Assembly: GCA_022340385.1 (NCBI GenBank)
Contig: JAJDOB010000145.1
Coordinates: 1 to 49,245, forward strand
From: Rhodobacter sp.
GTDB taxonomy: Bacteria > Pseudomonadota > Alphaproteobacteria > Rhodobacterales > Rhodobacteraceae
Length of the DNA stretch: 49,245 nucleotides
Direction of reading: 5' to 3'
This document shows positions 1 to 49,245 of the stretch, one piece after another (positions within the stretch are counted from its first letter, which is position 1; every line of letters begins with the position of its first letter). Made by a program: the position numbers and the translations under genes. Under the pieces are notes generated by a model, which was not told the origin of the DNA, searched no databases, and worked only from the letters and a program-made list of their open reading frames with translations.

Positions 1-166
1 AGATTTGGAATAGGTCCATCCCCCGGTCTGTCAATGCCAGCGCAACTACCGCTACCGTCAAGCCCATCGCAAAACGGTCCAGAAACTGGTGTACTTGAAA
101 CACCCGAATGTGCCGCCGCGCCGAGTCAGTCAGCGCAGCAAATGAAAATTCTGTTTCGGGTGCCAT
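1..166 (-). CDS. partial CDS (N-terminus only, continues past window start); possible MFS-type membrane transporter
   Basis: Hand translation of the minus strand from ATG at 166-164 gives MAPETEFSFAALTDSARRHIRVFQVHQFLDRFAMGLTVAVVALALTDRGMDLFQI..., open to the window edge. The hydrophobic TM1/loop pattern resembles MFS N-termini. An in-frame stop lies just upstream. SD is weak. Too short to appear in the ORF track. Confidence 0.3.
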   Translation of the reverse strand, partial: MAPETEFSFAALTDSARRHIRVFQVHQFLDRFAMGLTVAVVALALTDRGMDLFQI

Positions 167-319
167 GCTTGCAACATCAACCTCGCCGCCACAATTCACA
201 ACATCGGATGTGAGCCGAGATCAATCTCGCGCACACCGAAGTGGCCGTTTGAACAGGCATAGCGAAAGGCCGTTTCGTCCCGCACACCAGCCGTCGGCCC
301 GCGTGTTACGCCAACCGCC

Positions 320-1090
320 TCAGGCGCTGATCTTTTCGCGCGCGTCCTGCGGCAGTTTCGCCGGATCCACGGGCGGCACCTTGCCGTTGGGATAGACAAG
401 GCCGGCGGATATCACCAGTTTGGCACAATCCTCGACGCTCATCTTCAACTCGATCACATCGCGTTGCGGTACGAACAGCAGAAAGCCCGAGGTCGGGTTC
501 GGCGTGGTCGGCAGGAAGACCGACACCATCTGATCGTCCACCTTGATACTGTCCTGGATCTCGCCTTTCGCGGTGGTCGAGATAAAGGCGATCGCCCAGA
601 TACCCTTGCGCGGATATTCCACCAGACAGGCCTTGTCGAAAGAGGTTTCGCTTTGCGCGAATACCGTTTCGGCGATCTGTTTCAACCCGTTGTAGATCGA
701 CCGGACCACCGGCATCCGGTCAACCAGCTGTTCCCCCCAGAGAAGCAGCGAGCGTCCGATCAGGCCCTTGGCGACCCAGCCGACAAAGACCGTGAACAGC
801 AGGAAGAACACCACGCCGACGCCACGCAGGTTGACCGTGATCCAGTCTTCGCCCCTTGGGTCGGTATTGCCCAGCCAGCGGTTGATCAGGCTTTCGGGCA
901 TGTAGGCGTGGGGAACGAACGGCAGCACGAAGGCATCGACCCAGCCGATCACCGTCCATACCAGCCAGACCGTCAGCCCGATCGGGGCGATCACCACCAG
1001 TCCGGTCAGAAAACTGTTGCGCAGGCCGGCGAACCGGGCGCGGCGCGGCTTTGCCGGTTCGGGATCGTTGGGATCGAATGGTGGGGTCAT
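320..1090 (-). CDS. DUF502 domain-containing membrane protein
   Basis: 256-aa ORF. The N-terminal LTGLVVIAPIGLTVWLVWTVIGWVD TM segment, a second TM, and the ...VEYPRKGIWAIAFIS...VFLPTTPNPTSGFLLFVP motif are typical of the DUF502 family. Confidence 0.8.
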   Translation of the reverse strand: MTPPFDPNDPEPAKPRRARFAGLRNSFLTGLVVIAPIGLTVWLVWTVIGWVDAFVLPFVPHAYMPESLINRWLGNTDPRGEDWITVNLRGVGVVFFLLFTVFVGWVAKGLIGRSLLLWGEQLVDRMPVVRSIYNGLKQIAETVFAQSETSFDKACLVEYPRKGIWAIAFISTTAKGEIQDSIKVDDQMVSVFLPTTPNPTSGFLLFVPQRDVIELKMSVEDCAKLVISAGLVYPNGKVPPVDPAKLPQDAREKISA

Positions 1091-1172
1091 CGGACCTTGC
1101 GACTATAAAGACTGATGGAACATAGGGGCTTTGTCGCGCCGCCACAACACACCTGAACGTGCGCGTGACGTT

Positions 1173-2135
1173 TCACATCTCAAGGTTGCGCAATTCGCGG
1201 GCAATTCCTGCCGCAAGCTGTGCATTGTTGACCACAAGCGCGATATTCGCCGTCAGCGACCGGCCTGCCGTCAACTCGTATATCCGGGTCAGCAGGAACG
1301 GCGTGACCGCCTTGCCGGTGACCCCCAGCACTTCGGCATCGCCAAGCGCGGTCTCGACCGCGATCTGCATCTCGTCGAAGGGAATTTCGTCCGCCTGCGG
1401 AATCGGGTTGGTGATCAGCTGCCCCCCCGTCAGCCCCATATCGCGGCGCATCAGGTGCGCGCGCACCAGATCGCGGCACGTATCCAGCCGCAACGGCGCC
1501 GACAGGCCCGAAGAGCGGGACCAGAAGGCGGGCAGGTCGTCCTGACCCACGGCGATCACCGGCACGCCACAGGTTTCCAGCACCTCGAGCGTCTTGGGCA
1601 GGTCCAGAATGGCCTTGGCCCCGGCGCAGACCACGCTGACCGGGGTCAGCGCCAGTTCACGCAGATCGGCCGAGATGTCAAAACTGTCGGCGGCCCCGCG
1701 ATGCACGCCGCCGATGCCGCCGGTGGCAAACACATCTATCCCCGCCAGATGCGCGGCGATCATCGTGGCGGCGACGGTGGTGGCCCCGGTCGCGCCGGTT
1801 GCAATCGCCACGGCCAGATCGGCGCGCGACAGTTTCATCACGTCGACGGCCCGCGACAGCGCCATCAGCTGCGCGTCGCTCAGCCCTATGTGCAACTGGC
1901 CCTTCAGCACGGCAATCGTGGCGGGCACCGCACCCGCCGCACGCACGGCGGCCTCGACCTTGCGGGCCGTGTCCAGATTGTGCGGCTGGGGCATGCCATG
2001 GGTGATGATGGTGGATTCCAGCGCAACAACGGGCGCGCCGGATGCGCGCGCCTCGGCCACTTCGGGCGAAAACTGCAACGGGATCAATTCAGGCCACCTC
2101 GCCGGAAATATAGTTGGCCGCCTCGCGCAGGGCAT
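1173..2135 (-). CDS. psuG: pseudouridine-5'-phosphate glycosidase
   Basis: PVVALESTIITHGMPQP, ATTVAATMI, FATGGIGGVHRG and DISADL motifs align along the whole length with the PsuG/YeiN family. The true start may be TTG at 2087, which has a GAGG SD and lies 1 nt after the psuK stop, rather than ATG at 2135, which overlaps psuK by 47 nt. Confidence 0.9.
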   Translation of the reverse strand: MPCARRPTIFPARWPELIPLQFSPEVAEARASGAPVVALESTIITHGMPQPHNLDTARKVEAAVRAAGAVPATIAVLKGQLHIGLSDAQLMALSRAVDVMKLSRADLAVAIATGATGATTVAATMIAAHLAGIDVFATGGIGGVHRGAADSFDISADLRELALTPVSVVCAGAKAILDLPKTLEVLETCGVPVIAVGQDDLPAFWSRSSGLSAPLRLDTCRDLVRAHLMRRDMGLTGGQLITNPIPQADEIPFDEMQIAVETALGDAEVLGVTGKAVTPFLLTRIYELTAGRSLTANIALVVNNAQLAAGIARELRNLEM

Positions 2136-2979
2136 TCTTCAGCGCCGCCTCGCTGGACGCGCCCTGCGCCTCTGCCGCGACATGGGCCGCCATGAACGTG
2201 TCGCCGGCACCGGTAACGCGGGTGACCATGACCTCGGGCGGGCGCGCGGAAAACACGCCCGACGGGCTGGCCTCGCAGGCCATGTTGCTGCCGTCGGTCA
2301 CCAGAACCCGCGTAGCGCCGCGTTGCCGCATCCCGAGCGCGGCGGCCTCGGAGCTTTCGAAACGGCAGTGGCACAGCAATCCGGCTTCTTCCAGATTGAC
2401 GTATAGCGTTGCGCGCGCATGGGTCATCAGCGGCGTAAGGCGTTCGGCCTTGCCCGGGCTGGCGGGTGCAACCCGCAGATCGGCCGCGCCGAACAGCGGG
2501 CTGGCGGCGATCAGACCAAGCTGATCTTCGGTCAGGTTGCCGTCCAGCGCGATGATGCCGGGGTAGGGCGCCTGCGCGCTGCCCAGACGCCCGTCGCCAA
2601 GCGCGCGCAGAATCTTGTCGCCCGCCGCCTCCAGCGAATGCGCATCTGCGATTGCCGCAATCAACCCGTTCGCGCCTTCGACGGCCATATAGCGGTCGGT
2701 CGGCAGATCGTCGGACAGATAGACATGGTCGGTGATCATGCCCATGCGCCGGCATTGCGCCAGCAACTCGACGCCCTCTTCGTCACGGCCAATCGCCGTC
2801 AGCAGCGCCGGGGTCATCCCGAAGCGGCGCAGCGTCATCGCGATGTTCATCGCCACACCGCCGGGCAGGCGGGTGATGCGACCGGGCACGTCACTGCCCA
2901 CCCGCATATGGCTGGCAGAGCGCCCGATCACGTCCCACAGAACGGAACCGATGCACAGGATATCAGCGGTATTGTCCAT
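2089..2979 (-). CDS. psuK: PfkB-family carbohydrate kinase, probable pseudouridine kinase
   Basis: PfkB signature ...VTGAGDTFMAAHVA... near the C-terminus and N-terminal ILCIGSVLWDVIG. It lies immediately upstream of psuG, the conserved psuK-psuG arrangement. Confidence 0.8.
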   Translation of the reverse strand: MDNTADILCIGSVLWDVIGRSASHMRVGSDVPGRITRLPGGVAMNIAMTLRRFGMTPALLTAIGRDEEGVELLAQCRRMGMITDHVYLSDDLPTDRYMAVEGANGLIAAIADAHSLEAAGDKILRALGDGRLGSAQAPYPGIIALDGNLTEDQLGLIAASPLFGAADLRVAPASPGKAERLTPLMTHARATLYVNLEEAGLLCHCRFESSEAAALGMRQRGATRVLVTDGSNMACEASPSGVFSARPPEVMVTRVTGAGDTFMAAHVAAEAQGASSEAALKNALREAANYISGEVA

Positions 2980-3125
2980 GGCACCTTAAAGCGCGCGGGC
3001 GCGGGACTGGCAAGGGGAGGAAGTGGCGCCATCGCAAGCGCCTGAAGGTCGCTCAATGGGCCTGCACCATGGCCGCGAACGGTGACTCTGGGGGGATCGG
3101 TCTTCCGGTCGTGGGGCGCGTGCGC

Positions 3126-3506
3126 CTACTCGCGTTCGACCGTGAGTTGCTGAATGACCGGCGCGTTCGCACCGCCGCGATACAGGACGTACACCCTGAA
3201 ACTTCCTGTGCTTCCGGTCAGGCTGCCAAGGATAAAGGAGCGGCCGCCATCCACAGAGTGCCCGGAATGTATTTGCGTGAAACGCCAGTTCGAGCCCCGA
3301 TCCAGAAACTGTTGCAGGATGTTGGTGGCGTAGGACTCCGAAAGCATTTCCTCTACTTGGTCAACCGCCATCAAGACATGATCGTCGAAATAGCTGGCAA
3401 CCGGCGCGGCGCGCCCGGTCGATAACTGGCCAAAGATCGCGCGCACGTCCCCTGCGACCGCTGGCACCGCAACGGCAAGGGTGAGCAGGAACAACAAATA
3501 TCTCAC
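3126..3506 (-). CDS. secreted DUF4783-like protein
   Basis: The ORF track gives 3126..3539. A GTG at 3506 preceded by GAGG yields a clean signal peptide, VRYLLFLLTLAVAVPAVAG|D. The mature part (YFDDHV..., ILQQFL..., FTQIHSG.S.DGG.SF.LGSLTGSTGSFRVYVL...VIQQLTVE) resembles the DUF4783 pattern recalled from Bacteroidetes proteins. Confidence 0.6.
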   Translation of the reverse strand: MRYLLFLLTLAVAVPAVAGDVRAIFGQLSTGRAAPVASYFDDHVLMAVDQVEEMLSESYATNILQQFLDRGSNWRFTQIHSGHSVDGGRSFILGSLTGSTGSFRVYVLYRGGANAPVIQQLTVERE

Positions 3507-3751
3507 GGGAACCTCGGCTTCTGCTAATGAGCAGATCATGTCAGATCAATAAGACTCTGGCAATCGGGTGGCAGCCCACAGTCATGTCCACGAACACGCC
3601 CTTGCGCTTTTCGTTCGGGTCCTTTAGACGCGCGCTTACGAAATCCACAGGTGTGGCTTGGGCCTTGCAGGGAGAAATCCTGTAGCGTCCGCCGGTTGGG
3701 CAATAGCCTGAACAGCCGCACCAAGGTATGAAACCGGAAAGGATACTAAAG

Positions 3752-4552
3752 ATGGCTCTTCCTGAGTTCTCTCTGCGTCAGCTGTTGGAAGCTGGCGTCC
3801 ACTTTGGCCACCAGACCCAGCGATGGAACCCCAAGATGGGTGAATTCATCTATGGCGACCGCAATGGCATCCACATTCTTGACCTGACGCAGACCGTCCC
3901 GATGCTGGACGCGGCCCTGAACGCGGTGCGCGAAGTGGTTGCCAAGGGTGGCAGCATCCTGTTCGTCGGCACCAAGCGTCAGGCGCAACGCCCGATTGCC
4001 GAGGCTGCCGAGCGCTGTGCGCAATTCTACATGAACCACCGCTGGCTTGGCGGCACGCTGACCAACTGGAAGACGGTCAGCCAGTCGATCAGCCGGCTGA
4101 AGCAGATTGACGAGCAGATGGTCGAAGGCGCCGATGGCCTGACCAAGCGCGAGCGCCTGTCGATCGAGCGCGACCGCGCCAAGCTGGAAGCCTCGCTTGG
4201 CGGCATTCGCGAAATGGGCGGCCTGCCGGACCTGATCTTCGTGATCGACGTGAACAAGGAAGACCTGGCGATTGCCGAGGCCAACAAGCTGGGCATCCCG
4301 GTCGTGGCCGTGGTCGACAGCAACTGTTCGCCCGCCGGCATCGACTATATCATTCCCGGCAATGACGACGCCGCCCGTGCCATTGCGCTGTATTGCGATC
4401 TGGTCAGCCGCGCCGCGCTTGACGGGATGAGCGCGCAGCTTGGTGCCGCAGGCATCGACATCGGCGAGGCCGAGGAAGCCCCGGTCGAGGAGGCCATCGT
4501 CGAAGAGGCCCCCGCAGACGCCGCCGCCGAAGAAGCCAAAGCCGAGGCGTAA
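3752..4552 (+). CDS. rpsB: 30S ribosomal protein S2
   Basis: [29 protein letters not shown]..., the canonical S2 N-terminus. It has the acidic Ala/Glu-rich C-terminal tail typical of alphaproteobacteria. The ORF-track start at 3728 is probably 8 codons too long. Confidence 0.97.
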
Positions 4553-4632
4553 CACACGCCCCGAAACCGATACCGGAAGGCGGTACTGCCGTCTTTCGGT
4601 CGATTCCGACATATTCAAGAGGAGCCAGAGAC

Positions 4633-5508
4633 ATGGCAATCACCGCAAGCATGGTGAAAGAGCTGCGCGAAAGCACCGGCGCAGGCATGATGGACGCCAA
4701 GAAGGCGCTGACCGAAACCGATGGCAACATGGATGCCGCCGTCGACTGGCTGCGCACCAAGGGCCTTGCGAAAGCCGCCAAGAAATCCGGGCGCACCGCC
4801 GCCGAGGGCCTTGTGGCCGTTGCCGTTGACGGGGGCAGGGGTGTCGCCGTCGAGGTGAACTCCGAAACCGATTTCGTCGGCAAGAACGCCGAGTTTCAGG
4901 ACATGGTGCGCGCCATTGCCGGCGCTGCCATGACCGTGTCGGATATCGACGCGCTGAAAGCGGCCGATCTGGGCGGCAAGACCGTCGAGGAAACCGTGAC
5001 CGCCAAGATCGCCACCATCGGCGAGAACATGAGCGTCCGCCGGATGGCGACGCTCGAAGGCGACGTCGTGGTCTCTTACGTGCATGGCGCCGCGGCCCCC
5101 GGCATGGGCAAGATCGGTGTGCTGGTCGCGCTGAAAGGCGCCGACAACGGGATCGGCAAGCAGATTGCGATGCATGTCGCCGCCGCCAACCCCGCGTCGC
5201 TGTCGCAGGCCGATCTCGACCCGGCTGTCGTCGAGAAGGAAAAGCAAATCCAGATGGACATCGCCCGCGAATCCGGCAAGCCCGAGGCAGTGATCGAAAA
5301 GATGATCGTCGGACGGATGGCCAAATGGCTGGCCGAGGTCACGCTGCTGGGGCAGGCCTTTGTGGTGAATCCCGATCTGACGGTCGAGGCCGCCGCGAAA
5401 GAGGCCGGTGTCGAAGTCACCGGTTTCGTGCGCCTTGAAGTCGGCGAGGGCATCGAGAAGGCCGCCGAAGACTTTGCCGCCGAAGTGGCGAAAGTCGCCA
5501 AGGGCTAG
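4633..5508 (+). CDS. tsf: translation elongation factor Ts
   Basis: [26 protein letters not shown]..., with a GAGGAG SD upstream, in the conserved rpsB-tsf pair. Confidence 0.97.
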
Positions 5509-5545
5509 CTCGATACGGCGGCCCGCAAGGGCGGCAACAAAATTG

Positions 5546-5583
5546 AAACGGTGCGGTCCCGAAGGTCCGCACCGTTTCCTTTG
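5546..5583 (+). terminator. rho-independent terminator of rpsB-tsf
   Basis: An 11-bp perfect stem, AAACGGTGCGG (5546-5556) / CCGCACCGTTT (5567-5577), is followed by CCTTTG, 38 nt after the tsf stop. Confidence 0.7.
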
Positions 5584-5897
5584 ACGCCCCGACAACGGTT
5601 GGGGATGAGGACCGGGGCGCCTGCACACACTACCTGGTGCCGGACCAAACGATGGACTATACACCCTCCGGCCCGGCGTCCGGTTGCCCGGAACGAACCT
5701 GCTGCGACCTGCTATCTCAGGTGCCCGAGGCCCGTAGTTCCCTGGCAAAAATGCCACCACTCACGGAACAGGTTAAGACTGCCGGTTAACGTAAGGTAAA
5801 TAAAGTAGGGGATTCCATACCCTTGCTGAATTTGCCGGATTCCCGCCAAGCGCAATTTTAAAAATAGCATTGTGTTTCAATTGGTTGATGGGCGCTC

Positions 5898-6656
5898 TTA
5901 ATTCGAGCCGATACCTTCAACCAGGAAGATCTGGTTCTGAAAAGAGGCCTTAGCCACCGCTTGCGCCGTGGTTTCGACGTCCAGCGCCTCGCGCGCCAGA
6001 CGCAGATGTTTCTCTACTGTCGCCGGGGTCAGCCCCATGATCGTGCCGATATCCTGCGTGGTCTTGCCTTCTCCGACCCATTCCAGCGTCTCGCGCTGGC
6101 GCTTGGTCAGGGTCTTGCGGGCCACGACTTCGTACGGCAGGTTCATCACTTTCAGATGCAGGATGTTGTTCATCACCACGATTTCGCGGCCGCGGTTTTC
6201 CCACATCGCATCGACGGCTTCCTGGCTGACATCCGGGTCGGCGATCAATGCGATCGCTGCAATAGCTCGTGGCGATATCCCATTGAAACTTATAGAATAT
6301 CCGGACGTCACGCCCTTGGACAGATTGAACTGGGATACCTTGTGCTCCTCGGGCGTCAGAAGATGCGCATTTTCACGAATCCAGCTCCAGCTGCCGGCAC
6401 CGGTGTTTTCCAGCGCCCAGTGCACCATCGGCGCATGCAGGTACAGCCCCTGATTGATGAACGGATCGGTGTAATCCGCGTCGAGGTTGGTCAGGATCAG
6501 GAAATCATCACGGTTGCCCAGGCTGGTGCGTGTCCGCGAACGCGTCATGCCGTAAAGCAGACGGTTGAACCCGTATTCGGCCATAGCTTCGCAATGCAGC
6601 GGCCAGGCTTCCTCGATCGTTGGTGCCGCCGTCAGGCGTTCCATATAGCCCAGCAT
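5898..6656 (-). CDS. LuxR-family transcriptional regulator with autoinducer-binding-type N-domain (LuxR solo)
   Basis: The C-terminal HTH reads LTKRQRETLEWVGEGKTTQDIGTIMGLTPATVEKHLRLAREAL. The N-domain has the LuxR ligand-domain layout. The ORF track extends to 6725, but ATG at 6656 (MLGYMERL...) has a GAGGAG SD 7 nt upstream. No luxI-like gene is present in the window. Confidence 0.8.
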   Translation of the reverse strand: MLGYMERLTAAPTIEEAWPLHCEAMAEYGFNRLLYGMTRSRTRTSLGNRDDFLILTNLDADYTDPFINQGLYLHAPMVHWALENTGAGSWSWIRENAHLLTPEEHKVSQFNLSKGVTSGYSISFNGISPRAIAAIALIADPDVSQEAVDAMWENRGREIVVMNNILHLKVMNLPYEVVARKTLTKRQRETLEWVGEGKTTQDIGTIMGLTPATVEKHLRLAREALDVETTAQAVAKASFQNQIFLVEGIGSN

Positions 6657-6782
6657 TCGCCATCTCCTCGACGCCATAACGCCTAGGGCAGGCGGCCGTG
6701 CAAAGCGATACAGCCAAATTCCCAATCGTTACAGCGCATCCCCTCGCGCAACTGGGCAAAAGATAGCAGGAAGTTTCAGCTG

Positions 6783-6796
6783 TTATCAATTGATAA
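6783..6796. promoter_or_regulatory. perfect 14-bp palindrome TTATCAATTGATAA upstream of the LuxR solo (candidate operator)
   Basis: Read directly from the sequence. It lies about 130 bp upstream of the preferred luxR start, in a low-GC spacer. Confidence 0.35.
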
Positions 6797-6989
6797 ACAA
6801 CGCGTTTTCGGGTGAATGCGCGACCGGACCTGATACATTCGTCGTAGGTCGCGCTGTTTCTTGCCGTGTTCTGCGGCAAACGAACCCCGTGGGCAACTGT
6901 GCGCTGTGCCCGTTGGATATCAATGCGGTCCGCCAGCGCCTTGCGGATCGCACGGCAATATAGTTTACATAATACCGATTATAGGACTT

Positions 6990-7679
6990 TCACCCCAGCG
7001 CGTAGCCGGCACCGCGCACCGTGCGCAACGGGTCTTCCCCGCCGCTTTTGCACAGTACCTTGCGCAGCCGGCCGATATGCACATCGACGGTGCGCGTGTC
7101 GACAGAGATATCGCGGCCCCAGACCCTATCCAGCAATTGCTCGCGGCTGAATACCCGGCCGGGTTTCTCCATGAAGGTCGCCAGCAAGCGGAACTCTGTC
7201 GGCCCAAGCTTCAGCGTCGCGTCGCCGCGAAACGCCTTGTGGGTCTCTGCGTCCAGAACGATATCTTCGTATTCCAGACGCTGGCCCACCGCCGCAGGCC
7301 GCGTTCGGCGCAGCTGGGTGCGAATGCGCGCCATCAGCTCGACCACAGAGTACGGTTTGACCATGTAGTCATCGGCGCCGGTTTCCAGCCCCCTGACCCG
7401 GTCGACCTCTTCCGAGCGTGCCGACAGCATGATGATCGGAACCGCCCGGGTCGCCGCGCGGGATTTCAGCCGCCGGCAGATCTCGATTCCGGAAACACCC
7501 GGCAGCATCCAGTCCAGCAGGATCAGGTCGGGCACTTCCTCGTCCACCAGCAGCAGCGCCTCGTCGCCGGTGGCCGCGGCGATCACGGTCAGACCCTCGG
7601 CCTGAAGGTTGTAGCTGAGGACTTCAAGCTGCGCAGGTTCGTCCTCGACCACCAGAAGCTTTGGTTGGGTCGTCGCCAT
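6990..7679 (-). CDS. phoB: phosphate regulon response regulator PhoB
   Basis: An OmpR-family receiver (LLVVEDEP...LILLDWMLPGVSG) plus winged helix (...RTVDVHIGRLRK...RTVRGAGYAL), at the end of the pst-phoU cluster. Confidence 0.92.
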   Translation of the reverse strand: MATTQPKLLVVEDEPAQLEVLSYNLQAEGLTVIAAATGDEALLLVDEEVPDLILLDWMLPGVSGIEICRRLKSRAATRAVPIIMLSARSEEVDRVRGLETGADDYMVKPYSVVELMARIRTQLRRTRPAAVGQRLEYEDIVLDAETHKAFRGDATLKLGPTEFRLLATFMEKPGRVFSREQLLDRVWGRDISVDTRTVDVHIGRLRKVLCKSGGEDPLRTVRGAGYALG

Positions 7680-8392
7680 CAGTCGCCGGTTTCCGCACTA
7701 TAGGGTGTTGCATCGCTTTTGGGGCGCGAGTCCTCTGGCAGTTCGCCGGTGACCAGGTAGATGACCTGCTCTGAGATCGAGGTCACGTGATCGCCCATGC
7801 GTTCCACGTTCTTGGCAATGAAATGCAGGTGCATCGCCGCCGTGATGTTGCGCGGGTCTTCCATCATGTGGGTCAGCAATTCGCGAAACATCGCGTTATA
7901 CATCTGGTCGATATCGTCGTCACGCTGGCGGACCTGTTCGGCAAGTTCGGCGTCGCGCTGGATATAGGCGTCAAGCGCGTCTTTCAGCATCAGCCCGACA
8001 TCGCGCGCCATCCGCCGGATCGACGCGGACACACCTTCGATATTCGGCATCTGAACCAGCGCACTGGTGCGCTTGGCAAGATTCTTGGTGTAATCGCCGC
8101 AGCGTTCCAGGTTGGCGCTGATCTTCAGCACGCTCAGCACGGTGCGAAGATCTCCGGCGATGGGCGCGCGCAGCGCCAGCGTGCGTGCCACCTGCTGGTT
8201 CACGTCCTCTTCCAGCGCGTCGATCTGCTTGTCGGCCTTGCGCACCCGGTTCGCCAGTTCCTCGTCCCGGTTGATCAGCGCCTCGGTTGCGTCATGGATC
8301 GAGTTCTCGACCAGTCCGCCCATTTTCATGATCAGTGCCTGAAGCTTTTCCAGGTCGCGGTCGAAGGCCGACGAGATGTGTTTTTCCTGCAT
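7679..8392 (-). CDS. phoU: phosphate signalling complex protein PhoU
   Basis: Duplicated PhoU repeats (...ISANLERCGDYTKNLA... and ...IAKNVERMGDHVTSI...), positioned between pstB and phoB. Confidence 0.95.
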   Translation of the reverse strand: MQEKHISSAFDRDLEKLQALIMKMGGLVENSIHDATEALINRDEELANRVRKADKQIDALEEDVNQQVARTLALRAPIAGDLRTVLSVLKISANLERCGDYTKNLAKRTSALVQMPNIEGVSASIRRMARDVGLMLKDALDAYIQRDAELAEQVRQRDDDIDQMYNAMFRELLTHMMEDPRNITAAMHLHFIAKNVERMGDHVTSISEQVIYLVTGELPEDSRPKSDATPYSAETGD

Positions 8393-8396
8393 GGTC

Positions 8397-9215
8397 CTAT
8401 CCGATCCGTCCAGAGATGTAGCTTTCGGTGCGCGGGTCTTCGGGGTTGGTGAAAATATGGCCGGTTTCCCCGAATTCCACCAGGTTGCCGAGGTGGAAGA
8501 ATGCGGTTTTCTGGCTGACGCGGGCCGCCTGCTGCATCGAATGGGTAACGATCACCACAGAATAGCGCTGGCGCAATTCATCCATCAGATCCTCGACCTG
8601 GCTGGTCGCAATCGGATCAAGCGCCGAGCAAGGCTCGTCCATCAGCAGCACTTCCGGCGAAGTCGCGATGGCGCGCGCGATGCACAGCCGCTGTTGCTGG
8701 CCGCCCGACAGCCCGGTGCCCGGCGCGGCCAGCCTGTCCTTGACCTCGTCCCAGATCGCCGCGCGCCTCAGGGAATTCTCGACGATCTCGTCCAGTTCGG
8801 TTCGGTTCCTGGCAAGCCCGTGGATGCGCGGGCCATAGGCGACGTTGTCATAGATGGATTTCGGAAACGGGTTGGGCTTTTGAAACACCATGCCGACCTT
8901 GGCGCGCAACTGGACCGGATCGACGTCCTTGTGATAGATGTCCTCGCCGTCCAGCCGGATGTCGCCGCTGACACGGCAGACTTCGATGGTGTCGTTCATC
9001 CGGTTCAGACAGCGCAGGAAAGTGGATTTGCCACAGCCCGACGGGCCGATGAACGCGGTAACGGTCTTGTCCTCGATATCGACATTCACGTCCTTGATGG
9101 CATGCGTGTCGCCATAAAAGACCTGCACGCCGCTGGCCGAGAATTTGATGTCGTTCATTGTCACGTTCCTGGTTGCTCTGTCGGTGTCATACATAATCCG
9201 GTGTCCTTCTACCAA
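8397..9215 (-). CDS. pstB: phosphate ABC transporter ATP-binding protein PstB
   Basis: Walker [10 protein letters not shown], signature [14 protein letters not shown] and Walker [12 protein letters not shown]. The start is uncertain: ATG at 9215 overlaps pstA by 7 nt, and the alternatives are ATG at 9194 or 9158. Confidence 0.95.
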
Positions 9216-10987
9216 CGCCGCTCGAACCGGCGGCGCAGAACGATGGCGACCGCATTCATCACCACCAGAAAGGCCAGCAGCACCAGAATGGCGGCGCTTG
9301 TCTTTGCCTCGAACGCGCGTTCGGGGAAATCCGACCAGCGGAACACCTGCACCGGCAGGACCGTCGCGCTGTCGGTGATGCCGCCGGGAATATCGACGAT
9401 GAAGGCGACCATGCCGATCATGATAAGCGGTGCGGTTTCACCAAGGGCCTGCGCCATGCCGATGATGGTGCCGGTCAGGATGCCTGGCATCGCCAGAGGC
9501 AGCACATGGTGAAACGACGCCTGAACCTTGCTGGCCCCTACCCCAAGTGCTGCGTCGCGGATCGACGGCGGCACCGCCTTGATGGCGGCGCGCGCGGCGA
9601 TGATGATCGTCGGCAATGTCATCAGCGCCAGCACGATGCCACCGGCCAGCGGCGCAGAGCGCGGCACGCCGAAGACGCCCAGGAATACGCTGAGCCCCAG
9701 CAGGCCGAACACGATCGAGGGCACCGCCGCAAGGTTGTTGATATTGACCTCTATCAGGTCGGTGAACCGGTTCCTGGGGGCGAATTCCTCCAGGTAGATC
9801 GCCGCCGAGACGCCGATCGGGAAGGCCAGCAGAAAGGTCACCAGCATGGTCCAGAAACTACCCACGGTTGCGCCCCAGATACCGGCCAGTTCCGGCTCGC
9901 GGCTGTCGCTTGACCGGAAGAACCGCCAGTTGAACACATGCTCGATGGCTCCGGCCTGGCGCAGCACCTCCAGCGCCACCACCTGGGTGTCACTGACCTT
10001 GCGCGCGGCCTCTGGCAGATCGCTCAGCCGCAGCGTCCAGTCGGTGATGCCGCTCGGCGCACTGCCATCCAGCGGCGCCAGCACATCGGCCTCGGCGCGA
10101 CTTGCGCTCAGGCTGGTCAGCTTCAGCCAGCCGCCCGCCGCCTGCACGAAAACCGACCGGTTGTCGCTGTCCAGACCTTCGGTCTCGGCGCCGCCGGCGG
10201 CGCGCGCTTCAAGCTTTTCGGCGTCGGCCAGCAGCCCGTCACGCAGCGCCGTCGCAGAGTCCAGCTGTGCCTGCGCGCCGGCGCGGGTCTCGTCATCGGC
10301 TGCCGCCGCGACGCGCGCGCCATAGACCGAAACCGCATTGTTCTGGCGGGCGGCCTGGCGGCGCAGGCGCTGCGCATCCTGTGTCAGACGGGCGCGGACC
10401 TGTACCAGGACGGCGGCGAAATCATCCGCCGTGCTGGTCAGCACCGCCGTGTCGCCGTCCAGTTCGATGGCCAGCGTGCCGTTGGTCGCCAGCCTGTCCA
10501 GCCCGCCGAAGTCGCCCTTCAGGTAAAGATCGGCCACATCCGAGGCCAGAAAACGATAGTCGATGGTCTGCCCCACAAGCCCGGGGTCGGACGACACTTT
10601 TGCCGCCAGTTCGAACGCGGCCCCCCCGGAAACGATGTCGTAAAGCTCGCGCCGCGCGCTGCGGCCGGTCACGAACGGAAAATTCTCTTTCAGGACATCC
10701 TTGGTCAGGCCGCCGAAATTCGCCCGCAGGATGGTCTTGGGATCGCGCGTGCCATCGGGGTCGATCTTGTCCGCCTCCAGGGTCACCGGCAGCGTGATGT
10801 AGCTTTCAGTGATTGCGCCCGAGGCCGTCCAAAGCACCGACCCCAGCAGCCAGAACAGGGCCAGCCCGGCCACCGCGATGGCACTGATGCCATAGGCCTT
10901 CAGCCGCATTTCCGCAAAGCGGCGCTTGCGCAACTTCGCGTCGCCGCCGCCGATCAGGCGGCCATGCCCTGTTGTTGTCTCAACCAT
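9209..10987 (-). CDS. pstA: phosphate ABC transporter permease PstA (long form with an extended periplasmic segment)
   Basis: The C-terminal ~280 aa form the PstA permease core (EAA-type loop ...[12 protein letters not shown]...). The N-terminus has one TM followed by a roughly 330-aa hydrophilic Ala/Asp/Arg-rich region. An AGGGGG SD precedes ATG at 10987. Confidence 0.9.
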
Positions 10988-10998
10988 TCCCGGGCCCC

Positions 10999-12375
10999 CT
11001 AGTCATAGGCTTCGCGGTAGCGCCGGACCAGGCGCTGCGCCACGATATTCATCAGCAGGGTCACGCAGAACAACGTGAACCCCAGCGTAAATGCAGGCCC
11101 GGCGGCGGTTTCCGCCTCGGTGTCGCCGGTGATCAGCATCACGATCTGGACGGTGACGGTGGTGACCGCCTCCAGCGGGTTCGCCGTCAGGTTCGCGCCC
11201 TGCCCCGCGGCCATCACCACGATCATGGTTTCGCCCACCGCCCGGCTGAACCCCAGCAGGGCCGCTGACACGATGCCCGGCAATGCGGCGGGCAGGATCA
11301 CCTGCCGGATGGTTTCGGCCTTGGTCGCGCCCAGCCCGTAGGATCCGTCACGCAGCGATTGCGGCACGGCATTTATCACGTCGTCGCTGAGCGAAGAGAT
11401 GAACGGAATGATCATGATGCCCATCACCACCCCGGCCACCAGCGCGCTTTCGCTGGCCACCGACAGCCCGATCGCCTCGCCGGTGTTGCGAAACAGCGGC
11501 GCGACGGTGATCGCGGCAAAGAACCCGTAGACCACGGTCGGAATACCGGCGAGGATTTCCAGCATCGGCTTGACGACCGCGCGCACCCGGCGCGACGCGA
11601 AATCCGACAGGTAGACCGCCGCGAACAAGCCGATCGGCACCGCCACCAGCATCGCGATGAAGGTGATCATCAGCGTGCCGGCGAACAGCGGGATCGCACC
11701 CACCTTGTCGGCGTCCAGCTCTCCGGTGTGGACGCCCGACAACGGCGACCAGGTAGTCCCGAACAGGAACTTCTGGACCTGCCAGTCTATCTTGCCGAAA
11801 AAATTCAGCGTCTCGAAGATCAGCGAAAGCACGATGCCGACTGTCGTCAGAATGGCGATTGTCGCCATTGCCGCCAGCAGCACCCGCACGATCGCCTCGG
11901 TCCGGTTGCGGGCGCGCCGCTGCGCAGAGATCACCCGCCCGGTCAGCAGGGCCGCGCCCAGGACACCGCCGATGACCAGAAAGACCCGGGCCCAGCCCCA
12001 GCGCCCGGCCACCTTTGAATAATCGGCGGCAATCGCCATCCGGATGTCATCGGTTTTCGAAGCGACCTCGCCGGCGGCAATCGCGCGCGCGTCCGACAGG
12101 ACCAGTTCATGTGCGATCGAGGGTTCGTCAGGCAACGCCGTGGCGATGCGCGACATCAGCGTGCTTTCGATCACCCAGTTCGACACAAGCGTCAGCCCGA
12201 TCAGCAGGCCCCACCCGATCATCAGCACCCAGAGGAAACTGTAGAACCCGTGATAGGAGGGCCGCGAATGCAGTTGCGAAATCTCGCCGCCCACGACCTG
12301 GCGCGCGCGCCCCTGCGAGATGATATACGCGGCAATGGCGGCCACGAACGTGAAAGCGAACAGCACGGCAGTCAT
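10999..12375 (-). CDS. pstC: phosphate ABC transporter permease PstC (long form)
   Basis: A 458-aa polytopic protein with the PstC core (...LRDGSYGLGATKAETIRQVILPAALPGIVSA...), between pstS and pstA. Confidence 0.93.
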   Translation of the reverse strand: MTAVLFAFTFVAAIAAYIISQGRARQVVGGEISQLHSRPSYHGFYSFLWVLMIGWGLLIGLTLVSNWVIESTLMSRIATALPDEPSIAHELVLSDARAIAAGEVASKTDDIRMAIAADYSKVAGRWGWARVFLVIGGVLGAALLTGRVISAQRRARNRTEAIVRVLLAAMATIAILTTVGIVLSLIFETLNFFGKIDWQVQKFLFGTTWSPLSGVHTGELDADKVGAIPLFAGTLMITFIAMLVAVPIGLFAAVYLSDFASRRVRAVVKPMLEILAGIPTVVYGFFAAITVAPLFRNTGEAIGLSVASESALVAGVVMGIMIIPFISSLSDDVINAVPQSLRDGSYGLGATKAETIRQVILPAALPGIVSAALLGFSRAVGETMIVVMAAGQGANLTANPLEAVTTVTVQIVMLITGDTEAETAAGPAFTLGFTLFCVTLLMNIVAQRLVRRYREAYD

Positions 12376-12414
12376 CGGTCGGGCCCCAGGTCTTCAGTAA
12401 GTCTTCAATTCCTG

Positions 12415-12442
12415 GGGCGAGAAGGTGCAGCCCCCCTCGCCC
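12415..12442 (-). terminator. intercistronic stem-loop between pstS and pstC (attenuator or stabiliser type)
   Basis: A 7-bp GC stem, GGGCGAG (12415-12421) / CTCGCCC (12436-12442), lies in the 84-bp pstS-pstC gap. There is no T-run on the coding (minus) strand, so it is probably a partial terminator or RNA-stability element. Confidence 0.35.
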
Positions 12443-12459
12443 GCGTTCTTTTCAGTGGA

Positions 12460-13446
12460 TCAGTTCCACTCGTTGCCGGTCATCGGCGTCAGTTGCTCGA
12501 CACTCATCGAGACTTTCTCGAACATGTCCTCTGGCAGCGGGATCAACCCCTTGTCGACCAGATAGCCGTCTTCGCCGACAGCCGCGTCCGACATGAATTC
12601 GGCGGCGTATTCCGCGATGCCCGGAACCACGCCGACATGGGCGTTCTTGACGTAGAAATACAGGCTGCGCGAGACCGGATAGTCACCCGAAGCGATGTTT
12701 TCAAAGGTCGGCTCGACCCCATCGACGGTCGCACCCTTGATGGCGTCGGCATTCTGGTCGAGGAAGGAAAACCCGAACACACCCAACGCGTTGGGGTTGG
12801 CTTCCAGTTTTGACACGATCAGGTTGTCGTTCTCGCCCGCATCGACCCACGCGCCATCGCTGCGCACCGAGACACCGTCGCATTCGACCAGGTCGGTGTC
12901 TTCGCACGCTTCCTGCATCACCAGTTCCTCGAATGCGTCACGGGTGCCCGACGACGGCGGCGGGCCCAGAACCTCGATCTTGATGGCGGGCAGCGACGGG
13001 TCGACCTGGTCCCAGGTGATCGGCTTGGGGCCGGCTTCGGCCAGTGCAATCACCAGCTGAACGCGGGTCACCGCGAAATCGGGGCCGGATTTGGCGTTGG
13101 CGACGACGATGCCATCATAGCCGATCACTGCTTCGGTAATTTCGGTCACCCCATTTTCCGCACACAGCTTGAATTCCTTGGCTTTCATGCGGCGCGAGGC
13201 ATTGGTGATGTCGGGATGCTCGGTGCCGACACCGGCGCAGAACAGCTTCAGCCCGCCGCCCGAACCGGTCGATTCAACAACCGGGGTCTGGAAATCGGTG
13301 GTCTTGCCGAACTGCTCGGCCACGGCGGTCGAGAACGGGAAAACGGTGGACGATCCGACGATGCGGATCTGGTCGCGGGCAGCAGCCGCCGTTGCAGCAA
13401 TGGCAGAGATCGCCAGTGCAGAGGCGGTCAGTTTCACGAAGGACAT
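12460..13446 (-). CDS. pstS: phosphate ABC transporter substrate-binding protein (PstS family)
   Basis: Signal peptide MSFVKLTASALAISAIAATAAAA, followed by IRIVGSSTVFPF...STGSGGG, typical of the PstS/PBP-like family. CAGGAG SD. First gene of the pst operon. Confidence 0.92.
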   Translation of the reverse strand: MSFVKLTASALAISAIAATAAAARDQIRIVGSSTVFPFSTAVAEQFGKTTDFQTPVVESTGSGGGLKLFCAGVGTEHPDITNASRRMKAKEFKLCAENGVTEITEAVIGYDGIVVANAKSGPDFAVTRVQLVIALAEAGPKPITWDQVDPSLPAIKIEVLGPPPSSGTRDAFEELVMQEACEDTDLVECDGVSVRSDGAWVDAGENDNLIVSKLEANPNALGVFGFSFLDQNADAIKGATVDGVEPTFENIASGDYPVSRSLYFYVKNAHVGVVPGIAEYAAEFMSDAAVGEDGYLVDKGLIPLPEDMFEKVSMSVEQLTPMTGNEWN

Positions 13447-13530
13447 GGAAAACTCCTGATTGGTTTTTCGTCCGATGCAACGCGCCGTCGCACCGATGCG
13501 CCGGTCCTAGGCGGTTGCGACTATGCTTTT

Positions 13531-13559
13531 GTGACAGCCGTGTAACAGGAGTATGACAA
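13531..13559 (-). promoter_or_regulatory. Pho box (PhoB binding site) of the pstS promoter
   Basis: The minus strand reads TTGTCAT-ACTC-CTGTTAC-ACGG-CTGTCAC: three 7-bp direct repeats with 11-bp periodicity, matching the CTGTCAT-N4-CTGTCA(C/T) consensus. A -10-like CATAGT follows 5 nt later. The site lies 85-113 bp upstream of the pstS ATG. Confidence 0.75.
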
Positions 13560-13728
13560 CGTCGGAGTCCGCATCGGCAGCGGAAATCAACGAAATTCTG
13601 TATTTACCATTCAATAACAGCATATTATGCGAATTAATTGAACCAAGTTCTACAAATTGAAAAAGAATATTTCCGCAGCTTTTGACGCCCCGGCATTCTG
13701 CATTGCAGCGTGGCGGGTGTCCATCAAC

Positions 13729-14772
13729 TCAACCCTGCGAATCGTCCGCGACCGGCCCGCGCGGCAGAACCACGATGAACCGGCTGCCCTGCCCCGGCGT
13801 GCTTTCGATGCGCAGCCGTCCGCGGTGCCGGTTGATGATATGTTTCACGATCGCCAGACCCAACCCGGTGCCGCCCATTTCCCGGCTGCGATGGCTGTCG
13901 ACGCGGTAGAACCGTTCGGTCAGCCGTGGCACATGCAGCGGGTCGATCCCGATGCCGTTGTCGCGCACCTCGATCCGCACCGCCGGCGCGCGCAGGACCG
14001 GGTCACGCTCGACCCGGGCGATGTCGATGAACACATCGGTTCGCCCGTATTTCACCGCGTTCTCGATCAGGTTGGCGAAAATCTGCAACAACTGGTCCGC
14101 ATCACCCGGAACGATCAGCGCATCCTGCGCGCCGCTGACATGCAGCGTCACCCCGGCCTCTGCCGCGACCGGGCCCAGCGTCATGGTTGCCGAGGTGACC
14201 AGTGCGGCCACGTCCGAACGTCCCTGCGGGCGCATGCGCTCTTCGGATTCGACGCGGCTCAGCGACAGCAGATCCCGGATCAGCCGGCTCATCCGCCCGG
14301 CCTCGGTCGCCATGATCCCCAGAAACCGTTCGCGGGCCGCGGCATCATCGCGGGCCGGACCGCGCAGGGTTTCGATGAAGCCCAGCAATGCGGTCAGCGG
14401 CGTGCGCAGTTCATGGCTGACATTGGCGACGAAATCACGGCGCATCTGGCCCGCTTCGTGGACATGGCCGACATCGTCGAGGCTTAACAGGACGCCGCCG
14501 CCGGCAAGTGGCGCGGCGTTGGCCAGAAAGATCGTCTCTCGCAAAGCACCGCGAAGCGGGAACCGTGCCTGCGCGGTCTTGACCTGTTTCAGGGCAGTCT
14601 CGATGCAGTCCAGCAAGGCGGGCTGGCGCAGAGCCGTGATATAGTGCCGCCCGACAGCGGCAGAGCCGAACAGTTCCTCGGCCAGCGGATTGGCCATCAC
14701 CACGCGCGCGTCTCCCCCGATCAGCACCAGCGGCATCGGCACCGCCGCCATCAGGGCTGACGGGTCGGTCAT
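13729..14772 (-). CDS. phoR: phosphate regulon sensor histidine kinase PhoR (cytoplasmic form: PAS-DHp-CA, no TM segments)
   Basis: H-box FVANVSHELRTPL, N-box ...NLIENAVKY, G-boxes DNGIGI / GGTGLGLAIV. An N-terminal PAS-like segment starts at about residue 5. The gene lies directly upstream of pstS. Confidence 0.88.
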   Translation of the reverse strand: MTDPSALMAAVPMPLVLIGGDARVVMANPLAEELFGSAAVGRHYITALRQPALLDCIETALKQVKTAQARFPLRGALRETIFLANAAPLAGGGVLLSLDDVGHVHEAGQMRRDFVANVSHELRTPLTALLGFIETLRGPARDDAAARERFLGIMATEAGRMSRLIRDLLSLSRVESEERMRPQGRSDVAALVTSATMTLGPVAAEAGVTLHVSGAQDALIVPGDADQLLQIFANLIENAVKYGRTDVFIDIARVERDPVLRAPAVRIEVRDNGIGIDPLHVPRLTERFYRVDSHRSREMGGTGLGLAIVKHIINRHRGRLRIESTPGQGSRFIVVLPRGPVADDSQG

Positions 14773-14775
14773 CGC

Positions 14776-15957
14776 CTAGCCTGCCGCCGCCGCGATGGCG
14801 GCGCGGAATTCGCCGATCAGCATGTCGATATCCTCGACCCCGACAGAGACGCGAAAGAACCCCTCTGACATGCCCAGTTCCGCGCGCGCCGCCGGCGTCA
14901 GCGCGCGGTGCGAGGACGTGGCCGGATGGCTGAGCGTGGTGCCGATGTCGCCCAGCGTCGGCGCAAAGGCGATGTCGGGCGCGGCACGCACCAGCGCGTT
15001 GCTGGCCGCCCTGCCCCCGGCGATCTCGAAGCTTACCATGTTGCCGCCGCGCGCGCCCAGCAGCGCCACCGCGCGGTTGTGGTCGGGGTGATCGGGCCGG
15101 GTCGGATAAAGCACGCGTTTAACGCCGGGCGTGTCGGCCAGTGCATCGGCCAGCATGACGGCGTTCGCCTCTGCCCGGTCATAGCGCAATTCAAAGCTGT
15201 AAAGCCCGCGTTCAGCCAGCCAGCAATCGAACGGGCTGGGGGTCAGGCCCAGCGTGACGGCCGTGTCATAGATCGCCTTGCGATGCGTGGCATCACGCGC
15301 CGCCACATAGCCAAGGGTTGCATCAGAATGCCCCGCCAACAGCTTGGTAACGCTGTGTATTATCACATCTGCGCCATGTTCGAACGGCTGAAATCCGCGC
15401 GGCGTCGTGAAGGTGTTGTCAACCACCAGCAGGATACCATGTTCCCGCGCCAGCCGCGCGATGCCGGCCACATCAGACACCCGCAGTGTCGGGTTCGACA
15501 CGACCTCCAGCAGGATCATCCGGGTATTGGGTTGCAGGCTTTCGGCGAAGGCCCCGGCGTCTGTCGGATCCGCCAGCGCGGTTTCCACCCCGAAGCGCGG
15601 CAGTTCCTCGCGCATCATCCGCATCGAGCGCCCGTAAAGCTGGTTGCCGCCCAGCACATGATCGCCCGATTTCAGCAGCCCGAACATCACCGCCGCGATC
15701 GCCGCCATGCCACTGCCCAGGATCAGCCCGCCGGTCGCGCCTTCCAGTCGGTCGATCTTTTGCGCCAGAACCTCGGCGTTGGGATGGCCTTCGCGGGCAT
15801 AGGTAAAGCCTTTCGCGCGCCCCTCGTACTGGGCATCCAGCGCGTCGGGGCTTTCCGAGGCGTAGACCACCGAAGGCTGCAGCGGCGTCACCACCGCGCG
15901 GCTGGAACTGTCCGGCCAGCCCGTGCGTCTGACGATGGATTTAGCTTTATCTGTCAT
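14776..15957 (-). CDS. Cys/Met-metabolism PLP-dependent enzyme (cystathionine gamma-synthase / O-acylhomoserine sulfhydrylase family)
   Basis: PLP-lysine motif HSVTKLLAGHSD and 393-aa length, with the overall trans-sulfuration family pattern. The exact specificity cannot be called from sequence alone. Confidence 0.8.
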   Translation of the reverse strand: MTDKAKSIVRRTGWPDSSSRAVVTPLQPSVVYASESPDALDAQYEGRAKGFTYAREGHPNAEVLAQKIDRLEGATGGLILGSGMAAIAAVMFGLLKSGDHVLGGNQLYGRSMRMMREELPRFGVETALADPTDAGAFAESLQPNTRMILLEVVSNPTLRVSDVAGIARLAREHGILLVVDNTFTTPRGFQPFEHGADVIIHSVTKLLAGHSDATLGYVAARDATHRKAIYDTAVTLGLTPSPFDCWLAERGLYSFELRYDRAEANAVMLADALADTPGVKRVLYPTRPDHPDHNRAVALLGARGGNMVSFEIAGGRAASNALVRAAPDIAFAPTLGDIGTTLSHPATSSHRALTPAARAELGMSEGFFRVSVGVEDIDMLIGEFRAAIAAAAG

Positions 15958-15960
15958 GTC

Positions 15961-16491
15961 TTACCCGACGACCTTAAGGTCGCTCCGATACATCCTCATG
16001 CGCTTTTGATAGAACAGGGCCGAGGCCAGCAGCTTTTGCATTGCAGCCTCGTCCAGTTGCCGGATCACCCGGCCCGGCGCCCCCACCACCAGCGCACCGG
16101 GCGGAATTTCCTTGTTCTCGGCAACCAGCGCCCCGGCCCCCAGCAATGCACCCGCACCGATCACCGCGCCGTTCAGCACCGTCGCACCCATGCCAACCAG
16201 CACACCGTCGCCAACCGTGCAGCCATGCAGCATCGCCTTGTGACCGATGGTGCAGTTTTCACCTATGGTCAGCGGATAGCCCGGATCGGTATGCAGCACA
16301 CAGTTTTCCTGAACATTACTGCCCCGCCCGACGACGATCGGCTCGTTGTCACCGCGCAGCGTGCTGCCGAACCAGATCGAGGCGGCGCTGCTGATGACGA
16401 CATTGCCGATGACATTGGCATCGGGGGCGATGAAACAGTCGCCATCCTCGGGCAATTGCGGAGAAAGCTCTCCCAAAGCGTAAAGCGTCAT
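15961..16491 (-). CDS. gamma carbonic anhydrase family protein (left-handed beta-helix, YrdA/PaaY-like)
   Basis: Hexapeptide repeats run throughout ([13 protein letters not shown]..., [10 protein letters not shown]..., [13 protein letters not shown]...). 176 aa. Confidence 0.85.
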
Positions 16492-17129
16492 GTGCGGTCC
16501 TCGAATTCGCTGTTGAGTGCGCGCACGAATTCGCCCAGACCCGGCTGGCGGGTACGGCGCAGGCGTTCGGCACCAAGAATCGTCTGCAACTGCGCGGCTG
16601 CGACATCGACGTCACGGTTGACCAGCACATAGTCGTATTCCGCCCAGTGGCTGATCTCTGACCGGCTTTTCTGCATGCGTCCGGCGATGACCTCGTCGCT
16701 GTCCTGCCCGCGCCCGCGCAGCCGGCGTTCAAGATCCGCAATCGACGGCGGCAGCACAAAGACCGACACCACGTCCTGACCAAGGCTCGACTGCCGGATC
16801 TGCTGGCCACCCTGCCAGTCGATGTCGAACAGAACATCATTCCCCGCGGCGATTGCCGTCTCGACCGGGGCCTTGGGCGAGCCGTAAAGATTGCCGAACA
16901 CCTCGGCATGTTCCAGCATCTCGCCGGCGTCGACCATCCCCAGGAATTCCGCGCGGGTGCGAAAGTAATACTCGCGCCCGTCCAGTTCGCCCGGCCGGGG
17001 TGCGCGCGTCGTGGCAGAGACCGAAAACGCGATGCTGTCGTCCCAGTCGCGCAGGGATTTCGCCAGCGTCGACTTGCCCGCGCCAGAGGGCGAGCTGAGG
17101 ATGATCAGGATGCCACGGCGCGGGGCCAT
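16488..17129 (-). CDS. gmk: guanylate kinase
   Basis: P-loop [29 protein letters not shown], and conserved yicC-gmk synteny. Confidence 0.95.
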
Positions 17130-17132
17130 GCG

Positions 17133-18023
17133 TTACTCCACGTTCTGAACCTGTTCGCGCATCTGATCTATGGTGGCTTTCAGGTCAAGCCCGACACGGG
17201 TCAGATCGGCGGACTGCGCCTTGGAACACAGGGTGTTGGCCTCGCGGTTGAATTCCTGCGACAGGAAGTCGAGCTTGCGCCCGACGGCGCCATCGGCGGC
17301 CAGCAGATCGCGCGCGGCGGCGACATGCGCGCCCAGCCGGTCGATTTCCTCGGTGACATCGGTCTTGACCGCGATCATCGCCAGTTCCTGCGCCACCCGG
17401 TCGGGATCCGCGCCCTCGGCATTGACGATCACCCGCGCCAGGTTTTCGCGCAGACGGTCGGCCATCTGTGTCTTGCGCGCCTCGGCCATGGACGCGGCCT
17501 GCGCCGTCAGCGCCTCGATCTGGTCCAGTTGCGCACGCATGACATCGGCCAGCGCCGCGCCCTCGGTCTGGCGCATGGCGTCAAAGTCGGCCACCAGCGC
17601 CGGCAGGTCGGCCACGATCGCCCTGGCCAGCGGCGCGGTATCCTCTTCGCCGGTGTCGCTGACCAGAACATTGCGCAGGCCAAGCACATCCGTGGCACTT
17701 GCCGGCGCCAGTTGCAGCCCCTTGCCGGCGGCGGCGGCGTTGATTTCCGCCATCTGCCCCAGCACCCGCTCCAGCGCGTCGAAATCCAGCCGTTCGCCGG
17801 TTGACGCCGCATCGCGGGCAAGTTTCATCCCGACGCTGACATTGCCGCGTGCCACGACATCCGTGACCGCGCTGCGCACGGCGGCCTCCAGCCCCTCGAC
17901 CCAGTCGGGCAGCCGCAGCCGCACGTCAAGCCCGCGCGCGTTGACCGCGCGCATGTCCCAGGTCCAGCTGTAGGGGCCGAATTCGCCCCGGGCGGATGCA
18001 AATCCGGTCATGGATTTAACCAT
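17133..18023 (-). CDS. yicC: YicC family stress-induced protein
   Basis: N-terminal MVKSMTGFAS (compare E. coli MIRSMTAYA) and C-terminal GRKLDFLSQEFNREANTLCSKA...IDQMREQVQNVE, which are YicC N- and C-terminal signatures. Confidence 0.92.
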   Translation of the reverse strand: MVKSMTGFASARGEFGPYSWTWDMRAVNARGLDVRLRLPDWVEGLEAAVRSAVTDVVARGNVSVGMKLARDAASTGERLDFDALERVLGQMAEINAAAAGKGLQLAPASATDVLGLRNVLVSDTGEEDTAPLARAIVADLPALVADFDAMRQTEGAALADVMRAQLDQIEALTAQAASMAEARKTQMADRLRENLARVIVNAEGADPDRVAQELAMIAVKTDVTEEIDRLGAHVAAARDLLAADGAVGRKLDFLSQEFNREANTLCSKAQSADLTRVGLDLKATIDQMREQVQNVE

Positions 18024-18044
18024 TGCAATTAACCATTTAGTAAC
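18016..18044. promoter_or_regulatory. tandem CtrA-type binding motifs (2x TTAACCATT; TTAA-N7-GTAAC)
   Basis: The sequence is TTAACCATTGCAATTAACCATTTAGTAAC. The exact 8-mer half-site TTAACCAT occurs at 18016 (overlapping the yicC ATG) and again at 18029. The second copy extends to TTAA-CCATTTA-GTAAC, one mismatch from TTAA-N7-TTAAC. Confidence 0.5.
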
Positions 18045-18159
18045 TTTCGGCCCCCGTATGCCTGCGAATTGTGGCAGATTAAGGAAAGAATAAGGATTCT
18101 GACCTTAGAGTTAACAGACGACATGCCGGGTCACAATCAAGGCCCGGTGTTTCGGGAAA

Positions 18160-18867
18160 GTGACGATTACGATGGAGATGACGCATGGATTTGCCAGTAA
18201 CGTGGTGCCGTTCGCGCGAAAGTCACAGGCGATGATCTTTCCGGCGATTACGCAGGTCGATGCCTATTGGGAAGGTCTGCGCAACGGGCGGCTGATGCCT
18301 GACCGGTCCGAGGTCGACCCGCGCGGGATGGAAAACGCGCTGGAATTCGCGTTCATGCTGGAATGCGTTGCGCCGGGCGTGGCGCGGGTGCGCATCGCGG
18401 GCATGCATCTGAACGATCTTCTGGGCATGGAGGTGCGCGGCATGCCGCTGACCGCCCTGTTCGAGCCGGCGGCGCGCGAACGCGTGGCCGAGGTGCTGGC
18501 CCGCATCACCAACACGCCGCATGTCGCCGACCTGCGCCTGTCCAGCGGTCGCGGCGTCGGGCGGGCCTTGCTGACCGCGCAGATGTATCTGGCGCCGCTT
18601 TCCAATCAGGGGCAGGACACCGGGCGCATGCTGGGCTGCCTGCAAAGCGATGGCCGGATCGGCCGGACGCCGCGCCGGTTTGGCCTTGACCAGGTGCAGA
18701 TGCGCCGCATCGTGTCATCCTCGGGCAAGGCAACGGGTCCGGGTGACACGCCCGCGCCCCACGCGGCACGCCCCGAACTGGCAGAGAATGCGGCCACGTT
18801 CGGCCCGGCCCCGGAACCGCCCGCGCGCCATTTGCGGCTGGTCAAGGGCAAGGGCGAAACCGCCTGA
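18160..18867 (+). CDS. PAS-like domain protein (PAS_5/DUF1457-type, alphaproteobacterial)
   Basis: ...AYWEGLRNGRLMPDRSEVDPRGMENALEFAFMLECVAPGVARVRIAGMHLNDLLGMEVRGMPL... is the characteristic PAS_5 pattern. The C-terminal ~60 aa are low-complexity. The start is uncertain: GTG at 18160, or ATG at 18172 or 18178. Confidence 0.65.
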   Translation: MTITMEMTHGFASNVVPFARKSQAMIFPAITQVDAYWEGLRNGRLMPDRSEVDPRGMENALEFAFMLECVAPGVARVRIAGMHLNDLLGMEVRGMPLTALFEPAARERVAEVLARITNTPHVADLRLSSGRGVGRALLTAQMYLAPLSNQGQDTGRMLGCLQSDGRIGRTPRRFGLDQVQMRRIVSSSGKATGPGDTPAPHAARPELAENAATFGPAPEPPARHLRLVKGKGETA

Positions 18868-18890
18868 CATCAAGCATTCGCGCATGATTA

Positions 18891-18924
18891 CGCCCGCGCC
18901 TTGCGGCACGGGCGCTATTTTTTC
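18891..18924 (+). terminator. rho-independent terminator after the PAS gene
   Basis: CGCCCGCGCC-TTGC-GGCACGGGCG, a 10-bp stem with one mismatch, is followed by CTATTTTTTCC. Confidence 0.65.
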
Positions 18925-18941
18925 CGGATTATCCGATGGCG

Positions 18942-20309
18942 CTAGACCGCTGCGGCCTGCCGCTCGTTGCGCCGGCCGATCAGTTCCTCGGCGACAAGGA
19001 ATGCCAGTTCCAGGGCCTGGCTGGCGTTCAGCCGCGGATCGCAGGCAGTGTGATAGCGGTCCGACAGATCCTCGTCGGTGACCGCGCGCACGCCGCCGGT
19101 GCATTCGGTCACATCCTTGCCGGTCATCTCGAAATGCACACCACCGGGCACGGTGCCCTCTGACTTGTGGATGCCAAAGAATTCCTGGACCTCGCGCAGC
19201 ACCGATTCAAAGGGCCGGGTCTTGTACCCGCTGGCCGCCTTGATCGTGTTGCCATGCATCGGATCGCAGGACCAAACGACATTGGCGCCCTCTTCCTGCA
19301 CCGCCCGGATCAGGCGTGGCAGATGTTCGGCGACATTGCCCGCCCCGAACCGCGCGATCAGCGTCAGCCGTCCGGCCTCGTTGCCCGGGTTCAGCGTCGA
19401 CATCAGCGATTTCAGGTGGCCTGTGGTCATGCTGGGACCGCATTTCAGCCCGATCGGGTTTTGCACGCCCCGGCAATATTCCACATGCGCACCGTCCGGC
19501 TGACGGGTACGGTCGCCGATCCAGATCATGTGGCCTGACCCTGCAATGGTCTTGCCCGAGGTCGAATCGACCCGCGTCAGGGCCTCTTCGTATTCCAGCA
19601 GCAGCGCCTCGTGGCTGGTGTAGAAATCCACAGTCTCAAATTCATGGGTTGTGGCCCCGGTGATCCCGGCGGCGGCCATGAAATCGAGCGTGTCCTGAAT
19701 GCCGTTGGCCATGCCGCGGTATTTCTCGGCATCGTCGTGATCGGTAAAGCCCAGCGTCCAGGCATGAACCCGGTGCATGTCGGCAAAACCACCCGTGGAA
19801 AAGGCGCGCAGCAGGTTCAGCGACGCCGCCGCTTGCGTATAGGCCTGCAACATGCGGTTCGGGTCGGGAATACGGTCTTCCGGCGTGAAATCGAAACCGT
19901 TGATGATATCGCCGCGGTAGCTGGGCAGTTCCGTGCCGCTGATGGTTTCGGTCGGGGCAGAGCGCGGCTTGGCCATCTGGCCGGCCACGCGGCCGACCTT
20001 GACCACCGGCACCTTGGCCCCGAACGTCAGAACCATCGCCATCTGCAGGAACACCTTGAACGTGTCACGCAGATTGTCGGCCGAGAATTCGGCAAAGCTT
20101 TCGGCGCAATCGCCGCCCTGCAGCAGAAACGCCTCGCCCCGGGCGACGGCGCCCAGTTTATCGCGCAGCCGCCGCGCCTCGCCTGCAAAGACGAGCGGCG
20201 GATATTTGGCAAGCTGCGCCTCGACCGCGTTCAGCGCTGCGATATCCGTATAATCGGGCATCTGGACCCTTGGCTTGTTGCGCCACCCAGATTTTTCCCA
20301 CGTGCTCAT
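18942..20309 (-). CDS. class II 3-deoxy-7-phosphoheptulonate (DAHP) synthase
   Basis: 455 aa. The N-terminus [14 protein letters not shown]..., [11 protein letters not shown], ...[11 protein letters not shown]... and ...[10 protein letters not shown]... are class II (plant-like) DAHP synthase hallmarks. Confidence 0.93.
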
Positions 20310-20389
20310 TGTCTTTGCTCCGGCATTTGCTTTAACGAGGCCCTTCTATACGGCGATCATCGGCGGCTGAAAACCGGGAATTCGGGGCA

Positions 20390-20403
20390 GGATCGCGCGA
20401 TCC
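20390..20403. repeat. perfect 14-bp palindrome GGATCGCGCGATCC in the divergent DAHP synthase / glxA-like promoter region
   Basis: Read directly from the sequence. It lies in the 186-bp intergenic region. Confidence 0.3.
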
Positions 20404-20495
20404 GGCCGAAACCGGCAAGTTTTCTCTGCCCGTCCCTTGATCGCGCCCGCCAAACCTGTTTCGGTCGCCAAGCGACATATCGGGGCCAAATCCGC

Positions 20496-21500
20496 ATGGA
20501 AGCGACACGTCACACAGTTGAAATTGAAGATACGGGGCGCAAGCCGCGCCGCTTCGTTTTCATGCTGCTCGATAATTTTACCATGCTGTGTTTCTCGTGT
20601 GCGCTGGAATCGCTGCGCATTGCCAACCGCATGGCCGGGCGGCAGCTTTACACCTGGGTGCTGTGCGGCGAAGGCGGCGAAATCGTGCATTGCTCTGCCG
20701 GGACCGGGTTCAAACTGGACTGCGATCTTGACGAGATGCTGCGCGACGACACGATTCTGGTCTGCGGCGGCATCGACGTTCAGGCGGCCTCGACCAAGCG
20801 GGTGCTGAACTGGGTGCGGCGCGAGGCACGGCGCGGCGCGATCATGGGCGGGCTGTGCACCGCGGGGTACACATTGGCCCAGGCCGGGTTGCTGGACGGC
20901 AAGAAAGCGACGATTCACTGGGAAAACCAGGACAGTTTCACCGAGGAATTCGAGGATGTCGAACTGACCAAATCGGTGTTCGTGGTCGACGGGAACCGGA
21001 TCACCACCGCCGGCGGCACCGCCTCGATCGACCTGATGCTGAAACTGATCGCCGAGGATCATGGCGAGGATCTGGCCAACGCGGTCGCCGACCAGTTGAT
21101 CTATACCTCGATCCGCACCGATCAGGACACGCAGCGCCTGTCGGTGCCCACCCGCATCGGCGTGCGCCACCCCAAGCTGAGCCAGGTGATCCAGATGATG
21201 GAGCAGAATATCGAAGAGCCGATCAGCCCGTCGATCCTGGCGCGCGATGTCGGCATGTCGACGCGGCAGCTGGAACGCCTGTTCCGCCGCTACCTGAACC
21301 GTTCACCCAAACGCTATTACATGGAACTTAGATTACAAAAGGCCCGTAACCTGTTGATGCAGACCGATATGTCGGTGATCAACGTGGCCCTGGCCTGTGG
21401 CTTTGCCTCGCCCTCGCATTTCTCGAAATGTTATCGCGCGCATTACGACACGACGCCGTACCGCGAACGGGGCAGCCATGCGGCAAGGCTGTCGATCTGA
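20496..21500 (+). CDS. GlxA-family transcriptional regulator (DJ-1/PfpI-like domain + AraC HTH)
   Basis: The real gene begins at ATG 20496 (MEATRHTVEIEDTGRKPRRFVFMLLDNFTMLCFSCALESLRIAN...). The C-terminal AraC HTH reads ...ALACGFASPSHFSKCYRAHYDTTPYRER. The 629-aa track ORF starting at 19611 is an upstream read-through antisense to the DAHP synthase gene. Confidence 0.88.
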   Translation: MEATRHTVEIEDTGRKPRRFVFMLLDNFTMLCFSCALESLRIANRMAGRQLYTWVLCGEGGEIVHCSAGTGFKLDCDLDEMLRDDTILVCGGIDVQAASTKRVLNWVRREARRGAIMGGLCTAGYTLAQAGLLDGKKATIHWENQDSFTEEFEDVELTKSVFVVDGNRITTAGGTASIDLMLKLIAEDHGEDLANAVADQLIYTSIRTDQDTQRLSVPTRIGVRHPKLSQVIQMMEQNIEEPISPSILARDVGMSTRQLERLFRRYLNRSPKRYYMELRLQKARNLLMQTDMSVINVALACGFASPSHFSKCYRAHYDTTPYRERGSHAARLSI

Positions 21501-22701
21501 CCCGCGAGGCGCGCCTCGGCACGTCTGAATTCATCGCGCTGATCGGCGTGATGTTCGCCACCGTGGCGCTTTCAATCGACGCGATGTTGCCGGCGATGGG
21601 TGAAATTGCCGCCGAACTTGCGCCTCAAGCCCCGAACCGCGCGCAACTTGTCATCACCAGTTTCGTGCTGGGCATGGGCATCGGGACGCTGTTCACCGGC
21701 CCGCTGAGCGACACATTCGGGCGCAAGGCGGTGATTCATGGCGGGGCGGTGGTCTATATTCTTGGCGCCGTGCTTGCCTGGCTGGCCAATTCGCTTGAAC
21801 TGGTGCTGGCCGCGCGGGTGTTGCAGGGGCTTGGCGCCGCCGGCCCAAGGATTGCGGTGCTGGCGATCGTGCGCGACCTGTACAACGGGCGCGAAATGGC
21901 AAAGATCATGTCCTTCGCGATGATCGTGTTCTCGCTGGTGCCCGCGATTGCGCCGCTGGCCGGGGCCGCGATCATCTGGCTGACCGGATGGCGGGGCATC
22001 TTTGCGGCATTCGTGGTCTTTTCGCTGATCTCGAACCTGTGGCTCGGACTGCGCCAGCCCGAGACGCTGACGCCCGGCAACCGCCGCCCGTTCAGCGCAA
22101 GGACCATCGGCGCCGGCATCGCCGAGGTGTTTGCGATCCGCCGTGTGGTGCTGGTGATTGTGGTCCTGTCGCTGACATTCGCCGCGTTGTTCACCACCAT
22201 CTCGACCACGCAGCAGGTCTTCGATCAAAGCTTTGGCCGCGCCGCCGACTTCCCCTACTGGTTTGGCGCCATTGCCCTGATCAGCGCCTTGGCCAGCCTG
22301 CTGAACGCGCGGGTCGTGGTGCGGCTGGGCATGCGCCGGGTGATCACGCTGACACTGGTGGCCGAAACCGCCCTGTCAGCCGTCCTGATTCTGGGCATTA
22401 CAACGGGGGCCCTGATCGGGCCGCTTTATTTCCCCTTTTATCTGGTCTGGCTGTTGTCAATCTTCTTCATGGCCGGGCTGACCATCGGCAACCTGAACGC
22501 GCTGGGGATGGAACCGCTGGGCCATCTGGCCGGACTGGGCGCGTCGATCATCGGATCGGTGGCCACGACCGCCGCCGTGGTGATCGCGATTCCGATCGGA
22601 TTCGCTTTTGACGGGACCCCCCTGCCGCTGGCAATCGGTATCCTGATCTGCTCGGCTCTGGGCTGGGTCATCACCCGCTGGATCGACGACGTGGCACAGG
22701 T

Positions 22702-22705
<4 letters not shown>
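21428..22705 (+). CDS. MFS transporter, Bcr/CflA drug-resistance subfamily
   Basis: 12-TM pattern, ...FIALIGVMFATVALSIDAMLPAMGEIA... and GPLSDTFGRK (MFS motif A). The ATG at 21428 overlaps the regulator gene by 73 nt, so the true start may lie further downstream and is uncertain. Confidence 0.85.
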
Positions 22706-26154
<3,449 letters not shown>

Positions 26155-26187
26155 GGGGGGCCTGACCTAATGCCCGGGGCGGGCAAG

Positions 26188-26715
26188 TCAACCGCCAAGC
26201 GCGCCGAACGTCATGTTTTGATACATTCCCCAAAGGGCCGTGACGAATATCGCGACGACGCCGATCATCTGGGTGAACAACCGGTGCAGCCGCATGCGGC
26301 GGTGCAGCGCTTCGCCCGTCAGCTGTTCCGCCTCGATCCGCCGCGCCGTCGACAGGCTGAGCGCCATCACCAGCGACAGCGGAAAACCCAGCAGGAACAG
26401 CGCCTGCGCGAACTCTATCCGGTAGAGAAAGCCAAGCATGCACAGCGCGGTCAGAATCGCGCAGGCAATTCCCATGATCCACAGGCCCGACACACGCCCG
26501 ATATACAGGATGCGGTTGCAGTTGATGCGCACCAGATCTTCCAGGTCGGCTTCGGGTTGTCCGCCATTCTTGGCGGCCCGCTGCACCATGTCAAAGGGCA
26601 CGCCCAGCACCCAGTGACTGGCGGTGGACCAGACAACGGCCAATGCGATCCAGAACCAGAGGTTCGAGAACGACCGCATGTCGATCAGTTCGAAAACGGT
26701 GTCGTACCAGTTCAA
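26188..26715 (-). CDS. conserved hypothetical membrane protein (4 predicted TM segments)
   Basis: 175-aa ORF with hydrophobic segments (LWFWIALAVVWSTASHWVLGV; GLWIMGIACAILTALCMLGFL; ALFLLGFPLSLVMALSL; MIGVVAIFVTALWGMY). The codon usage is genome-like. I recognise no functional motif. Confidence 0.6.
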   Translation of the reverse strand: MNWYDTVFELIDMRSFSNLWFWIALAVVWSTASHWVLGVPFDMVQRAAKNGGQPEADLEDLVRINCNRILYIGRVSGLWIMGIACAILTALCMLGFLYRIEFAQALFLLGFPLSLVMALSLSTARRIEAEQLTGEALHRRMRLHRLFTQMIGVVAIFVTALWGMYQNMTFGALGG

Positions 26716-26834
26716 TGGGGTGCCTGCCGTGTTGATTTTCGCGGACCCTACTTTGGCTTTGCGCGGATTCCTAGGGTTGAGATGCCCTCAAATCCCTGCA
26801 ATCCATTGCACGAGCCTTGCAAAGGAGCGTTTCG

Positions 26835-27842
26835 ATGCCGCCGCTGCCCCCCGCCGCCTTTCCGACCGCCCGGTTCCGCCGGATGCGCGCCACCCCTGCC
26901 CTGCGCGGGCTGATGCGTGAAAACACGCTGAGCGTCGACGATCTGATCTGGCCCGTGTTCGTGATGGAAGGCGCGGATGCCGAGGTTCCCGTCGCCTCGA
27001 TGCCCGGCGTGTCGCGTCTTAGCGTCGACCGCGTGGTCGGGGCCGCCCGCATGGCCGCCGATCTTGGGATCCCGGCGATCTGCCTATTTCCCTATATCGA
27101 GCAGGACCGCAAAACCGAGGACTGTGCAGAGGCATGGGACGCGGACAATCTGTCGAATCGGGCGATCCGCGCGATCAAGGCCGCTGTGCCCGAAATCGCG
27201 GTGATGACCGACATCGCGCTGGACCCCTACAATATCAACGGCCATGACGGATATGTCGTCGACGGGCAGATCCTGAACGACGAAACCGTCGAGGCGCTGG
27301 TGAAAATGGCGCTGGCGCAGGCCGATGCGGGGGCCGATATCCTGGGGCCTTCCGACATGATGGATGGCCGCATCGGCGCAATCCGCGCCGCCCTGGAATC
27401 CCACGGCCACCGGAATGTGACCATCCTCAGCTATGCGGCAAAATATGCCTCTGCCTTCTACGGTCCGTTCCGCGATGCTGTCGGTGCGTCGGGGGCGCTG
27501 AAGGGCGACAAGAACACCTATCAGATGGACCCCGGCAATTCGGACGAGGCGCTGCGGCTGGTCGCGCGCGATCTTTCCGAAGGCGCCGACATGGTGATGG
27601 TCAAGCCGGGCATGCCGTATCTCGATATCTGCCGCCGGGTGAAAGACAGGTTCGGCGTGCCGACCTATGCCTACCAGGTCAGCGGCGAATACGCGATGAT
27701 CCGGGGCGCGGGCCTGAACGGCTGGGTCGATGGCGAAAAGGTGATGATGGAAAGCCTGCTGGCGTTCAAACGCGCCGGATGCGACGGCATCCTGACCTAT
27801 TTCGCCCCCGATGCGGCGCGTCTTTTGCGCGACCGGGGCTGA
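26835..27842 (+). CDS. hemB: porphobilinogen synthase (delta-aminolevulinate dehydratase)
   Basis: FPTARFRRMR..., ...ALDPY...GHDG..., the active-site region ...MVKPGMPYLDI... and ...YQVSGEYAM.... The preferred start is ATG at 26835, with an AAGGAG SD; the track ORF starts at 26817. Confidence 0.95.
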   Translation: MPPLPPAAFPTARFRRMRATPALRGLMRENTLSVDDLIWPVFVMEGADAEVPVASMPGVSRLSVDRVVGAARMAADLGIPAICLFPYIEQDRKTEDCAEAWDADNLSNRAIRAIKAAVPEIAVMTDIALDPYNINGHDGYVVDGQILNDETVEALVKMALAQADAGADILGPSDMMDGRIGAIRAALESHGHRNVTILSYAAKYASAFYGPFRDAVGASGALKGDKNTYQMDPGNSDEALRLVARDLSEGADMVMVKPGMPYLDICRRVKDRFGVPTYAYQVSGEYAMIRGAGLNGWVDGEKVMMESLLAFKRAGCDGILTYFAPDAARLLRDRG

Positions 27843-27967
27843 TACGGCAACGCATTGCCCAGCCCGCAATGGGGTAATGACAGCGCGCATTCCTTGCCCT
27901 ATAGTGCTGCCAGAGTGTTCGGTCACAAGAACGCCAGAGGCTAAACCGGCAAGATAGGGCATACCCC

Positions 27968-28528
27968 ATGACAACTCTTCCCCGTCGTACCTTTATGGTA
28001 GGCGCAGGCAGCGCAACGCTGCTGACGGCCGCATGCGGCAACGGCATCGGCAGCCGCGGCGCCGATACGATTGACGCGCGCGTCGATGCGACTTTGAATT
28101 TCCTGTATTCGCGCTATCCCAACACGCGAGAGCTGCGCGACAAGGCATCTGGCGTGCTGGTGATGCCGCTGGTCACCAAGGCCGGCTTTGGCGTCGGGGC
28201 GGCTTTCGGCCGTGGCGCGCTGCGGGTGAACGACGTGTCGGTCGATTATTACTCGGCCACCTCCGGCTCGATCGGGTTCCAGATCGGGGCGCAGCAATAT
28301 GCGCATGCGCTGTTCTTCATGACGGACGAGGCGCTGGCCGATTTCCGGCGCGCACCGGGCTGGGCTGCGGGCGCGGATGTCGAGTATACGCTGAACGAGA
28401 ATGGCGAGAATATCTCGGCGGAAACCACCACGGCGCTTTCGCCGGTGATCGCGCTGATCTTCGGGCAGGCCGGGCTGATCGCCGGCGCGACCCTGAAGGG
28501 CACGAAATACACGCGCATCATTCCATGA
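27968..28528 (+). CDS. SYLF (DUF500/Ysc84-like) domain lipoprotein
   Basis: The N-terminus MTTLPRRTFMVGAGSATLLTAAC|G combines an RR-containing signal with an LTAAC lipobox. The body (...GVLVMPLVTKAGFGVGAAFGRGALRV...YYSATSGSIGFQIGAQQYAHALFFMTDEAL..F) matches the SYLF domain pattern. Confidence 0.7.
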   Translation: MTTLPRRTFMVGAGSATLLTAACGNGIGSRGADTIDARVDATLNFLYSRYPNTRELRDKASGVLVMPLVTKAGFGVGAAFGRGALRVNDVSVDYYSATSGSIGFQIGAQQYAHALFFMTDEALADFRRAPGWAAGADVEYTLNENGENISAETTTALSPVIALIFGQAGLIAGATLKGTKYTRIIP

Positions 28529-28582
28529 TCGGGTAGCCGGGGCGTGACGGCTCGCGGCGGGCACAGACGCCGATCGGGCGGG

Positions 28583-29029
28583 TCAGATACGCTTTGACTT
28601 TCGGGTGCTCAGCAACAGGTTCGTTTCACTTGAAGTCACGCCGTCAAGCCGTCGTATTTCAAAGAGAATCCTGTCGAACTCTTCCAGGGTTCCGGTGCCG
28701 ATTTCGGCGATCAGATCCCAGGCGCCATTGGTGCTGTGCACTTCGGTAACCTGCGGGTAACCGGTCAGTCGGTGCAGGATGCGCTCGGCACCCGCCCCTT
28801 CGATCTTCAGCATCATCAACCCGCGCACCGGACTTTGCGCCACGTCCTGACGGGTCAGCACTGTGAAGCCCTGGATGTCGCCCGAACTTTGCAGTTTTTC
28901 AAGCCGCGCGCGCACCGTTGCCCGCGAAATACCCAGCAGCCCGGCAAGATCGCTTAGCGGGCTGCGGGAATCGCGTCGCAAGGCGGCGATGAGTTTCTGG
29001 TCGATATTGTCCATTCTGGTAACTCGCAC
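28583..29029 (-). CDS. Lrp/AsnC family transcriptional regulator
   Basis: The HTH reads LDNIDQKLIAALRRDSRSPLSDLAGLLGISRATVRARLEKL, followed by a RAM/ACT-like C-domain. It is divergent from the arginase gene. Confidence 0.9.
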   Translation of the reverse strand: MRVTRMDNIDQKLIAALRRDSRSPLSDLAGLLGISRATVRARLEKLQSSGDIQGFTVLTRQDVAQSPVRGLMMLKIEGAGAERILHRLTGYPQVTEVHSTNGAWDLIAEIGTGTLEEFDRILFEIRRLDGVTSSETNLLLSTRKSKRI

Positions 29030-29134
29030 CTATCAAAACGGCTAATTTGCCAACATATAGCGCAAAATCCCGGCTAGGATAAATCACATTTCGGAAACAT
29101 ACATGGCGAAACATCGAAAAACAGAGGCCATCCC

Positions 29135-30061
29135 ATGCCATCGAAACCCTGCCTTCTGATCGGAGCACCCGTCGATAGCGGCAAACGCCGCGCGGGCTGC
29201 CTGATGGGCCCGGCCGCATTTCGCGTCGCCGGCCTGGAACAGGCGATTGCCGACCTCGGCCACGAAGTCCGCGATCTGGGCGATGTGCTGCCTGCCCCGC
29301 TGCGCTCGGTCAGCGGCCCCGATCACGTTCATGCGCTTGCCGAAACCGTCGCCTGGACCGAGGCCCTGATTCCCGCCGCCGCCCGCGCCATGACGGACGG
29401 CCTGCCGATCTTCCTGGGCGGCGATCACAGCCTGTCGCTGGGAACGGTTGCGGGTGTTGCGCAATACGCGGAATCGGTGCGCCGGCCGCTGTTCGTGCTG
29501 TGGCTGGATGCGCACAGCGATTTCCACACGCCCGACACCACGGCCTCGGGGCATCTGCATGGAACGCCGGTGGGCTACGTCACCGGGCGGCGCGGGTTCG
29601 ACGCCCTTCCGGCGCTTCAGGCCCGCGTGCCAGAGGAAAACATCTGCCTGTTCGGCATCCGGTCGGTCGACCGCCCGGAACGCGAAGAACTGGAACAGCG
29701 CAAGCTGATCATCCACGACATGCGCAGCATTGACGAAAACGGCGTTGCCGCGCCACTGCGCGGATTTTTGGAAAAAGTAAGCGCCGCCAATGGGTTGCTG
29801 CATGTTTCACTGGATGTCGATTTCCTTGACCCGTCGATTGCGCCTGCGGTCGGCACCACCGTTCCGGGTGGTTCGACGCATCGCGAGGCGCATCTGGTGA
29901 TGGAAATGATCCACGACAGCGGCCTGTTGAGTTCGCTCGATCTGGTCGAGCTCAATCCGTTTCTCGATGAACGCGGCCGCACCGCCTCGCTGATGGTCGA
30001 TCTGGTCGCGTCCGGCCTTGGCCGCCGCGTCTTCGACCGCCCCACGCAATCTTTCGTCTGA
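29135..30061 (+). CDS. rocF: arginase
   Basis: Ureohydrolase Mn-binding motifs GGDHSLSLG, WLDAHSDFHTP and SLDVDFLDP, plus ELNP. 308 aa. Confidence 0.88.
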   Translation: MPSKPCLLIGAPVDSGKRRAGCLMGPAAFRVAGLEQAIADLGHEVRDLGDVLPAPLRSVSGPDHVHALAETVAWTEALIPAAARAMTDGLPIFLGGDHSLSLGTVAGVAQYAESVRRPLFVLWLDAHSDFHTPDTTASGHLHGTPVGYVTGRRGFDALPALQARVPEENICLFGIRSVDRPEREELEQRKLIIHDMRSIDENGVAAPLRGFLEKVSAANGLLHVSLDVDFLDPSIAPAVGTTVPGGSTHREAHLVMEMIHDSGLLSSLDLVELNPFLDERGRTASLMVDLVASGLGRRVFDRPTQSFV

Positions 30062-30072
30062 TGGAGTCCCAC

Positions 30073-31128
30073 ATGAACCCCAGCGCCCGCGCCTATGTCC
30101 CCTTTGTCAGCGTCGATGCGATGATGGGGCTTGTTCACCGGATCGGCCTGACCCAGGTCCTGACCGGCATTGCCGACTACATTCAGGCGGATTTCCTGCG
30201 CTGGCCGCAGTTTGACAAGACGCCCCGCGTCGCCGCGCATTCGCCCGAGGGCGTCATCGAACTGATGCCGACATCGGATGGAAAGCTGTACGCGTTCAAA
30301 TATGTGAACGGGCATCCGAAAAACATGAAGAACGGGATGCAAACCGTTATGGCGTTTGGTCTTTTGGCCGATGTCGATAACGGCGCGCCAGTGTTGCTGA
30401 CCGAAATGACCCTGCTGACCGCGCTGCGCACCGCCGCGATGTCGGCGCTTGCTGCCCGGCATCTTGCCCGGCCCGACGCGCGCTGCATGGCGATCATCGG
30501 CAATGGTGCGCAATGCGAATTCCAGGCGGTGGCGTTTCAGGCGATCTGCGGGATCGACGCGGTGCGTCTTTACGATATCGACCCCGCCGCCACGGCGAAA
30601 GCCATGCGCAATCTGCAAGGCACCGGCCTGCGGGTAACGTCCTGCAACAGTGTAGAAGAAGCCGTCGAAGGCGCCGACATCGTGACCACCTGCACCGCCG
30701 ACAAGGCCAACGCCACGATCCTGACCGACAACCATGTCGGCGCGGGGCTGCACATCAACGCTGTGGGCGGGGATTGCCCCGGCAAGACCGAGCTGCATCG
30801 CGACATTCTGGAGCGCGCGCAGATTTTCGTGGAATATCCACCCCAGACCCGGATCGAGGGCGAGATCCAGCAACTGCCAGAGGATTACCCCGTCACCGAA
30901 TTGTGGGAGGTCATGGCCGGCGACCGCACCGGACGCCGTGACGAGCGCGCGATCACGCTGTTTGACAGCGTCGGGTTCGCGATCGAGGATTTCTCGGCCT
31001 TGCGCTACATCAAGGACCAGATGCAAGCCGCTGGGATCGAAGCGCAACTTGATCTTCTGGCCGATCCGGACGATCCGCGTGACCTGTTCGGGATGTTGCA
31101 GCGTGCTGCGCCCGAACGCGCCGCCTGA
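30073..31128 (+). CDS. ocd: ornithine cyclodeaminase
   Basis: Ornithine cyclodeaminase/mu-crystallin family: ...VPFVSVDAMMGL..., Rossmann motif IIGNGAQCEFQ, ...INAVGGDCPGKTEL.... The preferred start is ATG at 30073, with GGAG 6 nt upstream; the track ORF starts at 30061, overlapping the arginase stop. Confidence 0.88.
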   Translation: MNPSARAYVPFVSVDAMMGLVHRIGLTQVLTGIADYIQADFLRWPQFDKTPRVAAHSPEGVIELMPTSDGKLYAFKYVNGHPKNMKNGMQTVMAFGLLADVDNGAPVLLTEMTLLTALRTAAMSALAARHLARPDARCMAIIGNGAQCEFQAVAFQAICGIDAVRLYDIDPAATAKAMRNLQGTGLRVTSCNSVEEAVEGADIVTTCTADKANATILTDNHVGAGLHINAVGGDCPGKTELHRDILERAQIFVEYPPQTRIEGEIQQLPEDYPVTELWEVMAGDRTGRRDERAITLFDSVGFAIEDFSALRYIKDQMQAAGIEAQLDLLADPDDPRDLFGMLQRAAPERAA

Positions 31129-31187
31129 CGGTTTTCAGGGCGACGTCGGCGGGTTGCAAATCCCCGGCGCAAATTCCAGCCAGAGGG

Positions 31188-31469
31188 TCAATGCAGCGTG
31201 AATTCGCCGGTCACGCTGCGCCACTCTCCGGCGCTTATCATCTTGCGATGGGTAAAGCGGACCGAATGCAGCGGGCCCTCGATCTTTTCCCGCCAGAATT
31301 CGATGAACCGGAACAGCCGCGGATGATCCGGCGCAAGATCGTATTCCTGCCAGATGAACGTGTTCAGCACGCTTTGGAAATCCGGCATCCGGTAAAAGAT
31401 TTCCGCAGTGGTAAGCCCGTAGCCCTTCAGCATCAGTTCGGTCGCCGACCGTGTGGTTTTTCCAGCCAT
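31188..31469 (-). CDS. usg: Usg family protein
   Basis: ...LKGYGLTTAEIFYRMPDFQSVLNTFIWQEYDLAPDHPRLFRFIEFWREKIEGPLHSVRFTH... is the Usg-like family pattern. The preferred start is ATG at 31469, with an AGAGG SD; the track ORF extends to 31502. Confidence 0.8.
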   Translation of the reverse strand: MAGKTTRSATELMLKGYGLTTAEIFYRMPDFQSVLNTFIWQEYDLAPDHPRLFRFIEFWREKIEGPLHSVRFTHRKMISAGEWRSVTGEFTLH

Positions 31470-31662
31470 TTGTTCGCCTCTTTTATCTGCCTCCGCGGAC
31501 ATCTTGGCAGAACCGAATTAGTTTTCAATTAAAACAGTGTGTTATCACTCTGATTTGACGGCTGCTGAATGCGCCGGATTTGACCATTGCACCCCATATG
31601 ACGGGCAGGTTATAGTCTGCCACAACAACATATAGCGCGCAGAAAAAAGAGCGGACAGGCAC

Positions 31663-34404
31663 TTGAGCGACACGCCGGAACCTCCTGAGAACAAGGAGGA
31701 AAACTCACCCAAGCGCCCCGTATATGACGGGCCGTCGATCTCGATCTCGGACGAGATGAAATCATCCTATCTCGATTACGCGATGAGCGTGATCGTCAGC
31801 CGGGCGATTCCGGACCTGCGCGACGGCTTGAAACCGGTGCATCGCCGCATCCTGTACGCGATGCACGAAACCGGCAATACCCACGACAAATCCTACCGCA
31901 AATCGGCCCGACCCGTCGGCGACGTCATGGGTAAATACCACCCCCACGGCGACAGCGCGATCTACGACGCACTGGTGCGCATGGCGCAGGATTTCTCGAT
32001 GTCGCTGCCGCTGCTGGATGGCCAGGGCAACTTTGGCAGCATGGACGGCGATAACCCGGCGGCGATGCGCTATACCGAGGTGCGGATGGACAAGCCGGCG
32101 GCCTATCTGTTGGCCGACATCGAAAAAGACACGGTGAATTTCCAGGACAATTACGACGGCAAGGACCTGGAACCCACTGTTTTGCCGGCACGTTTCCCCA
32201 ACATGCTGGTCAACGGCGCTGGCGGTATCGCTGTCGGCATGGCAACCAATATTCCGCCCCATAACCTGGGCGAAGTGGTCGATGCGACGCTGGCGCTGAT
32301 CGAGAACCCGGACCTCGATTCAATCGGGCTGATGGAATATATCCCGGCCCCCGACTTTCCCACCGGCGGCGTCATTCTGGGCCGGTCCGGCGCGCGCAAG
32401 GCCTATATCGAAGGGCGCGGCAGCGTCATCATCCGTGCCAAGACCCGGATCGAGGAGATCCGCAAGGACCGCTATGCGATCATCCTCGACGAGATCCCCT
32501 ATCAGGTGAACAAGGCCACGCTGATCGAAAAGATCGCCGAACTGGCCAAAGAGAAAAAGCTGGAAGGCATCAGCCACGTCCAGGACGAATCCGATCGTGT
32601 CGGCGTGCGGGTCGTGATCGAGTTGAAACGCGATGCCACGGCCGAGGTCGTGCTTAACCAGTTGTTCCGGTTCACGCCGATGCAGACCAGCTTTGGCTGC
32701 AACATGCTGGCGCTGAATGGCGGCCGGCCAGAGCAGCTTACGCTACGCGATTTCCTGAGCTATTTCATAAGCTTCCGAGAGGAAGTTGTTGCGCGCCGCA
32801 CCGCGTTCGACCTGCGCAAGGCGCGCGAGCGCAGCCATGTCCTGTGCGGGTTGGCGGTGGCCGTCAGCAATGTCGACGAGGTTGTCGCGACCATCCGTGC
32901 CTCTGCCGATGCCGCCGAGGCGCGCGAAAAACTGATGGAGCGGCGCTGGCCCGCCGGTGAAATCGCGCCGTTCATCCGGTTGATCGACGACCCCAGCCAT
33001 ACAGTGAACGAGGATGGCACCTACAATCTTTCCGAAATCCAGGCCCGCGCGATCCTGGATCTGCGCCTGCAACGCCTGACCCAGATCGGGGTCAAGGAAG
33101 TTACCGACGAGTTGGAGGAATTGGCAGGCAAGATCAAGGACTTCCTGGCCATTCTTCGTTCGCGTGAGCGGATCATGGAGATCATCAGCACCGAGCTGAA
33201 AGAGGTCAAGGAACTGTTCGCGGTGCCGCGCCGCACCGAGATCGTCGACTGGTCCGGCGATATGGACGACGAAGACCTGATCGAACGCGAAGACATGGTT
33301 GTCACCGTCACATCCGGCGGCTGGATCAAGCGCACGCCCCTGGTTGATTTCCGCGAACAGAAACGCGGCGGCAAGGGTCTTTCGGGGATGGCCACCAAGG
33401 AAGAGGATGTCATCACCACCCTTTTCGTGGCCAATACCCACACGCAGCTGTTGTTCTTCACCACGGACGGGATGGTCTACAAACTGAAGACCTGGCGCCT
33501 GCCCCAGGGCGGACGCACCGCCAAGGGCAAGGCCATCGTCAATATCCTGCCGATTCCGACGGGCGTTTCGATTGCCGCGATCATGCCGGTCGACAAGCCA
33601 GAGGATGAATGGGACGATCTGCAGATCGTCTTTGCCACATCCGACGGCTCGGTGCGGCGCAATGCGCTGAGCGATTTCACCAATGTGCGGTCCAACGGCA
33701 AGATCGCAATGAAACTGCCCGACGATGTCAGCATGGTGAACGCCCGGATCTGCACCGAGGACGATGACGTGATGCTGGTCACGGCAATGGGCCGCGCGAT
33801 CCGGTTCCCGACGACGGATGTGCGCGTGTTCAAGGGCCGCGATTCGACGGGCGTGCGCGGGATCCGGCTGGCCAAGGGCGATCATGTGGTCTCGATGGCC
33901 GTGGTCCGGCATTTCCGCGCCGAGGCGGATGAACGGGCCGCCTATCTGAAGATGCGCCGCGCCGTTGCCGGACTGGCGGATGACGCCGAAGGGCTGGATG
34001 AAGACAGCGATCCGAATGCGACGATCACGCCGGAACGCTATGCGCAGATGTCTGCGGCCGAGGATCTGATCCTGACGCTGACGGCAAAGGGCGCCGGCAA
34101 GCTGAGTTCCAGCCATGACTATCCGGTGCGCGGGCGCGGCGGCCAGGGTGTGGCGGCGATGGACCGTGCAATGCGCGGTGGCCGGCTGGTCGCCAGTTTC
34201 CCGGTCGAGATGGACGATCAGATCATGCTGGTCACTTCGACCGGCCAGTCGATCCGCTGCCCGGTCGATGGCATCAGCTTCCGCTCGCGCGGGGCCGGTG
34301 GCGTCAGGGTGTTCAACACCGCCAAGGGCGAAGAGGTGGTTTCGGTGGCCTGGATCGCAGACCAGGGCGAAGACGAGGACGATTCGGACGCCCGCGAAGC
34401 GTGA
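31663..34404 (+). CDS. gyrA: DNA gyrase subunit A
   Basis: ...[29 protein letters not shown]..., the active-site AAMRYTE, and C-terminal beta-pinwheel repeats. TTG start as in the track. 913 aa. Confidence 0.97.
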
Positions 34405-34414
34405 CCCGCGCATC

Positions 34415-34434
34415 ATGGTTAACGAACTGGTAAC
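34415..34434. promoter_or_regulatory. CtrA-type motif (ATGGTTAA = TTAACCAT on the minus strand; TTAA-N7-GTAAC on the plus strand)
   Basis: The sequence is CATGGTTAACGAACTGGTAAC, 11 nt after the gyrA stop. It has the same TTAAC-N6-GTAAC architecture as the site at 18029-18044. Confidence 0.4.
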
Positions 34435-34544
34435 AACACCGTGATCTTGCGGCTTCTGTTTCGACGCAGGAAAACCGCGCGCGCCCCGGGGGTGACGTGT
34501 GACGGCGCGTCATTTTGCGTATCTCAACTTAAAACCGCGATTTT

Positions 34545-34574
34545 CCGGGCAATTTAACCGTTTGCCCGGTTTCT
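34545..34574 (+). terminator. terminator-like hairpin in the gyrA-downstream spacer
   Basis: CCGGGCAA-TTTAACCGT-TTGCCCGG, an 8-bp perfect stem, is followed by TTTCT. It lies 141 nt after the gyrA stop and 88 nt before the next CDS. Confidence 0.45.
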
Positions 34575-34661
34575 GCCGTATTCCCGCCCGGGGTGCGCCA
34601 CAGGTGGTTGGGCAACTGAGTCGCACGAGTTGATGTTCACGCCGCCTGGGGAGGCTACACA

Positions 34662-35324
34662 ATGCACGCTGATCGCACATTTCGCCCGACATATTACGGC
34701 TCTGCTGTTTCCAGAACCGTCCTGTCAGTGGTCCGTATCCTGATCGCTTCGTATTTTCTGGCCACCGCGACCGGCCTGGTGTTCGAACCCGGCAGCCGAA
34801 CCTTTCTGGATGCCGTTCTGCCGGCGGATCAGGCGCAGGTTGCAACCACGACCTACCTGTTTGTCACCGCCTTCGCGATCATGGTCGGGTTTGCGGTGCG
34901 CCCGGCGGCGCTGCTGCTGGCCGTCTACATCTTCTGGTCGGGCTTCCTGCATTATGATTTTGGCGGCGGCCCCGAGGCGCTGGCGGTTTTCTGGCGTGAC
35001 ATGGCGTTGCTGGGCTCGATCCTGCTGATCGCCGTGACCGAGCCGGGCGGTTCCAAATCGCTTCGGATCTGGGCGCGCCCGGTTGCCCCGCGCCGGATCG
35101 CCGCCGAAAGCGCATCGCAAATGAAGTTCGCAACCAAGCGCCCTGCCCGCCCGGCGCCCGCAGCCTCCGACATGGCGCGCGACGCGATCATGTCGGGCAG
35201 GATATCGGTGCTCGACGCACCCAACAGCTTTGCCGATCTTGGAAGCGCAGAGGACGACGGCGAGGTTGACAACATCTTTGCCGGTGCCTGGGACCGGAAC
35301 CGCTTTACCGCAAACGCGGCCTGA
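34662..35324 (+). CDS. hypothetical membrane protein (DoxX-like N-terminal TM bundle + disordered C-tail)
   Basis: GGGGAGG SD 9 nt upstream. Three to four TM segments ([21 protein letters not shown]; [18 protein letters not shown]; [14 protein letters not shown]; [12 protein letters not shown]) are followed by an ~85-aa hydrophilic tail. Confidence 0.6.
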
Positions 35325-35365
35325 CACCTTCCCTTCCTGCGCCCGGTGTCCTAAACCCCGGGCGC

Positions 35366-36718
35366 ATGAGCATACCTCTCAATATCGTTGGCGGCGGCAT
35401 GGCCGGGTCCGAAGCCGCCTGGCAGGCCGCCCAGATGGGCATCGACGTGGTGATCCACGAGATGCGACCCAAGGTCGGCACATTTGCGCATCAGACCGGC
35501 AACCTGGCCGAAATGGTCTGCTCCAATTCTTTTCGATCCGATGATGACGAGCAGAACGCCGTCGGCCTGCTGCATTGGGAAATGCGTGCCGCCGGGGGCC
35601 TCATCATGGCGATGGCCGATGCCCACGCGCTGCCCGCCGGTGGCGCGCTGGCAGTGGATCGCGAACCTTTCGCACAATCCGTCACCGACCGTCTGCGCGC
35701 CCATCCCCGCATCACCATAGCCGAGGCAGAGATCACCGGATTGCCGCGCGACGGGCAATGGATTTTCGCCACCGGCCCGTTGACATCCGCGGCGCTGGCC
35801 GATGCGATCCGCGCCGAAACCGGGGCCGATGCGCTGGCGTTCTTCGATGCCATCGCGCCGATCGTCTATGCCGACAGCATCGACATGTCGAAGGCCTGGT
35901 TCCAGTCGCGCTATGACAAGGGCGAGACAGAGGAAGACCGCAAGGCCTATCTCAATTGCCCGCTGGACAAGCCGCAATACGAGGCCTTCATCGACGCGCT
36001 GCTGGCCGCCGACAAGGCCGAGTTCAGGGAGGGCGAAACCGCCGGCTATTTCGACGGCTGCCTGCCGATCGAGGTGATGGCGGCGCGGGGCCGCGAGACC
36101 CTGCGCCACGGACCGATGAAGCCGGTCGGGCTGACCAACCCGCACCAGCCTGACGTCAAGGCGCATGCCATCGTGCAGCTGCGGCGCGACAACAAACTGG
36201 GCACCCTGCTGAACATCGTCGGCTTTCAGACCAAGATGAAATACGGCGCGCAAGCCGACGTGTTGCGGATGATTCCGGGTCTGGAGAATGCGAAATTCGC
36301 CCGGCTTGGCGGTATCCACCGCAATACATTCCTGAATTCCCCGACATTACTTGACGCCCGGATGCGTTTGAAATCGCAACCGAATATCCGGTTTGCAGGG
36401 CAAATCACCGGGGTCGAGGGCTATGTCGAATCCGCCGCGATGGGCCTGCTGGCCGGGCGGATGGCGGCGGCCGAAATTCTGGGGCAGTCGCTGGACACCC
36501 CGCCCGATGTCACCGCGATGGGCGCGCTTGTGACCCATATCACCGGCGGCGCCGAGGCCAAGACGTTCCAGCCGATGAACGTCAATTTCGGGCTGTTCCC
36601 GCCGGTCGACATGAAGGGCGGACGCCGCAACCGACCGGCGCGCTACAAGGCCTATACCGACCGGGCCAAGGCGGCCTGGACCGGCTGGCTGGCACAATCG
36701 GTACTGGACGCCGCCTGA
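35366..36718 (+). CDS. trmFO: methylenetetrahydrofolate--tRNA-(uracil54-C5)-methyltransferase TrmFO
   Basis: FAD motif [15 protein letters not shown], ...[11 protein letters not shown]... and ...[22 protein letters not shown].... 450 aa. Confidence 0.93.
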
Positions 36719-36740
36719 GCCGTCAGATTACCGTTGCGCC

Positions 36741-37349
36741 ATGACCGAGAAAAAATTCCTGAACGAGGTCTATGATCTCGCGAGCCCGGACGCGACGCGC
36801 AAACTTTATGACAGTTGGTCGGCCAGTTACGATGCCGAGATCGCGGAAAACGGCTATGCCACCCCGGCCCGGGTGGCAGAGGCGCTGGCGCGCCATGTCG
36901 CCGACACCTCTGCGCCGATCCTTGATTTCGGTTGCGGAACAGGGCTTTCCGGCGTGGCGTTGAAGCTGGCGGGCTTTCAGGTCATCGACGGGGCCGATCT
37001 TTCGGCAGACATGCTGAAAGGGGCCAAGGCCAAGGGCGTCTACCGCAAACTCTGGCAGGTCGAGGCCGGCGCGCAGGTGCCGGCAGGTTACGGCGCGATC
37101 ACGGCGACCGGGGTGATCGGCGTCGGCGCCGCGCCACCCGAGGCCTTCGATCAGATCATGGCCGCGCTCGCCCCCGGCGGCCGGTTCGCGCTAAGCTTCA
37201 ACGATCATGCCCTTGCCGATCCGGTGTTCGAGGGCAAGCTGCACAGCTACACGGACACCGGCAAGGCGCGACTGCTGTTTCAGGAATATGGCACCCACCT
37301 GCCCGGCATCGACTTGAAGTCCAACGTCTACGTCTTTGAAAAGACGTGA
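36741..37349 (+). CDS. class I SAM-dependent methyltransferase (substrate unknown)
   Basis: SAM motif I ILDFGCGTGLSG and motif post-I DGADLSADML. 202 aa. Its stop overlaps the gluQ GTG start (GTGA). Confidence 0.8.
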   Translation: MTEKKFLNEVYDLASPDATRKLYDSWSASYDAEIAENGYATPARVAEALARHVADTSAPILDFGCGTGLSGVALKLAGFQVIDGADLSADMLKGAKAKGVYRKLWQVEAGAQVPAGYGAITATGVIGVGAAPPEAFDQIMAALAPGGRFALSFNDHALADPVFEGKLHSYTDTGKARLLFQEYGTHLPGIDLKSNVYVFEKT

Positions 37350-38194
37350 GTTACGTCACCCGCTTCGCGCCCAGCCCGACCGGGCCGCTGCATCTGGGTC
37401 ACGCCTATTCGGCGCTGACGGCCTGGTCGCGCGCACGCGATAACGACGGGGTCTGCCTGCTGCGGATCGAAGATATCGACCAGACCCGAAGCCGGCCGGA
37501 ATTCGAGCGTCAGATCCACGATGACCTGCATTGGCTGGGGCTGGACTGGCCCGTGCCCGTGATGCGCCAGTCGGATCGGTTTGACGCATATCGCGCCGCG
37601 CTGGACCGGCTGGCCGGGCTTGGCCTGTGCTATCCCTGCCGGTGCACCCGTGGCGACATTCGCGCCGTACTGTCGGCACCGCAGGAAGGCGCGCGGCCGC
37701 CCGGCCCCGATGGAGTGATCTACCCGGGCACCTGCCGGACGCGCGAAATGTCAGAGGCAACCGCGACCGACGCCATCCGCCTGAACATCGCCGCAGCGAT
37801 GGACCATCTGGGCGTGGCGCCAAAGTTCACAGAGAACGGCCCGATCCATCATGGGCCACACGAATTGTCGGTTTCGGCCGCGCGGGGCGAAATCGGCGAC
37901 ATCGTTCTGGCGCGCCGTGATATCGGGACATCGTATCACCTGGCGGTGGTGGTCGATGATGCCAAACAAGACGTCACCGAAATCGTGCGCGGTGCCGACC
38001 TTTTCACCGCCACCTTCATTCATATCCTGTTGCAGGACTTGCTTGAGCTTCCAAGGACAACATACTGGCATCACGACTTAATTCGAGATGAGAATGGCAG
38101 ACGACTGGCCAAGCGCGATGACGCGCGGGCCATTGCGGCCTATCGCGAAAACGGCATGACACCGCAACAGGTTCGCGCCATGGTCGGCCTTTAG
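37346..38194 (+). CDS. gluQ: tRNA glutamyl-Q(34) synthetase (GluQRS)
   Basis: A truncated GluRS-like catalytic domain, RFAPSPTGPLHLGHAYSAL (HIGH), with a Zn-binding CxC...YPGTC cluster and no anticodon-binding domain (282 aa). Confidence 0.9.
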   Translation: MSYVTRFAPSPTGPLHLGHAYSALTAWSRARDNDGVCLLRIEDIDQTRSRPEFERQIHDDLHWLGLDWPVPVMRQSDRFDAYRAALDRLAGLGLCYPCRCTRGDIRAVLSAPQEGARPPGPDGVIYPGTCRTREMSEATATDAIRLNIAAAMDHLGVAPKFTENGPIHHGPHELSVSAARGEIGDIVLARRDIGTSYHLAVVVDDAKQDVTEIVRGADLFTATFIHILLQDLLELPRTTYWHHDLIRDENGRRLAKRDDARAIAAYRENGMTPQQVRAMVGL

Positions 38195-38292
38195 AGCGCA
38201 ATCCGAAAAGTGGGAACCGGTTTTCGGAATGAATTGCGCGCAAAAAAGAAGGCTGGAGCGGCCCCGCCGACTCACATTGAAAGGACGCCGCT

Positions 38293-38652
38293 CTAGCCGA
38301 TTGGCGTCATCAGTTCGGTCTCTTCCCCGTTCCCGACGGACGTGTAGAAACAGGACCGCCGGTTGGTGTGACAGGCCGGCCCGGTCTGGCGCACAACCGC
38401 CAACAGGCAATCGCGATCGCAATCGAGGCGCAGATCGACCAGTTCCTGCGTATGGCCAGAGGTTTCGCCCTTGATCCAGAACGCCTGACGCGAGCGCGAC
38501 CAATAGGTCACCCGCCGGGTCTGCAGCGTCTTGCCGACCGCCGCGGCGTTCATCCAGGCCAGCATCAACACCTCGCCAGAGCCCGCATCCTGCGCGATGA
38601 CCGGCAGCAGCCCCTGATCGTTATAGACCAATGTCGCGGGATCGAACCCCAT
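38293..38652 (-). CDS. hisI: phosphoribosyl-AMP cyclohydrolase
   Basis: ...LLPVIAQDAGSGEVLMLAWMN...YWSRSRQAFWIKGETSGHTQ...DCDRDCLL...CH..RRSCF. 119 aa, monofunctional HisI. Confidence 0.93.
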   Translation of the reverse strand: MGFDPATLVYNDQGLLPVIAQDAGSGEVLMLAWMNAAAVGKTLQTRRVTYWSRSRQAFWIKGETSGHTQELVDLRLDCDRDCLLAVVRQTGPACHTNRRSCFYTSVGNGEETELMTPIG

Positions 38653-38717
38653 GGGTTTTCCTTTTCAAGCGGCGGACACGCCCCTATGTAGGGAATTGCA
38701 CAGCGTGAGAAAACCCA

Positions 38718-39166
38718 TGAGCGACGGCGATCTGATAAAGCTTTATTCCGGCCGGATTCTGGAACTGGCCGCCGATATTCCGCTGACCGAGCGGCTGGCC
38801 AATCCGCAGGCGACGGTCAAGAAACGCTCGCCCCTGTGCGGCTCGACCGTGACGGTGGATTTGACGCTGCGTGATGGCCGGATCGCCGACTACGGCCAGG
38901 ACGTGAAGGCCTGCGCGCTGGGTCAGGCGGCGGCCTCGGTCGTGGGGGCGAATATTCTGGGCCGCAGCCGCGCCGAGGTGGAAACCGCACGCGACCAGTT
39001 GAAGGCGATGCTGAAATCCGACGGCCCGGTGCCGGATGCGCCGTTCGACGGGTTGCAAGTGCTGTTGCCGGCAAAGGATTTCAAGAACCGCCACGCGTCG
39101 ATCATGCTGACCCTCGAGGCCGCGTCCGAGGCGATGGCGCAAGCCGAAAAATCGGCCTGCGCCTGA
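38718..39166 (+). CDS. iron-sulfur cluster assembly scaffold protein (NifU/IscU N-terminal-like)
   Basis: MSDGDLIKLYSGRILELAADIP...SPLCGSTVTVDL...DVKACALGQAAASVVG.... The preferred start is ATG at 38718; the track ORF from 38651 overlaps the hisI start. Confidence 0.75.
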
Positions 39167-39190
39167 TCGCCTCTCCCCCGGTCAAGGACG

Positions 39191-39227
39191 AAAAAAACCG
39201 CCGCCTTCGGGGACACGAAGGCGGCGG
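39191..39227 (-). terminator. strong rho-independent terminator (minus-strand orientation)
   Basis: On the minus strand, CCGCCGCCTTCG-TGTCCC-CGAAGGCGGCGG (a 12-bp perfect stem) is followed by TTTTTTT. It terminates the transcript that carries the small ORF at 39370-39492. Confidence 0.75.
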
Positions 39228-39369
39228 CAGTGGCGTCTGTTCGTTGGGACGGACCGTATCGCGGGGCGATGGCAATCGCCCTGGGCCGGGGACAGGCAGT
39301 CGGCCGATTTCGCGTCGACTATGGGGACAGGGACGCGCGCGGGGTCGGAAAACAGAACGCAGGCAGAAG

Positions 39370-39492
39370 TTAAGACAAACCGGGCAGATGCAGACCGATC
39401 ACCAGCATCAGAACCAGCGCGGCAGCGCCGGCGAAATCCTGCACCAGCGTGTCGCCGGAACGGATTACGATATCTTTCAGGTCCTTGATCAT
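39370..39492 (-). CDS. unannotated 40-aa tail-anchored small membrane protein (candidate SOS-regulated peptide)
   Basis: Hand translation gives MIKDLKDIVIRSGDTLVQDFAGAAALVLMLVIGLHLPGLS*. A GAGAGG SD lies 9 nt upstream. About 29 of 40 codons end in G or C, consistent with genomic codon bias. A single C-terminal TM segment. The ORF is below the 60-aa cut-off of the ORF track. It has an SOS box upstream and its own terminator downstream. Confidence 0.5.
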   Translation of the reverse strand: MIKDLKDIVIRSGDTLVQDFAGAAALVLMLVIGLHLPGLS

Positions 39493-39554
39493 GGCGGGCG
39501 GCCTCTCAACTTGTTTGTTGCCCCTTTGTTCTCAAATTCGTTTCAAATTGTAAA

Positions 39555-39579
39555 GAACTTTTTAGGAACATTTGTGAAC
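39555..39579 (-). promoter_or_regulatory. alphaproteobacterial SOS (LexA) box, GTTC-N7-GTTC, with a third GTTC repeat
   Basis: The minus strand reads GTTC-ACAAAT-GTTC-CTAAAAA-GTTC, immediately followed by a -35-like TTTACA. The plus strand reads GAAC-TTTTTAG-GAAC (39555-39569). It lies between the recG stop (39598) and the small ORF start (39492). Confidence 0.55.
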
Positions 39580-39597
39580 AAAATGTTACGGAATCAG

Positions 39598-43919
<4,322 letters not shown>

Positions 43920-44633
43920 TCAGGCGCCGATGGCAATCCGTTCGTTCATCTCTGCCGGTTCGGGATCGCGCAACACATAGCCACGCCCCCAGACCGTTTC
44001 GATGTAGTTGTCGCCGCCCGTGGCCCGCGCCAGTTTCTTGCGCAGCTTGCAGATGAACACGTCGATAATCTTCAGTTCCGGCTCATCCATTCCGCCATAC
44101 AGGTGATTGAGGAACATTTCCTTGGTCAGCGTCGTTCCCTTGCGCAGCGACAGCAATTCCAGCATCTGATATTCCTTGCCGGTCAGATGCACCGATTTTC
44201 CGGCCACTTCGACCGTCTTCGCGTCCAGGTTGACGTCGACCAGACCGGTCTTGATGATCGATTGCGAGTGGCCTTTCGACCTGCGGATGATCGCGTGAAT
44301 GCGTGCGACCAGCTCTTCCCGGTGGAACGGCTTGGTCAGGTAATCATCGGCCCCGAACCCGAAACCTTTCAGTTTGTTTTCGGTGTCATCCGCGCCCGAA
44401 AGAATCAGGATCGGTGTTTCGATTCGCGCCAGACGCAGCTGTCGCAGCACATCATGGCCATTCATATCAGGTAAATTCAGATCAAGTAGAATCAAATCGT
44501 AATCATACAGCTTTGCCAGATCGATTCCCTCTTCGCCGAGATCGGTCGCATAGACGTTCAGATTTGCGTGGGTCAGCATCAATTCGATACTGCGCGACGT
44601 TGTAGGATCATCCTCTACCAACAGCACACGCAT
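43920..44633 (-). CDS. ctrA: cell-cycle response regulator CtrA
   Basis: [60 protein letters not shown]...[43 protein letters not shown]...[13 protein letters not shown] is nearly identical to the Rhodobacterales CtrA as I recall it. GGAG lies 8 nt before this ATG. The N-terminal extension in the track ORF (to 44804) is rejected. Confidence 0.95.
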
Positions 44634-44686
44634 TTTCATAACTCCGAGTGGTTCACTTGCATTAACATTACTTTGGCGAGTAAAGG

Positions 44687-44701
44687 TTAACGTGCCGTTA
44701 C
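44687..44701. promoter_or_regulatory. CtrA-box-like direct repeat in the ctrA promoter (TTAA-N7-TTAC, followed by CAT)
   Basis: GGTTAACGTGCCGTTACCATG lies 54-68 bp upstream of the ctrA ATG. It is one mismatch from TTAA-N7-TTAA, and GTTACCAT is one mismatch from TTAACCAT. Confidence 0.4.
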
Positions 44702-44728
44702 CATGTCGCAAGGGAGGTATTATTCGCG

Positions 44729-45007
44729 TCAGGATTGTCGATATTTTTGTAACGCCGTCGCCTTCAGGGCGGCTTCGCCGTAGGTTTCCACGGCGCTGCG
44801 CCATTCGCCGAACTCATCCTCGCTGAGCCCGTACATTTCCAGCGCCTCGCCTTGTGGCAACAGCCCGTAGGTCACCGCCTTGACCACCGCGGCCTTGCGG
44901 CTGGCCACCCAGCGGCGGGTTTTCGGCGACGGCAGATCCGCGCGCGACAGGGTTGTGCCATTTGGCAGGGTCACGGTTCGTGGCCCGTCTATCTTTCGCA
45001 GGTACAT
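44729..45007 (-). CDS. sciP: DUF1153 protein, SciP-like small CtrA-associated transcription factor
   Basis: 92 aa, ...[71 protein letters not shown].... The DUF1153/SciP pattern is recalled from memory. The position immediately upstream of ctrA matches what is reported for Rhodobacter capsulatus. Confidence 0.65.
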
Positions 45008-45131
45008 CTTTCTTTCCCTCGCAGCCTACCCGCGGGCACCATCGCCCCCGATGGCTTAATAGGGCGTGAAACCAGGCCTTGAGAATAGGTCGGATTTTCC
45101 TATATTCCGTCGATACTTTAAGGAGATGTTC

Positions 45132-46271
45132 ATGGCGCTGGACGCCCGTCTGAATTCGCTGGGCTTTGCCAAGCCACCAGCCGAAACCCGCGTCGTGGTG
45201 GCGATGTCGGGCGGGGTCGATTCGTCCGTGGTGGCGGCGGAACTGGCGCGCGAAGGCTATGACGTGGTGGGCGTGACGCTGCAGCTTTATGACCACGGCG
45301 CTGCCTTGGCCAAAAAGGGAGCCTGCTGTGCGGGCCTCGATATCCACGACGCGCGCCGCGTCGCCGAGACGATGGGCTTTCCGCATTATGTTCTTGATTA
45401 TGAAAACATCTTCAAGGACGCGGTAATTGATGAATTTGCGGATTCCTATCTGGCCGGGGCAACCCCGGTTCCCTGCATTCGGTGTAATGAACGGGTGAAA
45501 TTCAAGGATTTGCTGGAAACCGCGAAAGACCTGGAGGCCGATTGCATGGCCACCGGGCATTACATCCAGCGCAAGCTGGGCACGGGCGGGCCTGAACTGC
45601 ATTCCGCCGCCGATGCCGCGCGCGACCAGTCCTATTTCCTGTTCTCGACCACGCCCGAACAACTGGCGTTCCTGCGCTTTCCGCTTGGGCACCTTGCCTC
45701 GAAGGCGGAAACCCGCGCATTGGCGGCGAGTCACGGACTAAGCGTCGCGGACAAGCCCGACAGCCAGGACATCTGTTTTGTGCCCAATGGCAACTACGCC
45801 GCGGTGATCGAGAAACTGCGCCCCGGCGCGGCAGAGCCCGGCGACATCGTGCATGTCGATGGCCGCACGCTGGGATCGCATGACGGCGTGATCCACTATA
45901 CCATAGGTCAGCGTCGCGGGCTGGGCATCGGCGGGCTTGAAGAGCCGCTGTATGTCGTGCGGCTGGACGTCGACGCGCACCGGGTGATTGTCGGCCCCAA
46001 GGAACTGCTTGCAACCCGGGTGGTTCCGGTGCGCGAAATCAACTGGCTGGGCGACGAACCGTTTACTTCGCGCGCCGAATGGCCGCTGGCGGTTAAGGTC
46101 CGCTCGACCCGGCCGCCGCGCGAGGCCGTGATCCGGCCCAGATCCGCGACCGAGGCCGAGGTGGAGCTTTTCGTTGCCGAGGAAGGCGTGTCGCCCGGGC
46201 AGGCCTGCGTGTTCTACGATCCGCACGGCAGCCGCATCTACGGCGGCGGCTGGATCTGGCGCGGCGCCTGA
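45132..46271 (+). CDS. mnmA: tRNA 2-thiouridine(34) synthase MnmA
   Basis: PP-loop [12 protein letters not shown], catalytic-Cys regions ...CCAGLD... and ...[13 protein letters not shown]..., and ...DQSYFL.... An AGGAG SD lies 6 nt before ATG at 45132; the track ORF from 45066 is too long. Confidence 0.93.
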
Positions 46272-47449
46272 TTAACGCGGGCCGCCGTCGCCAGCCCGTC
46301 GAGCACCGCCCGCGCGGCGCGCAGCCCCGGGGCCTCTGCACCCTTGCCAAGCGCGCGCATTGTGTCGGTCATGGCGGCCAGTTGTGCGGCGCGCTTGTCC
46401 GGGTCGCCGATCAGGCCATTCAGCGCCCCGGCGATGGCATCGGGTTTGCAGGCCGGCCCCAGGAATTCCGGGACCGTGCGGGTGCCGCTGACCAGATTGA
46501 CCAGTGTGACCGTGTCGGTCTTCAGCATCCGGCTCATGATCTGCCAGCTTAGCCAGTTCATGTCATAGGCGATCACCATCGGCGTGCCCGCGGCCGCCAG
46601 TTCCAGACTGACCGTGCCGGAAGCGGCCAGCGCAAAATCCGCCGCAGCGAAGGCCGCGCGTTTTCGTGCGATTTCGGCCTGCGATGTCAGCCCGCGCGGA
46701 TCCAGAACCAGCCGCGCGCCGGGCCAGTTTGCCGTCGCCTCGATCACCGCGCTGGCCACGGGGGCGGCGGCGGGAACCACAACGCGGATTTCGGGATGTT
46801 GCGCAATCACCGGGCGCAGCGCCTCGCCGAACACCGGCGCCAGTCGCCCGACCTCGCCGCGGCGCGAGCCCGGCAGCACCAACAGGATGGGCGCAGCGGC
46901 TATGCCGGTATCGACGCGAAACTGTGCCACCTCGGCGGCGCTGGCCTGCGGTTCGGCGACCACCGGATGGCCGACGAAATCGCAGCGCATTCCGGCGGCC
47001 TGCATATAGGGTGGCTCGAACGGCAGCAGCGCCAGCACCTGGTCGATGCTTTTCGCCATCTTTTCGGCCCGCCCGGCGCGCCAGGCCCAGACCGACGGAG
47101 CGACATAATGCACGGTGCGCACATCGCTGGCGGCCTTGACCAGCCGCGCAACGCGCAGGCAGAAATCCGGCGAGTCGATGCTGATAAGCACGTCGGGTCT
47201 GGTGTCGGTGACGGCTTGCGCGGTTTCGCGGATCCGACGCTTGAGGTGGCGGTATTTCGGCAGCACCTCGGCAATGCCGAAAACGCTGAGTTCGTCCATC
47301 GGGAAACGACTGGTCAGCCCCTGTGCCTGCATCAACGCGCCGCCGATGCCGTCAAAGCTGATATCCGGTGTCAGGTCTTTCAGCCCCGCCATCAACGCCG
47401 CGCCCAGCTTGTCGCCAGAGGCTTCGCCCGCGATCAGGAAGACGCGCAT
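46238..47449 (-). CDS. lpxB: lipid-A-disaccharide synthase
   Basis: [20 protein letters not shown]..., ...[10 protein letters not shown]..., ...SGTVSLELA.... 403 aa. The lpxI stop overlaps the lpxB start (TGATG). Confidence 0.94.
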
Positions 47450-48258
47450 CAGGGGCTCTGCGCCAGAAGGAACAGCCCGGCCGTTTCGGCGGCCTTCAAC
47501 GTTTCGGACCGATCCAGCAACAGCACTTCCCCCGCATTGATCACGATACCGGCCAGACCCGCGCTTGCGGCCGCATCCACCGTGCCGGGGCCGATGGCAG
47601 GCATGTCGATGCGCAGATCCTGACCGGGTTTCGGGGCCTTGACCAGCACGCCGCGCGTGCGGGCGCGCAATTTGTCAGGCGTGGCAGCGACAAACCCCAG
47701 CATCGCGTCGGTGCCTTGCGCGGTCTCGACGCCAAGCGCCTGCCCGTCCGCCACGACAGCGCCCTGGCCTACGTCCAGCGGACCAAGCGCCAACAGGATC
47801 GCGCGGGCGCGGTCGGCATCCGCTAGATCCGCCTGCGAGGGGTTCGGCCCGGCAAGCAATCCCGGTGCCGCCGTCAACCCCGCGACCAGTTCATGCGCGC
47901 CCTTCACGACAAAGCCCTCGGCCTCGAAGGCCGTGATCACCGCGCGCAAAAGCGCATCATCGCCGCCAGCCATCGCCGCCATGAAAGCCGGCGCAAGCTG
48001 CATCATCCTTGCGTCGAAATTGGCCGGGTTCAATGCCGGGCGCGCCAGGCTGCCGGCAAAGACCAACTCGGTCACTCCTGCGGCGCGCAATCCATCGAAC
48101 ATCTCGCCAAATCGTTCATACGATGTCTCTAAGGTCTGGTTTTGCGGCAGATCGACGGACAGTCCCTGAAAATGCACGAACAACGCGTCCGGATGTGCCG
48201 CCGCAATCATTTGCGGCAGCGCGCCCTGCCCGGCCAGGATCGCAAGCCGGGCCATCAC
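47449..48258 (-). CDS. lpxI: UDP-2,3-diacylglucosamine diphosphatase LpxI (DUF1009)
   Basis: ...LAILAGQGALP..., ...GPLDVGQGAVV..., ...GTDAML..., ...VLVKAPKPGQDLRIDMPAIG..., and the conserved alphaproteobacterial position between lpxA and lpxB. Confidence 0.88.
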   Translation of the reverse strand: MMARLAILAGQGALPQMIAAAHPDALFVHFQGLSVDLPQNQTLETSYERFGEMFDGLRAAGVTELVFAGSLARPALNPANFDARMMQLAPAFMAAMAGGDDALLRAVITAFEAEGFVVKGAHELVAGLTAAPGLLAGPNPSQADLADADRARAILLALGPLDVGQGAVVADGQALGVETAQGTDAMLGFVAATPDKLRARTRGVLVKAPKPGQDLRIDMPAIGPGTVDAAASAGLAGIVINAGEVLLLDRSETLKAAETAGLFLLAQSP

Positions 48259-49052
48259 CCCGGCGTCAGGAACGAGCGGTCGGTCGCGCCAAGCACGAAA
48301 TCGGTGACCTCGCGCACATATCCGCTTTCGGTCTCGTCGCTCAGCCGCTGGGCGCGGTCCTGAAACGTGCCCTCGCCCTGGGCCAGCATCTGATAGGCGG
48401 CGCGCAGCGCGGTAATGTCAGAGCGCGCCACGCCCTTGCGTTTCAGCCCGACCAGGTTCAGCCCGTCAAGCACCCCGCGCGGGCCCTGCACCAATCCGTG
48501 CGGAATCACGTCGTTGGTCACCATTGTCACCGCCCCGATGATCGCGCCGCGCCCGATGCGCACCCATTGATGGATGCCGGAAAGCCCGCCGATGATCACG
48601 TCATCGCCAACGATACAATGCCCCGCCAGCGCGGAATTATTCACCATGATGACCCGGTCACCGACCTGGCAATCATGCGCGACATGGGCCCCGGCCATGA
48701 ACAACCCGTCGTCGCCGACACGGGTCACACCACCGCCGCCCGAGGTGCCGGTGTTCATTGTGACACCCTCGCGGATGCGGTTGCGCGCGCCGACCACCAG
48801 CCGGGTTTTCTCGCCCCTGAATTTCAGATCCTGGGGCACCTCGCCGATACAGGCATGCGGGAACACCACGCTGCCCTCGCCGATCTCGGTGATACCGGTG
48901 ACGACCGCATGGCTCTTGATCTCGACATTCGCGGCAAGCGTCACCCTGGCGCCGATCAGGCTGAACGGCCCCACGACACAGCCCGCACCGACCACGGCAC
49001 CGGGTTCGACAACCGCGCTGGCGTGAATTGTCGCAGCGGCATCAACGCTCAT
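48255..49052 (-). CDS. lpxA: acyl-ACP--UDP-N-acetylglucosamine O-acyltransferase
   Basis: A hexapeptide-repeat beta-helix (IHASAVVEPGAVVGAGCVVGPFSLIG...) plus the C-terminal helical domain ...NLVGLKRKG.... Confidence 0.94.
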   Translation of the reverse strand: MSVDAAATIHASAVVEPGAVVGAGCVVGPFSLIGARVTLAANVEIKSHAVVTGITEIGEGSVVFPHACIGEVPQDLKFRGEKTRLVVGARNRIREGVTMNTGTSGGGGVTRVGDDGLFMAGAHVAHDCQVGDRVIMVNNSALAGHCIVGDDVIIGGLSGIHQWVRIGRGAIIGAVTMVTNDVIPHGLVQGPRGVLDGLNLVGLKRKGVARSDITALRAAYQMLAQGEGTFQDRAQRLSDETESGYVREVTDFVLGATDRSFLTPG

Positions 49053-49059
49053 CAGAGGA

Positions 49060-49245
49060 TCACGACGGCATGTCGATCATGGCGGTGAACTCCGCCTCGG
49101 CGGCGGCTTCGCCCCCAACTTCGGCCCGGCCCCTGAATTTCCAGATTTTCGAGCCGCCGCGCAGGGTTTCCACATGCAGCCTCAGCACGTCGCCCGGAAC
49201 CACCTTGCGGCGGAACTTGCAATTGTCGATGGCCATGAAATAGAT
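49060..49245 (-). CDS. fabZ: 3-hydroxyacyl-ACP dehydratase FabZ (C-terminal 61 aa; 5' part lies beyond the window end)
   Basis: Hand translation of the minus strand gives [61 protein letters not shown]. This is a hot-dog fold FabZ C-terminus upstream of lpxA. Confidence 0.85.

What the first reader, a model, noticed from the sequence alone, without database searches (positions are those of the whole stretch)
39191..39597. SOS-box-fronted 40-aa tail-anchored membrane peptide downstream of ligA-recG: candidate undescribed SidA/TisB-like SOS effector
The 430-bp stretch between recG and the NifU-like gene looks empty in the ORF track but has the anatomy of an independent minus-strand transcription unit. 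(a) The minus strand reads GTTC-ACAAAT-GTTC-CTAAAAA-GTTC at 39579-39555. The GTTC-N7-GTTC part is a perfect match to the established Rhodobacter/Rhizobium-type LexA box, and it abuts a -35-like TTTACA. (b) 63 bp further on, a GAGAGG SD precedes an ATG at 39492 that opens MIKDLKDIVIRSGDTLVQDFAGAAALVLMLVIGLHLPGLS. The N-half is charged, the C-half is a single TM segment, and codon third positions are G/C-biased like real genes here. (c) A ~140-nt 3' region follows, containing a perfect 7-bp hairpin (GGGCGAT-GGCA-ATCGCCC, 39264-39281). (d) The unit ends in the best terminator in the window (12-bp stem + T7, 39227-39191). LexA-controlled very small hydrophobic proteins have precedents: SidA (29 aa) is the SOS division inhibitor of Caulobacter, and TisB is an SOS-induced type I toxin in E. 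coli. I know of no characterised equivalent in Rhodobacterales. Its position next to DNA repair genes (ligA-recG) fits an SOS role.
Basis: partly seen in the sequence, partly recalled or inferred. Interest (0 to 1): 0.75.

Follow-up and report, generated by a model that had tools for sequence, protein, structure and literature searches.

The report
LexA-box small membrane peptide plus structured RNA
Just downstream of recG, roseobacter-type bacteria carry a small, mostly unannotated gene unit. It has DNA-damage (LexA-type) operator sequences, encodes a conserved 40-residue membrane helix, and carries a conserved folded RNA tail that matches no known RNA family. It is a good candidate for a missing piece of their DNA-damage response.

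Summary
On the minus strand, 39579-39191 is a self-contained unit. It was found in 34 distinct loci of Rhodobacterales, always downstream of recG where upstream sequence was held.

- **Promoter.** GTTC-N7-GTTC is fused to TTTACA. Exactly 17 nt later comes an invariant GAACA-N6-CAACA, which reads as a second, imperfect LexA-type box in the opposite orientation at the -10 position.
- **ORF.** The 40-aa ORF is a real gene. Substitutions follow codon periodicity, pN/pS is 0.43 in frame only, and indels keep the frame. The family has more than 200 clusters, all named "hypothetical protein", with no Pfam or NCBIfam model. The product is predicted as one helix, with a polar N-terminal half and a transmembrane C-terminal half.
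- **3' region.** It is a covarying multi-helix RNA: 31 of 44 pairs show compensatory changes. It displays repeated GUCCC and CUGCCUG motifs and ends in the strongest terminator of the window. No Rfam family reaches threshold. A weak ar7 hit is not reproduced in relatives.

LexA control rests on motif and conservation only. The peptide's role (division brake or toxin) and the RNA's role (3'UTR-derived regulator) are untested. I found no sign of an antitoxin RNA, and a candidate gyrA target was rejected.

The parts
39598..41688 (-). recG (696 aa), the upstream neighbour. Its stop codon TAG lies at 39600-39598, 18 nt before the first GTTC.
   Evidence: NCBIfam RecG equivalog, 1125 bits. The ligA-recG-unit order is kept in every locus with enough flank.
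39555..39579 (-). O1, an array of GTTC direct repeats (GTTC-N6-GTTC-N7-GTTC). The core GTTC-N7-GTTC at 39569-39555 is a perfect alphaproteobacterial LexA-type box.
   Evidence: The core is kept in 33 of 34 units and the upstream third GTTC in 23 of 34. The spacer varies while the GTTC tetramers do not.
39549..39554 (-). TTTACA, a -35-like hexamer (5 of 6 to TTGACA) fused to the last GTTC.
   Evidence: Invariant in the 14-locus alignment A7. In one search TTTACA was part of the search pattern, so that count is not independent evidence.
39515..39531 (-). O2, GAACAAAGGGGCAACAA. It starts exactly 17 nt after TTTACA, at the -10 position. It reads as GAAC-N7-CAAC, an imperfect LexA-type box in the opposite orientation. 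The predicted transcription start is near 39519 (inferred).
   Evidence: GAACA is invariant, the 17-nt distance holds in 32 of 34 units, and (C/A/G)AACA is kept. In L088 it is a perfect GAAC-N7-GAAC.
39502..39507 (-). Shine-Dalgarno-like GAGAGG, 9 nt before the ATG.
   Evidence: Purine-rich SD-like stretches sit at the same place in most loci.
39370..39492 (-). 40-aa ORF MIKDLKDIVIRSGDTLVQDFAGAAALVLMLVIGLHLPGLS. It has a polar, amphipathic N-terminal half (residues 1-20) and a hydrophobic C-terminal half (residues 21-39).
   Evidence: Codon-position differences are 0.36/0.17/0.53 and pN/pS is 0.43 in frame only. The family has 206 clusters at 50% identity and 218 at 90%. AlphaFold gives a single helix, residues 2-39, pLDDT 90.5. 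Mean Kyte-Doolittle hydropathy is 2.0 for residues 21-39.
39360..39368 (-). Conserved single-stranded UUCUGCCUG right after the stop codon. It may be a processing site or a seed (inferred).
   Evidence: Nearly invariant in alignment A2. Left unpaired in the 14 independent folds.
39233..39360 (-). Structured RNA domain. P1 pairs 39360-39351 with 39241-39233. P2 pairs 39346-39340 with 39258-39252. These enclose H1 (39337-39311, loop CUGUCCCCA), H2 (39305-39284, ACUGCCUGUCCCC) and the variable H3 (39281-39264).
   Evidence: The same architecture appears in 14 independent MFE folds. Model R1 hits 18 of 20 loci. 93% of cells are paired against 74% in shuffles and 33-46% when slid, and 31 of 44 pairs carry compensatory changes. 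The z-score is -5.1. GUCCC occurs 46 times against 9.8 expected, and its complement never occurs.
39191..39228 (-). Intrinsic terminator with a 13-bp stem, a loop containing GUCCCC, and U7. It ends the unit and any recG read-through.
   Evidence: the strongest in the window. The stem covaries in 6 of 13 pairs.

Best explanation
This is a self-contained transcription unit that is conserved across Rhodobacterales and most likely repressed by LexA. It yields one transcript of about 330 nt with two functional parts.

The promoter has TTTACA at -35, a 17-nt spacer and GAACAA at the -10 position. It is bracketed by a perfect GTTC-N7-GTTC array that overlaps the -35 and by an inverted, imperfect GAAC-N7-CAAC over the -10/+1. 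LexA bound there would shut the promoter tightly, and RecA-stimulated LexA cleavage after DNA damage would open it (inferred from motif and conservation).

The transcript is translated into a 40-residue single-helix membrane peptide. Its N-terminal half is polar and probably cytoplasmic. Its C-terminal half is a transmembrane segment with invariant D19, G22, L34 and P37. The tight, position-specific conservation and the fixed chromosomal site after recG suggest that it binds a conserved membrane partner. My best guess is a damage-induced brake on division or growth that works like Caulobacter SidA, rather than a generic pore-forming toxin (inferred).

The 3' 180 nt fold into a closed multi-helix domain that presents GUCCC and CUGCCUG motifs in loops, followed by the terminator. 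This most likely acts as a 3'UTR-borne regulatory RNA, possibly released by RNase E at the U-rich UUCUGCC just after the stop codon. It would pair with G-rich sites or bind a protein, as the ccaF1-CcsR locus does in the same order (inferred).

Shown here: the unit's anatomy, its conservation, coding constraint on the ORF, and structural covariation in the RNA.
For: - Anatomy at the stated coordinates.
- The box plus TTTACA plus a 17-nt spacer plus GAACA-N6-NAACA recur in 34 distinct units, while the spacers and the flanking sequence vary. O2 is a perfect GAAC-N7-GAAC in L088.
- GTTC-N7-GTTC is the experimentally supported alphaproteobacterial LexA motif. MEME analysis of the promoters of Caulobacter SOS genes, which were defined partly by LexA ChIP-seq, recovered it. 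It was also the basis of the D. shibae position weight matrix.
- The unit keeps its own promoter block when roughly 450-600 bp separate it from recG.
- Database ORFs called too long translate the box itself (MFLKSSLQ..., NVLKKFFT...). This shows independently that the box travels with the peptide in further genomes.
- ORF: 3-periodic substitution, pN/pS 0.43 in frame against 0.97 and 2.4 in the shifted frames, and in-frame indels giving 38-42 aa. The family has 206 and 218 clusters, all Rhodobacterales where named. The helix model has pLDDT 90.5. Conserved positions are listed.
- RNA: the same fold appears in 14 independent MFE predictions, with covariation statistics, model hits in 18 of 20 loci and GUCCC enrichment.
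- Precedent in the same order: small-protein gene ccaF1 carries CcsR1-4 sRNAs in its 3'UTR. They are cut out by RNase E next to U residues in ...UUC... contexts.
Against: - There are no expression, LexA-binding or phenotype data for any member.
- The bare GTTC-N7-GTTC count in the window is not above chance. Direct repeats with a 10-11 bp period could serve another regulator.
- The element at the -10 position (GAACAA) is a poor sigma-70 -10, and the consensus scan finds no promoter here.
- The N-terminal half has no net positive charge, so the topology is uncertain.
- No target of the RNA was found. The one candidate, the gyrA ribosome-binding site, is not conserved.
- The covariation alignment was fitted to the model, which favours the structure.
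- Two of the most diverged loci, L022 and L023, were not found by the narrow model.
- recG has no terminator of its own, so part of the transcription may be read-through.
Confidence: 0.6

Rival explanations
1. It is a type I toxin-antitoxin locus of the TisB/IstR-1 or DinQ/AgrB kind. The peptide would be an SOS-induced membrane-depolarising toxin. The heavy RNA structure would keep the mRNA translationally inert until it is processed, and an unseen antisense or trans sRNA would neutralise it.
For: A small hydrophobic helix sits behind what looks like a doubly operated, tightly shut LexA promoter. Doubled LexA boxes are typical of toxic SOS products (own knowledge). The transcript is very structured.
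Against: - There is no space for a divergent antitoxin gene, because the recG stop codon is 18 nt from the boxes.
- No antisense promoter or plus-strand terminator was found.
- The 3' domain closes on itself rather than on the 5'UTR or SD. The test for cognate 5'UTR/ORF-end pairing was negative, p = 0.54.
- Nine genome hits came from nine different genomes, all at the same site after recG. That is unlike the patchy, multicopy pattern of type I toxins.
- The transmembrane segment has no charged face, and its sequence is strongly conserved.
Confidence: 0.12
2. The 3' structure is only an mRNA stability and termination module for a small-protein gene. It would protect against exonucleases and have no trans-acting role. 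Only the peptide would matter.
For: It is contiguous with the terminator and always in cis with the ORF. No target was found. No second copy occurs without the ORF in any held sequence.
Against: A stabiliser does not need invariant loop sequences. GUCCC is about 4.7-fold enriched and is always unpaired. CUGCCUG is kept single-stranded even in L016, where H2 and H3 are deleted. Extra GUGUCCCC hairpins were gained in L002 and L013. This is the pattern of a seed or a protein-binding motif.
Confidence: 0.15
3. The GTTC repeats are bound by a regulator other than LexA, for example a response regulator that reads direct repeats with a 10-11 bp period. The unit would then belong to another stress or cell-cycle regulon, not to the SOS response.
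For: There are three or four direct repeats with mixed N6 and N7 spacing. The A-rich spacer is conserved beyond what the LexA consensus demands. There is no binding or expression evidence. The window's raw motif count is at chance level.
Against: The invariant pair is an exact match, in spacing and sequence, to the established LexA box of this class. A second box-like element with the same 11-nt period flanks the promoter and becomes a perfect box in L088.
Confidence: 0.13

Closest known systems
SidA of Caulobacter crescentus (29-aa SOS-induced inner-membrane division inhibitor; per the title of ref. 36 in PMC4211646, it acts by direct interaction with FtsW)
   Same: An alphaproteobacterial small single-helix membrane peptide behind a GTTC-N7-GTTC box. 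It would fill the same gap, since Rhodobacterales have no described SOS division inhibitor.
   Different: No sequence relationship was shown. This peptide is 40 aa with a conserved 20-residue polar N-terminal half. It carries a conserved structured 3' RNA. It sits at a fixed site after recG. No division phenotype or FtsW/FtsN interaction has been tested.
TisB/IstR-1 and DinQ/AgrB of E. coli (LexA-controlled type I toxin-antitoxin pairs)
   Same: LexA-boxed genes for hydrophobic peptides of about 30 aa on highly structured mRNAs.
   Different: No antitoxin RNA gene or antisense signal was found. Nine genome hits came from nine different genomes, all at the same recG-adjacent site, and the unit recurs across one order. 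The transmembrane helix has no charged face. The structure lies in the 3'UTR and closes on itself, rather than in the 5'UTR.
ccaF1-CcsR1-4 of Rhodobacter sphaeroides (a small-protein gene with 3'UTR-derived sRNAs, PMC8034643)
   Same: Same bacterial order. A stress-controlled promoter drives a small ORF followed by structured RNA with C-rich loop motifs, ending in the shared terminator. RNase E cuts next to U residues in ...UUC... contexts, and UUCUGCC follows the stop codon here.
   Different: The promoter there is RpoHI/HII-dependent, not LexA-boxed. The protein there is a soluble DUF1127 RNA binder, not a membrane helix. The loops there are CCUCCUCCC in tandem hairpin pairs, whereas here GUCCC and CUGCCUG sit in one closed junction. 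Processing has not been tested here.
Rfam ar7 / Smr7C (RF02342, an sRNA of Rhizobiales)
   Same: A hairpin loop GUCCCC(C) followed by a G+C-rich terminator. The window gives a full-length hit of 25.6 bits, E = 0.002-0.005.
   Different: The score is far below the gathering score of 60. No hit at E <= 1 was found in 12 related loci. The part of the ar7 model that was displayed shows no enclosing helix, unlike the P1/P2 that close the fold here. ar7 belongs to another order and is an independent sRNA gene, not a 3'UTR.
Dual-function RNAs (SgrS/SgrT, RNAIII/hld, SR1/SR1P)
   Same: One transcript carries both a small ORF under selection and a conserved structured RNA part.
   Different: In those cases the base-pairing function is demonstrated. 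Here it is inferred from loop conservation only, and none of them is LexA-controlled.

Membership tests
Alphaproteobacterial LexA (SOS) regulon | GTTC-N7-GTTC direct repeat in the promoter region | tested here: met
   39569-39555 is a perfect match that abuts TTTACA. It is kept in 33 of 34 units.
Alphaproteobacterial LexA (SOS) regulon | The box is conserved with the gene across species while its surroundings drift | tested here: met
   The tetramers are invariant while the spacer and the 17-nt promoter spacer vary. The box moves with the ORF in L002 and L014.
Alphaproteobacterial LexA (SOS) regulon | LexA binding, and RecA/LexA-dependent induction by DNA damage | not testable with these tools
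   No expression or binding data were found in the searchable literature. In D. shibae the site lies in an unannotated gap, outside the promoter regions that were scanned.
SidA-type SOS division inhibitor | Small inner-membrane single-helix protein | tested here: met
   40 aa, helix 2-39 at pLDDT 90.5. The hydrophobic stretch 21-39 has mean Kyte-Doolittle hydropathy of 2.0. Prediction only.
SidA-type SOS division inhibitor | Sequence homology to SidA | not tested
   No SidA sequence was on hand. No Pfam or NCBIfam family covers this peptide.
SidA-type SOS division inhibitor | Blocks division through FtsW/FtsI/FtsN | not testable with these tools
   Needs overexpression, microscopy and two-hybrid assays.
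Type I toxin-antitoxin (TisB/IstR, DinQ/AgrB, Hok/Sok) | A cognate antisense or nearby antitoxin sRNA | tested here: inconclusive
   No divergent gene is possible, since recG ends 18 nt upstream. There is no promoter-like site on either strand and no plus-strand terminator in 38500-40000. Sequence alone cannot exclude an antisense RNA.
Type I toxin-antitoxin (TisB/IstR, DinQ/AgrB, Hok/Sok) | Translation locked by pairing of the 5'UTR/SD with another part of the mRNA | tested here: not met
   Cognate and non-cognate 5'UTR/ORF-end duplex energies do not differ (-21.85 against -21.93 kcal/mol, p = 0.54). The 3' domain closes on itself.
Type I toxin-antitoxin (TisB/IstR, DinQ/AgrB, Hok/Sok) | Patchy, often multicopy or mobile distribution | tested here: not met
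   Nine genome hits from nine different genomes, all at the same ligA-recG-adjacent site. No second RNA copy in the window.
Rfam ar7 (RF02342) | Score at or above the family gathering threshold (60 bits) | tested here: not met
   25.6 bits. No ar7 hit at E <= 1 in 12 related loci.
3'UTR-derived regulatory sRNA (CcsR/SorX type) | Lies in the 3'UTR and shares the mRNA's terminator | tested here: met
   The domain starts 1 nt after the stop codon and ends at the terminator.
3'UTR-derived regulatory sRNA (CcsR/SorX type) | Conserved structure that exposes conserved single-stranded motifs | tested here: met
   Covariation. GUCCC occurs 46 times against 9.8 expected, and its complement never. CUGCCUG is conserved and unpaired.
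3'UTR-derived regulatory sRNA (CcsR/SorX type) | Processed stable 3' fragment and trans targets | not testable with these tools
   The only in-window candidate, the gyrA ribosome-binding site with a 9-nt match, is not conserved in two relatives.
Cuckoo/CcsR RNA family | CCUCCUCCC loop motif | tested here: not met
   The loops read CUGUCCCCA and CUGCCUGUCCCC. There was no Rfam hit.

The most novel reading that the evidence does not exclude
The unit is a two-output SOS module specific to Rhodobacterales. The 40-aa peptide would be the order's missing LexA-controlled division or growth checkpoint effector. The 3' domain would be a new class of LexA-controlled structured regulatory RNA, whose repeated GUCCC loops titrate a protein or pair with several mRNAs. 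That would be the first damage-inducible riboregulator of this kind in Alphaproteobacteria.
Probability: 0.25. Interest if true: 0.8.

Novelty: new variant of a known kind. Interest (0 to 1): 0.64.

Why it matters
Roseobacter-group bacteria are major marine heterotrophs and models for gene transfer agents, whose control involves LexA and CtrA. Their SOS effectors beyond the repair enzymes are unknown. I found no described Rhodobacterales counterpart of SidA, SulA or YneA.

This unit is conserved across the order. It is either unannotated or labelled "hypothetical protein". In Dinoroseobacter shibae, the space where it would lie is an unannotated 400-nt gap after recG. It has the operator architecture expected for a tightly shut damage-induced gene.

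It also adds a covariation-supported RNA structure that no Rfam family covers. It offers a natural case of a small membrane protein and a structured RNA made from one damage-controlled transcript. All the predictions can be tested with standard genetics in existing model strains.

Tried and rejected
1. **Rfam.** No family reaches threshold in the window. The ar7 hit (25.6 bits) is not reproduced in 12 relatives, so I do not file the RNA under ar7.
2. **Protein families.** Pfam and NCBIfam give nothing for three family members.
3. **5'UTR locking.** In single-sequence folds the SD seemed to pair with the LHLPGL codons and the post-stop UGCC. Cognate pairs are no better than non-cognate ones (p = 0.54), so this is not supported.
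4. **gyrA as RNA target.** A 9-nt perfect complement to UGCCUGUCC overlaps the gyrA ribosome-binding site, and a GAAC-N7-GAAC lies in gyrA codons 6-10. Neither is conserved in Maritimibacter or in another relative, so both are chance matches.
5. **Metagenome scan with GTTC-N7-GTTCTTTACA.** The aim was to find the same promoter in front of known SOS genes. By my count 12 of the 120 returned stretches are this same unit (9 flagged automatically, plus L088, L112 and L114 on inspection). The rest are unrelated chance matches, so the scan gives no independent LexA evidence.
6. **ECF-type promoter** (GAAC as the -35). No conserved -10 follows it.
7. **Coding potential of other frames and of the opposite strand.** pN/pS is about 1 or higher.
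9. **Literature.** I found no SOS or sRNA report for this locus in Rhodobacter, Dinoroseobacter or other Rhodobacterales.
Full report
**1. Observation**

Read on the minus strand, the stretch after the recG stop codon (TAG, 39600-39598) contains the following elements.

| Element | Coordinates |
|---|---|
| GTTC-ACAAAT-GTTC-CTAAAAA-GTTC | 39579-39555 |
| TTTACA | 39554-39549 |
| GAGAGG | 39507-39502 |
| ATG | 39492 |
| 40-aa ORF, ending at | 39370 |
| Hairpin GGGCGAU-UGCC-AUCGCCC | 39281-39264 |
| Terminator stem (13 pairs, 10 G-C), then U7 | 39228-39197, to 39191 |

- The ORF coordinates come and the terminator.
- The terminator is the strongest terminator-like site in the whole 49-kb window.
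- The raw GTTC-N7-GTTC count is not significant by itself: 3 found against 1.47 expected. The other two matches lie inside the gyrA and yicC coding sequences.

**2. The unit is conserved and independent**

- The peptide has four metagenomic homologues of exactly 40 aa.
- Nine genomic loci carry it, in Psychromarinibacter, Maritimibacter, Sulfitobacter, Oceaniglobus and 'Rhodobacter' MAGs.
- A profile search of 1.84 billion representatives gives 206 clusters, most of them exactly 40 aa.
- A second search gives 218 clusters at 90% identity. Where named, they come from Sulfitobacter, Ruegeria, Roseovarius, Rhodovulum, Tateyamaria, Puniceibacterium, Defluviimonas and other Rhodobacterales. All are called 'hypothetical' or 'uncharacterized'.
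- Wherever flanks are held, the order ligA-recG-unit is kept, usually followed by the convergent SufU-like gene and hisI.
- In L002 and L014 roughly 450-600 bp lie between recG and the unit's promoter block. That block stays with the ORF. This argues for a promoter of its own rather than a recG 3'UTR.
- In D. shibae, recG (Dshi_1510) is followed by an unannotated 400-nt gap of the right size.

**3. Promoter and operators**

I compared 34 distinct units: the window, the fetched loci, and 12 of the 120 stretches returned by a metagenome pattern scan. The other returned stretches are unrelated chance matches.

- GTTC-N7-GTTC fused to TTTACA is present in 33 units; one has N6.
- A third GTTC lies 6 nt upstream in 23 units.
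- After TTTACA comes a variable spacer of exactly 17 nt (32 of 34), then an invariant GAACA.
- Six bases later comes (C/A/G)AACA.
- The window therefore reads GAACAAAGGGGCAACAA at 39531-39515.

This second element has the 11-nt period of the LexA box, in the opposite orientation, with one mismatch (GAAC-N7-CAAC). In L088 it is a perfect GAAC-N7-GAAC. It sits where a -10 hexamer should be. GAACAA is a poor sigma-70 -10, and the consensus scan reports no promoter here.

My reading is that a -35/-10 pair is sandwiched between two LexA-type operators. That arrangement is typical of SOS genes whose products are harmful (own knowledge: colicins, tisB).

GTTC-N7-GTTC as the alphaproteobacterial LexA motif is supported in two ways:
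- MEME analysis of the promoters of Caulobacter SOS genes, which were defined partly by LexA ChIP-seq, recovered it.
- The D. shibae position weight matrix study was built on it.

I also recall the Rhodobacter sphaeroides work of the Barbé laboratory, but I did not re-read it. LexA binding at this locus is inferred, not shown.

Independent support comes from database ORFs that were called too long. Their N-termini (MFLKSSLQ..., NVLKKFFT..., MRTK.QQ...) are translations of O1 and O2 in further genomes.

**4. The ORF is a gene**

- In a codon alignment of 14 loci, mean pairwise differences at codon positions 1, 2 and 3 are 0.36, 0.17 and 0.53.
- pN/pS is 0.43 in frame. It is 0.97 and 2.39 in the shifted frames and 0.61-2.08 on the other strand.
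- The invariant core QDFAGAAALV is full of synonymous changes.
- Length variants of 38, 39 and 42 aa keep the frame.
- Across 51 diverse members, D19 and L34 are invariant. K6, R11, L16, G22, L26, L36 and P37 are nearly so.
- Residues 21-39 are hydrophobic, with mean Kyte-Doolittle hydropathy of 2.0. Residues 1-20 are polar with hydrophobic positions at 2, 5, 8, 9, 16, 17 and 20, and net charge close to zero.
- AlphaFold with the family alignment gives one helix, residues 2-39, at pLDDT 90.5.
- No Pfam or NCBIfam model matches.

**5. The 3' region is a structured RNA**

Fourteen sequences folded one by one give the same plan:
- single-stranded UUCUGCCUG directly after the stop codon;
- two stacked long-range helices, P1 and P2;
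- then ACAGACGC closes P1, and the terminator follows, whose loop often again contains GUCCC.

A covariance model built from three close sequences finds the element once per locus. It hit 14 of 14 loci and then 4 of 6 more distant ones, and found no other copy in the window. The statistics on the resulting alignment are below.

| Measure | Observed | Control |
|---|---|---|
| Cells forming standard pairs | 93% | 74% in shuffles; 33-46% when partners are slid |
| Pairs with changes on both sides | 31 of 44 | 17.4 in shuffles |
| Covariation score | 0.47 | 0.15 in shuffles |

The caveat is that this alignment was fitted to the model. The independent folds do not share that bias.

- The window sequence folds with a z-score of -5.1. 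The complementary strand gives -4.6, as expected for a symmetric structure. The strand is set by the U-tail and by the G-U pairs.
- GUCCC occurs 46 times in 20 RNAs against 9.8 expected. Its complement GGGAC never occurs.
- Modules come and go. L002 and L013 gained an extra GUGUCCCC hairpin. L016 lost H2 and H3 but kept ACUGCCUG unpaired. High-GC relatives L115, L124 and L127 carry a reduced version.

That pattern points to the loop motifs as the functional part.

**6. What it is not**

- **Not ar7.** The score is 25.6 bits against a threshold of 60. The hit is absent from 12 relatives. The part of the ar7 model that was displayed shows no enclosing helix, and ar7 belongs to another order.
- **Probably not a type I toxin-antitoxin pair.** There is no room for, and no signal of, an antitoxin. 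The nine genome hits came from nine different genomes, all at the same site after recG. There is no cognate 5'UTR locking.
- **gyrA is not supported as a target.** A tempting 9-nt complement at the gyrA ribosome-binding site, together with a LexA-type box inside gyrA, failed the conservation test.

**7. Mechanism**

The steps below are marked as shown or inferred.

- *Shown:* a conserved unit with its own conserved promoter block; a translated-type ORF under purifying selection; a covarying RNA fold with conserved exposed motifs; a strong terminator.
- *Inferred, fairly likely:* LexA repression through O1 and O2, and induction by DNA damage.
- *Inferred, moderate:* the peptide is a tail-anchored membrane helix that acts on a conserved membrane partner. 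A SidA-like division or growth brake is my first choice because of the position-specific conservation and the fixed chromosomal site after recG.
- *Inferred, moderate:* the 3' domain is a regulatory RNA carried in the 3'UTR. It may be cut out by RNase E at the U-rich post-stop sequence, as at ccaF1-CcsR in R. sphaeroides, where cleavage occurs in ...UUC... contexts.

**8. Novelty and score**

- LexA-controlled small membrane peptides are a known kind (SidA, TisB, DinQ, YneA, SosA). This family matches no Pfam or NCBIfam model and is unnamed. I did not compare it directly with the SidA, TisB or DinQ sequences.
- The RNA fold matches no Rfam family at threshold.
- I know of no described case that joins a LexA-boxed promoter, a membrane micro-protein and a structured 3' RNA across a whole order.
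- I rate it a new variant of a known kind, with interest 0.64. It would interest specialists in the SOS response, small proteins and sRNAs in Alphaproteobacteria, and it can be tested at once. Every functional statement is still inference.

Noticed in passing
window 31651-31692 (+): The gyrA start region holds a 9-nt perfect complement (GGACAGGCA) to the RNA's UGCCUGUCC motif, right at the ribosome-binding site. It also holds a perfect GAAC-N7-GAAC in codons 6-10. Neither is conserved in two related gyrA loci (L147, L148), so both are chance matches.
   Followed up: yes
L012:1620-1838(-), L019:1622-1812(-), L017:41-295(-), L020:1679-1720(-): Weak Rfam hits to Yersinia sRNA Ysr141 (22-38 bits against a threshold of 196) recur antisense to the recG coding region in four loci. 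The model probably overlaps a conserved helicase-coding segment.
   Followed up: no
L002:243-617(-) and L014:2353-2950: In two loci, extra sequence lies between recG and the unit: about 590 bp to the ORF in L002 and about 650 bp in L014. In L002 it includes a 124-aa ORF on the opposite strand with no Pfam match. Its origin is unknown.
   Followed up: partly
Dinoroseobacter shibae NC_009952.1, 1573042-1573442 (from a paper's supplement): The model roseobacter has an unannotated 400-nt gap between recG (Dshi_1510) and the next gene. The gap has the size of this unit. I could not fetch the sequence to confirm.
   Followed up: partly
P0008, P0011, P0014, P0017, P0021, P0047, P0057 (database proteins): Many database entries for this family are called with false N-terminal extensions. 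These extensions are translations of the operator and promoter DNA (MFLKSSLQ..., NVLKKFFT..., MRTKxQQ...). This is an annotation artefact that happens to document conservation of the boxes.
   Followed up: yes
L114:131-274: A divergent 47-aa variant (MDNFFSNARKSNAEEARRLETKEAIKDAIGAFAIIAMLYIGLFIPSL) sits behind the same O1/TTTACA/O2 promoter. It appears to lack the usual 3' RNA and terminator within 420 nt.
   Followed up: no
window 41685-41688: The ligA stop codon and the recG start codon overlap by 4 nt, which indicates an operon. recG has no terminator of its own before the unit, so read-through into the unit is possible.
   Followed up: no
window 38651-39166 (+): The convergent downstream gene is only a weak SufU/NifU_N match: 50 bits against a cut-off of 92.5, and Pfam 19.5 against 22. 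A gene of about 146-153 aa sits at that position in most of the held loci; their products carry no precomputed Pfam hit. It may be an uncharacterised Fe-S scaffold-like family.
   Followed up: no
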